Shown here: positions 1-64,000 of the stretch, piece after piece
Layout: every line of letters starts with the position of its first letter
How positions within the stretch are numbered: position 1 is the stretch's first letter
Origin: an uncultured bacterium
GTDB taxonomy: Bacteria > Hydrogenedentota > CAZGCA01 > CBFDCQ01
Length of the DNA stretch: 64,000 nt
Assembly (NCBI GenBank): GCA_965603355.1
Contig: CBFDCQ010000003.1
Location: forward strand, 20,802-84,801
Direction: 5' to 3'
Position numbers and translations under genes: made by a program
Notes under the pieces: model-generated
What the model saw: only the letters and a program-made list of their open reading frames with translations
What the model was told of the DNA's origin: nothing
The model's database searches: none

Positions 1-1153
1 GACGAGCGGTTGCCGGTACAGCGGCTAACCTGACGGACTTGTCTTCATCTCTCAATGCCTCCAGAAGTGCCGGCAGTGCCGACTTGTCGCCGCGGCGAGC
101 CAGCATGGTCGCAATCTCGGCTCGTATTCCCGGCGGCGTCTGCTTCATCTTCTCAACCCATTGCGCCGTTGCCTCGCTACCCGTGATATCGGCGGCCAGT
201 TCCAGGACGGCCGCACGGATCTCGGCGTCATCAATATCCGCGGCCGTCAGCAGGTCATCGAGGGCGTCGCTCCCGAGGGCGGTCACGAGCGTACTCAGCG
301 CCGCGCACCGCACGTTTTTCTCGAGAGGATCAGTGCGGGTGTTGAACAGGTAGCGGCAGATCGCCTCACACTGCTGTGTCTCACCCTCCTCCCCGAGCCG
401 CGCGGCGAACAGGAGGTAGAACGAGGTCGCTTTTGCCCGGTCGTAGGCTGAAGTCGTCTCAGCTGCTTGAGCCAACACCGGTGTGGCTGCCGGATCCCCG
501 ATGTTGGCAAGCGCGAACAGCGCCGCGTGGCGGACATCCGCGTCCTTGCTGGATGTGTACTTGAGAAGCCTTTTCACCGCATCCTTGCTGCGAACTGCGC
601 CCAGGGCGTTGATGACCGTGACCCGATTGGCCTCCTCCACTCTCGGTAAAGCCTTCAATAGAGCGGTCTCCGCGCCCGGTGCGCGAACTGCGAGCAACGC
701 CTGAGTTGCCGGCTCGCATAACGTATCATCCATGAGCCGTCTCGCCAGCGGGGCGACCGATTCATCCCCGCCAATCCGTTGAAGCTGCCGGATCAAGAAG
801 GCCTGTACCTCCTTGTCGGACGATCTCCTCAGGGCCTTTGCCAGTGCCCGCGCGACCATTTCTCGCTCCGTCCCGGCACCGGGACGATTAGCATACGTTG
901 CCAGACCGCTCAGGATGTATCGAGCCTTGCTGTCATCACCGACACCGGTCGGAGTAAGCGTCTCACAGACCTGCATTATTGCTCTCGGGCCGAGTTCCAC
1001 GAACCGGGCATTGATTTCGTTTTCCTCGGTCCGATTATGGGCGGGTACGCTGGCAAGTATCTCCAAATCAAGATCAACCTTCATAGAGACGCAGGAGGCA
1101 AGACAGATCAGCCCGAGAACCATGATTGCCTTTAACGGTTTGCGTCCTGCCAT
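1..1153 (-). CDS. HEAT/PBS-lyase-type helical-repeat lipoprotein; C-terminus runs off the window
   Basis: Absent from the ORF track because there is no stop inside the window. Manual reverse translation from ATG (1153-1151) gives MAGRKPLKAIMVLGLICLASC (signal peptide plus LASC lipobox). Repeats such as INALGAVRSKDAVKRLLKYTSSKDADVRHAALFALANIGDPAATPVL follow. The frame is open to nt 1, with GAGGAA about 9 nt upstream. Confidence 0.6.
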   Translation of the reverse strand, partial: MAGRKPLKAIMVLGLICLASCVSMKVDLDLEILASVPAHNRTEENEINARFVELGPRAIMQVCETLTPTGVGDDSKARYILSGLATYANRPGAGTEREMVARALAKALRRSSDKEVQAFLIRQLQRIGGDESVAPLARRLMDDTLCEPATQALLAVRAPGAETALLKALPRVEEANRVTVINALGAVRSKDAVKRLLKYTSSKDADVRHAALFALANIGDPAATPVLAQAAETTSAYDRAKATSFYLLFAARLGEEGETQQCEAICRYLFNTRTDPLEKNVRCAALSTLVTALGSDALDDLLTAADIDDAEIRAAVLELAADITGSEATAQWVEKMKQTPPGIRAEIATMLARRGDKSALPALLEALRDEDKSVRLAAVPATAR

Positions 1154-1182
1154 CCCAGCGTTCCTCAAATGCATTAATGTCC

Positions 1183-2460
1183 TCACAGATGCCACGGTGC
1201 GCGCATCGGTTGGTCCACAAGCCGGTTGGCCTCATCGTCATCTATAAACTGCTGTCGGTCCGGATCAAAATGAAGGGGTCTTCTCAAGCGCAAGGCGATC
1301 TTGCTCAGGTTGATCAGCGTACAGGACCGGTGCCCGTTCTCCTCGTTCACGGCGAACTTGCTGCGGGTTCTGACCGTGTGCAGAAAATCGGTAAGTTGAG
1401 GCTGCGGGTCGGGAAAAGCGGCAAGTTTCTCCTTCAGATTGGGAATATCTGACTCGAATCCCGGATAAAGCTTTCCTTCAGGGCCTTCGATGAACGCGTC
1501 GTTGGCTTCCCTGTTCTCTCCGTCAAGAACGATCTGGCACCCATCGGCATATTTCATGCGAATTCGCCGCCATGATCCGACGGCATCGGGATGCTGCTGT
1601 GGTGTGTCCGCCTCGATCTCAACCGGGCTGGTGCCGTCTTTGCCCAGAATGTACTGAACGGGGTCCAGGTAGTGCTGGCCCATATCGCCCAGGCCGCCGC
1701 CGTCATAATCCCAGTATCCGCGAAACGTCTGATGCACGCGATGCGGATGATAGGGTTTGTATGGAGCCGGTCCGAGCCACATATCGTAATCCAGCCGGCC
1801 GGGTACCGGCTCTACGGTCAGGTCGGTCCTCCCGTTCCAGCCGAACTTCCAGTCGAATCCTGTTGCGGTACCGATGGTGACTTTCAGTGGCCAGCCGAGC
1901 AGCCGGCTGTCAGCCAGCTTCCTAATCGGTTCGATGGTGGTTCCGAACTCGTAGAAAACGTCGGCGAAGCGAAACCAGATGTTGAGTCGGAAGACCCTGC
2001 CGTTGCTCTGCACGGCCTCAATGACTCTTTTCCCCTCACCGATGGTGCGCGTCATCGGTTTTTCGCAGAAGACATCCTTACCTGCCTGTGCGGCGGCGAT
2101 AGATATCAATGCATGCCAGTGGGGCGGAGTAACAATATGCACAATATCAATGTCGGGTCGAGCGAGGACTTCACGAAAATCCCTGTACCCGAGGACGCCT
2201 TCGCCGCCGATATCGAGCGCTTCCTGCAGGTGTCTCTCATCCACATCGCAGACCGCGAGGAGCTTGGTCCCATCGTCTCTCAGGTGCCCTTTTCCCATAC
2301 CGCCGACGCCGATCACGGCTTTGGTCAGCCGCTCGCTCGGGGCCGTGTAGCCCGGTCCTCCCAGTACGCGACGCGGTACTATCGAAAACAGTGTTGTCGC
2401 GGCAGCAGCTCTGGCCGCTTTGCCAAACACCTGTCTCCGGGTAATTCTTTTCGGTTTCAC
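1183..2460 (-). CDS. Gfo/Idh/MocA-family oxidoreductase with twin-arginine (Tat) signal
   Basis: 425-aa ORF. N-terminus KRITRRQVFGKAARAAAATTLF is Tat-like. Rossmann motif VIGVGGMGKGH and family motif FCEKPM are present. Confidence 0.85.
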   Translation of the reverse strand: MKPKRITRRQVFGKAARAAAATTLFSIVPRRVLGGPGYTAPSERLTKAVIGVGGMGKGHLRDDGTKLLAVCDVDERHLQEALDIGGEGVLGYRDFREVLARPDIDIVHIVTPPHWHALISIAAAQAGKDVFCEKPMTRTIGEGKRVIEAVQSNGRVFRLNIWFRFADVFYEFGTTIEPIRKLADSRLLGWPLKVTIGTATGFDWKFGWNGRTDLTVEPVPGRLDYDMWLGPAPYKPYHPHRVHQTFRGYWDYDGGGLGDMGQHYLDPVQYILGKDGTSPVEIEADTPQQHPDAVGSWRRIRMKYADGCQIVLDGENREANDAFIEGPEGKLYPGFESDIPNLKEKLAAFPDPQPQLTDFLHTVRTRSKFAVNEENGHRSCTLINLSKIALRLRRPLHFDPDRQQFIDDDEANRLVDQPMRAPWHL

Positions 2461-2488
2461 GTAAGTTCCTCGGTGAACAATCCGTCAA

Positions 2489-3310
2489 TCACGGTTGAAA
2501 AGCGCTCAGCCTCTCAACGGCCAGCGCGATGTCCCCAACCCGGTTGTCTCCGCCTTCGCGTTCGATTGCCAACACCCCGCCATACCCGATTTCTTTCAGA
2601 ACATTCAGGAACGTATCTCCTCCCACCTCGCCATCTCCCCAGGGCACTTCCGTACCCCAGGTACCCGGCGTTGGAGTGCGAACAGCGTCTTTAATGTGAA
2701 CGTGCTTTATCCACGGTCCTAACGTGCGCAGCGCTTCCTTCGGGTGCCCCTTGTCGTACAGGATCATGTTTGCCGGATCGAAGTTCACGCCTACAGCCGG
2801 GTGATTCAGACCTTCCAGGAAATGGAGCAATTCCTCGGCCGTTTCCTGGCCGGTTTCCAGCAGGAGCATAATGCCTTTCTCCGCGGCCATATCAACCAGG
2901 GATCGAATCCGGTCGCTGAACTTCCGGGCCTGTTCCGCCCGGGCAGCGTCGAGGAAACCTGCGTGCATGGACAGGTACTCGACGCCAAGATTCGCAGTCG
3001 CATCCGCCGCAGCGCGGAACAGCTCGCGATTTTGCGGCCACTGCTCGTCCGGCATGACGCCGCCGGTCACCTTAATGCTCTCGAGGGTCGAGTAGTCCTC
3101 CTGCGGGAAGTCAATCATCGTGCTGCTTATCGTCCAATTCTGGTTGTTAACCTCCGAGAGGTAGCTGTCGCCGTCGGCTTCCACCGCCGGCCTCACCGCG
3201 AGGTGTATATGCTCCACGCCCAGTCCGCGCATCACCTCCGCAACAGCAGGCACATCCTGTCTCAGCGACCAACTGCACACGCCTACCGGCCAACCGCCAC
3301 TCTTAATCAT
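2489..3310 (-). CDS. sugar phosphate isomerase/epimerase (xylose-isomerase-like TIM barrel)
   Basis: 273-aa ORF with LLLETGQET, VNFDPANMILY and HVHIKD motifs typical of the family. It lies between two Gfo/Idh/MocA genes. Confidence 0.8.
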   Translation of the reverse strand: MIKSGGWPVGVCSWSLRQDVPAVAEVMRGLGVEHIHLAVRPAVEADGDSYLSEVNNQNWTISSTMIDFPQEDYSTLESIKVTGGVMPDEQWPQNRELFRAAADATANLGVEYLSMHAGFLDAARAEQARKFSDRIRSLVDMAAEKGIMLLLETGQETAEELLHFLEGLNHPAVGVNFDPANMILYDKGHPKEALRTLGPWIKHVHIKDAVRTPTPGTWGTEVPWGDGEVGGDTFLNVLKEIGYGGVLAIEREGGDNRVGDIALAVERLSAFQP

Positions 3311-3340
3311 AACTCAACTCCCGAAATCTGTTCTCAGTTC

Positions 3341-4360
3341 CTATGCCAGTGAGATCTTTTTCCCGGTCCGTGCAGATTCCTTTTCTGCCTCAACGATCCT
3401 GACCGAGTTCCGCGATTGCTCCAGCGTCGTGACTTCCTTGACCTTTTCGCCACGTATAGCTTTCGCGAAGTGCGCGATTTCGAAGGAATAGCCATCCCCT
3501 TCTTCGATCGCCGGCGCGAACGCGTTGCCAACAGGTGGACAAACCTTGAACGCGGGTACACGTGTGTTGTCGTAAACGAGCGTCGCCTTCTCCATCTCAA
3601 TATTGAAGCTCATCTCAAACCCGAAGGATGGCATCATCTGCCAACTGCCCTCCGCGGTAATCATTCTATCGTCGCCATAAAGATACTGCGTTACGACATG
3701 CGTCAACCCCAAGCCGAGGCTTTTTGCTCCAAAACTCCGCACCGCACGCGGCATCCCGAGAAGGTACTGGACATAATCGGTATCGTGGATGTGCAGGTCA
3801 AGTGCCATGCCGCCGCTACGGCCCTCGTCCGTGAACCAGTTGCTGCGAGACCAGGTCGGGATCGAACCCAGCCGCCGAAACGTTGCCGCGACGACCTTTC
3901 CGTATTCGCCGCTATCGACCATGCCCTTCGCCTTGGCGTATTCCGGCCAGAACCGAATGCAATGGCCGATCAGGAGGATATTTCCGCTGCGTTTGGCAGC
4001 GGCAATCATATCGTCGCACTGAGCCACATTGAGCGCCATCGGCTTCTCACACAGGACGTGCAGGCCGGCCTCGAGCGCCTTTATCGAGAACTCCGCATGC
4101 AGGTCCGTCGGCAGCGTTATTGAAACTGCGTCCAAGTTGCTCTCCGCCAGCATTTCGTCGAAGTCGCTGTACAGACTGAGCTTATTGAACTCAATTCCTG
4201 CGTTGGTACCCTCAATATTGCCGGAGGCCCCGTTTTCCGTCTCCAACCGATCGGGGTCCGTATCGCAGATTGCTGTGACCTCGACTCCATCTGTAGCGCG
4301 CCAGCGGGCATAATGCATCCGCCCCATGAACCCGCATCCAACTAATGCAACTCTGACCAT
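3341..4360 (-). CDS. Gfo/Idh/MocA-family oxidoreductase (no signal peptide)
   Basis: 339-aa ORF with MVRVALVGCGFMGRMH Rossmann N-terminus and LCEKPMA motif. Confidence 0.85.
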   Translation of the reverse strand: MVRVALVGCGFMGRMHYARWRATDGVEVTAICDTDPDRLETENGASGNIEGTNAGIEFNKLSLYSDFDEMLAESNLDAVSITLPTDLHAEFSIKALEAGLHVLCEKPMALNVAQCDDMIAAAKRSGNILLIGHCIRFWPEYAKAKGMVDSGEYGKVVAATFRRLGSIPTWSRSNWFTDEGRSGGMALDLHIHDTDYVQYLLGMPRAVRSFGAKSLGLGLTHVVTQYLYGDDRMITAEGSWQMMPSFGFEMSFNIEMEKATLVYDNTRVPAFKVCPPVGNAFAPAIEEGDGYSFEIAHFAKAIRGEKVKEVTTLEQSRNSVRIVEAEKESARTGKKISLA

Positions 4361-4510
4361 GTCGTTACTCCCATACAGTATCTACCCAAGGACCACACCC
4401 TCAAGACAGTGATGTCCGCCCTCAACGTGACCTTGCCGCCCGTGAAGACAGCAGTGATTATAATCTACTTGCCAAAGTTCTACAAGATATTCCTCTTCAC
4501 GGAAGCCAGG

Positions 4511-4540
4511 TGGACATTGAGAGGCGGTCTGTTGTATAAT
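4511..4540 (+). promoter_or_regulatory. candidate sigma70-type promoter for secG (TGGACA-N18-TATAAT)
   Basis: TGGACA at 4511-4516 and TATAAT at 4535-4540, about 70 nt upstream of the secG ATG. Confidence 0.4.
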
Positions 4541-4611
4541 CAAGGGCCGAGGCACTGAGCCTTCGGTGGAATCGATTATTTTGAAGGAGTACTAACCGGA
4601 GAATTGGAACA

Positions 4612-4992
4612 ATGTACACGGTATTGCTCATATTGTTCATACCAGTCTGTTTGGCCCTCGTAGCGATAGTTCTGTTGCAGGTGGGAAAAGGGGCAGGTTT
4701 CGCGGGAGCGTTCGGCGCCGGTGGGGGCAGCCAGACAGTATTCGGGGCACGAGCGGGCACTTTCCTTACCAAGTTTACCGCGTGGTTGGCGGCGATGTTC
4801 ATGATCCTGGCATTGGCGATGGCTGTGCTTTCGTCAAAGACAGGGCCTGGCGGTGGTCCGAGACCCGCGCCGGTTGAGGGATCGGGGCAACCCGAACAGG
4901 CCGTGCTGCCGGAGGAAACGGCGGAACCGGAACCACTGACGTCACCGGATCAGCCGGAAGCACCGGAACAGGCGCCCGCAGAAACCGAATAA
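4612..4992 (+). CDS. secG: preprotein translocase subunit SecG with Pro/Glu-rich C-terminal tail
   Basis: 126 aa. Two TM helices flank the Gly-rich loop LLQVGKGAGFAGAFGAGGGSQTVFGARAG, typical of SecG. Confidence 0.8.
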   Translation: MYTVLLILFIPVCLALVAIVLLQVGKGAGFAGAFGAGGGSQTVFGARAGTFLTKFTAWLAAMFMILALAMAVLSSKTGPGGGPRPAPVEGSGQPEQAVLPEETAEPEPLTSPDQPEAPEQAPAETE

Positions 4993-5072
4993 CCTCAAAT
5001 CGTTTTTCCGTCTGGATAGCGTGGTTCGCGCACGAGGGTGTACTGTTGCATTTACCTCGGAAGGAGTCATAA

Positions 5073-6329
5073 GTGGACAAGTTTGTCGTCCGAGGCGGTA
5101 AGCCGGTGACCGGTGAGCTGGCGGCGCGCGGGTCAAAGAACGCCGCCCTGCCCATAATGGCCGCGTCCATCCTGTCCAGCGGCGAGTGCGTTATCGAGAA
5201 CATCCCGCGTCTCAGGGACACGGCGACGATGTGTGCGATGCTCCGTAAATTCGGGGCGACGGTCGATGAGGACGGCAACGGCAAGGCAACGATAGACGGC
5301 TCGACGTTCAAAGATGCGTTCGCATCGTACGATCTCGTCAGGACGATGCGCGCATCCTTCTTCGTGCTGGGGCCGCTGCTTGCGCGGTTCGGCTGGGCGA
5401 AGGTATCTCTTCCGGGCGGCTGCGCTATCGGGGCGAGGCCGGTTAACCTGCATATCGACGGGCTCGTCAAGATGGGTGCGGACATACGGCTCGTGTCCGG
5501 ATACGTTGAGGCGAAGGTTCAGAAACTGCACGGTGCGGACATAAACCTTGATTTCCCCAGCGTCGGCGCGACCGAGAACTTGATGATGGCCGCCTGTCTC
5601 GCCGACGGCCGGACCGTTATCAAAAACGCGGCGCGCGAACCGGAGATAGTCGACCTGCAGCAATTCCTGCAGACGACAGGCGCCGGAGTGGAGGGCGCGG
5701 GCACGAGTGAGATACGTGTTGAAGGGAAACGCGAGCTGGGTGCTGCAAGGCACTCGGTTGTCCCGGATAGAATGGAGACAGCGACCTTGCTGCTGGCAGG
5801 TCTGATCACGGGCGGCAGGGTCACGGTCACGCGTGCGGTGCCCCAACACCAGGACGCTTTTCTGGCAAGAGTTGGGGAGATGGGCGCCGAAGTCGAGTTG
5901 TCCGAGAACTCCATCACCGCGCACGCGAGCGGACGACTCAAAGGCTGCGACATAACGAGCCTGCCCTATCCGGGTTTTCCGACGGATCTGCAGCCGCACG
6001 CGATGGCGGCGCTGAGCATCGCAGATGGTACGAGCGCGATAACTGAGACCATATTCGAAAGGAGATTCATGCAGGTGCCGGAGCTGGTCCGAATGGGCGC
6101 CAACATCGAGGTCGAATCCAACGTTGCGGTGGTCCGCGGTGTGCCGAACCTTAAAGGTGCAGGAGTCATGGCGCCGGACTTGAGAGGTGGAGCGGCACTG
6201 GTGCTGGCCGCGTTGGCCGCACGAGGAGAGACGCATATACTGCGGGTCTACCACATTGACCGGGGGTACGACCGGCTTGAGGAGAGGCTGGCGGGATTGG
6301 GCGCGGATATAACGCGTGTTCCGGAGTGA
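5073..6329 (+). CDS. murA: UDP-N-acetylglucosamine 1-carboxyvinyltransferase
   Basis: 418 aa. N-terminus FVVRGGKPVTGELAARGSKNAALPIMAASIL and active-site region PGGCAIGARPVNLH. GTG start preceded by AAGGAG. Confidence 0.95.
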   Translation: MDKFVVRGGKPVTGELAARGSKNAALPIMAASILSSGECVIENIPRLRDTATMCAMLRKFGATVDEDGNGKATIDGSTFKDAFASYDLVRTMRASFFVLGPLLARFGWAKVSLPGGCAIGARPVNLHIDGLVKMGADIRLVSGYVEAKVQKLHGADINLDFPSVGATENLMMAACLADGRTVIKNAAREPEIVDLQQFLQTTGAGVEGAGTSEIRVEGKRELGAARHSVVPDRMETATLLLAGLITGGRVTVTRAVPQHQDAFLARVGEMGAEVELSENSITAHASGRLKGCDITSLPYPGFPTDLQPHAMAALSIADGTSAITETIFERRFMQVPELVRMGANIEVESNVAVVRGVPNLKGAGVMAPDLRGGAALVLAALAARGETHILRVYHIDRGYDRLEERLAGLGADITRVPE

Positions 6330-7654
6330 TCGCTGTGTCTGAACTCATCAAACAGTACGATCTGAGGGGAAAAGGGGCTCGGATTCCGCCTGTTCTGGCG
6401 GAGCCGCGTTCTGGAGCCACGTCCGGAAAAGGTCGACGCGTTGCGGTTGAGGCGCAGGTCAGGAAGATCGTTGAGACTGTCGCCAAGAAAGGTGATGCCG
6501 CTGTTGCTGCGTTCACCAAAGAGTTCGACGGTGTGGCGCTGAGTCCTCGCCGGTTCAAGGTAGGACCGGGCGAGATCACCGGCGCGCTCAAGAAGATCGA
6601 CAGGGACTTGCGCAGTTCTATGGAGAAAGCGCTCGAGAATGTCAGAGACTACCATGAAGCGGCCGTGCCTCGCGCGTTGGAATACAGGTCGGGGGACGGT
6701 GTGGTCCTGGAGGAACGGCTCACGCCGATAGAGCGCGTTGGAGTGTACGTGCCGGGCGGTAAGGCTTTCTACCCGTCCACCGTGCTCATGACGGTGGTAC
6801 CGGCGAAGGTCGCGGGATGCAAGGAGATTGTGGTAGTGTCGCCACCATCGTACAACGGGACGATACACCCGGCGATACTTGCCGCAGCTTCCCTTGCGGG
6901 TGCGACCAGCGTGTTCAGGATAGGCGGCGCGCAGGCTGTCGCCGCGTTGGCGTACGGCACGAAGACCGTTCCCGCGGTGGACAAGATTGTGGGGCCGGGA
7001 AATATCTACGTGACCGTTGCGAAGCGACTCGTGTCGAGCATGGTCGAGATAGACAAGGAGGCCGGCCCGAGCGAGATAGTGATCATCGCGGATAAGAGCG
7101 CCGACGGCGCCTGGGTGGCGGCGGATATGCTGGCGCAGGCGGAACATGAAAAGGATGCCGTGGCGATCCTGCTCACGAATTCGGTGCAGCTGGCGCGCAA
7201 GGTCGCCGGCGAGTTGGAGAACCAGCTCGAAAAGCTGCCACGGAAGCGGTCCGCTGGACAGGCGCTGAGGAAGAACGGCGCGATCGTCGTGACGTCTACG
7301 CTTGCTCGTGCAGCTGAACTCGCTAATATGCGCGCTCCGGAACATCTGGCGCTGATGGTCCAGAAGCCCAGGGCGATGCTTAAACTGATAAAGAACGCGG
7401 GAGCGATATTCCTCGGTCAGTACAGTCCCGTGGCGGTCGGGGACTATATCGCGGGACCCAGCCACGTCCTGCCGACAGGCGGTTCTGCACGCTATGCGTC
7501 GGCGCTCACGGTCGAGGACTTCATCAAGCGCAGCAGCGTGATAGCGTACACTAAGAAACGGCTCGCGAAGGATGCGGACGATATCGTGCGGCTCGCCGAG
7601 GCGGAAGGTTTCGACGCGCACGCGGAATCTGTCAAGTTGAGGTTGAGAAAATGA
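6326..7654 (+). CDS. hisD: histidinol dehydrogenase
   Basis: 442 aa with VGVYVPGGKAFYPSTVLM, QAEHEKDA and GDYIAGPSHVLPTGGSARY motifs. The start overlaps the murA stop (GTGA). Confidence 0.95.
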   Translation: MIAVSELIKQYDLRGKGARIPPVLAEPRSGATSGKGRRVAVEAQVRKIVETVAKKGDAAVAAFTKEFDGVALSPRRFKVGPGEITGALKKIDRDLRSSMEKALENVRDYHEAAVPRALEYRSGDGVVLEERLTPIERVGVYVPGGKAFYPSTVLMTVVPAKVAGCKEIVVVSPPSYNGTIHPAILAAASLAGATSVFRIGGAQAVAALAYGTKTVPAVDKIVGPGNIYVTVAKRLVSSMVEIDKEAGPSEIVIIADKSADGAWVAADMLAQAEHEKDAVAILLTNSVQLARKVAGELENQLEKLPRKRSAGQALRKNGAIVVTSTLARAAELANMRAPEHLALMVQKPRAMLKLIKNAGAIFLGQYSPVAVGDYIAGPSHVLPTGGSARYASALTVEDFIKRSSVIAYTKKRLAKDADDIVRLAEAEGFDAHAESVKLRLRK

Positions 7655-8700
7655 GTTACTTGCGAAAATGCGTGTCTGATGTCGGAGGGTACGTTCCTGG
7701 GGAACAGCCCGTCGGCGGCGGATACGTCAGGCTGAACACGAACGAGAACCCGTACCCGCCGTCACCGCGCGTGATTGAGGCGCTGCAGACGGCGGTCGGA
7801 CCGGCCATCACGCGGTACCCGCAGCCGACCGCGGACCGGCTCAGGGACAAGATCGCGCAGGTGTACGGTTTCGCGCAGGAGCAGATTATCGTCACAAACG
7901 GTATGGACGAGCTGCTCGGTCTTCTTGTGCGGACGTTCGTTGAGCCGGACGGCACCGTCCTGCTGACGAACCCAACCTACGTGCTGTACGAGACGATTGT
8001 GCGGCTGTACGGTGCGAGTACGGTATCGCACGAGCTGGAGGCGGATCTTTCGCTGCCGGAGAGCATCTTCAATACCGCTGACGGGCGACTCATGTTTCTC
8101 TCGAGACCCAACTCGCCCACCGGCAACATGTTCGACAAGGAGCGCTTAGCTAAGCTCGCGAGCGGGTTCGATGGGGTGGTCGCTGTCGACGAGGCGTACG
8201 TCGATTTTGCGGAGGACAACTGTCTCGATCTGGCCCGCGAGAACGAGAACGTAATCGTTATGCGCACGTTCTCGAAATCGTTCTCGCTGGCGGGACTCAG
8301 GATCGGGTTCGGCGTAGCGAACCGCGAGATCGTTGCCGGGTTGATGAAGGTCAAGGACTCGTACAACGTTAACGTGTTGAGCCAGGCGGCGGCCATCGCG
8401 GCGCTGGACGATTACGAGTACATGGTGGAATGCGCCGGGAAGGTCAAGCGGACGCGCGACAGGCTAACGGCGGAGCTCGTGTCACTGGGGTTCGACGTGC
8501 CTCCGTCCCAGGCGAACTTCGTGCTCGCGACACCGGACAAGTACCCTCTTGCCGCGCGTGACGTCTATCTGCGGCTGAAGGAGCGTAAGATACTAGTCCG
8601 CTTCCTGGATGTGAGAGGGCTGGACAATTCCGTGCGTATAACGGTGGGTACGGATGAGGAAACCGACCAGCTTCTGGCCGCGTTGAAAGATCTTTCCTAA
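7651..8700 (+). CDS. hisC: histidinol-phosphate aminotransferase
   Basis: 349 aa. RLNTNENPYPPSP N-terminal motif and PLP lysine context RTFSKSFSLAGLRIGF. ATGA overlap with hisD. Confidence 0.9.
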   Translation: MSYLRKCVSDVGGYVPGEQPVGGGYVRLNTNENPYPPSPRVIEALQTAVGPAITRYPQPTADRLRDKIAQVYGFAQEQIIVTNGMDELLGLLVRTFVEPDGTVLLTNPTYVLYETIVRLYGASTVSHELEADLSLPESIFNTADGRLMFLSRPNSPTGNMFDKERLAKLASGFDGVVAVDEAYVDFAEDNCLDLARENENVIVMRTFSKSFSLAGLRIGFGVANREIVAGLMKVKDSYNVNVLSQAAAIAALDDYEYMVECAGKVKRTRDRLTAELVSLGFDVPPSQANFVLATPDKYPLAARDVYLRLKERKILVRFLDVRGLDNSVRITVGTDEETDQLLAALKDLS

Positions 8701-9245
8701 CTATTGCGGTCGATCTCGTCGCGAAGCTCCCGGTTTTCCTTCCTGAGCCTGAGCAACTCGTCGGTCTGGTTCGCCAATTCCTTCTTGGCCGCGTCGAGTT
8801 CCTCGCGGTTTTCGTGTATCTCCTCGATCTTGGCGCGCAGGCCCTGTATCAAGGCCTGCTGTTCGCTCATCAGGGTACGTTCACGCAGCACACGCATGAT
8901 CTTCGCGCGCAGCTCGGCCAGCTCGAACGGTTTGAGGAGAAAATCGCTCGCGCCGGCTTCAACCATATCCACGAAGGTGTAGTCGTCGCCGAACGCGGTA
9001 ACGATAATCACGCACTGGTCCGGTTTGATCTTCTTGACGCGTTTAAGCAGCTCGACGCCGTCCATCTCCGGCATGCGCACGTCGGACAGTATGATGGCAA
9101 AACTGTACCGCTCGACGAGGTCCAGCGCCTGGATACCGTTCCCGGCGGTCTCGCAGTCGTACCCGAACTCGCTCTCGATAAACTCGCGCAGCATATCCCG
9201 CGCGGCTTCCAGATCGTCAACTATGAGTATCTTTTCATCGGCCAT
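8697..9245 (-). CDS. response regulator: REC domain plus C-terminal coiled coil, no DNA-binding domain
   Basis: 182 aa. ILIVDD...ILSDVRMPEMDG...VTAFGD...LLKPF receiver motifs, then heptad-like LRAKIEEIHENREELDAAKKELANQTDELLRLRKENRELRDE. Confidence 0.8.
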   Translation of the reverse strand: MADEKILIVDDLEAARDMLREFIESEFGYDCETAGNGIQALDLVERYSFAIILSDVRMPEMDGVELLKRVKKIKPDQCVIIVTAFGDDYTFVDMVEAGASDFLLKPFELAELRAKIMRVLRERTLMSEQQALIQGLRAKIEEIHENREELDAAKKELANQTDELLRLRKENRELRDEIDRNS

Positions 9246-9416
9246 GTGCAGTCCCCAATGAGTGCCCCGTCACGAAAGTAGCGTTATTATAGACATGTAG
9301 TTACATCAGAGTCAAGGAGAAAACGTGGGACGTGACGTTGCGGCGAACGCCGGGCGAGTGGTATAGTGAGGATGCGGGCTACGTCATGATGTTTGGCGAA
9401 AAGGAGGGAAGTAGTC

Positions 9417-10553
9417 ATGTCGGCGGCGATAACACGAGGGAGTAAAGGCAGCTCAGGCGGAAAAAAGGCAGCCTTATTAGTCCTGGTTCTCTTGTTAGTA
9501 GCGACTTATCACTTTTTTGCTTATAGAAACCGACAGTCTTCTTTAGAGAAGAGATTATACAAGGGGACTAAGATAGCTTTTGAGTCTGTCAGGGACGAAA
9601 ATCAAGAGATCTATGTTATGTATCCTGATGGCACCGAGTTAAAGAGGTTGACAAATAATCCTGCTGCTGATGGGGCTCCCTGCTGGTCTCCTGATAGAAA
9701 ACGGATAGCCTTCATCTCGTATAGAGATAAGAATTCGGAAATTTACGTTATGAACGCGGATGGGAGCGGGCGGAAGAGGTTAACCAGTAATCGCGTTCAG
9801 GATCACAAGCCTTGCTGGTCTCCTGATGGTAAGAAAATAGCTTTTGTCTCTTACAGAGATAAGAATTGGGAGATCTATGTTATGGGCGCGGATGGTGGTG
9901 AGCCAAAGAACTTGACGGACGATCCCGGTGATGATGGCGGTCCTGTGTGGTCTCCTGACGGTAAGAAGATAGCCTTTGTCTCACGCAGGGATGGAAATGA
10001 TGAAGTTTACGTTATGAATGCTGACGGAAGTGGGCAGAAGAACTTGACTGACAATCTCGATTGGGATTCGAGCCCTTCCTGGTCGCCTGATGGGGAGAGA
10101 ATCGCTTTTGCATCAAATAGAGACGGGAATCATGAGATCTATGTTATGAATGCCGATGGTACTGACCAGAAGAACCTTTCAGATAACTCCGCCATGGATA
10201 TGAACCCTTCATGGTCTCCTGATGGAAAGCGGATAGCTTTTGAGTCAAATAGAGATGGAAGTAAGCATGAGATTTATGTCATGAATGCAGATGGCAGCGA
10301 GCAGAAGAACTTGACAAATGACCCTGCTCAGGACCAGGGGCTTTTGTGGTCCCCCGACGCAAGGAAATTAGTTTTTGTCAGGTCTGTTGGCAATAATTCT
10401 GATATCTACATTATGAATCTCGATGGCAGCGGACAGAAGAAACTGACGAGCAACCCCGCTCATGACGGGGCGCCGTCCTGGTCAGCATTACCGCCTCGTG
10501 AGACTAAAGAGGAAGATAAGAGCAGCCTGGAAGACAGCGAACCCTCCTCCTGA
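9417..10553 (+). CDS. TolB-like periplasmic protein with seven PD40/WD40-like beta-propeller repeats
   Basis: Seven 44-aa repeats of the form EIYVMNADGSxQKNLTxxxxxDxxPSWSPDGKRIAFxSNRDG, with an N-terminal TM/signal segment. I prefer ATG 9417 (AAGGAGG 8 nt upstream) over the TTG at 9393 in the track. GC is markedly lower than in the neighbours. Confidence 0.8.
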   Translation: MSAAITRGSKGSSGGKKAALLVLVLLLVATYHFFAYRNRQSSLEKRLYKGTKIAFESVRDENQEIYVMYPDGTELKRLTNNPAADGAPCWSPDRKRIAFISYRDKNSEIYVMNADGSGRKRLTSNRVQDHKPCWSPDGKKIAFVSYRDKNWEIYVMGADGGEPKNLTDDPGDDGGPVWSPDGKKIAFVSRRDGNDEVYVMNADGSGQKNLTDNLDWDSSPSWSPDGERIAFASNRDGNHEIYVMNADGTDQKNLSDNSAMDMNPSWSPDGKRIAFESNRDGSKHEIYVMNADGSEQKNLTNDPAQDQGLLWSPDARKLVFVRSVGNNSDIYIMNLDGSGQKKLTSNPAHDGAPSWSALPPRETKEEDKSSLEDSEPSS

Positions 10554-10639
10554 ACCTCGCGGAACGCGCTATTCGCCGCTTGTCAAGGCGCTCTCGCCCA
10601 CCGACCAACGTATCCTTCGTAGCTCAGCCGGAGCAGTCG

Positions 10640-11038
10640 TCACAGCCCGAGCACTTTGGATACGGTTTTCTTGAGCTGTTCGGGATCGACCGGTTTCTCG
10701 ATGTACGCGTCGGGCTCTTCGCCTATGAAATCGCCCATCTCTTCTGCGGAGAAGCCTATTCCCACCTTATCCGCGACGCCGGTCAGCATGATGACCGGGA
10801 TGCTCTTGGTCGACTCATCCTTCTTCAGGTCCGCAAACACGTCAAACCCGTTCTTCTCCGGCATCTGTACGTCGAGAATGATAAGGTCCGGCGTTGCCTC
10901 CTTCGCTTTTTCGAGTCCGCTCACGCCGTCGTTTGCCGAGATCGGCGCGATATCGCCGACTTCCGATAGAACGGCCTCCACAAACTCGACAGCGTCTTGT
11001 TCATCATCCACGATCAGAACCGTCTTAACGTCAGCCAT
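10640..11038 (-). CDS. single-domain CheY-like response regulator
   Basis: 132 aa with VLIVDDEQD, LIILDVQMPEKNG, VIMLTG and YIEKP motifs. It lies immediately downstream of the GAF histidine kinase. Confidence 0.85.
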   Translation of the reverse strand: MADVKTVLIVDDEQDAVEFVEAVLSEVGDIAPISANDGVSGLEKAKEATPDLIILDVQMPEKNGFDVFADLKKDESTKSIPVIMLTGVADKVGIGFSAEEMGDFIGEEPDAYIEKPVDPEQLKKTVSKVLGL

Positions 11039-11092
11039 GTAACACCTCCTCTTTCTTCTTCATGCCTTCCTTCCTGATGTCCAATGTCAAGA

Positions 11093-12307
11093 CTAACCGG
11101 TCTCACCTCTCAAAGGCAAGGTTACGGTAAAGGTGGTTCCCTCGCCGAGCTTGGAATCCACCGCGATCTCGCCGTTGTGTTCCGTTATTATCTTGTGTGT
11201 AACGGGCAGACCGAGTCCGGTTCCCTGCGACCCTTTCGTGCTGAAGAACATCTGGAACAGTTGTTCCTTATCCTCGGCTGCAATGCCGCACCCGTTGTCT
11301 GAAATCTTGATGCAGAACACATCTCCATCCGGTATTTCAGTGCAGACCTCAACGCATCCCTCGTTAGCGTCGTCGCACGCGTCCACGGCATTAGAGACGA
11401 GGTTGAGCAGGCACCTGCGGATGCCTTTCGGGTCGAGCGCGACCTTGTTGAGCCGGGCATTCGGCGTCCAGGTGACGGTCACGCCCTTGTCGGCGGCTTT
11501 CTGCTCCATCAGATCGCATACCGCCTGGATGATCTCGTTGACGTCGGCCACATCGTACTCCGGTTTGCGCTCCTTGGAGTACGTGAGCATATCCAGCACG
11601 AGGTCCTTCATGAACCCGTTGTTCTTCTTGAGTATTTCCCATCCTCTCGAGAGCGTTTTGGAGTCATCCTTACGAAGTCCCAGATCCACCATGTACGCTC
11701 CACCCTGGATGCCGTTGAGCACGTTCTTTATGCAGTGTGCCAACCCCGCGACGGTCTGTCCAACAGCCGCCAGCCGTTCCTTTTCCAATATCTCTTCATG
11801 CAGCACGGCATTTTCGATAGCGATGGCCGCCTGTGCCGCGACGGCCTCGCATAGCGCCAGATCATGTTCGTCGAAATCGGTTCCGTCGAGCTTGTTAATG
11901 ATCTCGATAGCGCCCCACAGCCGATTCTTCGTTGCCATGGGCACACACGCGATCGCTCTTGTACTGAACCCGCTGTCCTCGTCCACTTTGCTGAAGAACC
12001 GATCGTCGCTGGCGACATCGTTGACGATGGCCGGCTTGCCGGACTGGACAACCCATCCGACGATCCCTTCACCCTGTTTCATCCTCATGGGCTTGACCGC
12101 TTCCGCCTTATGACCTCGAGCGACGTGGAAGAGCAGATCGCCGGTCTCATCGTCTATTAGGACCAGGGAGGAAGCCTCGACACTCATGACGTCCGTCGTG
12201 ACGGACATCACGGACTCAAGCACCGTGTCCAGGTCCAGATGCGCATTGACCGTCTTGCTCACTTGGATGAGTGCGTTTAGTTCGCCGGTTTTCAACGAAG
12301 CAGCCAT
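11093..12307 (-). CDS. GAF-domain sensor histidine kinase
   Basis: 404 aa with an N-terminal GAF domain. H-box AGLAHCIKNVLNGI, N-box LLNLVSNAVDA, G-boxes SDNGCGI and GTGLGLPV. Confidence 0.9.
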   Translation of the reverse strand: MAASLKTGELNALIQVSKTVNAHLDLDTVLESVMSVTTDVMSVEASSLVLIDDETGDLLFHVARGHKAEAVKPMRMKQGEGIVGWVVQSGKPAIVNDVASDDRFFSKVDEDSGFSTRAIACVPMATKNRLWGAIEIINKLDGTDFDEHDLALCEAVAAQAAIAIENAVLHEEILEKERLAAVGQTVAGLAHCIKNVLNGIQGGAYMVDLGLRKDDSKTLSRGWEILKKNNGFMKDLVLDMLTYSKERKPEYDVADVNEIIQAVCDLMEQKAADKGVTVTWTPNARLNKVALDPKGIRRCLLNLVSNAVDACDDANEGCVEVCTEIPDGDVFCIKISDNGCGIAAEDKEQLFQMFFSTKGSQGTGLGLPVTHKIITEHNGEIAVDSKLGEGTTFTVTLPLRGETG

Positions 12308-12613
12308 AATGAGTACCTCACGCGCCTTAACGCGTGCATCTGGAATTGTCCCCGGTCACCCGTGCGCAGTAATATAGCACAAAGCACTTCCGCGCGCAAG
12401 GCTGCGAGTTGCGGAGCATGTTGGGTCTATCCTGTCCTGTCTGCGTGAGGGCTTATCTCAATGTGCAGCGGTGGCCTGTCGAGGCGGAGCCTGCTCTTGG
12501 GAGAGCGCGGCGAGATCGTCGTTTACCATCACGACAGCGGTCTCCCCGCTCTTAGCGTAGTAACCCTTTCTGATGGCGACCTGACGGAACTTGAATCTCC
12601 TATAGATGCTGAG
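11835..12613. repeat. segmental duplication, copy A (kinase 5' part + intergenic region + rimI 3' remnant; ybjQ deleted)
   Basis: Aligns to 15567-16676. The offset is 3732 nt for 11835-~12440 (428 nt perfect, then roughly 88% by eye) and 4062 nt for 12468-12613 (rimI-like). Copy A therefore lacks 330 nt present in copy B. Confidence 0.85.
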
Positions 12614-13807
12614 GGTCTTCTTTGCTTCATCGTTGACTAACGATTCCATTGAGATCACTTTGAAGTACATTATCTCATCACTATCACCCCCATCGCCGAT
12701 GCCGGCCTCGTAGAAGCAGCCGAGATTGCCATCGGGCAGAACCGCAATAGACGAATAACCGGCGGGGCCTGCATGGACTTGTTGTGCGATTGGCCATGTC
12801 TTGCCGTCATCCTTGCTGACTTGAACGGTCAGGTTAAAGCGATCCGTCTGGGTGGCAGGATTTGAAAATATCAGCAGGTTATTGTCATCGGGATTATGAC
12901 TTATCAGGCTTGCCTGGCACACTGGTTCGATAAGCGTCTGGTCATGTTCTATCGGTGACCAGGTAGCTCCACCATCGCTACTGAAAGAAAGTGCACGACA
13001 TTTCTTGCCGTTATAGCTTCGCATATTCATCATCAGTCTCGAGTCGCTCAATTCTACGACGGTGCTTTCGTTACAGCCGGGCGTCATGGATTCGCTGAGT
13101 TTCCAGCTCTTGCCGTGATCGTCACTGTAAATCACGTGGGCTCCATAGCCATGCTTGCCGAACATGCGAAAGACGTCATCGCGTGTTTCGGTGTAGCTGT
13201 GGTTGGCGGGAATTACGAGCCTTCCTTTGTATCGGCCGTTTAGAATTTGAATCCCGTTGCCGGGACCGGTCGCATACCATCGCCAGTCATCTTTGCGGGC
13301 CGTTTCGGAGAGATCGACAGGAGTTGACCATGTCTTGCCGTCGTCATCGGAGCAGCAAACATAAGGCCTTCGGACATCCTTGCTTTCTCCGCGGACTATA
13401 TCGGGTCCATGATCGCCGCCAAAATTCCATGTTGCTAGAAGCCAGATGCGCCCTGTATCCTGATCGACAACAGGACAGGGATTGCCGCAGGTATTTCGGC
13501 CGTCGGACCATACCACCAATCGTTCGCCCCAGGTCTTTCCAGAATCTTCGGACCTGCGTACCAGCAGATCAATATCACCTGTGTCGCGGTCCTCCCGGCC
13601 TTCACAGAAGGCTAGCACGGTCCCTTTCTTGGTGACTATCAACGAGGGAATGCGGCAGTTGTTATATCCGTATTTGTCCTGCTCAAAGAGCACTAGCTTG
13701 TCTGGACGTTTGTCACTAAAGGCGCTCTTGCCTTCGGCAGTCCTAAAGTCGTCTCCAAACGCGAGCAAGGTTGGTATGAGATACATAATGCAAAACATAT
13801 ATTTCAT
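12458..13807 (-). CDS. secreted exo-alpha-sialidase (GH33, BNR/Asp-box) with a C-terminal tail derived from a rimI fragment
   Basis: RIP motif (NNCRIPSL) and five Asp boxes (SEDSGKTW, SDDDGKTW, SDDHGKSW, SSDGGATW, SKDDGKTW). Signal-like N-terminus MKYMFCIMYLIPTLLAFG (start moved to 13807). The last ~40 aa, LSIYRRFKFRQVAIRKGYYAKSGETAVVMVNDDLAALSQE, match the RimI C-terminus encoded at 16553-16676. Confidence 0.8.
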   Translation of the reverse strand: MKYMFCIMYLIPTLLAFGDDFRTAEGKSAFSDKRPDKLVLFEQDKYGYNNCRIPSLIVTKKGTVLAFCEGREDRDTGDIDLLVRRSEDSGKTWGERLVVWSDGRNTCGNPCPVVDQDTGRIWLLATWNFGGDHGPDIVRGESKDVRRPYVCCSDDDGKTWSTPVDLSETARKDDWRWYATGPGNGIQILNGRYKGRLVIPANHSYTETRDDVFRMFGKHGYGAHVIYSDDHGKSWKLSESMTPGCNESTVVELSDSRLMMNMRSYNGKKCRALSFSSDGGATWSPIEHDQTLIEPVCQASLISHNPDDNNLLIFSNPATQTDRFNLTVQVSKDDGKTWPIAQQVHAGPAGYSSIAVLPDGNLGCFYEAGIGDGGDSDEIMYFKVISMESLVNDEAKKTLSIYRRFKFRQVAIRKGYYAKSGETAVVMVNDDLAALSQEQAPPRQATAAH

Positions 13808-15566
13808 TGTAATACCTCTCTTTTGCCACCAAAGAGGGCCATGTACCTTAGATGCCATAGATCATTGCCACAAGCATGGTTAAGGAGGGCACTCGACCGA
13901 TTTAGTGAACCACAAGCTTTATCATGAATACAATTCTCCAGGCGCCTTCCTACTGAATCTGAAACGCATAGAGTTTTGCGTTTCGCAAGCGAAAGCGAAT
14001 TTGCACCACCTTGCCCACTAGAGATGACAAGTCTCTGCCATTCTTCCAGACCGGTGTGAGTCGCAAGCTGTCCACCGCCCTGTACTCCGGTGCCTCTTTA
14101 CCGGAAAAGCCCGGGACCATCTCCCCATGTTCATCAAGTATTTCAGTCTGTATAATACCAGCACTTGCTTGCACATTGACTTCCAGACGATTCCCCTCGA
14201 TCCTGAATCGTTTCGTGAGGACCGTTCCTGGCGTGTCTTTCGCCTCCAAACAGATGAAACCGTCCAGTCTCAGTTTTGCCAGTCCGATATTCAAGTGCCG
14301 GCCGCGGCTGTAGTGACGTTCGTCCATGCCGGCATAGTAGATCCAGTGTTCGTCGTTATGCGTAATGATTTGGGAAGGCGGTTTGATGCCGTCTTTATCA
14401 AAACTTCCAGCGGGACCACGCGGGACAAGGGGTTTGCGCGCGTGTATCCAGCTCTTGTCAAAGTTGACGCCGTCGCGGCTGGTCCCGATATAGAAGTCCA
14501 TAAAGTCTTCTTCGTGGCGAGTGTGATAGTCGTAGCCGTCAAACAACCCTGAACGATCCATGGTGTACACATCCATAAGCGCGAAGTAGACCCCCTCGTA
14601 TATCCAATTGGTCATCCCGTTAAATTGCAGGCGGGGACTGCCCCAGCGATTCTTTTCCTTCCTGGGATCGTCCGCGCAGATTTTGTCGGCTACCGTCTTC
14701 CACGCTGTCGGATGGTTCTGCAAGTCGTTGCCCGCCGTGTGGACCATTATGCGCACTGAACGGATCTCACTGGTCCCACCTATGCCACCCAGGTCTGTGC
14801 GGGTTAACAAACGGTAGGTTTTGGTGATCGGGTCCCACAGGAGCTGGTTATGCGTGTCGGCAGCCCGATAGGACACAGCTTTTCCGTCGTTGTAGTAATT
14901 CCAGTGGATACCGTCAGCCGAATAGGAGATACCAACCTTACAGCCTTCTTCCTTAACGTCGCCTGCACCCTTGTATTTCTCAGAATGTCCCCAGGGCAGG
15001 CTGGGATCAAGGTTGCAACTGAACCCCATGTCACTGAGGACAATGTTGCTCTTGCCGTCTTTTCCCACCATCGGTTTGGTCCAATGGATGCCATCTTTCG
15101 ACTCGGCATAGCCGACGCCGATGCGGCCCGCGTACCACATCTGGAACTTATCGTCCTTATTGTTACGCACCACGCTTGTGTAGTAGCCGAAAGCCAGGGC
15201 CACCGGCGAGCCAGCAGGTTTTTTAAAGTCAGGATGGAAATCAGACTCGAGAGAAGGCTCACATACAACCCCAACCTTCTTAACCACACCCATCTCACGG
15301 GTAATGTTCTGTTTCTCGGCGATGACGTAGTCATCCACGAGCAACTGCTTCTGGGTTCCCACGGCAACGAAATCGTCGGCAGCCATCGCCGGCACAAAGC
15401 ATCCGGCGACAACCGTTAGAATAGCGAGAAATGTGATTAGAAAACGTGGACAAAGGTACATGGTTAAATCCTCGCATCTGTTTCTAGCCGACAATTCCTA
15501 TATAGATCTGCTCTGGCCAATGCCGAGCAAGTTCTCGTCCATTATTGAGAGAACCGCGGCCGCTTC
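12614..15566. other. low-GC two-gene glycan-degradation cassette located at the duplication junction
   Basis: Bounded by the end of rimI-like homology (~12613) and the start of kinase homology (15567). Hand-counted 60-nt lines give about 40-52% GC versus about 57-65% in flanking core genes. Confidence 0.6.
13950..15461 (-). CDS. putative secreted glycoside hydrolase (beta-propeller GH32/43/130-like fold plus C-terminal beta-sandwich); family not resolved
   Basis: Signal/lipobox MYLCPRFLITFLAILTVVAGC. Motifs WYAGR..GYAESKDGIHWTKP, YSADGIHWNYY and GTSRDGVNFDK resemble propeller hydrolases. The C-terminal LRLDGF...VQIRFRLRNAKLYAFQ resembles their beta-sandwich. Start taken at ATG 15461. Confidence 0.5.
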   Translation of the reverse strand: MYLCPRFLITFLAILTVVAGCFVPAMAADDFVAVGTQKQLLVDDYVIAEKQNITREMGVVKKVGVVCEPSLESDFHPDFKKPAGSPVALAFGYYTSVVRNNKDDKFQMWYAGRIGVGYAESKDGIHWTKPMVGKDGKSNIVLSDMGFSCNLDPSLPWGHSEKYKGAGDVKEEGCKVGISYSADGIHWNYYNDGKAVSYRAADTHNQLLWDPITKTYRLLTRTDLGGIGGTSEIRSVRIMVHTAGNDLQNHPTAWKTVADKICADDPRKEKNRWGSPRLQFNGMTNWIYEGVYFALMDVYTMDRSGLFDGYDYHTRHEEDFMDFYIGTSRDGVNFDKSWIHARKPLVPRGPAGSFDKDGIKPPSQIITHNDEHWIYYAGMDERHYSRGRHLNIGLAKLRLDGFICLEAKDTPGTVLTKRFRIEGNRLEVNVQASAGIIQTEILDEHGEMVPGFSGKEAPEYRAVDSLRLTPVWKNGRDLSSLVGKVVQIRFRLRNAKLYAFQIQ

Positions 15567-16039
15567 GCCGCGACGGCCTCGCATAGCGCCAGATCATGTT
15601 CGTCGAAATCGGTTCCGTCGAGCTTGTTAATGATCTCGATAGCGCCCCACAGCCGATTCTTCGTTGCCATGGGCACACACGCGATCGCTCTTGTACTGAA
15701 CCCGCTGTCCTCGTCCACTTTGCTGAAGAACCGATCGTCGCTGGCGACATCGTTGACGATGGCCGGCTTGCCGGACTGGACAACCCATCCGACGATCCCT
15801 TCACCCTGTTTCATCCTCATGGGCTTGACCGCTTCCGCCTTATGACCTCGAGCGACGTGGAAGAGCAGATCGCCGGTCTCATCGTCTATTAGGACCAGGG
15901 AGGAAGCCTCGACACTCATGACGTCCGTCGTGACGGACATCACGGACTCAAGCACCGTGTCCAGGTCCAGATGCGCATTGACCGTCTTGCTCACCTGTAT
16001 GAGAGCGTTTAGTTCGCCGGTTTTCAACGAAGCAGGCAT
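15542..16039 (-). pseudogene. truncated duplicate of the GAF histidine-kinase 5' end (GAF domain only, 165 aa ORF)
   Basis: Protein matches kinase residues ~1-157 apart from one substitution at residue 2 (P for A), then diverges (..CEAVAAKRPRFSQ*). The DNA is 100% identical to 11835-12262 over 428 nt. No HisKA or ATPase part is present. Confidence 0.8.
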
Positions 16040-16676
16040 AATGTATACCTCACGCGCCGTAACGCGTGCATCTGGAATTGCCCCCGGTCACCCGTTCCGA
16101 GTAATATAGCACAAAGCAAGTCTGCGCGCAAGGCTGCGGGTTGCGGGGCATGTGGGGCCTATGCTAGCCTATGTATGTAAGATCGTATCGCAATGTCCGG
16201 CGGAGAGGAGGTAAATGGCTATGCTAGTTGTTACGACACCGACTATTGAGGGGAAGAAGATTGAGACTTATCTGGGGATAGTAACCGGCGAGGCGATTCT
16301 CGGCGCGAATATATTCAAGGACTTCTTCGCTGGTGTACGCAACATCGTTGGCGGTAGGTCCGCTGCATACGAGAAGGAGTTGCGCAAGGCCAAGGATATC
16401 GCTATCCAGGAAATGGTCGAGCAGGCGGAAGGGCTCGGCGGCAACGCTGTGATAGGCGTTGACCTCGATTACGAGACGATCGGCATAGGTCAGGGCGGCA
16501 ATATGCTCTTGGTGAGCGCTTCGGGTACGGCGGTGGTCTGTCGAGGCTGAGCCTACTCTCTCGAGAGCGCGCCGAGGTCGTCGTTCACCATCACAGTAGC
16601 GTTCTCGCCGGTGTGAGCGTAGTAACCCTTGCGTGTCGCGACATGCCGGAATCCGAATTTCCTATACATACTGAGC
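15567..16676. repeat. segmental duplication, copy B (kinase 5' fragment + intergenic region + intact ybjQ + rimI 3' part)
   Basis: See copy A. Copy B carries the intact ybjQ and continues into the functional rimI. Confidence 0.85.
16215..16550 (+). CDS. YbjQ/UPF0145-family protein
   Basis: 111 aa. Pattern [52 protein letters not shown]...[11 protein letters not shown] is characteristic of the family. GGAGAGGAGG lies upstream. Confidence 0.85.
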
Positions 16677-17035
16677 GCGGCAAAATTGTTTTCTCTTACC
16701 TCAAGAGTTGCCATTGTGACCTTTCTGGATACCGCGGCGTCCAGCAGGTGTTGCAGGATCATCGAGCCGTATCCTTGCCGGCGGTAGAGTGGATGGACCG
16801 CTATGTTTGTGATATGGACCTCATCCGCGATCAGCCAGAACCCACCGTACCCGATCAGCTCAGGACCCAGCCGGAACACCATGAAATACGAGCTCGGCTG
16901 GTCCATCTCCTTGAGGAAAAGGAACTGCGACCAGGGTTCGGGAAAGGAGACAGTCTCTATGGCGAGAACCTCCGGGAGATTCTTCCGCGAAAGAGGTTCG
17001 CAACTTATCTCAGTGGTGGTCACTCTGTGTAACAC
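16553..17035 (-). CDS. rimI: ribosomal-protein-alanine N-acetyltransferase (GNAT)
   Basis: 160 aa with GNAT core ITNIAVHPLYRRQGYGSMILQHLL and tail LSMYRKFGFRHVATRKGYY. It sits in a tsaB-containing operon, the usual rimI context. Confidence 0.8.
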   Translation of the reverse strand: MLHRVTTTEISCEPLSRKNLPEVLAIETVSFPEPWSQFLFLKEMDQPSSYFMVFRLGPELIGYGGFWLIADEVHITNIAVHPLYRRQGYGSMILQHLLDAAVSRKVTMATLEVRENNFAALSMYRKFGFRHVATRKGYYAHTGENATVMVNDDLGALSRE

Positions 17036-17913
17036 TCCTGTTCCACGAGTTCGCGATAGGCTCTGTGCAACTCCAGCGTAACCTTGCCGGGCGTTCCGTC
17101 GCCGATACTCTCGTTTTCCACCGCAACGACGGGCATGATCTCGGCTGTCGAGTTGGTGATGAACACCTCGTCGGCCTGAAACATATCTTCAGGCCGTAAC
17201 ATCGCCTCTGCAGTCTTGATTCCGAGTTCCGGCGCCATCTCGAGCACGGTTGCTCTCGTAATGCCGGGCAGGACGCCGCATTCGAGGGACGGTGTCAGAA
17301 GCTCGTTTCCTCGGACCGTGAACAGGTTTGTCGTGCTGCCTTCCGTCAGGAAACCGTCCGCGTTCAGCATGACCGCCTCGAACGCTCCCGCATCTTCCGC
17401 CTCGGCCCTTGCGAGTACGCTGTTGAGGTAATTGGCGGACTTGGCTGCCGGGTCGACTGCATCCGGGCTGTTCCTCCGTGTCGCCGCGATGACGATCTTT
17501 ACGCCATCACGGTACAGCTCCTCCGGATGGCCATCGAACGGTCTCGCCCAGAATAGTGTCGTCGGGCGCTGCTCGTAGTTCAGAGTGAACCGGCGCGGCC
17601 CGACTCCTCGGCTAACCGTAACGCGCGCGACGGCTTCCGTCAACCCGTTAGCCGAAATGACCCGTTCGAGCCGGTCGATGTACTCCTTTTCCGTGAAAGA
17701 AATATCGAGCCGTATGAGCGATGCGGATTGGCGCAGCCTGTCCCAGTGTGCCTGGCTGCGGAACGCACTGCCGTTGTACACCCGGAGCGTCTCGAACACG
17801 CCGTCACCGTACAGGAATCCCCTGTCGAAGATCGAAATCCGCGCTTGCTCTTCGGGAACGAGCTCGCCGTTCAGATCGATCTTGAGCGGCATCGTGTGCT
17901 CAGACCGTGTCAC
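17020..17913 (-). CDS. pabC: class IV aminotransferase-fold protein, probably aminodeoxychorismate lyase
   Basis: 297 aa with FLYGDGVFETLRVYNG, NYLNSVLA and LPGITR motifs of fold-type IV PLP enzymes. Adjacent to the pabB-like gene. Confidence 0.7.
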   Translation of the reverse strand: MTRSEHTMPLKIDLNGELVPEEQARISIFDRGFLYGDGVFETLRVYNGSAFRSQAHWDRLRQSASLIRLDISFTEKEYIDRLERVISANGLTEAVARVTVSRGVGPRRFTLNYEQRPTTLFWARPFDGHPEELYRDGVKIVIAATRRNSPDAVDPAAKSANYLNSVLARAEAEDAGAFEAVMLNADGFLTEGSTTNLFTVRGNELLTPSLECGVLPGITRATVLEMAPELGIKTAEAMLRPEDMFQADEVFITNSTAEIMPVVAVENESIGDGTPGKVTLELHRAYRELVEQECYTE

Positions 17914-17968
17914 AGCTTGATATCCTCAACCATATCCGTTTGGCGTGCGCTCAATCACTCATAACTAA

Positions 17969-18044
17969 GGTAGGGCGGGCATCCTGCCCGCCGCTCATAA
18001 GCGTCCGCCGCGCGCTGTCCTGTCGGGCAAGATGCCCGACCTAC
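17969..18044. repeat. REPIN-like doublet: two inverted GTAGG-headed REP hairpins
   Basis: GGTAGGGCGGGCATCCTGCCCGCC (17969-17992) and GTCGGGCAAGATGCCCGACCTAC (18022-18044) face each other across a 29-nt spacer in the pabB-pabC gap. Confidence 0.75.
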
Positions 18045-18078
18045 CTGACTGTCGAGCGCAGCGCCCGCAAGCGTGTTC

Positions 18079-19569
18079 CTACCCGGACCTGGCTCTCAGG
18101 GCTTCGACAAGCGCGCGCGCTTTGTGCCAGGTCTCCAGATATTCCTCTTCCGGGTTGGAATCCGCCACGACACCTCCGCCAACCTGTATGAAAGCGTGCC
18201 CTTTGGCTATCACGAACGTCCTGATGATAATGTTGAGGTCGGTGTCACCGGAAAAACTTATCCATCCTGCCGAGCCGGTGTACGGTCCGCGGCGGACCGT
18301 CTCCAGCTCGTCTATGATCTCCATGCACCTGACCTTCGGCACGCCGGTAATGCTTGCGCCGGGGAACGCCGCCTTCAGCAGATCGATCGCGTCGCGGTCA
18401 TCGCGCATCTTGCCGACGACGTTCGACACGATATGAATCACGTGACTGTACTTCTCGGTGACCTTAAGCTCGTCCGGCAGGACGGTACCGTACTCGCATA
18501 CCCTGCCGATATCGTTGCGCGACATATCGACGATCATAATATGTTCAGCGGTCTCCTTTTGGCTGAGCAAGAGTTCCTCGGTCATTGCGATATCGCCTTC
18601 CGGGCTCGTGCCTCGCGGCCGGGTACCAGCAATCGGCCGGGTATCGACGCATCTACCGGTGAGCTTAATCAACCTTTCCGGTGAACAGCTGACGAGCTGG
18701 AACTCGCCTAAATCGAGGTAGAATGCGAAGGGTGACGGGTTGATTCTTCTCAAAGCCCTGTACAGTGCGAGCGTATCGCCGTGGAATTCCGCGTGGATTC
18801 GCTGCGAGAGGTTTGCCTGGAAGATATCACCCGCGGCGATGTACTCCTTGGTTGCTCCGACCATCTCGGCGTACGATTTGACGTCGTGCGTGCTGCCGAG
18901 GGTGCCGAACTCGTAGGTTGACTCGAGCGGCGCACGTCGGCCCTTGTCAATCTCGATGGTGCGTTTCAGGGACTCCAGCTTGGCGCGTGCTTTCTCGTAC
19001 GCGACGTCGGGGTCGGTCTCTCCGGGGGCGGTGGCACACACCTTTATGCTGTCGTCCGAGCGGTCAAGAAGGACGACCGAGTCAACGAAAAGCATGCATA
19101 TTTCCGGCAGGTCGAGGTCGTCATCTACCGTGTCCGGCAACGATTCGATAAGGTTCTTCACGTCGTACGAGAAGAAGCCGACAGCGCCTGCGCTGAAATC
19201 GGGCAGGTAATCGACTCTGGGCGCACGGTAGCGGTGCAGGATCTCTCGCAGGGCGTCGAGCGGGTTACCGTCAACCGTCTCGGTCCCTCCGCTGCAGCGG
19301 AATTCCGAGCGGAAGCCTTTACTGGTGAATATCCCGAACGGGTTGCCGCCGAGTATGCAGTAGCGTGCCACCTTGAGCGGGCCGTCGGCGCTGTCGAGAA
19401 GGAACGGGTGCTCAACGCGCCTGCGCAGGCGCTCGAAAAGCGCTACGGGATCGAACGGGACGTTCACCGCATCGCAGTATACGGGCGGTGCGGCGCCATG
19501 TTGGTCAAACAGGTTGCGAAAGGTCTTTCTGTCCGGCGCCACCTTCGTGGTGATCAGTCCCACACTCAT
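18079..19569 (-). CDS. pabB: aminodeoxychorismate/anthranilate synthase component I
   Basis: Chorismate-binding family motifs (IAAGDIFQANLSQR, GTRPRG, PGASITGVPKVRCMEIIDELE, RGPYTGSAGW). Start set at ATG 19569, which makes an ATGA overlap with the tsaB stop. The pabB-versus-trpE assignment rests on the adjacent lyase-like gene. Confidence 0.75.
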   Translation of the reverse strand: MSVGLITTKVAPDRKTFRNLFDQHGAAPPVYCDAVNVPFDPVALFERLRRRVEHPFLLDSADGPLKVARYCILGGNPFGIFTSKGFRSEFRCSGGTETVDGNPLDALREILHRYRAPRVDYLPDFSAGAVGFFSYDVKNLIESLPDTVDDDLDLPEICMLFVDSVVLLDRSDDSIKVCATAPGETDPDVAYEKARAKLESLKRTIEIDKGRRAPLESTYEFGTLGSTHDVKSYAEMVGATKEYIAAGDIFQANLSQRIHAEFHGDTLALYRALRRINPSPFAFYLDLGEFQLVSCSPERLIKLTGRCVDTRPIAGTRPRGTSPEGDIAMTEELLLSQKETAEHIMIVDMSRNDIGRVCEYGTVLPDELKVTEKYSHVIHIVSNVVGKMRDDRDAIDLLKAAFPGASITGVPKVRCMEIIDELETVRRGPYTGSAGWISFSGDTDLNIIIRTFVIAKGHAFIQVGGGVVADSNPEEEYLETWHKARALVEALRARSG

Positions 19570-20261
19570 TTCTTCTTGCTCTTGCCCCACTTTCGTTCCG
19601 CTTCAGATTTGCGGAGGTATATCGGCTCCAGCGTATCAATATCGTCCGACTCGCCTTTGTCAAGGCGCGACTTCGCGATCGCGGCGACGTTCACGGCTCT
19701 TGGTATCCACAACCGCTGCGGGGCGAATACGGCCCGTTCCCCGAGCGTTGCCACGATCCTGTCGCGGTAGAGAGGTATGCCGTCTCCAAGAATCACGACC
19801 GCCTCATCAGTTTTGCCAAATAGCTCTTCGACGGGGGCCACCATGTCCTCGGAGAGCTTCTCGCACAGTCCGTCATTGAACCTGTAGAATGCGGCGTACA
19901 CTTCGTCCATTCGCGCGTCGAGTATCGGACAGATCATATGCCGCGAGAACGCGACCGAGGCGGCGAGCGCATCGAGCGTCGGCACGGCGACGAGCCTTTT
20001 GTCCGCCGCGAGCGCAAGACCCTTGAACGTTGCCAGTCCTATACGCAGTCCGGTGAAGGAGCCGGGACCTATAGCTACGGCGAGAGCGTCAACGTCGGCG
20101 ATCTCCATCCCGCAGTCCGTCAGAACGCGGTCAATCGTCGGCATGAGTCGCGCGGAATGGGTCTCCGACACGTTGAGGGTGTACTCCGCGACGGGAGTCT
20201 CGTCCTCGACGAGTGCGACACCGCCTGTCTTCGTGGATGTATCAGCTGCGAGTATTATCAT
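19566..20261 (-). CDS. tsaB: tRNA t6A37 biosynthesis protein TsaB
   Basis: MIILAADTSTKTGGVAL N-terminus and IAIGPGSFTGLRIGLATFKGLA motif. Start moved to ATG 20261. Confidence 0.85.
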   Translation of the reverse strand: MIILAADTSTKTGGVALVEDETPVAEYTLNVSETHSARLMPTIDRVLTDCGMEIADVDALAVAIGPGSFTGLRIGLATFKGLALAADKRLVAVPTLDALAASVAFSRHMICPILDARMDEVYAAFYRFNDGLCEKLSEDMVAPVEELFGKTDEAVVILGDGIPLYRDRIVATLGERAVFAPQRLWIPRAVNVAAIAKSRLDKGESDDIDTLEPIYLRKSEAERKWGKSKKK

Positions 20262-20289
20262 ACGAGTTTGGTCAGCGTGAACCGCACCT

Positions 20290-20361
20290 GTCATTCTGAG
20301 TCCGCTTCGGCGGACGAAGAATCTCGGCGTAAATGAGACCCTTCACTTCGCTCAGGGTGAC
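20290..20361. repeat. 72-nt imperfect inverted repeat in the tsaB leader
   Basis: GTCATTCTGAG...CGAAGAATCTC (20290-20325) faces GAGACCCTTCACTTCGCTCAGGGTGAC (20335-20361). The arms pair with two G-U pairs when read as minus-strand RNA. Confidence 0.6.
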
Positions 20362-20431
20362 GCCGGATCACGTTGTACTTCAATACCTTCTTGAATTCCC
20401 CGGCGATTCTTACCATATCCGACGTGCAAGG

Positions 20432-20460
20432 ATTATCGCACGAAGAGCCGATTGGGTCAA
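20432..20460 (-). promoter_or_regulatory. candidate promoter of the tsaB operon (TTGACC-N17-GATAAT on minus strand)
   Basis: Reverse strand reads TTGACC (20460-20455) and GATAAT (20437-20432). Confidence 0.4.
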
Positions 20461-20491
20461 GATAAACCGTGCGGGGCGGTCGGTTCGGGAA

Positions 20492-20656
20492 TAGGGTTTG
20501 ATGAATCAAACCCCTACGCGCGGTACAGGGCACCAAAGGTAGGCCGGGCATCCTGCCCGGCTATGCGCAGGATTCGAGACGGGACCAAGGCGGGCAAGAT
20601 GCCCGCCCTACAGCCGGTTGGAGATTGCGTGTGTAGGGGCACGATTCATCGTGCCC
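20492..20656. repeat. cluster of four REP-type hairpins (three different stems)
   Basis: TAGGGTTTGATGAATCAAACCCCTA (20492-20516); GGTAGGCCGGGCATCCTGCCCGGCTA (20538-20563); GGCGGGCAAGATGCCCGCCCTAC (20589-20611); GTAGGGGCACGATTCATCGTGCCC (20633-20656). Confidence 0.75.
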
Positions 20657-20672
20657 GAAGGTCTCGGTGGCC

Positions 20673-22070
20673 TTACTCTTCAGCCTTCCTGGCTTGCCGG
20701 ACTGCGCGGCGGATCAGGAAGATGGCGACAGCCACCAGCGGTACCCACACCACCGCCCAGATGCCGAGCCAAATTATGCGCGCCGTGAGGTTCTGGAAGA
20801 AACCTACAAGCCTGCGGGTAGCCTCGCTTGCGACCTTACCGACACTGAACGTCTCGGGTGGCACAACCGGCCCCGCCTTTGGCTTCTCATGCAGAACTAT
20901 GTTGAATGTCGAGAAGTCCACACGGTTGCTCAGGTACCGCAACCGGCCCTGCAACCGTTCGATCTGCTCACGTATGCGGTTGAGCTCCCGCTCGATTTCC
21001 ACAATTCCCTCGAGGTCGCCGGTGCGTTCGAAGTGCTTGAGCAAGCGGTCCTCGGTGGCTTTGAGGTTACGCACTCTGGCGTCGGTATCCACGAACTCCT
21101 CGGTCACATCCGCAGTTGAGATTTTGCGGTTAAGCACTTTACCGAGCGGTTCGAGCTGGTGCATGGTGTCATCGAACCGGTCCGCGGGTACGCGTATCTG
21201 AACTTGTATGGAGCGGCGTCCGAGCGAGTCCACCGACTCGCGCAAGTCGGAGACGTATCCGCCGAGCCCTTGCAGCGCCGCGACGAGGGTTTCGCTTGCT
21301 TTACGCGCATCTTCCGTCTCTATCAGGATGCTGGCGTTCTTGATGAGATAGCGGCCCGGCTGGGTGGGCTCGATCAGTGCAAGACTCTGGTCCCCGGCGC
21401 TGGCTGCTTTCCGATCAAATTGTTGTACGGGACGGTTTGCCACCTGCTCTGTAAGTTCTCCATAGCGGTATCTGCCCGCGCCCATGCCGCCCATGCCGCC
21501 GCCACCGAATCCGCCTCTTCCGAAGCCGCCGCCATCGAACACGACCGGAACGCCCTTGCTTACGTCCTCTCCACGGCTCCGTTGGGCTACTGTGCCGAAT
21601 CTCCTCCCCATCTGTGGCGCCTCTGCGAGCTCGACCTCGTATCTGCCGTTGCTGACAGGAACCCTGGCGCGCTCCCCCGGTGGGCGGGTGCGGTAGGCGA
21701 CTCTAGGCGGTATCATGACCGACACCACTGCCAGAATGAGCACAGCGGCAACCGCAAACTGCCAGCTTACGAGCGGATGTCGCCCCACACGTGCTGCCTT
21801 GATCCAGCGGACCAAGCCGGCTATGCGAGCACGTACTGAAGCCTTCTCCGCCCTCTTGCTGATAGCAGCACGCTGAGCTCTTGTCAGCTCGTGGGCGGGT
21901 TCCGCCTGGAGCGCTTTGACGGCGAGGTTCGCCGTCGCGCGGAGTTCCGCGACGGTCGCTCGCAACGATTCATCCTCTTCGACCGCCTTCTCAACGGCTT
22001 CGCGTTCAGTTTCGTCCAGTTCACCGAGCACGTACGCTACAAGTTTCTCTTTATCGATGTCGAAAGTCAT
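20673..22070 (-). CDS. putative membrane anti-sigma factor with DUF4349-like periplasmic coiled-coil domain
   Basis: 465 aa, 4 nt downstream of the ECF sigma gene. Anti-sigma-like N-terminus (LVAYVLGELDETEREAVE), one TM helix, and a Gly-rich tract GGGFGRGGFGGGGMGGMGAG. The C-terminal region has the DUF4349 layout (coiled coil then terminal TM helix). Confidence 0.65.
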   Translation of the reverse strand: MTFDIDKEKLVAYVLGELDETEREAVEKAVEEDESLRATVAELRATANLAVKALQAEPAHELTRAQRAAISKRAEKASVRARIAGLVRWIKAARVGRHPLVSWQFAVAAVLILAVVSVMIPPRVAYRTRPPGERARVPVSNGRYEVELAEAPQMGRRFGTVAQRSRGEDVSKGVPVVFDGGGFGRGGFGGGGMGGMGAGRYRYGELTEQVANRPVQQFDRKAASAGDQSLALIEPTQPGRYLIKNASILIETEDARKASETLVAALQGLGGYVSDLRESVDSLGRRSIQVQIRVPADRFDDTMHQLEPLGKVLNRKISTADVTEEFVDTDARVRNLKATEDRLLKHFERTGDLEGIVEIERELNRIREQIERLQGRLRYLSNRVDFSTFNIVLHEKPKAGPVVPPETFSVGKVASEATRRLVGFFQNLTARIIWLGIWAVVWVPLVAVAIFLIRRAVRQARKAEE

Positions 22071-22074
22071 GATT

Positions 22075-22608
22075 CTACACCTCCTGGGCGAGGTTGATCT
22101 TGCCCCGAAGTCGTTCCCGTAATGAATCCAGCGCTGCTCCGACCAGGTGACTTACCGTACCGAGGGATATGCCCATGACCTCGCCGATCTCCCGGTACGT
22201 CATCTCGCCCTGGAACTTCAGGCGGAACGCCTCCTGCTGGTTCTCCGGCAGCGTATCGAGCGCGTCGAGTACGAAGCCATACTCCTCATGGGTTTGGGCG
22301 ACAGCGCCCGGCCCGGGAGCGTTGCTCCGGATCGACTCTGCCTGGCCTTCCTGTAAAGACCCCATGCGCCCCTCCTTCCTGCGGACATCCAGCGCGCGGT
22401 TCCTGCAGACCGTGTAGAGCCAGGCCGCCAGGTGCCCGTCAACCTTGGCGCGGTCCGCCTTGCACAGGCGCAGGAACGTGTCCTGCACGACGTCGCGCGC
22501 CAGTTCGATGTCTCCGGTAATGCGGGTGGCGTAACGAATTAAGGGTCGCTCGTATCGGGCCAGCGCCGCCAGCACGAACTCGGCTCTTGTCAGTGGTTCA
22601 TCGGCCAT
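22075..22608 (-). CDS. ECF-type RNA polymerase sigma-70 factor
   Basis: 177 aa. Region 2 (ARDVVQDTFLRL..WLYTVCRNRALDVRR) and region 4 HTH (MTYREIGEVMGISLGTVSHLV). Confidence 0.9.
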   Translation of the reverse strand: MADEPLTRAEFVLAALARYERPLIRYATRITGDIELARDVVQDTFLRLCKADRAKVDGHLAAWLYTVCRNRALDVRRKEGRMGSLQEGQAESIRSNAPGPGAVAQTHEEYGFVLDALDTLPENQQEAFRLKFQGEMTYREIGEVMGISLGTVSHLVGAALDSLRERLRGKINLAQEV

Positions 22609-22646
22609 TCTTGTGTCCTTGGACTGTCTTCACTCTATATAACGAT

Positions 22647-23969
22647 TCACGGGCGGATCTGTTCAGTCCCGCCGGCTGTTGACGTCTTGGACGAGAAAAG
22701 CTCGACGGCCTCGCCGGCGAGATAAAGCGAGCCGGCGATCAGTATCAGTGAATCGGCGGATGCTTCCGAGTCGGCGCGAGCGACTGCAGCCTGCAAATTG
22801 GGCTCCAGTACGCACTTATCGGAGTACTGCTTGGCAACTTCGAAGAGCGTCTCGGCGGGCATGGACCGGTGGAGACTGTACCGTGTGACGATGATGTTCG
22901 CGGCTATGGGTGAGAGGGCGGAAACGATTCCCGCGGCGTTCTTGTCGCCCGACACGGCGACGATCAACGTGACACGCTTGTCGGGGAACGCCTTCTGCAT
23001 CTCGTCACGGAGGCTGGCGGCCGCCGAAGGATTGTGCGCACCGTCTACTATGGTAAGAGGGCTCGTCCTTACAGGTTCAAAGCGGCACGGCCATTCTGTC
23101 GAGGCGAAACCGTTCCGGATGGATTCGCCGGTGATACTCGGAAACCGCTTCTTCAGTATCAGGCTTGCCATGGTCGCCAACGCAGCGTTCTCTCCCTGAT
23201 AGGCGCCCGCGAGCGGAACAACGAGGTCATGCAGCTCGCCAAGTGTGCTTGAAAAACGCATCCGTTGCATCGGGAATTGGTCCGGCTCTATGTCGTAGTT
23301 GAAATCCACGCCGTCAACGAACAGGGTCGATCCCGTATCGCGGCACTTCTCTCTGACGACTCTTAACGCCTCGTCGTGGCGTGCCGCAGTGACGACGGGA
23401 ACGCCGGGCTTGATGATCTCGGCCTTCTCGAACGCGATCTGCTGTATGGAGTCGCCGAGATACTGCGCGTGGTCAACGTCGACATTCGTTATTACGACAA
23501 CCTCGGGCTCGAGCACGTTGGTTGAGTCGAGCCGTCCGCCGAGACCCGTCTCTATCACCGCAAAATCCACCTTCTTGCGGCGGAAATGTTCAAACGCGAG
23601 AGCTGTTCCAAACTCAAAGTATGTGGGTTTTTCAAGACCCTCGATCTCCGGCATCTGTTCCGCGATCGGCATGAAGAGGAGTATGAGTTCATCCAGCTCG
23701 GGGTCCGATACAGGCGTATCGTCGACAACGATTCGCTCGGAGAAATTAACAAGATGCGGCGAGGTGTAGCGACCGACGCTGAATCCCGCCTCTTCGAGCA
23801 CGCTGGTGAGAAACGCCACCGTGGAGCCTTTTCCGTTGGTACCTCCCACGTGTACGGTGCGGTACTCGATCTGGGGATTGCCGACGGCACCGAGCATGTG
23901 GCGGATATTGCTCAGACCGAACTTGATACCGCGCTCTTCGAGTCCAAAGAGGTATTCTTGGGGTGTCAT
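22647..23969 (-). CDS. folC: bifunctional folylpolyglutamate synthase/dihydrofolate synthase
   Basis: P-loop HVGGTNGKGST and Mur-ligase-like middle and C-terminal domains. ATG 23969 forms an ATGA overlap with the accD stop. accD-folC adjacency is a classical arrangement. Confidence 0.9.
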   Translation of the reverse strand: MTPQEYLFGLEERGIKFGLSNIRHMLGAVGNPQIEYRTVHVGGTNGKGSTVAFLTSVLEEAGFSVGRYTSPHLVNFSERIVVDDTPVSDPELDELILLFMPIAEQMPEIEGLEKPTYFEFGTALAFEHFRRKKVDFAVIETGLGGRLDSTNVLEPEVVVITNVDVDHAQYLGDSIQQIAFEKAEIIKPGVPVVTAARHDEALRVVREKCRDTGSTLFVDGVDFNYDIEPDQFPMQRMRFSSTLGELHDLVVPLAGAYQGENAALATMASLILKKRFPSITGESIRNGFASTEWPCRFEPVRTSPLTIVDGAHNPSAAASLRDEMQKAFPDKRVTLIVAVSGDKNAAGIVSALSPIAANIIVTRYSLHRSMPAETLFEVAKQYSDKCVLEPNLQAAVARADSEASADSLILIAGSLYLAGEAVELFSSKTSTAGGTEQIRP

Positions 23970-24808
23970 TGAGACAGGTATCTCAGTACGCAGGCAACTG
24001 TGGCCTTGAGCTGGCATCTTGGCACGATCATGTCAACGAAGCCGTGTTCGCGCTGAAACTCGGCTCGCTGGAAACCTTCGGGGAGTTCCTCCCGTATGGT
24101 TCCCTCGATCACGCGTTGACCCGCAAAACCGATCAGAGCGCCGGGTTCTGCAATCACGACGTCGCCCTGTGAGGCGAAGCTGGCCAGCACGCCGCCGGTC
24201 GTCGGGTCGGTAAGTATTGATATGAACGGGACGCGCGCTTCGTCCAATCTTGCTAGCGCGGCGTTTGCCTTAGCCATCTGCATCAGGGAGATCATTCCCT
24301 CGTGCATGCGGGCTCCGCCCGAGGCTGAAACGCTTATGAAGGGGATGCCCATCTCGGTGGACAGCTCGATGGCGCGAGTGGTCTTCTCACCAACCACGGA
24401 GCCCATACTGCCCATCATGAAGAAGGGATCCATAACCAGCACCGCGACGTCGGCACCGTCTATCGTTCCGGTACCCCAAATCGCGGCAGCTTTGAGACCG
24501 GTCGCTTGCTGGTTTTCGGCGATCTTATCCTTGTACGATTTGCCGTCAACGGAGAAGTCCAGCGGGTTGACTGATTCCAGAGAGGCGTCATGCTCTTCGA
24601 ATGTTCCTTCATCCACAAGGATCTCTAACCTCCGCAGTGCGCTGATTCTGAAGTGGTGCTGGCACTTAGGACAGACGTGCAGGTTCTTCTCAATGTCCTC
24701 GCGGTATACGATCTCGTTGCACTTCGGACACTTATCCCATACGGCAGGCATGTCTTTGCGGGTGGCGGGTTTGACCGACGCGTATCTCTGTTTCTTGAAC
24801 CACGGCAT
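23966..24808 (-). CDS. accD: acetyl-CoA carboxylase carboxyltransferase beta subunit
   Basis: 280 aa with N-terminal zinc ribbon CPKCNEIVY...CPKCQHH and carboxyltransferase core GGARMHEG. Confidence 0.95.
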   Translation of the reverse strand: MPWFKKQRYASVKPATRKDMPAVWDKCPKCNEIVYREDIEKNLHVCPKCQHHFRISALRRLEILVDEGTFEEHDASLESVNPLDFSVDGKSYKDKIAENQQATGLKAAAIWGTGTIDGADVAVLVMDPFFMMGSMGSVVGEKTTRAIELSTEMGIPFISVSASGGARMHEGMISLMQMAKANAALARLDEARVPFISILTDPTTGGVLASFASQGDVVIAEPGALIGFAGQRVIEGTIREELPEGFQRAEFQREHGFVDMIVPRCQLKATVACVLRYLSQ

Positions 24809-24878
24809 GGTGACTGTCTCGCTTTGATATTAAGGAGAAGTGGTTCCTCTATCTACGCCTCTCCATGCGGCTTGCCAA

Positions 24879-24902
24879 GGGCGAGGCATGCCTCGCCCCT
24901 AC
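24879..24902. repeat. REP-type hairpin with CCCTAC tail
   Basis: GGGCGAGGCATGCCTCGCCCCTAC, a perfect 9-bp stem overlapping the stop codon of the zinc-ribbon gene. Confidence 0.65.
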
Positions 24903-25615
24903 GCCTCCCGGACGTTTTCCTGCCAATACAGAATTCGGGAACAGCTCTGACAGGTGATGATGCGGTCGCCGGCTATCAGCTCGTTAACGACCTGCGCCGG
25001 AATTTGCATGAAACACCCTCCGCACGAATCGTTCACGACCGGTACAGCTCCGGGACCGTCCTTTTTGGCCATGCGGATCTTCTCGTACAGTTGGTACAGA
25101 TCCTCGTCCACGCCCGGTATCAGCTCTAGTCTCATCTGCCGGCGTTTGTCCAGTTCTTGCTTGACTTCTTGCAGCTCCTTTTCGAGCCGGATCTTATTAT
25201 CGCGAACCGCATCCTCTTCTTCCCGGACAGTCTTCTCAGCGGAGGCGATCTCCTCCGTAGCGTAGTCAATGTCGGTGAGAATCTCGAGGATCCTTTCCTC
25301 GATTGAGGAAATGTCCGCCTTAACAGCGTCCATCTCCGCCAGCATCGCTTTATATTCCTTGTTAGTTTTCACCGCAAACAGTTGCGTGTCGTACTTTTTG
25401 AGGAGGTTGTTCTTGTCTTCGAGAATCAGCTCTTCGTGGCGCTGCTGTTTGTCGAGTTCCTTGTGACGTGCCTTGGCCCCGTCAAGAAAGTCCTTAGCCT
25501 CGGCGAGCTCAGCATCGAGTGCCGCGGACTCGCGCGGTATGGAGTCCGCACGCGCCTTCAGGTCATCCACCTGGAGGTCGGACTCCTGAATCCTGACAAG
25601 AAGTTGCATATTCAT
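24899..25615 (-). CDS. coiled-coil protein with C-terminal C4 zinc ribbon (COG1579-like)
   Basis: 238 aa. Long heptad-rich region, then CGGC...CQSC ribbon (NDSCGGCFMQIP...IITCQSCSRILY). Confidence 0.75.
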   Translation of the reverse strand: MNMQLLVRIQESDLQVDDLKARADSIPRESAALDAELAEAKDFLDGAKARHKELDKQQRHEELILEDKNNLLKKYDTQLFAVKTNKEYKAMLAEMDAVKADISSIEERILEILTDIDYATEEIASAEKTVREEEDAVRDNKIRLEKELQEVKQELDKRRQMRLELIPGVDEDLYQLYEKIRMAKKDGPGAVPVVNDSCGGCFMQIPAQVVNELIAGDRIITCQSCSRILYWQENVREA

Positions 25616-25638
25616 ATCTCAAACCACGGCCTGGAAGC

Positions 25639-26922
25639 CTATTCTCCCACGACCTCTTGAGGCGATACTATGCGACCCGCGACAGCGCTGGCCGCAGCGA
25701 CAGCGGGGCCCGCAAGATACACCTTGCTCTCCAGATGTCCCATACGTCCCTTGAAATTGCGATTGGTCGTCGCTACAGCAACCTCACCGGCGGCAAGCAC
25801 ACCCATGTGCCCTCCGAGACACGGTCCGCATGTCGGCGTGCTGAAAACGCCGCCCGCCTCGACAAAGACCTCCGCCAGACCTTCCCTGACACAGTCAAGG
25901 TAGACCTGCTGTGTCGCCGGAATTACTATGAGCCGCACGTTACGCGCGACCTTCCTCCCTTTGAGTATGCCTGCGGCGACCCGCATATCCTCGAGTCGGC
26001 CGTTTGTGCACGAGCCGATGAAGGCCTGGTCTACCGGTACGTCTCCGACCTCATCGACGGCGACGGCGTTTCCGGGCAAATCCGGAACCGCTACCTGCAG
26101 CTCAATCGTCGACGAATCGAACTCCAGTACCTCCGCGTACTCGGCTTCGGGATCACTCCGGTAGAGAGTGTACTCCGTTTTCGCGCGCCCGTCAACGTAT
26201 CGCTTCGTTTCGTCGTCGGGAGCTATTATACCACTTTTGCCGCCCGCCTCAATAGCCATGTTGCATATCGTGAGCCTGTCGGCCATGGGGAGCGCCGCGA
26301 TGGTGTCGCCGGTGAACTCCATCGCGCGGTACAAAGCGCCGTCCACGCCTATTTGACCGATAGTATAGAGTACAATATCTTTTCCGCCGACCCACTTTTT
26401 CAGCGGACCGTTGAACACAAACTTCATACTCTCCGGCACTTTCAACCAGACCGTGCCGGTCACCATGGCCGCGGCGAGATCGGTGCTGCCCACGCCCGTG
26501 GCGAACGCGCCGAGCGCGCCGTACGTGCATGTATGGGAATCAGCACCTATGACGAGGTTCCCGGGCACGACCAGCCCTTGCTCGGGCAGCAGCGCGTGTT
26601 CTATCCCCATCTGTCCCGCGTCGTAGAAATGTGTTATGCCGTGTTCCTGGGAGAACGTCCTGAGCCGCTTCGCCTGTTCGGCCGACTTCACGTCCTTGTT
26701 AGGCACGAAATGGTCCGCGACGAGACAGACCTTCTCGGTGTCGAACACGCTCTGAGCGCCTGTTGCCTCGAACTGTTCGATAGCTATCGGCGCAGTGATG
26801 TCGTTTCCGAGCGCAAAGTCCACACGGGCCAATATGAACTGGCCCGGCGCTACCTCACCGCTCGCCGCGTGCGCCGCGAGGATTTTTTCGGTAATCGTCA
26901 TGCCCATGGCTAATCCTGCCAA
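25639..26922 (-). CDS. leuC: aconitase-family dehydratase large subunit (3-isopropylmalate dehydratase / homoaconitase type, ~420 aa form)
   Basis: MTITEKILAAHA N-terminus, GADSHTCTYGALGAF, and Fe-S ligand region IGSCTNGRLEDM...TPTCGPCLGGHMG. No small-subunit gene is adjacent. Confidence 0.75.
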   Translation of the reverse strand: MAGLAMGMTITEKILAAHAASGEVAPGQFILARVDFALGNDITAPIAIEQFEATGAQSVFDTEKVCLVADHFVPNKDVKSAEQAKRLRTFSQEHGITHFYDAGQMGIEHALLPEQGLVVPGNLVIGADSHTCTYGALGAFATGVGSTDLAAAMVTGTVWLKVPESMKFVFNGPLKKWVGGKDIVLYTIGQIGVDGALYRAMEFTGDTIAALPMADRLTICNMAIEAGGKSGIIAPDDETKRYVDGRAKTEYTLYRSDPEAEYAEVLEFDSSTIELQVAVPDLPGNAVAVDEVGDVPVDQAFIGSCTNGRLEDMRVAAGILKGRKVARNVRLIVIPATQQVYLDCVREGLAEVFVEAGGVFSTPTCGPCLGGHMGVLAAGEVAVATTNRNFKGRMGHLESKVYLAGPAVAAASAVAGRIVSPQEVVGE

Positions 26923-26928
26923 GCTGAC

Positions 26929-28794
26929 CTACGAAAGCTTATCCGGCGTTATATAGTCCCCGTGTTCTTCTCTTGCCTTGAGCAGGCGCTTTCTTTGTTC
27001 CTCGATCACCCGGAACACCGTCTTGGGTGTGTCAGCCACTTCATTCTCGTAGATATTCTTTATCCGGTCGATCTTTGCCAGGTTTTCGGGTACCCTTATG
27101 CTGAATTGGCAATTGTAGTCATCGAGCGAGTAGTCTCGTTCCAGCACTTCTTTGAAGAGCCTCGCGAGGTCCTCGTACTTTGGCATCCGGCCGGTCGGCG
27201 TGGTTATGCTCTCGACCTCGCCGTGGACGCGAAGCTCCATCCACTTGTACCAGACCCTCTTATCGGCTTTATTGTTCAGAAAGCTGCCGTCGCTGTCTCT
27301 CAGGAAGTAATTCACCGAGAAGATCAGCGGCGGCTTTTTCAGATTCTTGCCGAAATCGAGGTTGTTCTGGATATACTGCCCTATCGGTATGGGCAGGAAG
27401 TCTATATTGGACATAGGGTTGAACACGCGAACACCCTCTTTGCCCAGCGTGGCCGCGGTGGTCTCGGATTCGAGCGAAGCTCCTTTAGCCACGATGCCGT
27501 GTTCCCAGTCGAACGATTCCTCCACCGGCACGCACGTATCTGAGTCTCTGCCTCCGTAGACTATAGCGCCCACGGGGACGCCGGCGGGGTCATCGAGTTT
27601 GTCATCCTTATTGTCCAACGCGTACAGGCTGAGCGTGAACCGCGCGTTCGGATGCGAGCAGGTTATCCCGTTACCGTTAGCGTCCTTCTTCCCGATGAAC
27701 CACTCGCCCGAATGGTTGTACCCCTTGGGCGGCGTTTCTCCACCCTTGCCAAGCCAGTGCAGGTGTCCGTCCTCAGTGACCAGCACGTTGGAGAATATCA
27801 ACTCGCCGGGGCTCCCGAGCACCTTCCCGAGTATCGGCTCATCCTCGGGATTCACGTCCCGAATTATCCCGAATATGCCCTTCTCGACGTTGACGGCTCT
27901 TATTTCGCCATCGATGTTTCTGATGTAGCATATGTCATCTCCGACGATCGTTTCTCCGCGCAACATCGCGGTGGAAGTCTTCCCGCACAGCGATGGAAAC
28001 GCTCCCGTGAAATACGTCTGTCTACCCTTCGGTCCGTGCACGCACAGGACAAACATATGCTCGACGAGCCAGCCTTCCCCCGAAGCCCTCTTTATCGCCA
28101 GACGCATAGCCAACTTTTTGAGCCCGAGGGTATTACCGCCGTACTGTGTGTTGGTGCTGTACACGGTTCCGTCGGCGATATCGATATATACTTTCCGCTT
28201 GTCGAGATTCTTGGACGTGTTCCTCTCGTCGAGTTCGCCCTGTGAATGGACGAACTTGAAGAAGCGCGCCGAACCGCCAAGCCTCACGAATTCCTCATAC
28301 CCCGTCCGGTAGAGCAGATCCTCGCTGTGGGCAACGTAGCTTGAGTCGGTAAGCTGGACACAGGGTACGGAAAACTCGGAGCCCAGCGGGCCCAGACAGA
28401 AGAACCGAACGTACAGTTCCCTGCCTTTCATAATGTCCTTGAGAATCTCGTGGATTTCGGCCAGCCCCTCATCCCTGTCCTTGGTGTTAATGGTTGAACC
28501 GAGCGCGACACGTTCGGGAAGGAGTATGACGGTATTCTGCTTGTCCCGGGCCTGGTCGCCATAGTTGTCAAAGTGGATGGTGTGACCTTCGATAGCGAGC
28601 TTGCTCTCCTCGCCGTTTCTTATCGCGGACTCCCTGATGTAACTGATATCTTCGGGCGAATCGGTGCAGACGAACACGCTGTCCGGATTGCAGATCTCAA
28701 CGTACCTGGCGATAAACTCGTGAACGTCGCCGTTATCTATTCTCGTAAGTTTCTGGTAGTTTTCCTCACCCAACTGCTCTTTCAAAGATGCCAT
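26929..28794 (-). CDS. pckG: phosphoenolpyruvate carboxykinase (GTP)
   Basis: 621 aa with kinase-1a loop FPSLCGKTSTAML and length and layout typical of GTP-PEPCK. Confidence 0.9.
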   Translation of the reverse strand: MASLKEQLGEENYQKLTRIDNGDVHEFIARYVEICNPDSVFVCTDSPEDISYIRESAIRNGEESKLAIEGHTIHFDNYGDQARDKQNTVILLPERVALGSTINTKDRDEGLAEIHEILKDIMKGRELYVRFFCLGPLGSEFSVPCVQLTDSSYVAHSEDLLYRTGYEEFVRLGGSARFFKFVHSQGELDERNTSKNLDKRKVYIDIADGTVYSTNTQYGGNTLGLKKLAMRLAIKRASGEGWLVEHMFVLCVHGPKGRQTYFTGAFPSLCGKTSTAMLRGETIVGDDICYIRNIDGEIRAVNVEKGIFGIIRDVNPEDEPILGKVLGSPGELIFSNVLVTEDGHLHWLGKGGETPPKGYNHSGEWFIGKKDANGNGITCSHPNARFTLSLYALDNKDDKLDDPAGVPVGAIVYGGRDSDTCVPVEESFDWEHGIVAKGASLESETTAATLGKEGVRVFNPMSNIDFLPIPIGQYIQNNLDFGKNLKKPPLIFSVNYFLRDSDGSFLNNKADKRVWYKWMELRVHGEVESITTPTGRMPKYEDLARLFKEVLERDYSLDDYNCQFSIRVPENLAKIDRIKNIYENEVADTPKTVFRVIEEQRKRLLKAREEHGDYITPDKLS

Positions 28795-28889
28795 TGTGTT
28801 CTGATCCTCACTTGTTGTCCCGACTTCGGATGCTATTCTACACCACTACAGAGTATTGGAACTGCACTGAGCAAAATGTCGTCCCGACC

Positions 28890-29375
28890 TTACTTCGTAG
28901 CGCGTGTCAGGGCGACGCAGCCGGTCCGGGCCATTTCGCGTATGCCGAACGGTCTAAGCATGTTGACAAGCGCCTGGACCTTGTCCTCCGTACCGGTCGC
29001 CTCGATCGTGACGGTTTTGGGAGCGACGTCAACGATCCTTGCGCGAAAGATGTCGACGATCTGCAGTATCTCCGAGCGCGATTTACCCTCCGTGTGGACC
29101 TTGATGAGGACGAGTTCCCGCTCGATGAACTTTTCTTTGGTGATGTCGCTCACCTTGATGACGTCAACAATCTTGTTCAGCTGTTTGGTAATCTGTTCCA
29201 GGATGACATCGTCGCCTCGCACGACCACGGTCATTCTCGAGGCGGTCGGATCCTCCGTCTCACCGACGGACAGACTCTCGATATTGAATCCGCGGCCGCT
29301 GAACAGTCCGGCAATACGTGCCAACACACCGGGGTGGTTCTCCACAAGAACTGAGATCGTGTGACGTTTCATCAT
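28890..29375 (-). CDS. ilvN: acetolactate synthase small (regulatory) subunit
   Basis: 161 aa with ACT domain [34 protein letters not shown]. Overlaps the ilvB stop by 4 nt. Confidence 0.9.
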
Positions 29376-31045
29376 GCCTCCATAATCATCTGGTTTATCG
29401 CAGCGCCTGCAGGCACCATTGGCATAACATTTTCCTCACGGTCAACCATAAAGTCAAGGACGACCGGTCCGGGTGTCTTTATCGCCTCGTCAATGGCCGG
29501 TCTCACATCGCGCTTTTTCGTGACCTTGATACCCTTGGCGCCGAACGCCTCAGCCACCTTCGCGAAGTCCGGATTGTCGGCCAGGCACGAGCTTGAATAC
29601 CGTCCGTTGTAGAACATTTTCTGCCACTGTCTCACCATTCCGAGGAACCGGTTGTTGAGGATGGCGATTTTGACCGGCAGATTGAGCCTGACGACGGTGG
29701 CCAGCTCCTGAATATTCATCTGGATGCTGCCGTCCCCGGCGATGTCGAAGACGAGCTTGTCCGGACAGGCAACCTGGGCACCTATGGCCGCCGGGAATCC
29801 GTACCCCATGGTTCCGAGCCCGCCGGAGGAGAGGAACCTTCTCGGATCGTCGAGCTTGTAGAACTGTGCAGCCCACATCTGGTTTTGACCGACCTCTGTG
29901 GCGATTATCGCCTTCCCCTTGCTCGCATCGTGAATCTGCTCGATGACGTACTGCGGTTTGATCGTCTTGGCCTTCTTATCGTACGATGTGGGAAACTCCT
30001 TCTTCCACGCGTCGATCTGTTTCAGCCACTTGCTCGTCTTACACTTTTTCACGAGCGGCGTAAGCTTCGAGAGAATGTTTTTCACGTCGCCGACGATCGG
30101 TATGTCCACGGCAACGTTCTTGCTTATCGCTGACGGGTCGATATCGATATGGATTATGCCGGCGCCCGGGGCAAACTTATCCACTTTTCCCGTGATCCTA
30201 TCGTCGAACCTTGCACCGATCGCGATAAGCAGATCGCAATCTGAAACGGCCGAGTTGGCACACTTGGTGCCGTGCATCCCCAGCATTCCCATGAAAAGCG
30301 GGTCGCTGGCCGGGAAACCGCCAAGACCCAGCAGCGTCAGCGTGACCGGTACTTGCGTCTTGCGGGCGAACTCACGCAGCTCGCGGGCCGCATCCGAGCT
30401 GATCACGCCGCCACCCGCATATATCACGGGGCGCTCAGCTTTTGCGATCCGCTCAGCGGCGCGCTTGATCTGCCCTGGATGACCCTCGTACTTCGGCTTG
30501 TACCCGCGCAGCTCGACCGTTCTCGGGTACTTGAACTCGGTCTCCTCCACGGTCACGTCCTTCGGCAAGTCCACGACGACCGGTCCCGGCCTTCCCGTGG
30601 AGGCAATGTGGAACGCCTCCTTTATGACGCGGGCGAGGTTGCGCACATCTTTCACCAGGTAGTTGTGCTTGGTGATCGGGCGCGTAATTCCCGTAATGTC
30701 GGCTTCCTGAAATGCGTCGCTGCCGATCGCAGGGGTGCCGACCTGTCCCGTCAAGGCGACGATCGGGATGCTGTCCATGTATGCGGTCGCTATGCCGGTC
30801 ACGAGGTTGGTCGCACCGGGTCCGGACGTACTCATGCATACGCCGACTCTGCCGGAAGCTCGCGCGTAGCCGTCGGCGGCATGGGCGGCGGCCTGTTCGT
30901 GGCGCGTGAGTACGACCCTGATCGGGGAATCAAACAGCGCGTCGAAAATCCCCAGCACCACACCGCCGGGTATACCGAAGATCGTGTCAACACCTTCCTT
31001 ACACAGCGACTCAACCAGGATTTCTGCTCCCGACATCCGCTTCAC
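29372..31045 (-). CDS. ilvB: acetolactate synthase large subunit (ThDP-dependent)
   Basis: 557 aa with [26 protein letters not shown]-terminus and ThDP motif [16 protein letters not shown]. Confidence 0.95.
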
Positions 31046-31058
31046 TGTAATTACCTCC

Positions 31059-32717
31059 TCAACTCAGTATCGCGCCCGCGCTCGCCGAGGAAACGCGCTG
31101 CGCATAACGTGCCAGACAACCGGTGGCGATTTTCGGCGCAGGCGGTTGCCACGAATCGCGGCGTTTGCGCAACGTCTCTTCAGGCAACAACACGTCGAGC
31201 GTTCTTGCTGGAATATCTATCCGTATCGTGTCTTCGTTTTCGAGCAGCCCAATGGGGCCACCCTCCATCGCTTCGGGGGAAACGTGACCTATGGAGGCGC
31301 CGCTTGTCGCGCCGGAAAATCTTCCGTCGGTTATGAGCGCGACCTCCTTGTCCATTCCGATACCTTTTATGGCGGCGGTGGGACTCAGCATCTCCTGCAT
31401 TCCGGGTCCGCCCTTAGGTCCCTCGTACCGGATCACTATAACATCGCCTTTCTCGATACTGCGATTGAGAATAGCCTCGTTCGCTTCCGGTTCGGAGTCA
31501 AATATGCGGGCCGGTCCTTCGTGCTTGAGCATTTCCGGAGCGACCGCCGACTCCTTCACCACCGCACCGTCCGGCGCGAGATTCCCGAAAAGTATCGCAA
31601 GACCGCCCGTGGGGTGGTACGGATCGGACAAAGACCGGATCACCGTGGCATCTTCGACCTCGGCGTCGGCACAGTTTTCCGCTATTGTAGCCCCGGCGAC
31701 AGTCTTCGCTTCACCGTGTAGCAACCCGGCATCAGCCAGCCGCTTGAGTATCGCCTGCACACCTCCGGCCGCGTAGAGGTCCTGCATCCTGTGCTCGCCC
31801 GCCGGCGACAGGCTGCAGATGTGCGGCACTCGTTCGGCTAAATCGTTAAGTCCTGCTAGGTCAAACTTGACTCCCGCATCGTGCGCTATCGCCGCGAGGT
31901 GCAGCACGGTGTTCGTGGAACCGCCGAACGCCATATCCAGCATCAAGGCGTTCTCAAACGCCTCCGACGTCATTATCGAACGCGGCAGGAGCTGCTCCTT
32001 GACCAGTTCCACGATGCGGTAGCCGCCCTCTTTGGCGAGCCTGATCCTGCCTGCATGCACTGCCGGTATCGTTCCGTTGCCGGGCAGTGCCATCCCCAGA
32101 GCTTCGCTCAAGCAGTTCATGGAGTTGGCGGTAAAGAGTCCCGCACACGAGCCGGGCCCCGGACATGCGGCATCCTCCAACGCCGCGCACTCCTGCGGCG
32201 TGATCTCGCCGGAAACGGCTTTCGGCACAGCGCCGAACAGGCTCAGGAGGTCCAGCTGTCGTCCCTTCCGCATCCCTGTCAGCATAGGTCCGCCGCTGAC
32301 CATTATCGCGGGAATGTTCAGGCGTGCGGCCGCCATGAGCATACCGGGTACAATCTTATCGCAGTTGGTTACTAGTGCAAGCCCGTCAAACGCGTGCGCT
32401 TTCGCCATGATTTCGACGGAATCCGCGACGACCTCCCGGCTGATGAGGGAGTATTTCATTCCTTCGTGGTTCATCGCGATACCGTCGCACACGCCTATCA
32501 CTCCGAACCTGATCGGCGTTCCGCCGGCGTATCGCACGCCCGCCTCAACCGCGTCGGCAACCCGGTCAAGATGAACGTGACCGGGGATCACCTTGTTGGA
32601 GGAATCGGCAACGCCTATCAAGGGCTGTGTGAGCTCACGATCCGTGTACCCCATCGCTTTGAAAAGCGACCTATGGGGAGCCCTTTCAGCGCCTTTTGTA
32701 ACCGTGTCGCTTATCAA
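31059..32717 (-). CDS. ilvD: dihydroxy-acid dehydratase
   Basis: 552 aa with [18 protein letters not shown], Fe-S Cys context and [11 protein letters not shown] motif. Confidence 0.95.
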
Positions 32718-32765
32718 TTGTCACCTCCTGTACTTCTGCGGCTATCAGTATTGCCGGACTTCACT

Positions 32766-33323
32766 TCAGTTGAACTCGTTCATTGCCCGCTCGATACCTT
32801 TGAGCACGACGGTATCCACCGCCCGGCAACACCTTTCGAGCAAATCCGGCAGTTCGTTCTTCTCATGTGAGGAGAACCCGCCCAGGACATGGTCCGCCAG
32901 GTCCTCCGGCATATCTTCCGAGCCTACGCCCACGCGAAGTCTCGGGAACTCCTCAGTGCCGACGTTCGAGATTATCGACCGGAGCCCTTTATGGCCTCCG
33001 TACCCTCCTCGGGCTCTGATGCGCAGCTTTCCGAAAGACAGATTAACGTCGTCGGCTATCACGAGAAGCTCGCGCGGTTCCGCTCCGGTCCGACGAAGGA
33101 TACATGCGACCGCCTCGCCGGAGAGGTTGACGAACGTAGTCGGTTTCGCCAATATCACCCTGCATCCGGCCATGTCGGTTCTGGCTATCAGAGATCTACA
33201 CCGTCTCCTCGAGAACCGGCACTTGCGCGCCCGGGCGAGCGCGTCAACGACGGCGAAACCCATATTGTGGCGCGTATGTCTGTACCGTTTGCCCGGATTT
33301 CCGAGACCGACTATTATCTTCAA
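32766..33323 (-). CDS. pth: peptidyl-tRNA hydrolase
   Basis: Core LKIIVGLGNPGKRYRHTRHNMGF. I place the start at TTG 33323, one nt after the rplY stop. The 228-aa track ORF adds a Lys/Arg-rich extension that overlaps rplY in another frame. Confidence 0.8.
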   Translation of the reverse strand: MKIIVGLGNPGKRYRHTRHNMGFAVVDALARARKCRFSRRRCRSLIARTDMAGCRVILAKPTTFVNLSGEAVACILRRTGAEPRELLVIADDVNLSFGKLRIRARGGYGGHKGLRSIISNVGTEEFPRLRVGVGSEDMPEDLADHVLGGFSSHEKNELPDLLERCCRAVDTVVLKGIERAMNEFN

Positions 33324-33324
33324 T

Positions 33325-34029
33325 TCAAGGCTCTCGCCGCTTACGCTGTGTTCCTTCCTCTTCCTCCTTCGTCTGCTCTTCTTCTCCTTCCTTGCCGACG
33401 ACCTCCGGTTCGGCCCCTTCTTCTGCCAGAGCGGCCTCTTCTTCCGCTTCAACCTCTTCGTGCAGCTTAGGCGGCACGATCGTCACGACCCCCCTGTTCG
33501 GGTCCGTGTGAATGATGATTTCTTCGTCCAGCTGGAAATCGCGCACGTGGTAGGAGTGTCCCATTTCCAGGGTGGTCACATCCAACTCGAGGGCGGCGGG
33601 CATCTTCTTGGCCACGCACTCGAGTTCCACCTCACGAAGGAGATGCTCGAGTATACCGCCTTTCTTCACGCCTTCTGCATGTCCGACGAGAACTACCGGC
33701 ACGCTGGTCACTATCTTCTGGTCCATGTCGATATTGTAGAAGTCAACGTGCAGAATATCTCCCGTAACCGCGTGATGTTGGACCTCTCTGAGCAGCACGG
33801 TCTGCTTTTTATTACTTTGGCCGCGCTTCACTTTGAGATCGAGCATTCCGTGTTCGCCGAGCCCGTGATGCAGCATTCGTTCAAACTCCTTGGCGTCCAC
33901 TTCGACCGTGAAAGGCTCATCGCCTCGCCCGTAAACAATACCGGGGATCTTGCCGTCGCGCCTTGCCTTTCGGACTGCAGATCTACCCTTTTGCTCTCTA
34001 ATCTTGGCTTCAAGTACATGGTGTTCCAT
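33325..34029 (-). CDS. rplY: 50S ribosomal protein L25/general stress protein Ctc, long form with acidic tail
   Basis: 234 aa with RKARRDGKIPGIVYGRG N-terminal motif. Conserved glmU-prs-ctc-pth order. Confidence 0.85.
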   Translation of the reverse strand: MEHHVLEAKIREQKGRSAVRKARRDGKIPGIVYGRGDEPFTVEVDAKEFERMLHHGLGEHGMLDLKVKRGQSNKKQTVLLREVQHHAVTGDILHVDFYNIDMDQKIVTSVPVVLVGHAEGVKKGGILEHLLREVELECVAKKMPAALELDVTTLEMGHSYHVRDFQLDEEIIIHTDPNRGVVTIVPPKLHEEVEAEEEAALAEEGAEPEVVGKEGEEEQTKEEEEGTQRKRREP

Positions 34030-34147
34030 AGCAGCGAGTTCCTCTCTTCCTCCATACTACACACAACTGCGGCGGTCTGCCGCGACAGGCCTCTACAGGC
34101 ATGTTACCCATCTGTCCGTACGATATTCCTGCTCCAGTCTCAGCCGG

Positions 34148-35089
34148 TCATACGAAGAGTGAGCTGACTGAGTCCTCGTTATGTATCCGCCGAATAGCCT
34201 CTCCCAACAGGGGAGCTACAGAAAGCACCTTGATCTTCTTCCTTTTCTTGGTGTCGTCGAGCGGGATCGTGTTGCACACGACCAGTTCCTCCAGCCGCGA
34301 CGCTTCCACTTCCTGCGGCCCTGACCCGGACAACACAGGGTGCGTGCACGAGGCGCTGACCGCACTTGCGCCTTGGGCCAGGAGCGCCTCGGCAGCCTTA
34401 GCAAGCGTTCCGCCGGTATCTACAATGTCGTCAACGATCAACGTGTACCGCCCGTTCACATCGCCGATCACGTTCATTATCTCCGCCTCGTTTGGCGATG
34501 GCCGCCTCTTGTCAAGTATCGCCAGATCGGCGTTGAGCCTTTTGGCGAATGCGCGTGCACGCGTCACGCCGCCCGTGTCCGGCGCCACAACCGTCAGGTT
34601 GTCCAAATGCTGTTTCCCGAAGTAGTCCACGAGCACCGGCGCTGCGAAAAGGTGGTCAACAGGTATATCAAAAAAGGCCTGGAGCTGTCCAGCATGTAGA
34701 TCCACCGCAAGGATCCTGTCAGCACCGGCTGCCGTGATAAGGTTCGCCACAAGCTTCGCCGTCACAGGGACTCGAGGTCTATCTTTCATGTCCTGGCGAG
34801 CGTAACCGTAGTACGGGATAACAGCCGTTATGCGTTGTGCCGAGGCTCGTCGCGCCGCGTCTATCAATATCAGGAGCTCCATCAAGTTACGGTTCACCGG
34901 CGGCGCGGTGGAATTTATCAAGAACACGTCCGCTCCGCGCACGTTCTCGTTCAGCTGGATCTTGATCTCGTCGTCGCTAAACGTCGAAACGGTCGCGTTG
35001 CCAGGCGGTACCTCAAGATAATCGCAGATCTCCTTGCTCAGCTCCGGCACAGCATTTCCGCAGAATATCTTGGTCTTCTCTCCAGGCAT
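34148..35089 (-). CDS. prs: ribose-phosphate pyrophosphokinase
   Basis: KIFCGNAVPELSKEI N-terminus, PYYGYARQD, and PRPP loop IVDDIVDTGGTL. Start moved to ATG 35089. Confidence 0.95.
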   Translation of the reverse strand: MPGEKTKIFCGNAVPELSKEICDYLEVPPGNATVSTFSDDEIKIQLNENVRGADVFLINSTAPPVNRNLMELLILIDAARRASAQRITAVIPYYGYARQDMKDRPRVPVTAKLVANLITAAGADRILAVDLHAGQLQAFFDIPVDHLFAAPVLVDYFGKQHLDNLTVVAPDTGGVTRARAFAKRLNADLAILDKRRPSPNEAEIMNVIGDVNGRYTLIVDDIVDTGGTLAKAAEALLAQGASAVSASCTHPVLSGSGPQEVEASRLEELVVCNTIPLDDTKKRKKIKVLSVAPLLGEAIRRIHNEDSVSSLFV

Positions 35090-35099
35090 GGTTTCCCCT

Positions 35100-36455
35100 T
35101 TACTCCTTTCGTTTCCTCTTACCCATCGACCGCGCCGGTACGCCCACGACGACATCGCCCGGCGCCACATCCTTGCCGCTCGCAACAATGGCTCCTGCTC
35201 CGGTCTTGGCGTCCTTACCGACCCTGACCGGCGCCACAAGCACCGTATCGCTGCCTATGCTCGCACCGTCCTCAATAACCGTCTTATGCTTGCGCACGCC
35301 GTCGTAGTTCGCCGTTATTGTCCCGGCACCGACATTGACATGGGAGCCGACCACGGCGTCGCCCAGATAGGTGAGATGAGACACCGATGTATCCGCGCCC
35401 ACCTCCGTCTTCTTGAGCTCGACGAAGTTGCCGATACGGTCTCTGTCGCCCACTCGCGTTTCCGGTCGGATCCTTGAGAACGGTCCCACTCTTGTATCGT
35501 TTCCTATGACGGCGCCCACGCAATGGCTGAGCACCACGCTGGTGCCGTCGCCGATAGTGCAGTCAACGATGACCGAGTGGGGGCCGATTGTGCACCTCTC
35601 ACCGATCACGGTCTTCCCCTCAATCCAACACCCGGGGTAAACGGCGGTATCCTTACCTATCTTCACGTCGTCCGCGACGTAACACGAGTCCGGATCGACT
35701 ATCGTCACGCCGTCACGCATCAACCGAGCGAGGTTCCTGTCGCGGCACAGTCTTGTTGCCTCAGCGAGGTGCATGCGCGAGTTGATTCCGATCGTCTCAT
35801 CAGGATTGTCGGTTTGAACAGATTCCACCTTGTTGCCCTCACGAGCGAGTACTTCAATGACGTCCGTCAAGTAGTATTCGTTTTGATCGTTGTCACGGCT
35901 GACGCTTTCGAGCGCATCGAAGAGTGACCCTGCGTCGAAGCAGTACGTTCCCACATTGATCTCAGCGACCCCTTTCTGGTTATCGCTTGCGTCGCTTTCC
36001 TCGACTATGCGCGTAATACTGCCCTCGTCGTCCCGCAAGATCCTGCCGCGCGCCATCGCGTCAGCCGGACACGTGGTCAGAATCGTGGCTGAAGCCCCTG
36101 ACGTCGTGTGCCGCTCGATCAGATTACGCAGTGTCCCAACAGTCAGGAGCGGTGAATCGCCGGACAGAACCAACATGCCGCCTTTATACCCCGCAAACGA
36201 ATCCTTCGCCTGCATCAGTGCGTGTCCCGTGCCCAACCGTTCGCTCTGCACGACATAACCGACTCGCGAGCCTAGAATGTCGCGCACGCCGTCGTCCAGG
36301 GCGCTCACTACCACTTCAATTTTGTCCAGTTTCAGCTGTTCGACAGTATCAGCAACGCGTTCGATCAGCGTTTTCCCAAGTATCTTATGGAGGACCTTGG
36401 GACGCGACGATCGCATTCGCGTACCCTCACCCGCCGCTAAAACCAAAGCTGCCAT
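35100..36455 (-). CDS. glmU: bifunctional UDP-GlcNAc pyrophosphorylase / GlcN-1-P N-acetyltransferase
   Basis: LVLAAGEGTRMRSSRPKVLH nucleotidyltransferase motif plus C-terminal hexapeptide repeats. Start moved to ATG 36455 because the longer ORF runs through the tRNA gene. Confidence 0.9.
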   Translation of the reverse strand: MAALVLAAGEGTRMRSSRPKVLHKILGKTLIERVADTVEQLKLDKIEVVVSALDDGVRDILGSRVGYVVQSERLGTGHALMQAKDSFAGYKGGMLVLSGDSPLLTVGTLRNLIERHTTSGASATILTTCPADAMARGRILRDDEGSITRIVEESDASDNQKGVAEINVGTYCFDAGSLFDALESVSRDNDQNEYYLTDVIEVLAREGNKVESVQTDNPDETIGINSRMHLAEATRLCRDRNLARLMRDGVTIVDPDSCYVADDVKIGKDTAVYPGCWIEGKTVIGERCTIGPHSVIVDCTIGDGTSVVLSHCVGAVIGNDTRVGPFSRIRPETRVGDRDRIGNFVELKKTEVGADTSVSHLTYLGDAVVGSHVNVGAGTITANYDGVRKHKTVIEDGASIGSDTVLVAPVRVGKDAKTGAGAIVASGKDVAPGDVVVGVPARSMGKRKRKE

Positions 36456-36502
36456 GACTTTCAAAGGAACCGTCTCCCAAGTTTTCCATTGACAGGGACG
36501 AT

Positions 36503-36576
36503 TGGCTGGGGCGGGAGGACTCGAACCTCCAGTGCAGGATCCAAAGTCCTGTGTCTTGCCATTTGACGACGCCCCA
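36503..36576 (-). tRNA. tRNA-Gln (anticodon UUG), CCA encoded
   Basis: The reverse strand folds by hand into a 74-nt cloverleaf: acceptor TGGGGCG/CGCCCCA (U1:A72), anticodon arm CAGGA-CTTTGGA-TCCTG, T arm GGAGG-TTCGAGT-CCTCC, discriminator G, CCA. Confidence 0.9.
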
Positions 36577-36609
36577 CCACCCCGACAGAGCCCTTCCAAA
36601 TCAGGCAAA

Positions 36610-36639
36610 ATTATACAGAATGGCGGGTACCGTTGTCAA
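36610..36639 (-). promoter_or_regulatory. consensus promoter upstream of tRNA-Gln (TTGACA-N18-TATAAT on minus strand)
   Basis: Reverse strand TTGACA (36639-36634) and TATAAT (36615-36610), about 34 nt upstream of the tRNA 5' end. Confidence 0.6.
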
Positions 36640-36819
36640 ACGAGGCGCCACACGTACCTGCAAATCGCCGGTTTCTTGGTGATGCCGTTTTTCTTGCGCG
36701 GTACACGCCATGCTCAGTATTGGGAGGGTCAGAATACAAACAGGCAGTGCGGTCCAACGCGGTCGTCGACGCATTCGGAGAACTGATGTGGCGGTGTGCG
36801 AGCGCAGGACGTATCCGTC

Positions 36820-37041
36820 CTATTTTCGCTTGTGCTCCTTGAGGAACCGGCTCACTTCATGTCTCGACGAAAGGCGCAGCATTTGCCCAGTCTTGACGTC
36901 CCGGACGCCGATGGCGTAGCGGGTTCCTCGCTCATCCTGAGGTTTCCTGAACAGAGCTAGAGAGTCAAACCTCTTGCTACTGTCTTCGTCCTTGAGCTCA
37001 AGGATCAACTTACCATATCGAATTGCCTGCCGCCTTGTCAT
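36820..37041 (-). CDS. hypothetical small basic protein (73 aa)
   Basis: ORF with GGAGG 7 nt upstream of its ATG and its own promoter-like element about 190 nt upstream. I recognise no family. Confidence 0.4.
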   Translation of the reverse strand: MTRRQAIRYGKLILELKDEDSSKRFDSLALFRKPQDERGTRYAIGVRDVKTGQMLRLSSRHEVSRFLKEHKRK

Positions 37042-37232
37042 GGGTCAGCCTCCCCCCGGGCGCAAACATGCCCTTTCCGGGTCGCACCATGGCGCGTCAG
37101 TCCCCTGCAAATCGTCCTGCTGACGCTGGCCGTTGTCTATCCCCCTGTCCTCCCCGGCAGCGGGAATAGATGGCTACTGTGGCACGAACAACCACCTCAG
37201 TTGCCCCAATTCTACCGAAACCTCTCCGGCAT

Positions 37233-37262
37233 ATTATGACATAAACCCCTGCATTTTGTCAA
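37233..37262 (-). promoter_or_regulatory. candidate promoter for the 73-aa gene (TTGACA-N18-CATAAT, minus strand)
   Basis: Reverse strand TTGACA (37262-37257) and CATAAT (37238-37233). This implies a 5' leader of about 185 nt. Confidence 0.4.
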
Positions 37263-37324
37263 GTGTTTTCTGGGCGGATGTTGCTATCGCGCACGTTCGG
37301 ATCGCGGTCCAAACGCCCCTTATG

Positions 37325-37354
37325 TTGACAAACATGAGGGGCTGCGACTATAAT
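37325..37354 (+). promoter_or_regulatory. consensus promoter of the argCJB operon (TTGACA-N18-TATAAT)
   Basis: TTGACA 37325-37330 and TATAAT 37349-37354, about 53 nt upstream of the argC GTG. Confidence 0.6.
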
Positions 37355-37407
37355 TGTGGCCGGTTCTACTGGGGCGAAACATCAATCTCATAAGGAGAAG
37401 TAGGCAG

Positions 37408-38451
37408 GTGATCAAGGCTGGTATAGTGGGGCCGACCGGATATGGCGGCCGGGAACTCGTGCGCATTCTGTCCGGTCATCCCGAAGTTGAGATAGAGGCG
37501 CTGGTGTCGCACAGCATTGCCGGTGAACCTCTTTCGTCAGTCGTGCGGGCGTTCAGCGCCGTGGCGGATAAGGTGTGCGAGAAGTTCGACGCGGGTTCGC
37601 TTGCCGAGAGGTGCGACGCGGTATTCGTTGCCGTGCCCGCGACCGAGTCCGGTCGTCTCGTAAAAGCACTGCATGAGGCGGGGACGAAGTTCATACTCGA
37701 CACCGGTCCGGATTTCAGGTTGAAAGATGCGCGTACATTCGCAGAGCATTACGGAGCGGAACATCCGGCAACGGAACTGTTGGCGGACAGCGTTTACGGT
37801 CTTGCGGAGATCAACAGGGATGCCATCAAGACAGCGAAGATAGTCGCGGTGCCCGGATGCTACCCTATCGGGCTGATACTCGCCGTTGCCCCGCTGCTGC
37901 AAGAGACCGGTTTGGCTGGTTCGCCGCTGATCGTTAACTCGCTTTCCGGGATTTCGGGTGCCGGAAGAACGCTCCGCGAAGATTATCACTTCCCGGAGGC
38001 CGGCGAGAACGCCCGGGCATACAGGGTTGGGACTCACCAGCACGTCCCGGAGATGGAACAGGAGCTTGAGCGCATCGCCGGGCACGACGTACAGGTTATG
38101 TTTGTCCCGCACACTGTCCCGATGACCCGCGGTATAGTCACCACGGCAGTCGTTCCTATGGAGAAGGCGGCGGACACGGAGGCTCTGGACGCGTTGTATC
38201 GGGATTACTACTCGGACGAACCCTTCGTGCGAGTCCTCGCCCGGGGCCAGTGCCCCGAGGCAAAGAACGTGCGGGGTTCGAACTTCTGTGACGTGGGGGT
38301 GACGTACGACGAGCGGACGAACCTAGCGATAGCGCTATCCGCGATCGACAACCTGACGAAAGGTACGGCCGGTCAGGCTGTGCAGGACATGAACATACTG
38401 TTCGGGCTCGACGAGACATGCGGGTTGTGGTGTCCTCCCTTGAGCCCGTAG
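37408..38451 (+). CDS. argC: N-acetyl-gamma-glutamyl-phosphate reductase
   Basis: IKAGIVGPTGYGGRELVRIL N-terminus and active-site VAVPGCYP. GTG 37408 has AAGGAG 9 nt upstream. Confidence 0.9.
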   Translation: MIKAGIVGPTGYGGRELVRILSGHPEVEIEALVSHSIAGEPLSSVVRAFSAVADKVCEKFDAGSLAERCDAVFVAVPATESGRLVKALHEAGTKFILDTGPDFRLKDARTFAEHYGAEHPATELLADSVYGLAEINRDAIKTAKIVAVPGCYPIGLILAVAPLLQETGLAGSPLIVNSLSGISGAGRTLREDYHFPEAGENARAYRVGTHQHVPEMEQELERIAGHDVQVMFVPHTVPMTRGIVTTAVVPMEKAADTEALDALYRDYYSDEPFVRVLARGQCPEAKNVRGSNFCDVGVTYDERTNLAIALSAIDNLTKGTAGQAVQDMNILFGLDETCGLWCPPLSP

Positions 38452-38514
38452 CGTATGGTGCGACGAGCATTCTACCCGCGTGCGTAGGTGGTCGGCGGGG
38501 GATGGGTGAACAGG

Positions 38515-39720
38515 ATGAAGTTAGTCGAAGGAGGAGTGACAGCACCGAAAGGGTACGTTGCGGCAGGCTGTCACTGCGGCATCAGGAGCAATCCCAAAGC
38601 GAAGGATCTCGCGCTGATCGTTTCCGAACGCCCGGCGGTTATGGCAGGCGTGTTCACGGCGAACGCGATGGCTTCCGCGTGCGTGACAGTTTCCAGAAGG
38701 GTCGCTGAGAAGGGAACTGCGCGAGCCATCATAGTCAACAGCGGTTTTGCGAACACCTGTACCGGAGCGAAGGGGTTGCGTGATGCCGAGGAGATGGCCA
38801 GGTTTACTGCGGAGCAACTCGAAATATCGCCCGAGGAGGTCGTGGTTGCCTCCACTGGTGTCATCGGTGCGCGGTTGCCCATCGTTAAGGTGTGCGAGGG
38901 AATTGAGACGCTCGCCGAGAAACTCTGCAGGGAAGGTGCCGCGGACGCCGCGGAGGCAATACTGACTACCGACACGCGAGCCAAGCAGGTCGCGGTGCGC
39001 TTCAAATCGAGCAGCGGGCCCGTTACGATAGGAGGCATGGCAAAAGGCGCGGGCATGATCATGCCGAACATGGCTACGATGCTTGCGTTCATAACTACCG
39101 ATGCCTCAATTCGAAAAAAGGCGATGCGGATCGTATTGAAGGAGGCAGTGGATCGGACGTTCAACCGCATTTCCGTCGACGGAGACACGAGCACGAACGA
39201 CATGGTCATCCTGTTGGCAAACGGCGGTCCGGGCTCGCACGTGATAACGCAGCGCAGCACCGATTTCAAGCCTTTCGGCGCGGCGCTTACGGAAGTGTGC
39301 CGCAGACTGGCCCACATGATCGTCGCGGATGGCGAAGGGGCGACCAAGTTCGTTGAGATCAGGGTCAAAGGAGCGCGAAACGATCAGGAAGCGGACCGCG
39401 TGGCGCGGACTGTCGGCACGTCGCTCCTGGTCAAGACGGCTCTGTTTGGCGAGGACCCGAACTGGGGACGAATGATGATGGCAATAGGCAAGTCGGGCGT
39501 GGAAATCGAACCGGCCCGCATAAGAATATCTCTTGGAAGCCTCCGGCTGGTTACAAAAGGAGTGGGGATCGACTTCTCTGAGGAGCGAGCGCGGGAGTTG
39601 CTTGCACAGAAGGACATCGTGATCACCGTGGAACTCGGCGTTGGCGAGGCGGAAACGAGGTTCTGGACTACCGATCTCAGCTACGAGTACGTGAAGATAA
39701 ACGCGGAGTACCACACGTAA
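38515..39720 (+). CDS. argJ: bifunctional ornithine acetyltransferase / N-acetylglutamate synthase
   Basis: GVTAPKGYVAAGCHCGI N-terminus and autoproteolytic site region PNMATMLAFITTD. Start at ATG 38515. Confidence 0.9.
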   Translation: MKLVEGGVTAPKGYVAAGCHCGIRSNPKAKDLALIVSERPAVMAGVFTANAMASACVTVSRRVAEKGTARAIIVNSGFANTCTGAKGLRDAEEMARFTAEQLEISPEEVVVASTGVIGARLPIVKVCEGIETLAEKLCREGAADAAEAILTTDTRAKQVAVRFKSSSGPVTIGGMAKGAGMIMPNMATMLAFITTDASIRKKAMRIVLKEAVDRTFNRISVDGDTSTNDMVILLANGGPGSHVITQRSTDFKPFGAALTEVCRRLAHMIVADGEGATKFVEIRVKGARNDQEADRVARTVGTSLLVKTALFGEDPNWGRMMMAIGKSGVEIEPARIRISLGSLRLVTKGVGIDFSEERARELLAQKDIVITVELGVGEAETRFWTTDLSYEYVKINAEYHT

Positions 39721-39744
39721 ACCGCTGTCACAAGGGAACGCCCA

Positions 39745-40623
39745 ATGGAACGAATAATTGAAAAGGCGCGGACGCTCGTTGAATCGCTGCCATATATCAG
39801 GGAGTTCTTCGAGAAGACCGTCGTGATAAAGTTCGGTGGGAGCGTCCTGTACGACCCGGCGGTTCGCCAGAGAACCGCGAAAGACATAGTACTCATGAAA
39901 TATGTGGGGATGAACCCCGTATTGGTTCATGGCGGGGGTCGCGCGATCAGCGAGGCTCTCGACAGTATGGGGATCAAGTCCGAGTTTCGACATGGGATGC
40001 GGGTCACGGACGAACGCATGGTTAAGATCGTGGAGATGGTGCTTGTCGGAAGTGAGAACAAGGAACTTGTGGCGTCGATCAACCGAGCGGGCGGTTGTTC
40101 TGTCGGCGTGTCCGGCAAGGATTCCGATATGATATTCGCCGAGAAGATGATGGTGCCCGGTGATACAGGCGACGAGATGGTTGACATAGGCTATGTCGGC
40201 AGCATAACGCGCGTTGATCCCACCGTGCTTAACAATCTGGAGAAAGCCGGTTACATTTCGGTGGTAGCGCCGGTAGCCACTGACAGGGACGGAGAAACGT
40301 GGAACGTTAACGCTGACGTAGCGGCGGGCGAGGTCGCGGGAGCACTTGAGGCCGAAAAGCTTGTTTTCCTCACTGATACGCCTGGCATACTCGGCGACAT
40401 GGCGGACGAGGAATCGTTGATCTCCGCGATAACTCTGGATGAGGTTGAGAGGCTCATCTCGCGCGGCGCGGTGAGTGGCGGCATGATACCCAAAGTCAAA
40501 GCTTGCTGTTCGGCCTTGCGCGCCGGCGTGCGCAAGACTCACATCGTAGACGGGCGTGTGCCTCACGCTCTGTTGCTGGAGTTTTTTACTGATACGGGAG
40601 TCGGCACACAGGTGACATTGTAG
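39745..40623 (+). CDS. argB: acetylglutamate kinase
   Basis: 292 aa with VVIKFGGSVL, VLVHGGG and NVNADVAAGEVA motifs. Confidence 0.9.
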   Translation: MERIIEKARTLVESLPYIREFFEKTVVIKFGGSVLYDPAVRQRTAKDIVLMKYVGMNPVLVHGGGRAISEALDSMGIKSEFRHGMRVTDERMVKIVEMVLVGSENKELVASINRAGGCSVGVSGKDSDMIFAEKMMVPGDTGDEMVDIGYVGSITRVDPTVLNNLEKAGYISVVAPVATDRDGETWNVNADVAAGEVAGALEAEKLVFLTDTPGILGDMADEESLISAITLDEVERLISRGAVSGGMIPKVKACCSALRAGVRKTHIVDGRVPHALLLEFFTDTGVGTQVTL

Positions 40624-40650
40624 TGCCGCGCAAACACGGGATACAAGGAT

Positions 40651-41289
40651 ATGGGCGAACATTTCTTAGTGCGAATTGTGGTTCAAGGCGGGTGGGTCAT
40701 GTGGCCCATCATCGCGTGCTCGATTATCGCATTTGCGGTGGCGGTGGAGCGGTTTCTTACGCTGCGTAGAGCCAGGATAAATACACGGGAGTTCATGGGG
40801 ACGATCAGGACCGTACTGCGGCAAAACAACATTGCGGAGGCGATAAAGCTGTGCGAGAAAACGCCGGGTCCCATCGCTCGAATACTCAAGGCCGGTATGC
40901 TGAAACACGGACGCAGAAGACGGGACATCCGCGAGGCGATAGAGGACGCCGGTCAGCTGGAGATTCCGCGCTTGGAGCGGTATCTCGGCGTACTTGCGAC
41001 GGTCGCGAGCGTCTCGCCATTGCTCGGCCTTCTTGGCACGGTGGCCGGGATGATCAAAGCGTTCAACCAGATTCAGGCGAAGATGGGCATCGTCAACCCG
41101 TCGGACCTCGCGGAAGGAATAGGAAACGCTCTTGTGACGACCGCTACCGGTCTGGTCGTAGCGATCCCCACGCTGGTGCTTTACAACTACTTTGTGGCCA
41201 AAGTCGACAATATGATACTTGACATGGAGATCAGCTCGTCTGAGCTCGTGGAACTGCTGACGGAGGGCGAGAAGAACTATGAAGTTTGA
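40651..41289 (+). CDS. MotA/TolQ/ExbB-family proton channel subunit
   Basis: 212 aa, three TM helices, conserved LLGLLGTVAGMIKAF and ALVTTATGLVVAIP. Confidence 0.85.
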   Translation: MGEHFLVRIVVQGGWVMWPIIACSIIAFAVAVERFLTLRRARINTREFMGTIRTVLRQNNIAEAIKLCEKTPGPIARILKAGMLKHGRRRRDIREAIEDAGQLEIPRLERYLGVLATVASVSPLLGLLGTVAGMIKAFNQIQAKMGIVNPSDLAEGIGNALVTTATGLVVAIPTLVLYNYFVAKVDNMILDMEISSSELVELLTEGEKNYEV

Positions 41290-41695
41290 ACGGCGCGCTT
41301 CCGGTCGTACAAAGTTCAGAGGCAGTCTCGAGCTGACGCCGCTCGTGGACGTCGTGCTTCAGCTCATCATATTCTTCATGCTTTCTTCCACCTTCATAGT
41401 GCAGCCCGGGATCAGGGTGGAACTTCCGGACTCGAAAACGACAAGAGAGCAGGAGAAGCACAAGCTGACCGTCACCATAGCGGCAGACAACTCGTTGTTT
41501 GTGAATGAACTTCCGGTAACCTTCGAGGAGCTTCCCACCGTTCTCGCGAACAAGGTCAAGGAGGTCGGTAAGGACGAACTCCTGCTGATCAAGGGCGACA
41601 AGGTCGTGGAATACGGTCGGGTTATCCGGGTCCTGGACGCAGCGCACGGCGCCGGGATAACCAGTTACGGCCTGGCAACCAAACCCACCCGTTGA
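41279..41695 (+). CDS. ExbD/TolR-family biopolymer transport protein
   Basis: 138 aa with LELTPLVDVVLQLIIFFM TM motif. Overlaps the preceding gene by 11 nt. Confidence 0.85.
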   Translation: MKFERRASGRTKFRGSLELTPLVDVVLQLIIFFMLSSTFIVQPGIRVELPDSKTTREQEKHKLTVTIAADNSLFVNELPVTFEELPTVLANKVKEVGKDELLLIKGDKVVEYGRVIRVLDAAHGAGITSYGLATKPTR

Positions 41696-41825
41696 GGTTC
41701 CTGATGAGCCAACCGGTCACCGTTCGGATGCAATCTGCACCACACCGACCACATTCGAAAGAGGTTTTACTGACAAGATCGTTCTACGAGGGAGTCGCGC
41801 GGTACAGAGGACAGGCAGACCAGAG

Positions 41826-41850
41826 GCCTGAGCCGCACTCCGGCTCAGGC
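41826..41850. terminator. perfect 10-bp GC-rich hairpin between convergent genes (possible bidirectional terminator, no U-tract)
   Basis: GCCTGAGCCG-CACTC-CGGCTCAGGC. Confidence 0.35.
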
Positions 41851-41858
41851 GGGGACCA

Positions 41859-42074
41859 TCATTGTACAGTCTCGTCCTCCTTGTTTTCCCCTTGGGCCTC
41901 GTGTGCGTCGTCCGCAGGGTCCGGATCCGGCTCGTCCAAGCCGAACTCGCCCAGCGACGCTTCCGTTTCCTTGTTGCGTTGAGCAAGGTTGTCGAGCGCT
42001 TTAGACAACTCCTCGTCCAGCTGTTCGAACTGCTCGGGATGACGCGTCGTGATCCGTTTCTTGCGCTTCGCCAT
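41859..42074 (-). CDS. hypothetical small protein, basic N-terminus and acidic tail (71 aa)
   Basis: GGAGG 5 nt upstream of the ATG and 11 nt downstream of the hisH stop. No family recognised. Confidence 0.4.
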   Translation of the reverse strand: MAKRKKRITTRHPEQFEQLDEELSKALDNLAQRNKETEASLGEFGLDEPDPDPADDAHEAQGENKEDETVQ

Positions 42075-42085
42075 GGTGCCTCCTA

Positions 42086-42721
42086 TTATGCCGAGCTGTG
42101 CGTTGCGTTACGGACGATTCGGGCAAAATTAGCCAGTATTCTCAGTCCAAGGTGTTGGCTTTTTTCAGGATGGAACTGAACCCCGAACAGGTTTCTTCTC
42201 CAAACGGCGGAACAGAACTTGACCCCATAATCCGTAACGGCAGCGATGACGTCTTCTTCAGACGGTATGACGTAGTATGAGTGGACGAAGTAAACGAAAT
42301 CGCCCGATTCCACGCCTTCGAACAAGGGGCAATCCCGGCGCAGGATCTCGATCTGATTCCACCCCATGTGGGGAACTTTTCTCTCCTCGCTGGCCGAAAA
42401 ACGCCGTACTGAGCCCTTTATTATGTTGAACCCCGGGTGCAGGCCTCCCTCCTCGCTTTCCGTGAACAGGAGTTGCAGGCCGACGCAGATTCCGAGAAAC
42501 GGTTTGTCCGTATGTATAGTCTCGCGAACGACGTCGGTGAGCCCCCGCGAAGCGATGCCGTCGTAGCAATCTCGAAACGCTCCAACGCCGGGCAGCACCA
42601 CACCGGCCGCCTGTCTTATGGTTTCGGGGTCGTCCGTGACAAGTGCTTCAACGCCGTTTCGTTCGAAGGCTTTCTGGGCGCTGCGAAGGTTGCCGGCGCC
42701 GTAATCGACTATCGCGATCAT
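42086..42721 (-). CDS. hisH: imidazole glycerol phosphate synthase, glutamine amidotransferase subunit
   Basis: MIAIVDYGAGNLRS N-terminus, catalytic GICVGLQLL, and HSYY near the C-terminus. Confidence 0.9.
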   Translation of the reverse strand: MIAIVDYGAGNLRSAQKAFERNGVEALVTDDPETIRQAAGVVLPGVGAFRDCYDGIASRGLTDVVRETIHTDKPFLGICVGLQLLFTESEEGGLHPGFNIIKGSVRRFSASEERKVPHMGWNQIEILRRDCPLFEGVESGDFVYFVHSYYVIPSEEDVIAAVTDYGVKFCSAVWRRNLFGVQFHPEKSQHLGLRILANFARIVRNATHSSA

Positions 42722-42728
42722 TGTCTAG

Positions 42729-43355
42729 CTATTTCAAAGTCCCTTTGGTGGAGAGCACTCCCTTTACGCGCTCATCAAGAGACGCAGCGGCGTCCAGTGC
42801 TCTTCCGAACGCCTTAAAGATCGCCTCTATGCTGTGATGGACGTTGGTGCCGTAGCGAAGCGTTATGTGCAAGGTAGCGGCGCTCGACGTCGCGAACGCC
42901 CTGAAAAACTCCTGTACGAGTTCCACGTCGAACTCGCCGACCTTGTCGCGCGGCAGGTCAACGCTGTAAACGAGGTGAGCTCGTCCGCAAAGATCGATGC
43001 ACACCTCAGCGAGCGACTCGTTCATCGGCACCAGACCGGTTCCGTACCGCGCAACGTTCTTCTTCTCGCCGAGCGCTTTGTTCAACGATTCGCCCAAGGT
43101 AATGCCGACATCCTCCACAGTGTGGTGAGCGTCGACCTGAGTGTCCCCGCGCGCATGCGCTTTCAGGTCGAAGAATCCGTGTTTTGCCGCGAGCTGGAGC
43201 ATGTGATCGAGAAAAGGCACCGAGGTGTCAACATCGGCGTTTCCCTCGCCGTCAATGCGCAACTCGACCGAGATTTGCGTCTCCTTCGTCTTGCGAGTCG
43301 TGGACGCGCTTCTTGCTTGTGTCATGGAGCCACCCTCTTCCGTGGTAACCGTCAC
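42729..43355 (-). CDS. hisB: imidazoleglycerol-phosphate dehydratase
   Basis: RKTKETQISVEL, PFLDHML, and DAHHTVEDVGITLG motifs. Confidence 0.9.
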   Translation of the reverse strand: MTVTTEEGGSMTQARSASTTRKTKETQISVELRIDGEGNADVDTSVPFLDHMLQLAAKHGFFDLKAHARGDTQVDAHHTVEDVGITLGESLNKALGEKKNVARYGTGLVPMNESLAEVCIDLCGRAHLVYSVDLPRDKVGEFDVELVQEFFRAFATSSAATLHITLRYGTNVHHSIEAIFKAFGRALDAAASLDERVKGVLSTKGTLK

Positions 43356-44080
43356 CGTCCTTCCATCAACCGTTCCGCCAAAAACCGCGGCAAGCCGGCT
43401 TGCCTGACCTTGTCCGCCGTCCTTTTCCAGTCGTACTCGACCCTGAGCAGCTCGACGTCACGACTCTCTCCATCGTAGATGGCAAACGCGGCCCGTGCGT
43501 CGCCGTCGCGCGGCTGCCCCACCGAGCCCGGGTTCACGAAGAAAAGTCTGCCCTCTTCCAGTCTGAAATGGCCGTCGTCATCCGGCACACAAGGTCCGTC
43601 CTCCGAGAAGATGCCCTGACAATGAGTGTGACCGAAGAAACACAGGGACACCCCTTGCTGTCTCAAATAGTCGAACTCCGGTCGGATATCCTCGATGGAG
43701 AACAAGTACCTATCTCTATTGGACGGCGCGCCGTGCACGGCAAGAAACTCCGCGTCCACAACTTGCTCGGGACAGAGGTCGCGAAGGAAGATTCTATTGT
43801 CGTCCGTCAACTGATTGCTCGTCCAGTCAGCCACCTCACGCGCCAGCACGTTGAATCCCAACGCCTCCTCGAGCCCGCATGCCACGGCATCGTGGTTGCC
43901 CAGCAACGACGGTATGCTTGACTGTTTTACGACATCCACACATGCGTTAGGGTCAGCGTTGTACCCCACAATGTCGCCAAGACATATTATGGCATCCACC
44001 GTTCGCTCCACGATCTCGAGCAGCACCCTGTCAAGAGCCTCGGAGTTAGCATGAATATCTGAAATCAGCGCTATCTTCAC
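43352..44080 (-). CDS. metallophosphoesterase (YfcE/MJ0936-like)
   Basis: KIALISDIHAN, CLGDIVGY, LLGNHD and GHTH motifs. GTG 44080 has GGAGG 8 nt upstream. Confidence 0.75.
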   Translation of the reverse strand: MKIALISDIHANSEALDRVLLEIVERTVDAIICLGDIVGYNADPNACVDVVKQSSIPSLLGNHDAVACGLEEALGFNVLAREVADWTSNQLTDDNRIFLRDLCPEQVVDAEFLAVHGAPSNRDRYLFSIEDIRPEFDYLRQQGVSLCFFGHTHCQGIFSEDGPCVPDDDGHFRLEEGRLFFVNPGSVGQPRDGDARAAFAIYDGESRDVELLRVEYDWKRTADKVRQAGLPRFLAERLMEGR

Positions 44081-44205
44081 CTCAAAACCTCCAGTAAGAC
44101 GCGACGCACGGCGGCGTCTTTCGCTTCCCGCTATCGCAGTCTTTCCACTGTTAGCGTGTCCGTGCTGCTGCAAGCCTGCGCCAGCATAGTCGGCCCGGGT
44201 ACGAG

Positions 44206-45540
44206 TCAGTTCATCATGGCTGAGGCAAGTCCGAGCACGAACACAAAGCCAAGCAAGTCAGTCAGAAACGTCACAAATAAACCGGAGGCAACCGCAGGGT
44301 CCACCTTCAGTTTGGTCAACATGAGCGGAACAAGGGTACCGGCCGCAGCGGCGATGAGGAAATTCAGCATCAACGCAGCCGCGAGGACAGCGCCCAACCT
44401 TGAATCCCTCCCCAGAACCGTTCCCAGCGCGAACACTGCGCCGCCCGCCACAACTGCCACGAGCACACCTAGCTGCATCGCTACAAGTAACTGTTTAAGC
44501 AACATCCTGCGCGTGTCACTCAGATTGACTGTACCGAGCGCAAGATTGCGAATGATCATCGTAAAGGTCTGCGTACCCGCATCACCGCCCATGCCGCCGA
44601 CTATCGGCAGGAAAGCGGCGAGAACTGGAAACCCTTCTATCGTCTTTTTGTGTGCGAGCACGACCGCCGACGCACATGATACGGCTGCGAGCTTCAGCAA
44701 CAGCCACGGGATTCTCTTACGGACCGAGGCGAACGCAGGTTCGAAAACCTTCTCGTCCTCATCCAGACCGACCATCCTGTAAATGTCCTCGGATGCCTCC
44801 TCGTCGATCACGTCAACGATGTCGTCCACCACGATGCGCCCGACAAGTTTGCTGTCACCTTCAACAACCGGCAGAGAGATCAGGTCGTACCGCTTGAACA
44901 ATTTCGCGACCTCCTCCTGATCGAGGTTTACGTTCACGGTGGGAACGTCCTTATCCACGAGCGACTCTATCGGCGCGTCGGGATCGGCCGTGACCAACTC
45001 ATACAGATGTATCGTACCGGCGTAATGTCCGTTCGAGGTCACTGCAAACACGTTATGGACGTGCTGGACGTAATCTGCGTTCTGACGCAGTTTCTCGATA
45101 GCTCCGGCAGCGGTCAGACACGTTTCGACCGCGACGTATTCCGACTGCATCAACCCGCCGGCGGTCTCCTCGCCGTACCTGAGAAGCTCCTCGACCTCCT
45201 CCTTATCCTCGGGGCTGATCTTTTCCAGTACGTCACGAGCGAGCTCGGTCGGCAGCTCCGCGATGAGGTCGGTCGCATCGTCCGACTCCATCTCCTTCAC
45301 CACCTCTGCGAGCCGCTTCTCGCTCAGCTTCTCGACGAGCTCCTGCTTGGCCTGGTCTTCGAGCTCCAGCAGTACCGCTGAAGCGGTCTCCGCGTCGAGA
45401 AGGTCGAACACCTGACGCACTTCTTCAGCATCCATGTGTTCCAGAACGTCGGCAATATCTCCCGGATGGAGGTCCGCGAGAGAGCGGGTCTTCTCTTCAA
45501 CGTGCTTGCTGTCCAGAGCTGGTTTTTCTCTTGGGTTCAT
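44206..45540 (-). CDS. mgtE: magnesium transporter MgtE
   Basis: 444 aa with MgtE N-domain, CBS pair and TM domain containing GGMGGDAGTQ. Confidence 0.9.
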   Translation of the reverse strand: MNPREKPALDSKHVEEKTRSLADLHPGDIADVLEHMDAEEVRQVFDLLDAETASAVLLELEDQAKQELVEKLSEKRLAEVVKEMESDDATDLIAELPTELARDVLEKISPEDKEEVEELLRYGEETAGGLMQSEYVAVETCLTAAGAIEKLRQNADYVQHVHNVFAVTSNGHYAGTIHLYELVTADPDAPIESLVDKDVPTVNVNLDQEEVAKLFKRYDLISLPVVEGDSKLVGRIVVDDIVDVIDEEASEDIYRMVGLDEDEKVFEPAFASVRKRIPWLLLKLAAVSCASAVVLAHKKTIEGFPVLAAFLPIVGGMGGDAGTQTFTMIIRNLALGTVNLSDTRRMLLKQLLVAMQLGVLVAVVAGGAVFALGTVLGRDSRLGAVLAAALMLNFLIAAAAGTLVPLMLTKLKVDPAVASGLFVTFLTDLLGFVFVLGLASAMMN

Positions 45541-45595
45541 CTGCCTTAACCGAGATAGAGATGGGCGAAACTAGTTAGCCGGTGCAAACCTAGGT

Positions 45596-45625
45596 ATTCT
45601 ATCACGTAGTGCGTGCGGCTGTCAA
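45596..45625 (-). promoter_or_regulatory. candidate mgtE promoter (TTGACA-N18-TAGAAT, minus strand)
   Basis: Reverse strand TTGACA (45625-45620) and TAGAAT (45601-45596). The implied leader is only about 50 nt. Confidence 0.45.
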
Positions 45626-45767
45626 AGCGTACACCGGAGCTTGCCCATTCTCCCTAAAGTGAATTCCGCCGATTTTCTGAGGTGTCAGGCGTGGAGCTTG
45701 TGTCGCCGGCACGTTCTTCCTAGAGCCGCACGGGTGTGCGGAATTGGGAGATGCAACCGGCTTGGAC

Positions 45768-46343
45768 TCAACCGCGCCGGGCGTCCGGTTCAACGATAGG
45801 AATGTCGCTTCGGCACAGAGGACAGTCTGTTGGGTCGTAGGTGTCGATCGCGAGCTCAGCCAGCGCGTGGAACGGCACATCAAACTCAGCCGCTCCGCCG
45901 CTTCTGTCCACAAGAGCGCCGATGCCACACACTTGCGCACCTCTTTCGCGCAGGTGTTCAACGGTCTTTCTCACCGACCCGCCCGTCGTAACGACATCCT
46001 CAACGACAACAACCCCCGTGCCGGGCGGGACGGTAAACCCGCGCCGAATAACCATACTATCGCGCTCCTTTTCTGAGTAACATCCGCTCACGCCAAGAGC
46101 CCGAGCAACCTCGTGGGCCAGGATGATGCCCCCGACTGCAGGTCCCACAACGAGATCAATGCGTTCCGAAACGAACCTGGCAGCCAACTCTTCCGCGAGC
46201 AGCTTCGCGTTGTCGGGATGCTGCAGCACCAGCGCCGCCTGGAGGAATTTGGGGCTGTGCCTGCCGCTGGTGAGCACGAAATGACCTCTCAGCAGCGCGC
46301 CGCAATCCTCAAAAACGTTGAGTATCTCTTCTCCGCTCAGCAT
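45768..46343 (-). CDS. pyrE: orotate phosphoribosyltransferase
   Basis: 191 aa with GHFVLTSGRHS and PRPP loop VVVEDVVTTGGS. Confidence 0.9.
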   Translation of the reverse strand: MLSGEEILNVFEDCGALLRGHFVLTSGRHSPKFLQAALVLQHPDNAKLLAEELAARFVSERIDLVVGPAVGGIILAHEVARALGVSGCYSEKERDSMVIRRGFTVPPGTGVVVVEDVVTTGGSVRKTVEHLRERGAQVCGIGALVDRSGGAAEFDVPFHALAELAIDTYDPTDCPLCRSDIPIVEPDARRG

Positions 46344-46403
46344 AGGACACCTCGCACGACGTACGACAATCCAGCGGGCCGTGTCCGGCCTGAGAACCCG
46401 GTC

Positions 46404-47357
46404 TCAGGACGGCAGCTCCAGGCTGCCCGTGAGTTCGGCCACGGTCTTGATGCCGTTTCGCTCCATGTACTTCGTAATTCCATCAACGATATCGATGCTT
46501 GCTCTCGGGTCGGCGAAACTTGCGCTGCCGACGGCGACCGCTGCAGCGCCCGCGATGAGAAATTCGAGCGCGTCACTCTCGTAACGTATGCCGCCCATAC
46601 CTATAACAGGTATGCTGACAGCCCGCGCGACTTCCCAAACCATGCGAACGGCAATCGGGCGGATGGCGGGCCCGCTCAGGCCGCCCGTCACACCACCCAG
46701 AAACGGTTGTCGCCTCTCCACATCCACGACCAACCCGGGTATCGTGTTAATCAGCGAAACCGCGTCGGCACCCGCGTTTTCCGCCGCGACCGCTATCTCC
46801 GCAATCGATGTTACCGCCGGGGACAGTTTCACAACGAGCGGTAGTCCGGTGACTTTGCGCACGGCCTCAGTGTACCGGCTCGTTGCCTGAGCGTCTTGAG
46901 CCACCAGGTCGGTTACGGATTTGCCTCGTCCTGATACGTTCGGGCAAGAAAGATTCATCTCTATCCCCGAAATCTGCGGATGTCCGGAAAGCCTGCCTGC
47001 CAGCTCCACGAACTCTTCAGCAGTTTCCCCATGGATATTGGCGATTATCGGTGAATCGTATTGGGCCAGAAGCGGCAGCCTTTCCTTGAGCAGCGCGTCA
47101 ACGCCCACGTTCTGCAATCCGATCGAGTTCAACATGCCTGACGGCGTCTCTGCTATGCGCGGCGGCGGGTTTCCCGCGCGCGGTTCAAGGGTGATAGTCT
47201 TGAGCACTATGCCGCCGAGACGTTGCAGGTCGAGCACTTGTGCGAACTCGATTCCGTATCCAAACGTGCCGGATGCGACAAGAACGGGATTCTTCAACTG
47301 CATTCCGGCGATTGAAACCGTCGTGTCGGGCACGAGCGACTTCTCCCTTTCCGTCAC
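46404..47357 (-). CDS. pyrD: dihydroorotate dehydrogenase, class 1B catalytic subunit
   Basis: 317 aa with NPVLVASGTFGYG, EMNLSCPN and GMGGI motifs. Overlaps the pyrK stop by 4 nt. Confidence 0.9.
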   Translation of the reverse strand: MTEREKSLVPDTTVSIAGMQLKNPVLVASGTFGYGIEFAQVLDLQRLGGIVLKTITLEPRAGNPPPRIAETPSGMLNSIGLQNVGVDALLKERLPLLAQYDSPIIANIHGETAEEFVELAGRLSGHPQISGIEMNLSCPNVSGRGKSVTDLVAQDAQATSRYTEAVRKVTGLPLVVKLSPAVTSIAEIAVAAENAGADAVSLINTIPGLVVDVERRQPFLGGVTGGLSGPAIRPIAVRMVWEVARAVSIPVIGMGGIRYESDALEFLIAGAAAVAVGSASFADPRASIDIVDGITKYMERNGIKTVAELTGSLELPS

Positions 47358-48196
47358 GAATCGTCCCCCCAGGATACGCGTCGACTGTCAATGACAGGGC
47401 CCTGCATGCATACTCGGAAGTAATGCGGTTCCTTCCCTGTCTCCGCGCTCGCTCCACGCACCGCGCACGCCATGCACGCACCGAGCCCACACCCCATTCT
47501 TGCCTCTAGCGACAGCTGGCAAGGGGCGTTCGCCCGTTCCGCCAGACGGGCCACCGCAGCAAGCATTTGGTGCGGGCCACAGGCGTAAACCGCCGCTCTA
47601 TGTTCGCTGACTTCCGTCTTCACGGCGGCGGAAAGCGATTCTCCAAGTCCCAGGGTCACAAATCCTTTCGCCCCAAGCGAGCCATCTTCCGTGAACACTG
47701 CGAGATCCACATTGCGTGTATCAAAATCCTGCATACAAGGGAGTTCCGTGGAGCTCTTTGCGCCATAAAACACTTTCGGTCTGATTCCGGACAGCACGAA
47801 CGCATCCGCCAGAGCGACCATGGGGGCCACTCCGGTGCCCCCGGCCACTATGAGGTGCTCCGTCGCACCTTCCGCTATCTTGAACCCTCGTCCCAGCGGT
47901 CCGAGAACACCCAGAGTATCGCCGGCGCATACTCTGCTCAACAACGCGGTTCCCCGGCCCACCACCTTGTAGAGCAGCTCGAAGCCGGTTGGATTTCCCT
48001 CCGCATCGCGGATTAACCGATACAGGCTCATTGGGCGACGCAGAAGCGGATCGGTTCCCTCGCCGCCCACCTCCAGCATGAAGAACTGGCCCGCGACGCT
48101 TTCCGCGGCAAAGTGAGGCGCTTCGAAACCGATCTGATACCACGACGGCGCACACTGGGCGTGTTTGATAACCCTAAGCTTTTCGGAGAACATCAT
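47354..48196 (-). CDS. pyrK: dihydroorotate dehydrogenase electron-transfer subunit (FAD / 2Fe-2S)
   Basis: RRPMSL FAD motif and C-terminal cluster CGLGACMACAV. Start moved to ATG 48196. Confidence 0.85.
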   Translation of the reverse strand: MMFSEKLRVIKHAQCAPSWYQIGFEAPHFAAESVAGQFFMLEVGGEGTDPLLRRPMSLYRLIRDAEGNPTGFELLYKVVGRGTALLSRVCAGDTLGVLGPLGRGFKIAEGATEHLIVAGGTGVAPMVALADAFVLSGIRPKVFYGAKSSTELPCMQDFDTRNVDLAVFTEDGSLGAKGFVTLGLGESLSAAVKTEVSEHRAAVYACGPHQMLAAVARLAERANAPCQLSLEARMGCGLGACMACAVRGASAETGKEPHYFRVCMQGPVIDSRRVSWGDDS

Positions 48197-48567
48197 GTGA
48201 ATCGACCCCCTGCCGGTTCCAAATCTGAAGACGGCGTCATCGCCACACGTCCTCCAACCGTCATTGGAACCGTCCACACATTAATACATTACCGTTACAA
48301 GAGTCAATAGGCAAGCTCGCGCGATGTCGGACTCTCAGTACATACCTGTTACGTTTGCGCCATGGCAGCTTCTTGCGGCCTCACCACGAGCCTGATATAC
48401 TCAGCGTCGAGCGAGAGGTGGGCGTTGATGATAGCCCAAGGCTTCCTGACAGCGAGGCTGATGTCAAGGACTATAAGATCCTCCTACACCGTTGATACTC
48501 CAGCCGTACGCGCTTCACTATCTGTTCTGTTCTCTCGTTCCGGAGCAGGTTGGAAGGGCGGTTACCC

Positions 48568-48597
48568 TTGACAATAAGGAGGAGATTCTGGTACACT
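48568..48597 (+). promoter_or_regulatory. candidate promoter of the wzm-wzt locus (TTGACA-N18-TACACT)
   Basis: Located in the 473-nt pyrK/wzm divergent gap, about 70 nt upstream of the wzm ATG. Confidence 0.45.
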
Positions 48598-48669
48598 GAA
48601 CGGCAATGCGTTTATTCGTAAAATCAGGTACTTAATGAAGTTACAAGCGTACTTGAGGGTTCTGATCGA

Positions 48670-49494
48670 ATGGCTTTAGGTGGAATTCGCGGTTTTGTGA
48701 CCGATATGGTTCAGCATCGCGAGCTGTTAGTGAGCCTCGCCTCAAAGGAGTTCAAGATCAGGTACAAGGTGGCTGCGCTGGGCTTCCTGTGGACGGTTCT
48801 GAACCCGTTGTTACTAATGTTGGTTCTGAGCTTCGTACTGAAGAAAATTGGCCTTCGCTGGGAGGAATCCGTCGATAAGGACTTGATTCCGGTGTGGCTG
48901 CTTTGTGCGCTAATCCCGTGGAACTTCATGGCGCACTCCTTGTCGCGGAGCCCGGGCGTGCTTGTGGACAATGCAGGGTTGATTCAAAAGGTTTACTTTC
49001 CGCGCGAGATCATCCCTCTGGCAAGGGTGATGGCGAACTCTCTAAACTTTCTCATAGCACTTGTGGTGTTACTATGTTTCCTACTCGCATTTGGGGTGAA
49101 ACCAAGCATATGGTGGATAATCGGTGCGCCCTTGATAATCATCGGCGAAATCCTGTTCGTTGTAGGTATGTGTCTTGCCGTCTCCAGTCTCAACGTGTTT
49201 TATCGGGACGTGGCGTTCGTTGTGGAAGTGCTCCTGCTGGTTTGGTGGTGGGGAACGCCGATCTTTTACCCTCACGATCAGGTGATCCAACCCGAGGTAT
49301 CGGAGCTTGTCTACCGCATATATATGGCGAACCCGATGGCGGCCACCGTCGTTTCGATGCGGCAGATCTTCCTCGAGAGACGGTTCCCGGATGCCTCTCT
49401 TGTGCTCACGTTGTTCGCGGCAGCGTTCCTATCGCTCATTATCGGCACGGTGATTTTCCGTCGTCGACGGGGCGTATTGGCGGATTTTGTATAG
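48670..49494 (+). CDS. wzm: ABC-2-type polysaccharide/polyol-phosphate export permease (Wzm/TagG-like)
   Basis: 274 aa, six predicted TM helices, N-terminal ELLVSLASKEFKIRYKVAALGFLWTVLNP motif typical of ABC-2 exporters. Confidence 0.85.
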   Translation: MALGGIRGFVTDMVQHRELLVSLASKEFKIRYKVAALGFLWTVLNPLLLMLVLSFVLKKIGLRWEESVDKDLIPVWLLCALIPWNFMAHSLSRSPGVLVDNAGLIQKVYFPREIIPLARVMANSLNFLIALVVLLCFLLAFGVKPSIWWIIGAPLIIIGEILFVVGMCLAVSSLNVFYRDVAFVVEVLLLVWWWGTPIFYPHDQVIQPEVSELVYRIYMANPMAATVVSMRQIFLERRFPDASLVLTLFAAAFLSLIIGTVIFRRRRGVLADFV

Positions 49495-49496
49495 AG

Positions 49497-52283
49497 ATGA
49501 GTGTGCTTTCCATAAGAGACGTTGGCAAAAAGTACAGGCTGCGGCGAGAGACACGCATGTTCACTAACGAGCTTGTGCGTCGCCTGCTGAGAAGACGTCA
49601 AACCGAGGAGTTCTGGGCGCTAAGGGACATAACATTCGACGTCGAAGCCGGAGAATCGTTGGGCATTATAGGGCCAAACGGTTCGGGCAAGAGCACTTTA
49701 CTGAGGATCATCGCAGGAGTCACGGAATGTACAGAAGGGGAGGTGTCGGTACAGGGTCGAGTCGCCTCGCTGCTGGAACTTGGCACCGGATTTCATCCGT
49801 ATCTGACGGGCCGCGAGAACGTTTACCTGAACGGCGCGATATTGGGGATAGAGAAGGAAGAGATAGAACGTAATTTCGGCAAAATCGAGGAGTTCGCTGG
49901 AATTGGACGATTCATAGACGTTCCTGTAAAAGACTACTCTTCGGGAATGTACGTGCGGCTGGCATTCGCCGTGGCAATTAATTCCGACCCGGACATCTTC
50001 CTCGTTGACGAGGTTCTCGCGGTGGGGGATGAGGAGTTCCAGCAGAGGTGTCGCGCAAAGATACGCGAGTTGCAGGGCTCCGGCAAGACCATCGTGTTCG
50101 TGTCGCACGACCTTAACATAGTGAACGAGCTGTGCGACAGAGTCATCCTCCTGCGTGAAGGAAGGATAATGGAGAAGGGGTCGGCTGAAAGAACGATAAA
50201 CTTCTACCTGCATACCATCGGCAAGCAAGAGGGAATTGCGTTCCTGAAAGCAGGTTCGCTCGAACTCATTTTCAATAACGGCAAGATCGCGCTTTTCAGT
50301 GACGGCCAGATGTTAACCAGAGCACACGGAGGGCACACCTCGGTCTTGTCGCGCGGGATTTGGTACGAATCCACGGGGGCAAACTGGCACGTCGAGACGT
50401 GCACCGACACGGAACTGGTAGCCACCGGCACGTACACGAGAATACCGGTCAGCCAGACGTGGCGGATCAAGCTTGAGGCACCGTCGACGGTGCTGTGGAA
50501 TGTGGAAATAGAGGCTGAGGCCGGTGCAGAAGTCAATGGGCGGCATGCGTCTCTGGTACTATCGACCTCGTATACGAAGTGGTTCACCGAGCTCAGAGAA
50601 AGCGAGTTTCCCAGAATAGATCCCGGCGATACGCGGTGGACACCGGTGTTTCAGCGTGACGAACACGTTAAGATCATAGGAGCGACGGCCGGCGAGGACG
50701 AAGCTGGACTTCCGTCTGTGTGCTGGGAGACGGATGACCGCGCACCGCTGAGTTCGCTCTTGGTGCTGAACAGCGACTACACCCTCAACTCCAGGGTGCT
50801 GCAGACCGTTGAATTACGTCCCGGCGACGTGCGTGAACTCTCGGCCGGCAAGGAACTCTTTGTCTCGGCCAGGATCGACCTCGGACAACCGTTGGAGCTC
50901 ATCCGAAAGCGCCTCAAGGAAGCCCGTCGCGAACGAAGGGCTATCCTGAAAAACGGCAACCTCAGTTTGGCGTTCGAAGAAGGCAGTTTCCGCCTGTTCC
51001 TGGACGACAGGGAAATAACAGGAGGGCATGGGGCGTACAGTTCCATCTTGTCTCGGGGAATGTGGATCGATTCGTCGACAGCGCAATGGCGTCTTGAGTC
51101 ACATTCGGACACTGAGCTGGTCGCAATAGGAATATCCAGAAGGATACCGATCTGCCAGATATGGCGGATCAAGTTGGAAAGCCCTACAGCCATTCGCTGG
51201 TCCGTCGAGATGGAGGTCCAAGATGATACCGTCGTGTCGCGGCGACATATCTCACTGATACTGCCCACCGAGTACACGAGATGGTTCACGGAAAAGGAGT
51301 CGGGCAAGTTCCCGACAATTCATCCTGATGAGACCGAATGGATACATTTGTCGCACCGGGACGAGCAGGTCAAGTTCATGGTGGCAGCACCTGAAGAGGT
51401 GGGGCCCGATTCGCCGGTGGTCTCGGTTGAGGCGGAGATGTTGGCGCCGAAGGTGGCTTTTCACGTGATAAACAGCAGCTATGCGCTCAATTCGAGAGTG
51501 TTACAGGTGCTGGAGCTGCACCCGGGAGATCACGAAGAACTTCTTCCCGGGAGGCAGTCGTTCGCTTCGGTAATGATACACCTGGACAGGTCCGAGGAGC
51601 TTGTCCAAGAACGGCTCACGGAAGTGTACCGAGGCACAATGGTGCGGGCAGGCAACCTCAATGCCGTGCTTGACAGGGGGAAGATCCGCCTTCTGTGGCG
51701 AGACAACGAGGTAACCCGAGACCGTTGCGTTTTCTTTTCAATCCGCAGCGGCGATCTGTGGGACGAGTCAGTGCAGGGGCGCTGGCGTGTTGAGCAAGTT
51801 TCTCCGAACGAATTGAGGGCGGCAGGAACGATGTTGAGGCTGCCCGTGGTCCAGGAATGGACGCTGAGAACGTGTGAGGACGGTACGCTCGAGTGGAAAA
51901 TCTGTCTCGACGTCAGAGAGAGGTTGCATGTTGAGGAGCTGGTCGTTAACGCGATGCTCTCGCCGGAATATGACGCTTGGGCAACCGCCCACGAATCAGG
52001 GGCTTTCCCGCCGTTCGCGCCGAGGATTGGTGAGTGGACGCACTTGGCCAAGGTGCTCAAGCCGGGCGCCTTTGCAGAGGCCGGATGCACAGATGTCGCC
52101 GGGAACCGCCCGCGCACGGTTCGCATCTCGTTCGAGGCGCCGTGGATAGCCATGGCAGCCAATGCCGGCAGCCTGGAAACGGCACGTGTGATACAGGGTG
52201 TGAAACAGTATCCGGAAGGCGCCGGTGTACTGGAGCCGGGACGGCATGAGGTCTTTTCTGCTAAGATACTATGTAATGAGTAG
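49497..52283 (+). CDS. wzt: Wzt/TagH-like ABC exporter ATPase with three tandem C-terminal modules (928 aa)
   Basis: Walker A GPNGSGKST, signature YSSGM, Walker B IFLVDE, then three collinear ~215-235-aa repeats. ATG 49497 lies 2 nt after the wzm stop. The upstream part of the 1129-aa track ORF overlaps wzm in another frame and is rejected. Confidence 0.85.
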   Translation: MSVLSIRDVGKKYRLRRETRMFTNELVRRLLRRRQTEEFWALRDITFDVEAGESLGIIGPNGSGKSTLLRIIAGVTECTEGEVSVQGRVASLLELGTGFHPYLTGRENVYLNGAILGIEKEEIERNFGKIEEFAGIGRFIDVPVKDYSSGMYVRLAFAVAINSDPDIFLVDEVLAVGDEEFQQRCRAKIRELQGSGKTIVFVSHDLNIVNELCDRVILLREGRIMEKGSAERTINFYLHTIGKQEGIAFLKAGSLELIFNNGKIALFSDGQMLTRAHGGHTSVLSRGIWYESTGANWHVETCTDTELVATGTYTRIPVSQTWRIKLEAPSTVLWNVEIEAEAGAEVNGRHASLVLSTSYTKWFTELRESEFPRIDPGDTRWTPVFQRDEHVKIIGATAGEDEAGLPSVCWETDDRAPLSSLLVLNSDYTLNSRVLQTVELRPGDVRELSAGKELFVSARIDLGQPLELIRKRLKEARRERRAILKNGNLSLAFEEGSFRLFLDDREITGGHGAYSSILSRGMWIDSSTAQWRLESHSDTELVAIGISRRIPICQIWRIKLESPTAIRWSVEMEVQDDTVVSRRHISLILPTEYTRWFTEKESGKFPTIHPDETEWIHLSHRDEQVKFMVAAPEEVGPDSPVVSVEAEMLAPKVAFHVINSSYALNSRVLQVLELHPGDHEELLPGRQSFASVMIHLDRSEELVQERLTEVYRGTMVRAGNLNAVLDRGKIRLLWRDNEVTRDRCVFFSIRSGDLWDESVQGRWRVEQVSPNELRAAGTMLRLPVVQEWTLRTCEDGTLEWKICLDVRERLHVEELVVNAMLSPEYDAWATAHESGAFPPFAPRIGEWTHLAKVLKPGAFAEAGCTDVAGNRPRTVRISFEAPWIAMAANAGSLETARVIQGVKQYPEGAGVLEPGRHEVFSAKILCNE

Positions 52284-52355
52284 GACTGTTGTTGTGACGG
52301 AGCATGATAGGCTTCCGAATCGGGGGAATAGGAATTGAACATAACATCGGAAAGA

Positions 52356-54263
52356 ATGAAGTCGGGTTTTCTGCGCTCTATTCGTAAGTGGGCAATCAGG
52401 AGTGGGCTGTCTTCGCTGATAGGCGAGAGCCGAATTGCCCACAAGCTGCGTCGAATGTACTACAGGAAGTTCCCGCTGCCGCGAGTGCGGCTGCCGGGCG
52501 ACCCGATCGTGCTCAAGACGCAGTACCCGGACGATAAGGAGCGATTCAGCGTGCTGCTCGTTCAGGTGCCGCTTCCCGGCAACGAACGGCACAAGAGGAT
52601 CATACCGCTGGGAATCTCCTACCTTGCATCGTACCTGATCGATAAGATGCCCGACGTGAACGTCGGCATTCTCGATGCTCAGGTGCAGAGCTTGAACTAT
52701 TGGGAGACGGTCACGAAGATCGCCGAGCGCAAGTGGGACGTCGTCGGGATAGGCTACTGGGCGGTGCAGGCACAGTTTGCGCGCAACGTGAGTCTGGCGA
52801 TCAAATCGCGGTGCCCGGACACCGTCGTCGTGCATGGCGGAGTACAGCCGACAGCGGTTCCGGAGGAGGCGCTGGAGTCGGCCGACTATCTCGTGTTGCA
52901 CGAGGGAGAGATCACGTTTCACGAGCTCATCAAGGCACTCAGAGAAGGAACGGATCCCTCTTCGATACGCGGTCTGGCATACAAGAGAGACGAACAGGTT
53001 GTAAGAACGGAGCCCAGGGAGTTCATTCAAGATCTGGACGTCCTGCCGTTTCCGGCGTGGCACCTCCTGCCGATCGAACAGTACAAGATGCCGCTGCACG
53101 TCGTCGGCGGCGATAGGATGCCTATTGTCGGGTCGCGCGGCTGTCCGTACGAATGTTCGTTCTGTGCGTCGCCTCTCATGTGGAAACGCCGCGTGAGGTG
53201 GCGCTCACCCGAGAACGTTGTGGCCGAGATGAAGGCGATGATCGAGCAGTACGGTATCAACTACTTCCACTTCTGGGACGACAACCTTACGCTCAAGCCG
53301 GATTACATCAGAGGTGTGTGCGATCGCATCATCGAGGGGGAGCTTGATGTCAAATGGATCGGCCTCGACCGATCCGAACATCTCAACAAACATCCTGAGC
53401 TGCTCGAGCTCATGAAAAGGGCCGGATGTGTCGGTATAGAGATAGGGATCGAGAGCGCCAATCCCGACACGCTGCTCCATATTCGAAAGAATCAGGGAGT
53501 CAACGAGAACCACATCGCACTGATGAACCAGAGAAAAGCGGGACTGTACCCGCTGTACACGTGCATGGCGTTCAATCCGGGCGAGTCGATCACGGGGTAC
53601 TATCTGCAAAGAGAGTTTCTCGACGAGGCTCAGGAGGGCTACCACTGGTACGAGCATTTTCACCCGTTCCCGTTTCCGCTGTACATGGGCCAGTTCTCCA
53701 CCCCGTACCCGGGCACGCGACTTCACGAGGAAGCACCCGATCTCGGTGTGGTGCTCCTCGACGATCCGGAAGAGCGGTTTCATCACAAGATCAATTTCGT
53801 GCCTGACTCGCTTCTGGAGGACGTGCCGACACGCACAATCCATCAGCTCGAAGCGCACCACTACTACCTGTATCTGCTTGCAACGTGGAGCGCGCTTTAT
53901 ACCGAGTTCAACATGCGCAACACCCGCGACGAACTTGCGCACAGACTCCATGATAGCTGGCGTTTTCTGAACGCGTACTTCGGCAGGTGCGAAGGCAGGT
54001 TTAGCGTCCGGCAGTTGGCCATACAGCTTGCCGAGTATCTGAATTTCAACTTCAACAAGAGCGTGCGGCTGGCGGCGTTCACTACGTATGTTTTTGGTCA
54101 GCTCGGCATAGTGCGGTCGGCTCTTTATCACACTGACCTGAAGATCGAGCCGAGATGCTTTGATATCCCCGGGGACCGTAAATGGCAGATCGTTGAGCTC
54201 CTGAACGATATGGGCGTCACGCCCAAGAGCATGGTGGTGGACTTCAGCCTGTATCCGGGCTGA
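52356..54263 (+). CDS. cobalamin(B12)-binding-domain radical SAM enzyme (class B) with ~250-aa C-terminal extension
   Basis: N-terminal B12-binding-like Rossmann (VLLVQVPLP..PLGISYLASYL..VVVHGG) followed by VGSRGCPYECSFCASP (CxxxCxxC). The start is uncertain (TTG 52335, ATG 52356 or a later ATG). Confidence 0.8.
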   Translation: MKSGFLRSIRKWAIRSGLSSLIGESRIAHKLRRMYYRKFPLPRVRLPGDPIVLKTQYPDDKERFSVLLVQVPLPGNERHKRIIPLGISYLASYLIDKMPDVNVGILDAQVQSLNYWETVTKIAERKWDVVGIGYWAVQAQFARNVSLAIKSRCPDTVVVHGGVQPTAVPEEALESADYLVLHEGEITFHELIKALREGTDPSSIRGLAYKRDEQVVRTEPREFIQDLDVLPFPAWHLLPIEQYKMPLHVVGGDRMPIVGSRGCPYECSFCASPLMWKRRVRWRSPENVVAEMKAMIEQYGINYFHFWDDNLTLKPDYIRGVCDRIIEGELDVKWIGLDRSEHLNKHPELLELMKRAGCVGIEIGIESANPDTLLHIRKNQGVNENHIALMNQRKAGLYPLYTCMAFNPGESITGYYLQREFLDEAQEGYHWYEHFHPFPFPLYMGQFSTPYPGTRLHEEAPDLGVVLLDDPEERFHHKINFVPDSLLEDVPTRTIHQLEAHHYYLYLLATWSALYTEFNMRNTRDELAHRLHDSWRFLNAYFGRCEGRFSVRQLAIQLAEYLNFNFNKSVRLAAFTTYVFGQLGIVRSALYHTDLKIEPRCFDIPGDRKWQIVELLNDMGVTPKSMVVDFSLYPG

Positions 54264-54333
54264 TGTGCACGCCCGACCCGCCGTCGAAGGTTTTCGCCGA
54301 AGTCCTTGCCGTTACCCCTGAGGTCGGAATGCG

Positions 54334-55599
54334 ATGACGAAGATAGCGATAGTTGACCTGATGTTCTCCTGGCCGCCTCACGGCGGCGGTTGTCTGGACC
54401 TGAAGGAGACAGCCACGGGGCTGACACGGCTGGGGTACGACGTGCGGCTCTTTTCGGCAAACTGCTCGTGGGCGTGGCAGCGCGGTACGGTCGACGAAGA
54501 ACTGCTCGAGTTCCCGGTGGAGAAAGTGGAGCTTACCTACCGAACCTTCAACAGGTTTTCGGTTCCAAAACGTTTCCGCAAAGCGGTCGACAGTTACTCG
54601 CCTGATATCGTGTTTTTCGGCGACAGCTACTTTCTCAAACCTTTTCTCATTCGCGCCTTCGCGGACTACCCCGTCATCGCGCGGTTCTACACGTACGAGA
54701 TGTTCTGCCCGCGGTACTACATGCTGTTTCGTGACGGGAGAATATGTGACACGCATTATCTCAAGACTCCTGTGTACTGTATGCGGTGCGCGATGGAGGC
54801 TATGCGCGATCCAATACTGCGATGGCGCCACGACGTGTGGAGTCACGAGTTTGTCGCGGCCCTGGCCTTCCTTCCGGGATACTACAAGCTCGTTCGGTCC
54901 GCCATAGACGCGTGCGATTCTCTGATCGTGTACAACAGGATGACGCGCGACCTGTTCACGCCTTATCACGACAGCGTACATGTCGTTCCGGGCGGCGTCG
55001 ACGTCGAGCGGTTCCGCTACTCAGAACCGCCTCGGAAAGGCGGTCAGGACACGAAGTACATATTCATGAGCGGGAGGGTCGCGGACGAGAGAAAGGGGCT
55101 TCACGTCTTGCGCCAAGCGGCGAACATACTTCGCCAAGAGCGCCACGATTTCAAGGTTTGGGTGACTCACGACGACGTCACGATGAACGACGAGACAGTC
55201 GAGGCGATCGGGTGGCACGCGCACGACGAGCTTGCAGATCTTAACTCCCGTGCCGACATATGTGTGGCGCCGTCGCTCTGGGCGGAACCGTTCGGGATGG
55301 TTGCCGTTGAGGCGATGGCTTGCGGCAGACCTATTGTGGCATCCAGGGTCGGTGGCTTAGCGGATAGTGTTGTGGACGGTGAAACGGGATTCCTCGTTCC
55401 GCCGGACGATCCTGTAGCCCTGGCGGACAAGTTACGCGTGCTGCTCAACGACTACGAGCTGAGGCTCCAGATGGGAAAACGTGGCAGAGCGCGTGTGGAG
55501 CAGAATTTTCACTGGCCGAAGATCGTCGGGAAACATATTCCGCCAGTACTGGACGAGGTTCTCGCGAAGCGCAGACAGGTTAGGGGTGGTTCCTCATGA
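54334..55599 (+). CDS. GT-B glycosyltransferase, family 4-like
   Basis: 421 aa with C-terminal EX7E region EPFGMVAVEAMACGRPIVASRVGGLADSVVDGETGFLV. Confidence 0.85.
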   Translation: MTKIAIVDLMFSWPPHGGGCLDLKETATGLTRLGYDVRLFSANCSWAWQRGTVDEELLEFPVEKVELTYRTFNRFSVPKRFRKAVDSYSPDIVFFGDSYFLKPFLIRAFADYPVIARFYTYEMFCPRYYMLFRDGRICDTHYLKTPVYCMRCAMEAMRDPILRWRHDVWSHEFVAALAFLPGYYKLVRSAIDACDSLIVYNRMTRDLFTPYHDSVHVVPGGVDVERFRYSEPPRKGGQDTKYIFMSGRVADERKGLHVLRQAANILRQERHDFKVWVTHDDVTMNDETVEAIGWHAHDELADLNSRADICVAPSLWAEPFGMVAVEAMACGRPIVASRVGGLADSVVDGETGFLVPPDDPVALADKLRVLLNDYELRLQMGKRGRARVEQNFHWPKIVGKHIPPVLDEVLAKRRQVRGGSS

Positions 55600-56108
55600 G
55601 ACAGCCGCCGAGAAGAATGCAGGACATAGACGCGGAGCGCGTGACGCTGTTCTGCTCGATAGGGACACATTTCGAGGCTGCTGTGCACGAGCTCAAACAG
55701 CAGTTTCCCCGGGCAAAGCTCACCGCTGTGGCGCCGCCGTCCATTGCGGAACCGTTGGCCGAACCGGGGCTTCTCGATAATGTGATTGAAATGACGAAAA
55801 ACAAGCTTCGCGTTGTGAAGGACTTCCCGGAGTGTGTGCGGCTTCTCAGAGCGATTCGCGAAAAAAAAAGCGACCTTATCGTAACGATGTACGACAGCAG
55901 GGCGCTGAATCTGCTCCAATCGTTGAGCGGGGCCCGCAACCATGCGGTATTCGACACTCGGCACGTTTTATGCCCAGTCAGAGTTGGCAGATTATACCTC
56001 TTGACGCTGGTGTTCGGGGGCGCCGGCAGACTCCTCCTGGGAGGTATAATGTACGCCCTAATCCAGGGTACGCTTACGGCGTGGACGGTTTTTCAAAAGC
56101 GGCGATGA
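55596..56108 (+). CDS. hypothetical protein resembling the N-terminal half of a GT9-type glycosyltransferase, with C-terminal TM helix
   Basis: ATGA overlap with the GT4 stop. The pattern VTLFCSIGTHFEAAVHELKQQFPRAKLTAV...LRAIREKKSDLIVTMYDSRALNLLQSLSGAR is reminiscent of heptosyltransferase-family N-domains. Weak, by eye only. Confidence 0.4.
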   Translation: MRQPPRRMQDIDAERVTLFCSIGTHFEAAVHELKQQFPRAKLTAVAPPSIAEPLAEPGLLDNVIEMTKNKLRVVKDFPECVRLLRAIREKKSDLIVTMYDSRALNLLQSLSGARNHAVFDTRHVLCPVRVGRLYLLTLVFGGAGRLLLGGIMYALIQGTLTAWTVFQKRR

Positions 56109-56882
56109 CCGCAACCCCTCGATCAAAACGCTCGGTGGCGAGCCCCCCTCGCCTCCAATTTGCGTCAGAGGAACAGGCAGGTCGTCTAGCCCCGGAGGGG
56201 CCTGCTGCTCGGGCGGCGTGGCCGGTGGCGGCGCTTCAACTGGCGCTGCGGCGACGGACTCGGGTGCCGGAGACAGCGCTACCCCTGTCAGAAGCCTTAT
56301 GCCTGGTTCGCGGTTCCAGTCCAGATCGGGATTGAATCTGTAAAGGAACCGTAGAGAACCCTTCTGTTCGGTCCTCTGGAAGTCAGTGTCCCTTCTCACC
56401 AGGTTCCCGGACGCTGGATCTCCCGACGACCGCCTCCGCGTTTCCCACACGTCGTAATTGTATTTGACAATCACCTCATAAGGGTCTTTGAGCAACGACC
56501 CAGTATCTCTCACGTCTACTATCTCGTAAGATCTAAAGTCACGCCTAGACTTAAAGAAAAAGCCCAACTTCATAGGGTTGGGGTCCGGGAGACCCTTGAA
56601 ACGTATCGGTTTCCCGTATACTCGCTCAGCCGCGTTGAGCTGCTTCATCCGAGCAACAGCCAACGCGTCAACGCCGCCTTTCACCTTCCCGATGATTTCA
56701 GTCTTGTGGCGGACCATTGACCGTTTCATGGCCGTTTCCACCGCGTCGGGCAGCCCTTCAAGGCTGACCCGAATACATCCGTGCAACACCACACCCGCCA
56801 ACAGTACCAGAACTACGCGTGGGAACAACACCGTAGTCATCGCCTTGTAACGTACCAGATTCAGCCTTAGTTTTGCCCACAT
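56058..56882 (-). CDS. hypothetical lipoprotein with Pro-rich C-terminal region
   Basis: ATG 56882 with GGAGGG about 10 nt upstream. Signal plus LHGC lipobox-like site. The 3' end overlaps the convergent gene by 51 nt. Confidence 0.45.
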   Translation of the reverse strand: MWAKLRLNLVRYKAMTTVLFPRVVLVLLAGVVLHGCIRVSLEGLPDAVETAMKRSMVRHKTEIIGKVKGGVDALAVARMKQLNAAERVYGKPIRFKGLPDPNPMKLGFFFKSRRDFRSYEIVDVRDTGSLLKDPYEVIVKYNYDVWETRRRSSGDPASGNLVRRDTDFQRTEQKGSLRFLYRFNPDLDWNREPGIRLLTGVALSPAPESVAAAPVEAPPPATPPEQQAPPGLDDLPVPLTQIGGEGGSPPSVLIEGLRSSPLLKNRPRRKRTLD

Positions 56883-57203
56883 TTCTATCAGTCCCTCCAA
56901 CAACTCTCCTCCAATTCGCTACATCTCAACAGAACTCACACGGATAATTATAATTCCGGTTTGCAGCCCTGTCAACTGATTCGTCGACTCACCTCTTAGA
57001 ACGCATATTCGCGGCAAACGGGTTACACCGTGCGGTTGACACCGCGCGCCGCTTCTGATATCGTTTGATCCGGGCAATTTGCAGGACTTTGAATATGAAA
57101 GGTGCGGATCACGCCGTAATCACTCCTTGAGGTCTGTCGTGAAGAAACGTAAACTCGCTGTCCAGCCCGCACATCCGACTTTCTGAGGGAACCGAGGTGG
57201 GAG

Positions 57204-57773
57204 ATGGTGCAAAAGAAAACGCCAACGTCGCCCGAAACGCGCCCGACGAAACGTACGGTCGGGTACGTCGTTTTGCTCGTAGTGTGCTATTTTCTCCTCT
57301 ACCTGTTTGCGTGGCGGGGCATGCGGTTCTTCCTCATTCCATCGACCTCGATGGAGCGGACATTGATGCAATATGATTACATCGTCACACTGAACTACGG
57401 TCATCCGGCGCGCGCGCCGAGGAGGCTTGATATTATCGTATTCATGGATCCCGAGGATCCCGAACAGTACGATGTCAAACGCGTCATAGGGTTGCCGGGT
57501 GACGAGGTCGCAATACTACCCGGGGCGGTTTTCGTCAACCGCGAGGTTCTGTACGAACCTTACGTCAAAGAGCCTCCCGTGTACAAGTACGACCCGGAGG
57601 TTGTCCCGGAGGACCATTATTTCGTGCTGGGAGACAACAGGAATTTCTCGAGCGACAGCAGTCTATGGCGCCGTTCCGTGCCAAGGTCCGACATAGTGGG
57701 TCGCGCGGTGTTCATTTACGGTCCGATAAGCAGGATGGGACGCATACGCAGGCCTCCGGAGCAGGTTGAATGA
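57204..57773 (+). CDS. lepB: signal peptidase I
   Basis: 189 aa with catalytic Ser box PSTSMERTL, KRVIGLPGD and GDNRNFSSDS. Confidence 0.85.
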   Translation: MVQKKTPTSPETRPTKRTVGYVVLLVVCYFLLYLFAWRGMRFFLIPSTSMERTLMQYDYIVTLNYGHPARAPRRLDIIVFMDPEDPEQYDVKRVIGLPGDEVAILPGAVFVNREVLYEPYVKEPPVYKYDPEVVPEDHYFVLGDNRNFSSDSSLWRRSVPRSDIVGRAVFIYGPISRMGRIRRPPEQVE

Positions 57774-58636
57774 CAAGACCTCATTACTATCAGGAAGATC
57801 ACCGTTCGGGCTGGCAGTTCCGGGTCGGGATAACCCCTGGAGTGCGGCTGCTCCTGCTTGCGAACGCGATCGCCTTTGTGGCCGTGCTGTTGCTGCAGAG
57901 CATCCTGATGGTGGCCGCCAAAGGGTCCGGAATCTCGCTTGATTTCATACTGGGATTGAGTCGGCCGGGCGTTTTCCAGAAGTTCATGATTTGGCAGCCG
58001 CTCACATACCTGTTCGTTCACGGCGGCCTACTGCATCTCGTCTGGAACATGTTCGTTCTATGGATGTTCGGCGGCGATGTGGAGCGGACGTGGGGAACGC
58101 GGCGGTTCCTCTTCTTCTACTTTCTTACCGGGGTAGGTGCAGGTCTGTTCATCCTGCTGCTCAGCGGACCTCAAACGGTTACCATCGGCGCGTCCGGTGC
58201 AGTCCTTGGCGTGCTCGTGGCGTTCGCGATGCTTTTCCCGAACAGGCCCATCACGTTGCTGCTGTTCTTCGTGTTTCCTGTAACTCTCAAAGCGAAACAT
58301 CTCGCAATCGGCATTGCCGCGATCACGTTTCTTTCGCTGATTAGCCGCTCAGAGGGCGGTAATATATCGCATCTGGGGCATTTCGGCGGTATGGTCCTAG
58401 GATATCTGTACGTGAGGTACAGCGATACGACGCGGTCGCGATTCGACAATTTCGCGGGGAATATGGGCAGCGCTTCACGCGTCAGGACGCCGCGTGGCCA
58501 GAAACGGCAACCAGCGGACCGTTATTCACCCGAAAAAGTGGACGCCATACTGGACAAGATCGCCGCGCAAGGCATCGACTCGCTTACCGAGGAGGAAAGA
58601 GAGGTGCTCAAAAATGCCTCTTCCAGGATGCGATGA
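57770..58636 (+). CDS. rhomboid-family intramembrane serine protease with cytoplasmic C-terminal tail
   Basis: HLVWNMFVLWMFG, catalytic GASGAVLGVL and HFGGMVLGYL motifs. ATGA overlap with lepB. Confidence 0.85.
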   Translation: MTRPHYYQEDHRSGWQFRVGITPGVRLLLLANAIAFVAVLLLQSILMVAAKGSGISLDFILGLSRPGVFQKFMIWQPLTYLFVHGGLLHLVWNMFVLWMFGGDVERTWGTRRFLFFYFLTGVGAGLFILLLSGPQTVTIGASGAVLGVLVAFAMLFPNRPITLLLFFVFPVTLKAKHLAIGIAAITFLSLISRSEGGNISHLGHFGGMVLGYLYVRYSDTTRSRFDNFAGNMGSASRVRTPRGQKRQPADRYSPEKVDAILDKIAAQGIDSLTEEEREVLKNASSRMR

Positions 58637-58651
58637 GAAGGAGACAGGATA

Positions 58652-59239
58652 GTGAGCGAGGAGAGGTACTTCGTTCATCCATCGTCGCACGTCGACAGTG
58701 GCGCTTCGATCGGCGACGACACGCACGTGTGGCACTTCTGTCACGTGATGTCGGGCGCCAGGATCGGCCGCAACTGCGAGATCGGACAGAACGTATTCGT
58801 GGACCGGAACGTTGTCATAGGGGATAACGTCAAGATCCAGAATAACGTTTCTCTGTACGAAGGGGTGACGCTGGAGGACAGCGTTTTCGTCGCGACATCG
58901 ACCGTGTTCACAAACGAGTTGTCACCGCGCGCCGCGTTTCCTCGTCACAGAGAGGGCGGTTTCCAAAAGACGCTGGTGAAACGTGGCGCCACAATCGGCG
59001 CTAACGCGACAGTATTGTGCGGGACAACCGTCGGCGTGTACGCGTTCATAGGCGCCGGCGCCGTCCTTACACGCGACGCACCCGATCATGGTCTGATGAT
59101 GGGTGTGCCGGCGCGCGTCTCAGGGTGGGCGTGCGCGTGCGGCAGAAAGATTGTGTTCAACGAGCTGAATAAGGCGCGATGCGGCGCTTGCCGCAGAGAC
59201 TACGCCCGCGTCGCGGGCGAGGTCCGGGAGAAGAAGTAG
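58652..59239 (+). CDS. left-handed beta-helix (hexapeptide) sugar N-acetyltransferase, WbpD/WlbB-like
   Basis: 195 aa. FVHPSSHVDSGASIGDDTHVWHFCHVMSGARIG hexapeptide repeats and a Cys-rich C-terminus. GTG start with AAGGAG upstream. Confidence 0.8.
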   Translation: MSEERYFVHPSSHVDSGASIGDDTHVWHFCHVMSGARIGRNCEIGQNVFVDRNVVIGDNVKIQNNVSLYEGVTLEDSVFVATSTVFTNELSPRAAFPRHREGGFQKTLVKRGATIGANATVLCGTTVGVYAFIGAGAVLTRDAPDHGLMMGVPARVSGWACACGRKIVFNELNKARCGACRRDYARVAGEVREKK

Positions 59240-59301
59240 CCTTTCACCAGCCCGCTGCCTGACCTGGAGGGGCACGGGTAGACAGAAATGTCTGCCCCAC
59301 C
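59216..59301 (+). repeat. direct repeat, left copy (last 24 nt of the acetyltransferase CDS + 37 nt + REP hairpin)
   Basis: 51 nt are identical to 60739-60789, followed by a diverged REP hairpin (GGGTAGACAGAAATGTCTGCCCCACC, 59276-59301). Confidence 0.85.
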
Positions 59302-59317
59302 ATGAGACCGACCATTG

Positions 59318-60124
59318 CTACGGCTGCCCTTTCTGTGCAATTGTCCAGCAACCAGAGGATCGGTCGAATTCCAGAACGCGGTCACGCATGTACTGAAAAA
59401 GGAAAGCCTTATCGTACAACGATTCGTTCAATGGAGTAGTGACGTCTTCCCAACCGTTCAATTCCTCAGGGGATATTGTTCTTGAGGCTTGTGAGAGCAG
59501 TTCTCCGCTCACGATTAGCAGCCACAGCTCGTCCACATGCTCTGTCTTATAGTTTTTCGTCTTACGCACCTTCTCCTGGACGCGGGCTGGAAGGTCGCGC
59601 TCGGATGGACCAGCGAAGGCTACTCCAAGATTGTGGTTCCAAGTGGCGTCAAAACCCTTGTTCACAAGCTTGAGGGTCGTAAGATAGCGTGCTGATACAG
59701 GGTAGGCTGCTGAGTGCTCCGCGAGAGAGAGCACCCTCTTGTCTCCTCGTTCAGGACGCTGTGCCACGGAGAGGTTGACCAAGTCGTGGACGAATATCGC
59801 TCGCTCTTGAGGTCGGGGAAGTCGGAAATCCCTGAATTTCAGGTAGCCGTGCACGCCGCAAAGCCCTCTGTGCCCCCGCACCGCCTTCATCAGTTTCTCT
59901 AGGAGCCTGTTCAAGTCCTCTTCCATCGCGCGACGGGGGCGGCCGTTAGCGTCTGTGGCGTCCGAGTGGAACATGGTCGCTTCCAAGCCGATGCGACGCC
60001 CCTCCAGTGTCACGATAAAATCCGGACACTCGTCCTGCTCGATGGCCTCCGCACTCCACATCATTGCGTTCAAGAACTTATCTAGATAGAACCTCTCCTC
60101 TCTCTTTTGTCTCTCCCTTCCCAT
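59318..60124 (-). CDS. hypothetical protein (268 aa), possible PD-(D/E)xK-like nuclease fold
   Basis: Only evidence is an N-terminal pattern E..ECPDFIVTLEGRRIGLEATMF and a later hydrophobic strand DELWLLIVSG. Lies 15 nt downstream of the RAYT gene on the same strand. Confidence 0.5.
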   Translation of the reverse strand: MGRERQKREERFYLDKFLNAMMWSAEAIEQDECPDFIVTLEGRRIGLEATMFHSDATDANGRPRRAMEEDLNRLLEKLMKAVRGHRGLCGVHGYLKFRDFRLPRPQERAIFVHDLVNLSVAQRPERGDKRVLSLAEHSAAYPVSARYLTTLKLVNKGFDATWNHNLGVAFAGPSERDLPARVQEKVRKTKNYKTEHVDELWLLIVSGELLSQASRTISPEELNGWEDVTTPLNESLYDKAFLFQYMRDRVLEFDRSSGCWTIAQKGQP

Positions 60125-60139
60125 AGCTATGGCCCCCCG

Positions 60140-60694
60140 CTACTCTCCCCGGTTGGTGGGGCAGACATTCCTGTCTGCCACCTCTTTCATATACCAACCG
60201 TCGTACTGTAATGGGTCGTCAATCAACCCATACTTAAGTGGATTGTGCAACATGTATTGGAGTTTCTCCACGAACTCATCATTGTCGCGCATGATCCTGT
60301 CGTAGTACTCATCCTGCCAGACATGACCTTTAGTCCCTCTCTTCTCATTGAGCTTCCTGGCTGTGACACCCTTAATACCTTTCATAACCTGCGTCAGCGA
60401 TCTTGCAGGACCCGGGTACAGCAACATGTGAACATGGTCCGGCATGACCTGAACCGCGCGCAGCTCGTAGAACCGAGGGTCCCCGGAGCGAATGTGCTGC
60501 AGTACTAGTCGTCGCTCCTCCGCTGAGAGCTTGCCTGACTGCAGCCTGAAAGTCACAAAATAGGTCGCTCCAGGAAAGCGCCAGTGTGGGAGCCTGCGGC
60601 GCGTGATTCTTAGTCGGGGATCAGGCAAGGTTCTCTCGCTCCTCGTAGTCCTGACCTTGCGGTCAGGGACAGACAGGAATGTCTGCCCCACCAT
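60140..60694 (-). CDS. REP-associated tyrosine transposase (RAYT, IS200/IS605 Y1 HUH family)
   Basis: RRRLPHWRFPGATYFVTFRL, HUH motif PDHVHMLL, and catalytic Tyr region VWQDEYYDRIMRD..HNPLKYGL. Flanked by inverted REPs. Confidence 0.85.
   Translation of the reverse strand: MVGQTFLSVPDRKVRTTRSERTLPDPRLRITRRRLPHWRFPGATYFVTFRLQSGKLSAEERRLVLQHIRSGDPRFYELRAVQVMPDHVHMLLYPGPARSLTQVMKGIKGVTARKLNEKRGTKGHVWQDEYYDRIMRDNDEFVEKLQYMLHNPLKYGLIDDPLQYDGWYMKEVADRNVCPTNRGE
60155..60182. repeat. REP hairpin at the RAYT 3' end
   Basis: GGTGGGGCAGACATTCCTGTCTGCCACC. It is the reverse complement of the copy at 60666-60692. Confidence 0.8.
60666..60692. repeat. REP hairpin at the RAYT 5' end
   Basis: GGGACAGACAGGAATGTCTGCCCCACC. 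The first codons of the RAYT ORF (MVGQTFLSV) are encoded by it. Confidence 0.8.
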
Positions 60695-60738
60695 CAGATA
60701 TTATCATCTTAGTGCGTGATGATCCAACTTGCGTGGCC

Positions 60739-60824
60739 GGCGAGGTCCGGGAGAAGAAGTAGCCTTTCACCAGCCCGCTGCCTGACCTGAAGCGGCACGG
60801 GCAGACAGGAATGTCCACCCCACT
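60739..60824 (+). repeat. direct repeat, right copy (relic acetyltransferase 3' end + degenerate REP)
   Basis: Retains codons for AGEVREKK-stop plus downstream sequence. The REP is degraded (GGGCAGACAGGAATGTCCACCCCAC). Confidence 0.85.
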
Positions 60825-60972
60825 GTCTAATCTCCTCGGATATGATACCAGGAGCAAAACTGATGGGACAGACCTTCCCTCGTGAGCGAGGTCCGGGAAA
60901 AAGAGTGATTGTCTTTCCCCGCGCCCGTTTCAAAGACCTTGTCGTTCTCAAGCTGCAGTAGTTGGGGACGCC

Positions 60973-61479
60973 TTACTTGCGCTGGCCGCCCCCGCCGAGG
61001 CCTTTTGCCTGTGGTCGTGCCTGCTTGCCTTTGCCGCCCCCGCCGAGGCCTTTTGCCTGTGGTCGCGCCTGCTTGCCTTTGCCGCCGCCTTTCGCCGGTG
61101 CTCCCAGTTGCTTGCCCTTACCGCGACCGGGTTGTTGTCTCGCGAGCTGTTTGGGCGGGAATTTCTTCATGTAGCGCGTATGGTTGCGCCAGGGTCTGTT
61201 GTTGCCAGGCCTTATGACCACGTGTCTGTGTCCGGAGGTCAATCTAGCAGGACGCCTGTTGACGACAACCCACTGGCCGCCCCGGAAAACAGTGTATGTG
61301 CCGAGATCGCGGCACCAGTAGATCTCGACGTCCGGGTAGTAGTGGTAAACGTGTTGCACGCGGCGGCCGCGAGCCCGCGCGTGCGGTGGCGGACCCGGCC
61401 GGGGGTAGTGGTGATGTACCGTCTCGCATCCCGTAAGAACCGCGATAAGCAGCACTGAAATCAGGTATCTCATTGTCAT
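60973..61479 (-). CDS. hypothetical lipoprotein with His/Tyr/Pro-rich core and Gly/Lys-rich repeat tail
   Basis: MTMRYLISVLLIAVLTGC lipobox. The C-terminus has GGGKGKQARPQAKGLG x2 plus a degenerate copy. Confidence 0.5.
   Translation of the reverse strand: MTMRYLISVLLIAVLTGCETVHHHYPRPGPPPHARARGRRVQHVYHYYPDVEIYWCRDLGTYTVFRGGQWVVVNRRPARLTSGHRHVVIRPGNNRPWRNHTRYMKKFPPKQLARQQPGRGKGKQLGAPAKGGGKGKQARPQAKGLGGGGKGKQARPQAKGLGGGGQRK
60985..61128. repeat. 48-bp tandem repeat (2 near-perfect copies + 1 degenerate) inside the lipoprotein gene
   Basis: GCCGCCCCCGCCGAGGCCTTTTGCCTGTGGTCGyGCCTGCTTGCCTTT occurs at 60985 and 61033. The third unit is diverged. Confidence 0.8.
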
Positions 61480-61601
61480 CCTCCTTATGGACTTACGCGC
61501 TGCACCACCAAAGTCGATCCTTCAACCACACACCTAAATTATACCACCACTATATAGATCATGCAAAATGCAGGATAGGTTCCCTGCCGGCATATGTGTT
61601 A

Positions 61602-62003
61602 TCAGACGACAGCCGGCTCTTCCGATGGGGGCGGGCTGGAAGGGCGAAACAAGCGGAATACGGCCTTTGGAGCGTCCCAGAGGACCGCTTTCAGAGCCCG
61701 GAAAGGTGTTCCGAGGACCATCCCGCCCCAGTACCAGCCGCGTCTGGGCGCTGTCAGCCAACTCTCGGCCACCCGCGCCGGATTATCGCGGAAAAGAATC
61801 AGGCTGGCGGTTCCGTAGACCAGGCTGATGGGAGTGAGCGCCACCGCACCCACCGCGGCGCCCAAGTAGGTCGGGACCGCTACGAGCGGGCCGTGCGCCT
61901 CGGCAAGAGCCTCACGGTACTCGCTCATTGCCGTGTCCGCGCGGGCCGTGTACGCCGTCGTTGCCAGCAACACAAAGATGGCCACACAGGTTCTTTTCCT
62001 CAT
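61602..62003 (-). CDS. hypothetical secreted/membrane protein (133 aa)
   Basis: Signal peptide MRKRTCVAIFVLLATTAYTARA and one or two hydrophobic segments. ATGA overlap with the lpxK stop. Confidence 0.4.
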   Translation of the reverse strand: MRKRTCVAIFVLLATTAYTARADTAMSEYREALAEAHGPLVAVPTYLGAAVGAVALTPISLVYGTASLILFRDNPARVAESWLTAPRRGWYWGGMVLGTPFRALKAVLWDAPKAVFRLFRPSSPPPSEEPAVV

Positions 62004-63154
62004 GCTTTCTCCTCCGTGTGATCGTCGCCAACGATTCTGATCTCCACCGCTACCGCGTATATCGGGCGCCGCGTGGAGATGTTATGAGGCATTCGCGCTA
62101 CATCCTTTTCCGTCGTTACGATCGCGTCAGCATCGCAGTCGGCGGCATATTCGTCTATCGTGGCCAGATCGGCCGGCGTGTAACGATAATGGTCCGGGAA
62201 CCCTTTGAACCGCACGGTGGACACGCCGAGAGAGCTCAAAGTCCGCTCGAAAAAGCCCGGATCGGCTATGCCGCAGAAGGCCACGACCTTCTTCTCCTTG
62301 AGATACGACACGGGTGTCATCTCGCCAGTTGGAAAGGATTTAAGATGAATCGCGACGTAATTCGTCCGCGCAATGGCCGCGTGCGGCGATAGCGCTCGCA
62401 GCCTACTCTCAAGCGCCGCAAGCCCGGCATCGCTATCCCCGGCGACCCCTTCCGGCAGAATTTTAGTAAGAAGTATTCGGCTGGCGCGTCTGAGCGACGT
62501 CGGAGGTTCGCGCAGCATCCCCCGAGGCAGTAAGTGTCCGTTGCCAAACGGGTTAGTAGCGTCAATGGCGACAATGTCCTCGTCCCGATGCAGTCGCAGG
62601 TGCTGAAACGCGTCGTCGAGAACTATCGCCTCGGCGCCGAACTGTTTCACGGCAAACGCGCACGCGGCAAACCGATCCTTTGAGACGATCACGGCGGCAT
62701 CGGGTACCCTTTTCGCCAGCACGTAAGGCTCATCTCCCGCCTCCTCCGCGCTAAGAAAGATCTGCCCGGAACCATCGCTCACAACCCGCACGTCTGCTGG
62801 AGGGCGAATCGCCTCCGGCAGATTCGACTGCGTGACGGCGCCCCGGACCTTTCCATACCCTCTGCTGACTATGGCGACCTTTTTGCCTTTTTGCAGCCAG
62901 GATCTGGCGTACATCTCGGCCAACGGTGTCTTGCCGGAGCCGCCGACCGTGATGTTGCCGACGCTGACGACATGGGCCGCGACACGTTTTCTCAAGCCCG
63001 GGACGCGCAAGTACAGAAAACGCCTCAGGCTGACTGCGAGGCCATACGCCCACGAGCACAGAAGCAGAAAGAGGCGGGCCGGCGCCCAGATCGCGCCGCC
63101 CGTATCAGCTTTCTCCATCATTTCGCGCGCATCGTGGATAACGGTGAGGTTCAT
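62000..63154 (-). CDS. lpxK: tetraacyldisaccharide 4'-kinase
   Basis: 384 aa with N-terminal TM helix and P-loop VGNITVGGSGKTP. Confidence 0.9.
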   Translation of the reverse strand: MNLTVIHDAREMMEKADTGGAIWAPARLFLLLCSWAYGLAVSLRRFLYLRVPGLRKRVAAHVVSVGNITVGGSGKTPLAEMYARSWLQKGKKVAIVSRGYGKVRGAVTQSNLPEAIRPPADVRVVSDGSGQIFLSAEEAGDEPYVLAKRVPDAAVIVSKDRFAACAFAVKQFGAEAIVLDDAFQHLRLHRDEDIVAIDATNPFGNGHLLPRGMLREPPTSLRRASRILLTKILPEGVAGDSDAGLAALESRLRALSPHAAIARTNYVAIHLKSFPTGEMTPVSYLKEKKVVAFCGIADPGFFERTLSSLGVSTVRFKGFPDHYRYTPADLATIDEYAADCDADAIVTTEKDVARMPHNISTRRPIYAVAVEIRIVGDDHTEEKA

Positions 63155-63159
63155 GTAGG

Positions 63160-64000
63160 CTATTTTCTGACAAACACCTTGCCGGGCAACTGTCGCGCAA
63201 GACCCTTAAGCTCGAGCATCGTGAGAGCGCTCATGGTGTCCGCCGCGGACACCGCGCAGCCATCCGCAATTCTGTCAATGTGAAGAGGTTCCTCGCTCAG
63301 CGACCCGAGTATCCTCCCCTCAACGTCTGATAACTTAATATCCGGGTGGCCGGAGGGAGTGGGTGTGGAGGCTGCCGCCATCGCCACCTCACGTTCGATC
63401 TCGAGATGCCCCTCAATTTCCTCGATTATGTCGTTGGCGGTCTCCGTCAGTTTCGCCCCGTCTTTTATGAGCGAATGAGGCCCGTTTGTTCTGAAAGAGT
63501 TGACATTTCCGGGCACCGCGAACACCTCACGCCCCTGTTCCGAGGCGTACCTGGCGGTAATGAGCGCGCCGCTGCGGCTGTCGCCCTCAACCACGACGGT
63601 CCCCAAAGTCAGGCCGCTTATGATCCTGTTTCTTCTCGGGAAATTGCCTCCGCGCGCCGGACAACCCATCGGGAACTCCGAGATCACGCCGCCGCCGGAG
63701 ATGATCTGTTCCATAAGTTTTCGGTTCCCGGAAGGATAAACGACGTCAACACCGCCGCCAAGCACGGCTATCGTCCTTCCTCCCGCGTTCAGAGCGCCTC
63801 GGTGCGCCGCGGTGTCTATACCCTCCGCCATACCGCTGACGACCGTTACACCCTGCTGTGCCAGCTCGCCTGCGAGACGCTCGGCAACCTCCTTGCCGTA
63901 CATTGACGCCCGGCGCGTGCCGACTATGGCCACGCTGTTCTTGTCCCGTTCGAGCAGCTCCCCGCGCACATAGAGCAGGATAGGCGGTTCATAGATCTCC
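63160..64000 (-). CDS. dprA: DNA-processing protein DprA/Smf; N-terminus lies beyond the window end
   Basis: AIVGTRRASMYGKEVAERLAGELAQQGVTVVSGMAEGIDTAAHRGAL Rossmann core and C-terminal winged-helix-like part. The frame stays open through 64000 (..EIYEPPILLYVRGELL). Confidence 0.85.
   Translation of the reverse strand, partial: EIYEPPILLYVRGELLERDKNSVAIVGTRRASMYGKEVAERLAGELAQQGVTVVSGMAEGIDTAAHRGALNAGGRTIAVLGGGVDVVYPSGNRKLMEQIISGGGVISEFPMGCPARGGNFPRRNRIISGLTLGTVVVEGDSRSGALITARYASEQGREVFAVPGNVNSFRTNGPHSLIKDGAKLTETANDIIEEIEGHLEIEREVAMAAASTPTPSGHPDIKLSDVEGRILGSLSEEPLHIDRIADGCAVSAADTMSALTMLELKGLARQLPGKVFVRK

Follow-up and report, generated by a model that had tools for sequence, protein, structure and literature searches.

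A probable REPtron variant carrying a conserved partner gene and copies of a neighbouring gene end

As reported by Ton-Hoang et al. (2012), Nunvar et al. (2010) and Bertels & Rainey (2011), a REPtron is a RAYT (TnpA-REP) gene with its cognate REPs on either side. RAYTs are seen as domesticated single genes that do not move themselves and mobilise only REPINs. Three further kinds of element invite comparison with the locus described here. Insertion sequences of the IS200/IS605 type (IS608, ISDra2) carry tnpA and tnpB between subterminal hairpins, while BIMEs are the tandem REP-doublet arrays of E. coli. Integrative elements such as e14 or phage 21 in icd, and the islands in tRNA genes, bring a replacement 3' end for the gene that they enter.

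The locus lies in a 64-kb stretch of DNA (the window), to which all coordinates refer, next to the gene of a WbpD-like N-acetyltransferase. An earlier note on this DNA had described it as an insertion with a RAYT and a cargo gene, bracketed by direct repeats that re-create the end of the acetyltransferase gene. Based on the comparisons below, we regard the locus as a variant of the REPtron in which the RAYT has a conserved partner gene. It is plausible that the module of RAYT and partner gene is mobile as a unit; support for the "replacement 3' end" model is weak.

Anatomy of the locus

The following features were assigned; L099 denotes the sister species used for comparison and C1 to C3 are the three copies of the gene end.

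58652-59239, plus strand: WbpD-like hexapeptide N-acetyltransferase gene (Pfam Hexapep, 6.3e-24), the last ~37 nt of which are the gene-end source (C1)
59208-59300, plus strand: left direct repeat, made up of C1 (to 59239), the 37 nt after the stop (post-stop segment), in which hairpin A is degenerate, and REP1 (59277-59301)
59318-60124, minus strand: partner ('cargo') gene of 268 aa from an uncharacterised family, co-oriented with the RAYT gene
60140-60628, minus strand: RAYT gene in its probable 162-aa form with a TTG start at 60628; the maximal ORF extends to ATG 60694
60155-60179, minus strand: inverted REP in the 3' end of the RAYT gene, with 0 mismatches to the consensus, encoding ..ADRNVCPT.. 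(DNA hairpin z = -4.6)
60650-60692, plus strand: hairpin A and REPa, the two-hairpin unit upstream of the RAYT gene (folding z = -3.6), with its direct-repeat partner at 59259-59301
60693-60730, plus strand: spacer, standing where L099 has a REPIN spacer (42% identity to L099 there)
60731-60823, plus strand: right direct repeat, made up of gene-end copy C2, 37 nt and a decayed REPb (60800-60824)
60825-60878, plus strand: REPIN spacer with a truncated inverted REP, TGATGGGACAGACCTTCC, at its end
60878-60909, plus strand: decayed gene-end copy C3 with a TGA stop, its position conserved in L099
60973-61479, minus strand: convergent gene of a Gly/Lys-rich lipoprotein, the right border of the insert, which adjoins the acetyltransferase gene in empty sites

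The two direct repeats are 93 nt long, show 91% identity and are offset by 1523 nt. They differ at eight positions (59212, 59215, 59267, 59270, 59279, 59286, 59293 and 59294), and their core at 59216-59266 is identical to 60739-60789 over 51/51 nt, a match found in 0/100 shuffles, which confirms the core and offset given earlier. The content ascribed to the repeats was also found to be correct. Each holds the last codons and the stop of the acetyltransferase gene (...AGEVREKK*), 37 nt and a REP hairpin, and the pair encloses the 268-aa partner gene and the RAYT gene. The number of copies had been put at two; however, the gene end recurs a third time, in diverged form, at 60878-60909 (..LVSEVREKE*), where it is in frame and has its own stop codon. 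A search of the window for the gene end, allowing up to 8 mismatches, returned these three matches only and 0 in shuffles. The right repeat is located off the module boundary, beyond REPa and a 46-nt spacer.

The acetyltransferase tail (..[AG]G[EQ]VRE..) is conserved in orthologues; homologues of the protein are named UDP-2-acetamido-3-amino-2,3-dideoxy-glucuronate N-acetyltransferase (JGI). Since the tail is native to the acetyltransferase family, the downstream copies are true copies of the gene end. Capture of the tail from a repeat element was ruled out, as the tail is kept in orthologues and still recognisable in distant homologues. The idea that C3 is the relic of a WbpD/DegT ATGA overlap was dropped, because the downstream frame does not have a DegT-like N-terminus.

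Across more than 20 independent metagenome contigs the locus is 99.8-100% identical, and an assembly artefact is therefore excluded. All of these contigs contain the filled site. A Logan contig ending at 59245 was considered as an empty-site variant and rejected, since its end fits a unitig break (inferred k = 31) at the repeat that starts at 59216. The G + C content of the module shows no anomaly. In this region, an Rfam search yielded no known RNA at E <= 1, and a scan for promoters and terminators gave nothing informative.

The REP, GGCAGACAGGAATGTCTGCCCCACC, occurs four times in the 64 kb, each time at this locus (59277(+), 60155(-), 60668(+) and 60800(+)), with a chance expectation of 0; no copies were found elsewhere in the window. 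It is abundant as REPINs in other phyla and in many other genomes. Next to the RAYT start the REP is part of a two-hairpin unit, in which CCTGACC-TTGC-GGTCAGG is followed by the REP stem-loop, and units of hairpin A and REP stand in the same orientation at 59259-59301 and 60650-60692. The RAYT gene is flanked by cognate REPs, REP(-) at 60155-60179 and REP(+) at 60668-60692, whose 24-nt arms are 100% complementary and fold as hairpins. The inverted REP at the 3' end of the gene is conserved in L099 and in two related lineages described below (L102 and L314). Folding of REPb was no better than that of shuffles.

The truncated inverted REP TGATGGGACAGACCTTCC matches the inverted REP at 15/18 positions (p ~ 0.001). 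This sequence, and the lack of similarity to acetyltransferase coding sequence, led us to reject an extended acetyltransferase coding homology in the 3' part of the spacer at 60825-60878. The spacer at 60693-60730 shows no significant similarity to other parts of the locus. In the third copy of the window and in the downstream copies of L099, the gene end is joined directly to an inverted REP that is truncated in its loop.

With 89.6 bits, the RAYT protein passes the NCBIfam model NF047646 (cutoff 80). It also matches Pfam Y1_Tnp, its translation shows the motifs HVHML and QYMLHNP, and its matches in the PDB are ISDra2 TnpA and E. coli TnpA-REP (4er8, E = 4.8e-5, residues 17-138). The gene is present in one copy in the window. 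Its start is likely TTG 60628 (162 aa), which is the version called on most contigs; the RAYT gene of L099 has no ATG at the REP. The RAYT ORF had been described as beginning and ending in inverted hairpins. Of this, the overlap at the 3' end is real and conserved, whereas the upstream REP is reached only by the maximal ORF.

The partner gene is conserved and under selection, and it lies inside the REP-bounded RAYT unit. A profile search yielded 1121 relatives, and the family has invariant residues E10, D35 and K185, near-invariant P34 and E48, and a PD..E signature. Nothing significant was found for the protein in Pfam, NCBIfam, PADLOC, PHROGs or with a sequence profile against the PDB. The AF2 model reaches a pLDDT of 93.8, and a Foldseek comparison of the fold with the PDB and BFVD gave no significant match; the hits below the threshold were Hjc, R2 RLE, VRR-NUC and REases. 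Among 94 members of the family, single marginal matches to AHJR-like and REase_II HMMs were obtained. A PD-(D/E)xK-like nuclease core is possible. No carriage of the gene on plasmids or phages was found. A general tie of the family to RAYTs was rejected, given that 0/197 other RAYT or REP loci carry a member, and distant homologues occur without a RAYT.

Related lineages and age of the arrangement

Two related lineages, L224 and L316, have an empty site, in which the acetyltransferase stop is followed by 33-36 nt and then by the convergent Gly/Lys-rich gene. In L224, the acetyltransferase orthologue is 84% identical (aa), the S26-rhomboid-acetyltransferase synteny is kept and the spacer measures 36 nt; the corresponding values for L316 are 82% and 33 nt, and the two spacers align with each other. 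Compared to these sites, ~1.73 kb are therefore extra in the window, in line with the earlier description of the segment as additional DNA. An empty site had been expected to show the acetyltransferase gene followed by a single REP. Instead, neither a REP nor a single copy of the repeat was found in the empty sites of L224 and L316. Similarity of the post-stop segments to the native spacers of both lineages is not robust (most p > 0.1), and the alignment of filled to empty junctions yielded no significant match.

RAYT and partner gene form a conserved pair, as the suggested unit of RAYT and cargo implied. The pair was also found in at least two other contexts, beside other genes (L102 and L101), and, in a third lineage (L314), at this same locus; its neighbours across contexts are the acetyltransferase gene, a DUF2961-like gene and an unknown gene. 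In L314 the two genes overlap by 4 nt, as in an operon, and the module lies between the two identical copies of a 43-nt direct repeat consisting of REP and hairpin A. An equivalent unit is present at the left of the L102 module. In L314 the inverted REP is complete and the gene end has no copy on the Gly/Lys side, so that insertion need not give rise to such copies. In L102, a candidate relic of the acetyltransferase end, located upstream of the module, was not significant (p = 0.2). The partner proteins of L101 and L102 are 53-56% identical to that of the window, compared to 49% for L314 at the same locus. For the closest non-orthologous modules, partner identity is 53-62%, and near-identical copies were not seen. 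No fewer than two events are needed to account for the presence and absence of the module across lineages, and the filled L314 groups nearer to the empty L316, which would not be expected of a resident locus that is purely static.

The window and L099 are collinear across 58604-60909, and both contain the gene end in three copies. The RAYT gene is intact and syntenic in L099, with dS of 0.74-0.76 and dN/dS of 0.19. For the partner gene, values of 0.57-0.60 (dS) and 0.37-0.39 (dN/dS) were obtained, and dS of ten credible background genes ranges from 0.18 to 0.65. By this sequence comparison, both module genes are under purifying selection. The RAYT dS is slightly above that of the top background gene (0.65), which may reflect allelic replacement of the module; a separate history of the module, considered in view of its high dS, was not supported after the ten background genes had been measured. 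Inheritance of the RAYT gene is vertical between the window and the sister species and patchy at greater distance. The possibility raised earlier that RAYT and cargo are ancestral and syntenic applies to the closest relative, but not to more distant ones.

L099 shares the layout and has intact module genes, indicating that the arrangement is older than the species split. C1 and C2 are identical at 51/51 positions in the window and at 39/51 (76%) in L099. Recent gene conversion, not fresh insertion junctions, best accounts for the perfect identity in the window, and the reading of the repeats as insertion junctions was abandoned. A 3-nt deletion relative to the live gene is common to C2 and C3 of L099 and to C3 of the window, but absent from C2 of the window. 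This pattern fits downstream copies of common origin, with the window's C2 converted afterwards. Selection, instead of neutral conversion, may keep C1 and C2 identical.

Origin of the repeats

We lean towards the view that this is a long-resident REPtron-like locus, in which the repeats are by-products of REP-cluster dynamics and not att sites or target-site duplications. The locus would consist of a RAYT and its co-oriented partner, bracketed by direct copies of the two-hairpin REP unit, and would occupy a former spacer of ~35 nt between the convergent acetyltransferase and Gly/Lys-rich lipoprotein genes. After entry of the module into this spacer, a copy of ~60-80 nt (gene end, post-stop segment and hairpin A) would have been inserted into the inverted REP of the REPIN next to the RAYT, through an illegitimate or template-switch junction at the hairpin. 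The resulting unit of REP, spacer, half REP and gene end would then have been duplicated in tandem with a period of ~132-146 nt, plausibly by unequal exchange between copies of hairpin A/REP. In the lineage of the window, the live gene end may recently have overwritten copy 2 by gene conversion, giving rise to the near-perfect 93-nt repeat. We infer the origin of the first downstream copy from the anatomy of the junctions only, and no intermediate state of gene-end copying was found.

It is possible, if on the whole unlikely, that the locus is an IS200/IS605-like composite with the structure [hairpin A+REP]-cargo-RAYT-[hairpin A+REP], which moves as a single strand by peel-and-paste and excises precisely, the gene-end copies being separate local rearrangements. 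The 43-nt repeat around the L314 module, with equivalent units at 59259-59301, at 60650-60692 and at the left of L102, is consistent with such a structure. The same holds true for the three different neighbours of the pair, the two clean and mutually alignable empty sites, the partner proteins of L101 and L102 being nearer to that of the window than the one from the same locus, and the operon-like overlap in L314. On the other hand, there is one copy in the window and none that is near-identical, the closest non-orthologous modules being at 53-62%, and the differing neighbours could come from loss of synteny. In addition, the protein passes the RAYT model, unlike a typical IS200 TnpA, the partner family is missing from all 197 other RAYT or REP loci, and relatives of the partner exist without a RAYT. 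According to the literature, REPtrons do not transpose as units (PMC6006769).

We also regard it as doubtful that RAYT and partner are a two-gene REP-bounded element that is still mobile, comparable to an IS605-like 'tnpA + accessory nuclease', which would insert in short spacers that separate convergent genes and leave them by precise excision, with the gene-end copies as host DNA co-mobilised in aberrant events. If true, this would run counter to the idea that REPtrons at no time transpose as units, and would give a first role to an unannotated family of more than 1000 members.

Campbell-type integration, within the homology, of a circular RAYT-partner element carrying the acetyltransferase end is improbable. 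The repeats would then be attL and attR and the third copy an earlier scar, as the filled and empty sites among relatives, the module in other contexts and the gene-end-containing direct repeats around both genes might suggest; the half-REP/gene-end junction could be the circle junction, and the perfect 51-nt core could mean recent cycling. However, the repeats of L099 are only 76% identical despite both genes being intact, the layout predates the species split, and REPa plus 46 nt separate the module from the right repeat. L314 lacks a copy of the gene end on its Gly/Lys side, the L102 module is without a significant relic of the acetyltransferase end (p = 0.2), REP and repeat are both absent from the empty sites, and all of the more than 20 contigs are filled. 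Moreover, an integrase is absent, the repeats enclosing only the RAYT and an unannotated 268-aa protein, and for HUH Y1 enzymes integrative behaviour of this kind is not known (PMC6006769). This reading corresponds to the earlier proposal of an element that integrates at a REP and carries a replacement 3' end.

Tandem duplication of the 1523-bp segment from gene end to spacer, with later deletion of most of the second copy by REP-REP recombination, is highly improbable: direct REPs are at hand for such a deletion and the offset equals one unit, but two ad hoc steps are required, the half-REP/gene-end junctions, the third copy and the identical layout of L099 with its diverged repeats are left unexplained, and two full tandem copies of partner and RAYT were seen in no contig.

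Returning to the long-resident REPtron-like locus, the triplicated gene end suggests that coding sequence next to a REP cluster can be copied by the cluster. Through gene conversion, old repeats can come to resemble fresh insertion scars, which calls for caution with 'target duplications' called from single genomes. As a RAYT-partner unit that some related lineages have and others lack, and that stands beside different genes, the module is a candidate for testing the mobility of REPtrons. Its partner protein represents a large unannotated family, the fold of which is predicted with confidence and is without a solved relative.

Comparison with known systems

Elements with a replacement 3' end resemble the locus in that a direct repeat of the gene's 3' end brackets inserted DNA and the gene stays intact. 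Unlike in these elements, no tyrosine or serine integrase is present here, the repeats are diverged in the sister species, and there are three copies instead of two, with the right copy off the element boundary.

The tandem REP units beside a gene end, with a period of ~130-150 nt, are reminiscent of BIMEs; however, the repeated unit includes a coding copy of the adjacent gene and the array comprises two units only.

Common to the locus and the IS200/IS605 elements are a Y1 HUH enzyme with one accessory gene and similar hairpins on the same strand that bound the unit at both ends; empty sites that are clean and lack a target duplication would agree with precise excision and insertion of a single strand. 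The locus differs in its accessory gene, which is unrelated to TnpB/IscB, and in its enzyme, which scores as a RAYT, and neither multiple nor near-identical copies were seen.

With REPtrons, the locus shares a Y1 HUH gene in single copy whose product is recognised by the RAYT model, cognate REP hairpins that flank this gene in inverted orientation with a REPIN adjoining, a REP that makes REPIN doublets in many other genomes, and vertical inheritance between sister species. It differs from them in the conserved, co-oriented partner gene within the REP-bounded unit, in the outer REP units, which are directly oriented and have a second hairpin, and in the other ~62 kb of the window, which are devoid of dispersed REPs. 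It is further distinguished by the end of a neighbouring gene that was copied into the REP cluster and by a presence that varies among related lineages.

Gene-end copies, REPs and the RAYT gene

The window contains a 93-nt direct repeat (59208-59300 vs 60731-60823, 91% identity, offset 1523 nt). Its core is identical in 51 of 51 positions (59216-59266 and 60739-60789; none expected from shuffles), while all 8 mismatches are located at the edges. The identical core and its offset had been described in the earlier note and were confirmed, as were the two genes between the copies, an unknown 268-aa ORF (the partner) and a REP-associated tyrosine transposase (RAYT) gene. The latter passes the curated NCBIfam model for such transposases (89.6 bits, cutoff 80) and matches the solved structures of ISDra2 TnpA and E. 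coli TnpA-REP.

Features of the locus
58652-59239: hexapeptide acetyltransferase, 195 aa; homologues are named UDP-2-acetamido-3-amino-2,3-dideoxy-glucuronate N-acetyltransferase (several sources), WbpD-like
59277-59301, 60155-60179, 60668-60692, 60800-60824: REP sites
59318-60124, minus strand: partner ORF, 268 aa, without Pfam or NCBIfam match
60973-61479, minus strand: Gly/Lys-rich lipoprotein gene, convergent with the acetyltransferase gene

The left repeat copy (C1) is the genuine 3' end of the acetyltransferase gene, followed beyond the stop codon by 37 nt and a REP hairpin. To the two copies noted earlier (C1 and C2) we add a third, decayed one (C3, 60878-60909), which is in frame and ends in a stop codon of its own (..LVSEVREKE). 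Allowing up to 8 mismatches, the 31-nt gene end occurs at only these 3 sites across the window and never in shuffles. The tail ..[A/G]G[E/Q]VRE.. is kept across orthologues at 69-87% identity and recognisable in remoter homologues, and the downstream copies therefore derive from the gene, not the reverse. The gene end is thus native to the acetyltransferase. Since over 20 metagenome contigs, assembled independently, show the locus at 99.8-100% identity, an assembly artefact is excluded. A Logan contig stopping at 59245 was considered as an empty-site variant and rejected, as its end falls exactly where a unitig (k = 31, inferred) would be expected to break at the repeat start.

All four instances of the REP GGCAGACAGGAATGTCTGCCCCACC in the 64-kb window are at the locus: 59277(+), 60155(-), 60668(+; REPa) and 60800(+; REPb). 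Its 22-nt core CAGACAGGAATGTCYRCCCCAC recurs without change, for the most part in inverted doublets (REPINs), in MAGs of Planctomycetota, Latescibacterota, Hydrogenedentes, Gemmatimonadota, Acidobacteriota, Lentisphaerae and other phyla (loci L103-L219), an unusually broad conservation for a REP sequence. A second perfect hairpin (hairpin A, CCTGACC-TTGC-GGTCAGG) precedes REPa near the RAYT start, and the two fold well together (z = -3.6). Hairpin A copies behind the gene ends are degenerate, and REPb folds no better than shuffles.

The RAYT ORF had been described as beginning and ending inside inverted hairpins, which holds for its end and probably not for its beginning. The upstream REP is reached solely by the maximal ORF; the probable start is TTG at 60628, giving the 162-aa form that gene calls show on most contigs, and no ATG is present at the REP in the sister species. 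Translation of the 3' end (60140-60185, minus strand) runs on through the inverted REP (..AD[RKN]NVCPT..; ..ADRNVCPT.. in the window). This overlap is conserved in all three other lineages examined (L099, L102 and L314), and the REP thus doubles as DNA hairpin and conserved coding sequence.

Several observations concern neighbouring genes. In orthologues at 75-78% identity (L222, L225) an ATGA overlap links the stop codon of the acetyltransferase gene to the start codon of a DegT-family aminotransferase gene, as in the classic WbpD-WbpE pair; the window lineage differs in that the acetyltransferase comes after a signal peptidase and a rhomboid, and no aminotransferase follows it. The Gly/Lys-rich lipoprotein gene contains a 48-nt tandem repeat (60985-61086, 2.1 copies, 98% matches), and its product's C-terminus varies in length and sequence among relatives (..GGGGQRK, ..GKGGGK, ..GRGKGRGK). 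Two long antisense ORFs opposite real genes (52269-53099, minus; 63346-63906, plus) yield dN/dS > 1.6 against L099/L100 and are almost certainly not genes. The sole tRNA gene of the window is tRNA-Gln (ttg) at 36503-36576, minus strand.

Empty sites, filled sites and the RAYT-partner pair

Two lineages, L224 and L316, carry acetyltransferase orthologues with 84% and 82% amino acid identity, respectively, the former within the same signal-peptidase-rhomboid-acetyltransferase synteny. In both, the stop codon is followed by a short spacer (36 and 33 nt, mutually alignable) and the stop of the convergent lipoprotein gene; no REP, RAYT or partner gene was found at these orthologous loci. Approximately 1.73 kb (59240-60972) are therefore extra in the window. 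The insertion claimed in the earlier note is thus borne out relative to these lineages; its suggested search for empty sites succeeded, and they lack a single copy of the REP or repeat.

In the sister species (L099/L100), the left flanking genes are 91% identical to those of the window, with L224 as outgroup to both. Base for base, L099 has the layout of the window: the gene end, then REP, partner, inverted REP/RAYT, hairpin A plus REP, and two more gene-end copies. Between window and L099, both RAYT (79% amino acid identity, dN/dS 0.19) and partner (65%, dN/dS 0.37-0.39) are intact and under purifying selection, and the arrangement is therefore older than the split of the two species. The dS of the module (0.57-0.76) is near the top of the background range of 0.18-0.65 (ten credible genes, window vs sister species) or a little beyond it. 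The module has no GC anomaly.

The RAYT-partner linkage recognised earlier proved to be a conserved unit, present in L099, L314, L102 and L101 and limited to a small clade. In L314, a third lineage, the pair (RAYT 72%, partner 47-49% identical) adjoins the same Gly/Lys-rich gene, its genes overlap by 4 nt, and identical 43-nt direct repeats of REP plus hairpin A mark its two borders. In L315, a RAYT (87% identical) is followed by a partner N-terminus. The pair is located beside a DUF2961-like gene in L102 and beside a gene of unknown kind in L101. No partner-family gene lies within 5 kb at 80 loci with more distant RAYTs or at 117 loci bearing the same REP.

The Gly/Lys-rich protein of the filled L314 site is 69% identical to that of the empty L316 site vs 63% to that of the window, and the partner proteins of L101 and L102 are nearer to the window's (53-56%) than L314's (49%). 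The presence/absence pattern needs more than one event. Pattern and identities would fit a pair that moves as a unit, but also losses plus synteny erosion without such movement.

The partner has few close relatives (4 non-identical homologues in a word-indexed search), whereas its family comprises 1121 representatives at E <= 1e-3 (78 at E <= 1e-30). Pfam, PADLOC and PHROG gave isolated marginal hits only. The AlphaFold model (94 sequences, pLDDT 93.8) found no significant Foldseek match in PDB or BFVD; its weak local hits recurrently involve Hjc resolvases, R2 restriction-like endonuclease, VRR-NUC and PD-(D/E)xK proteins. Three residues are invariant within the family (E10, D35, K185) and two more nearly invariant (P34, E48). 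A predicted PD-(D/E)xK-like nuclease core is regarded as a lead, not a finding. No homologues were found on plasmids or phages, and distant ones exist without RAYT or REP. One member (L228, 3968-4795, 30% identical), from a Sedimentisphaerales MAG, is flanked by proB and proA and has neither RAYT nor REP with it. Family members may insert sporadically on their own.

Origin of the repeats

The L099 counterparts of the window copies are only 39/51 identical to each other, and each window copy matches either L099 copy at 42-44 of 52 positions. Given this divergence, an old non-coding copy could not have stayed at 51/51 by chance. The simplest reading of these sequences is that C2 was recently overwritten by C1 through gene conversion in the window lineage. 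In line with this, L099 C2, L099 C3 and window C3 have in common a deletion of 3 nt as compared with the gene, which is absent from window C2.

The sequence immediately upstream of the old downstream copies corresponds to the initial 18 nt of an inverted REP (15 of 18 positions match, p ~ 0.001) rather than to acetyltransferase coding sequence, and a REPIN spacer of ~36 nt comes before it; each copy is therefore joined to a REP that breaks off within its loop. The unit of REP, spacer, half-REP and gene end recurs every 144 nt in L099 and every 132-146 nt in the window. Between REPa and C2 (60693-60730), 38-46 nt of unrelated sequence take the place of the first REPIN spacer, as still seen in L099, with no detectable relative elsewhere in the locus. 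Comparisons of post-stop segments with native spacers mostly gave p > 0.1; the best values (0.012-0.013) fail multiple-test correction. Initially, a copy of gene end plus post-stop segment may have been pasted into an inverted REP in one illegitimate or template-switch event. Tandem duplication of the unit would have followed, plausibly by unequal exchange between direct hairpin A/REP copies, and gene conversion would have acted later in the window lineage. Our verdict is that the repeats are old local duplications that look fresh through gene conversion, and not integration junctions.

Comparison with known systems

The directly oriented outer REP units would suit an IS200/IS605-like insertion sequence, a model that fails on copy number. 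Integration with a replacement 3' end, as proposed earlier, was not borne out: this att-type model, with the repeats as integration junctions, fails two defining features, since the locus lacks an integrase and none of the empty sites holds a single repeat copy, and the repeats are old.

By definition, the locus is a REPtron: the RAYT lies between cognate REPs, is single-copy and was inherited vertically between sister species. Numerous MAGs, among them Planctomycetota and Latescibacterota, carry this REP as classic REPIN doublets. In the literature searched, RAYTs are treated as single-copy, vertically inherited genes (PMC5581495), and REPtrons are taken not to move as units (PMC6006769). The locus differs in having the neighbouring gene's end copied within its REP cluster, a duplication not described in a study of REP evolution (PMC3686654). 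It further differs in the absence of dispersed REPs from the other 62 kb of the window, in the IS200/IS605-like orientation of its outer REP units and in holding a conserved partner gene. The most interesting remainder is the RAYT-partner module itself.
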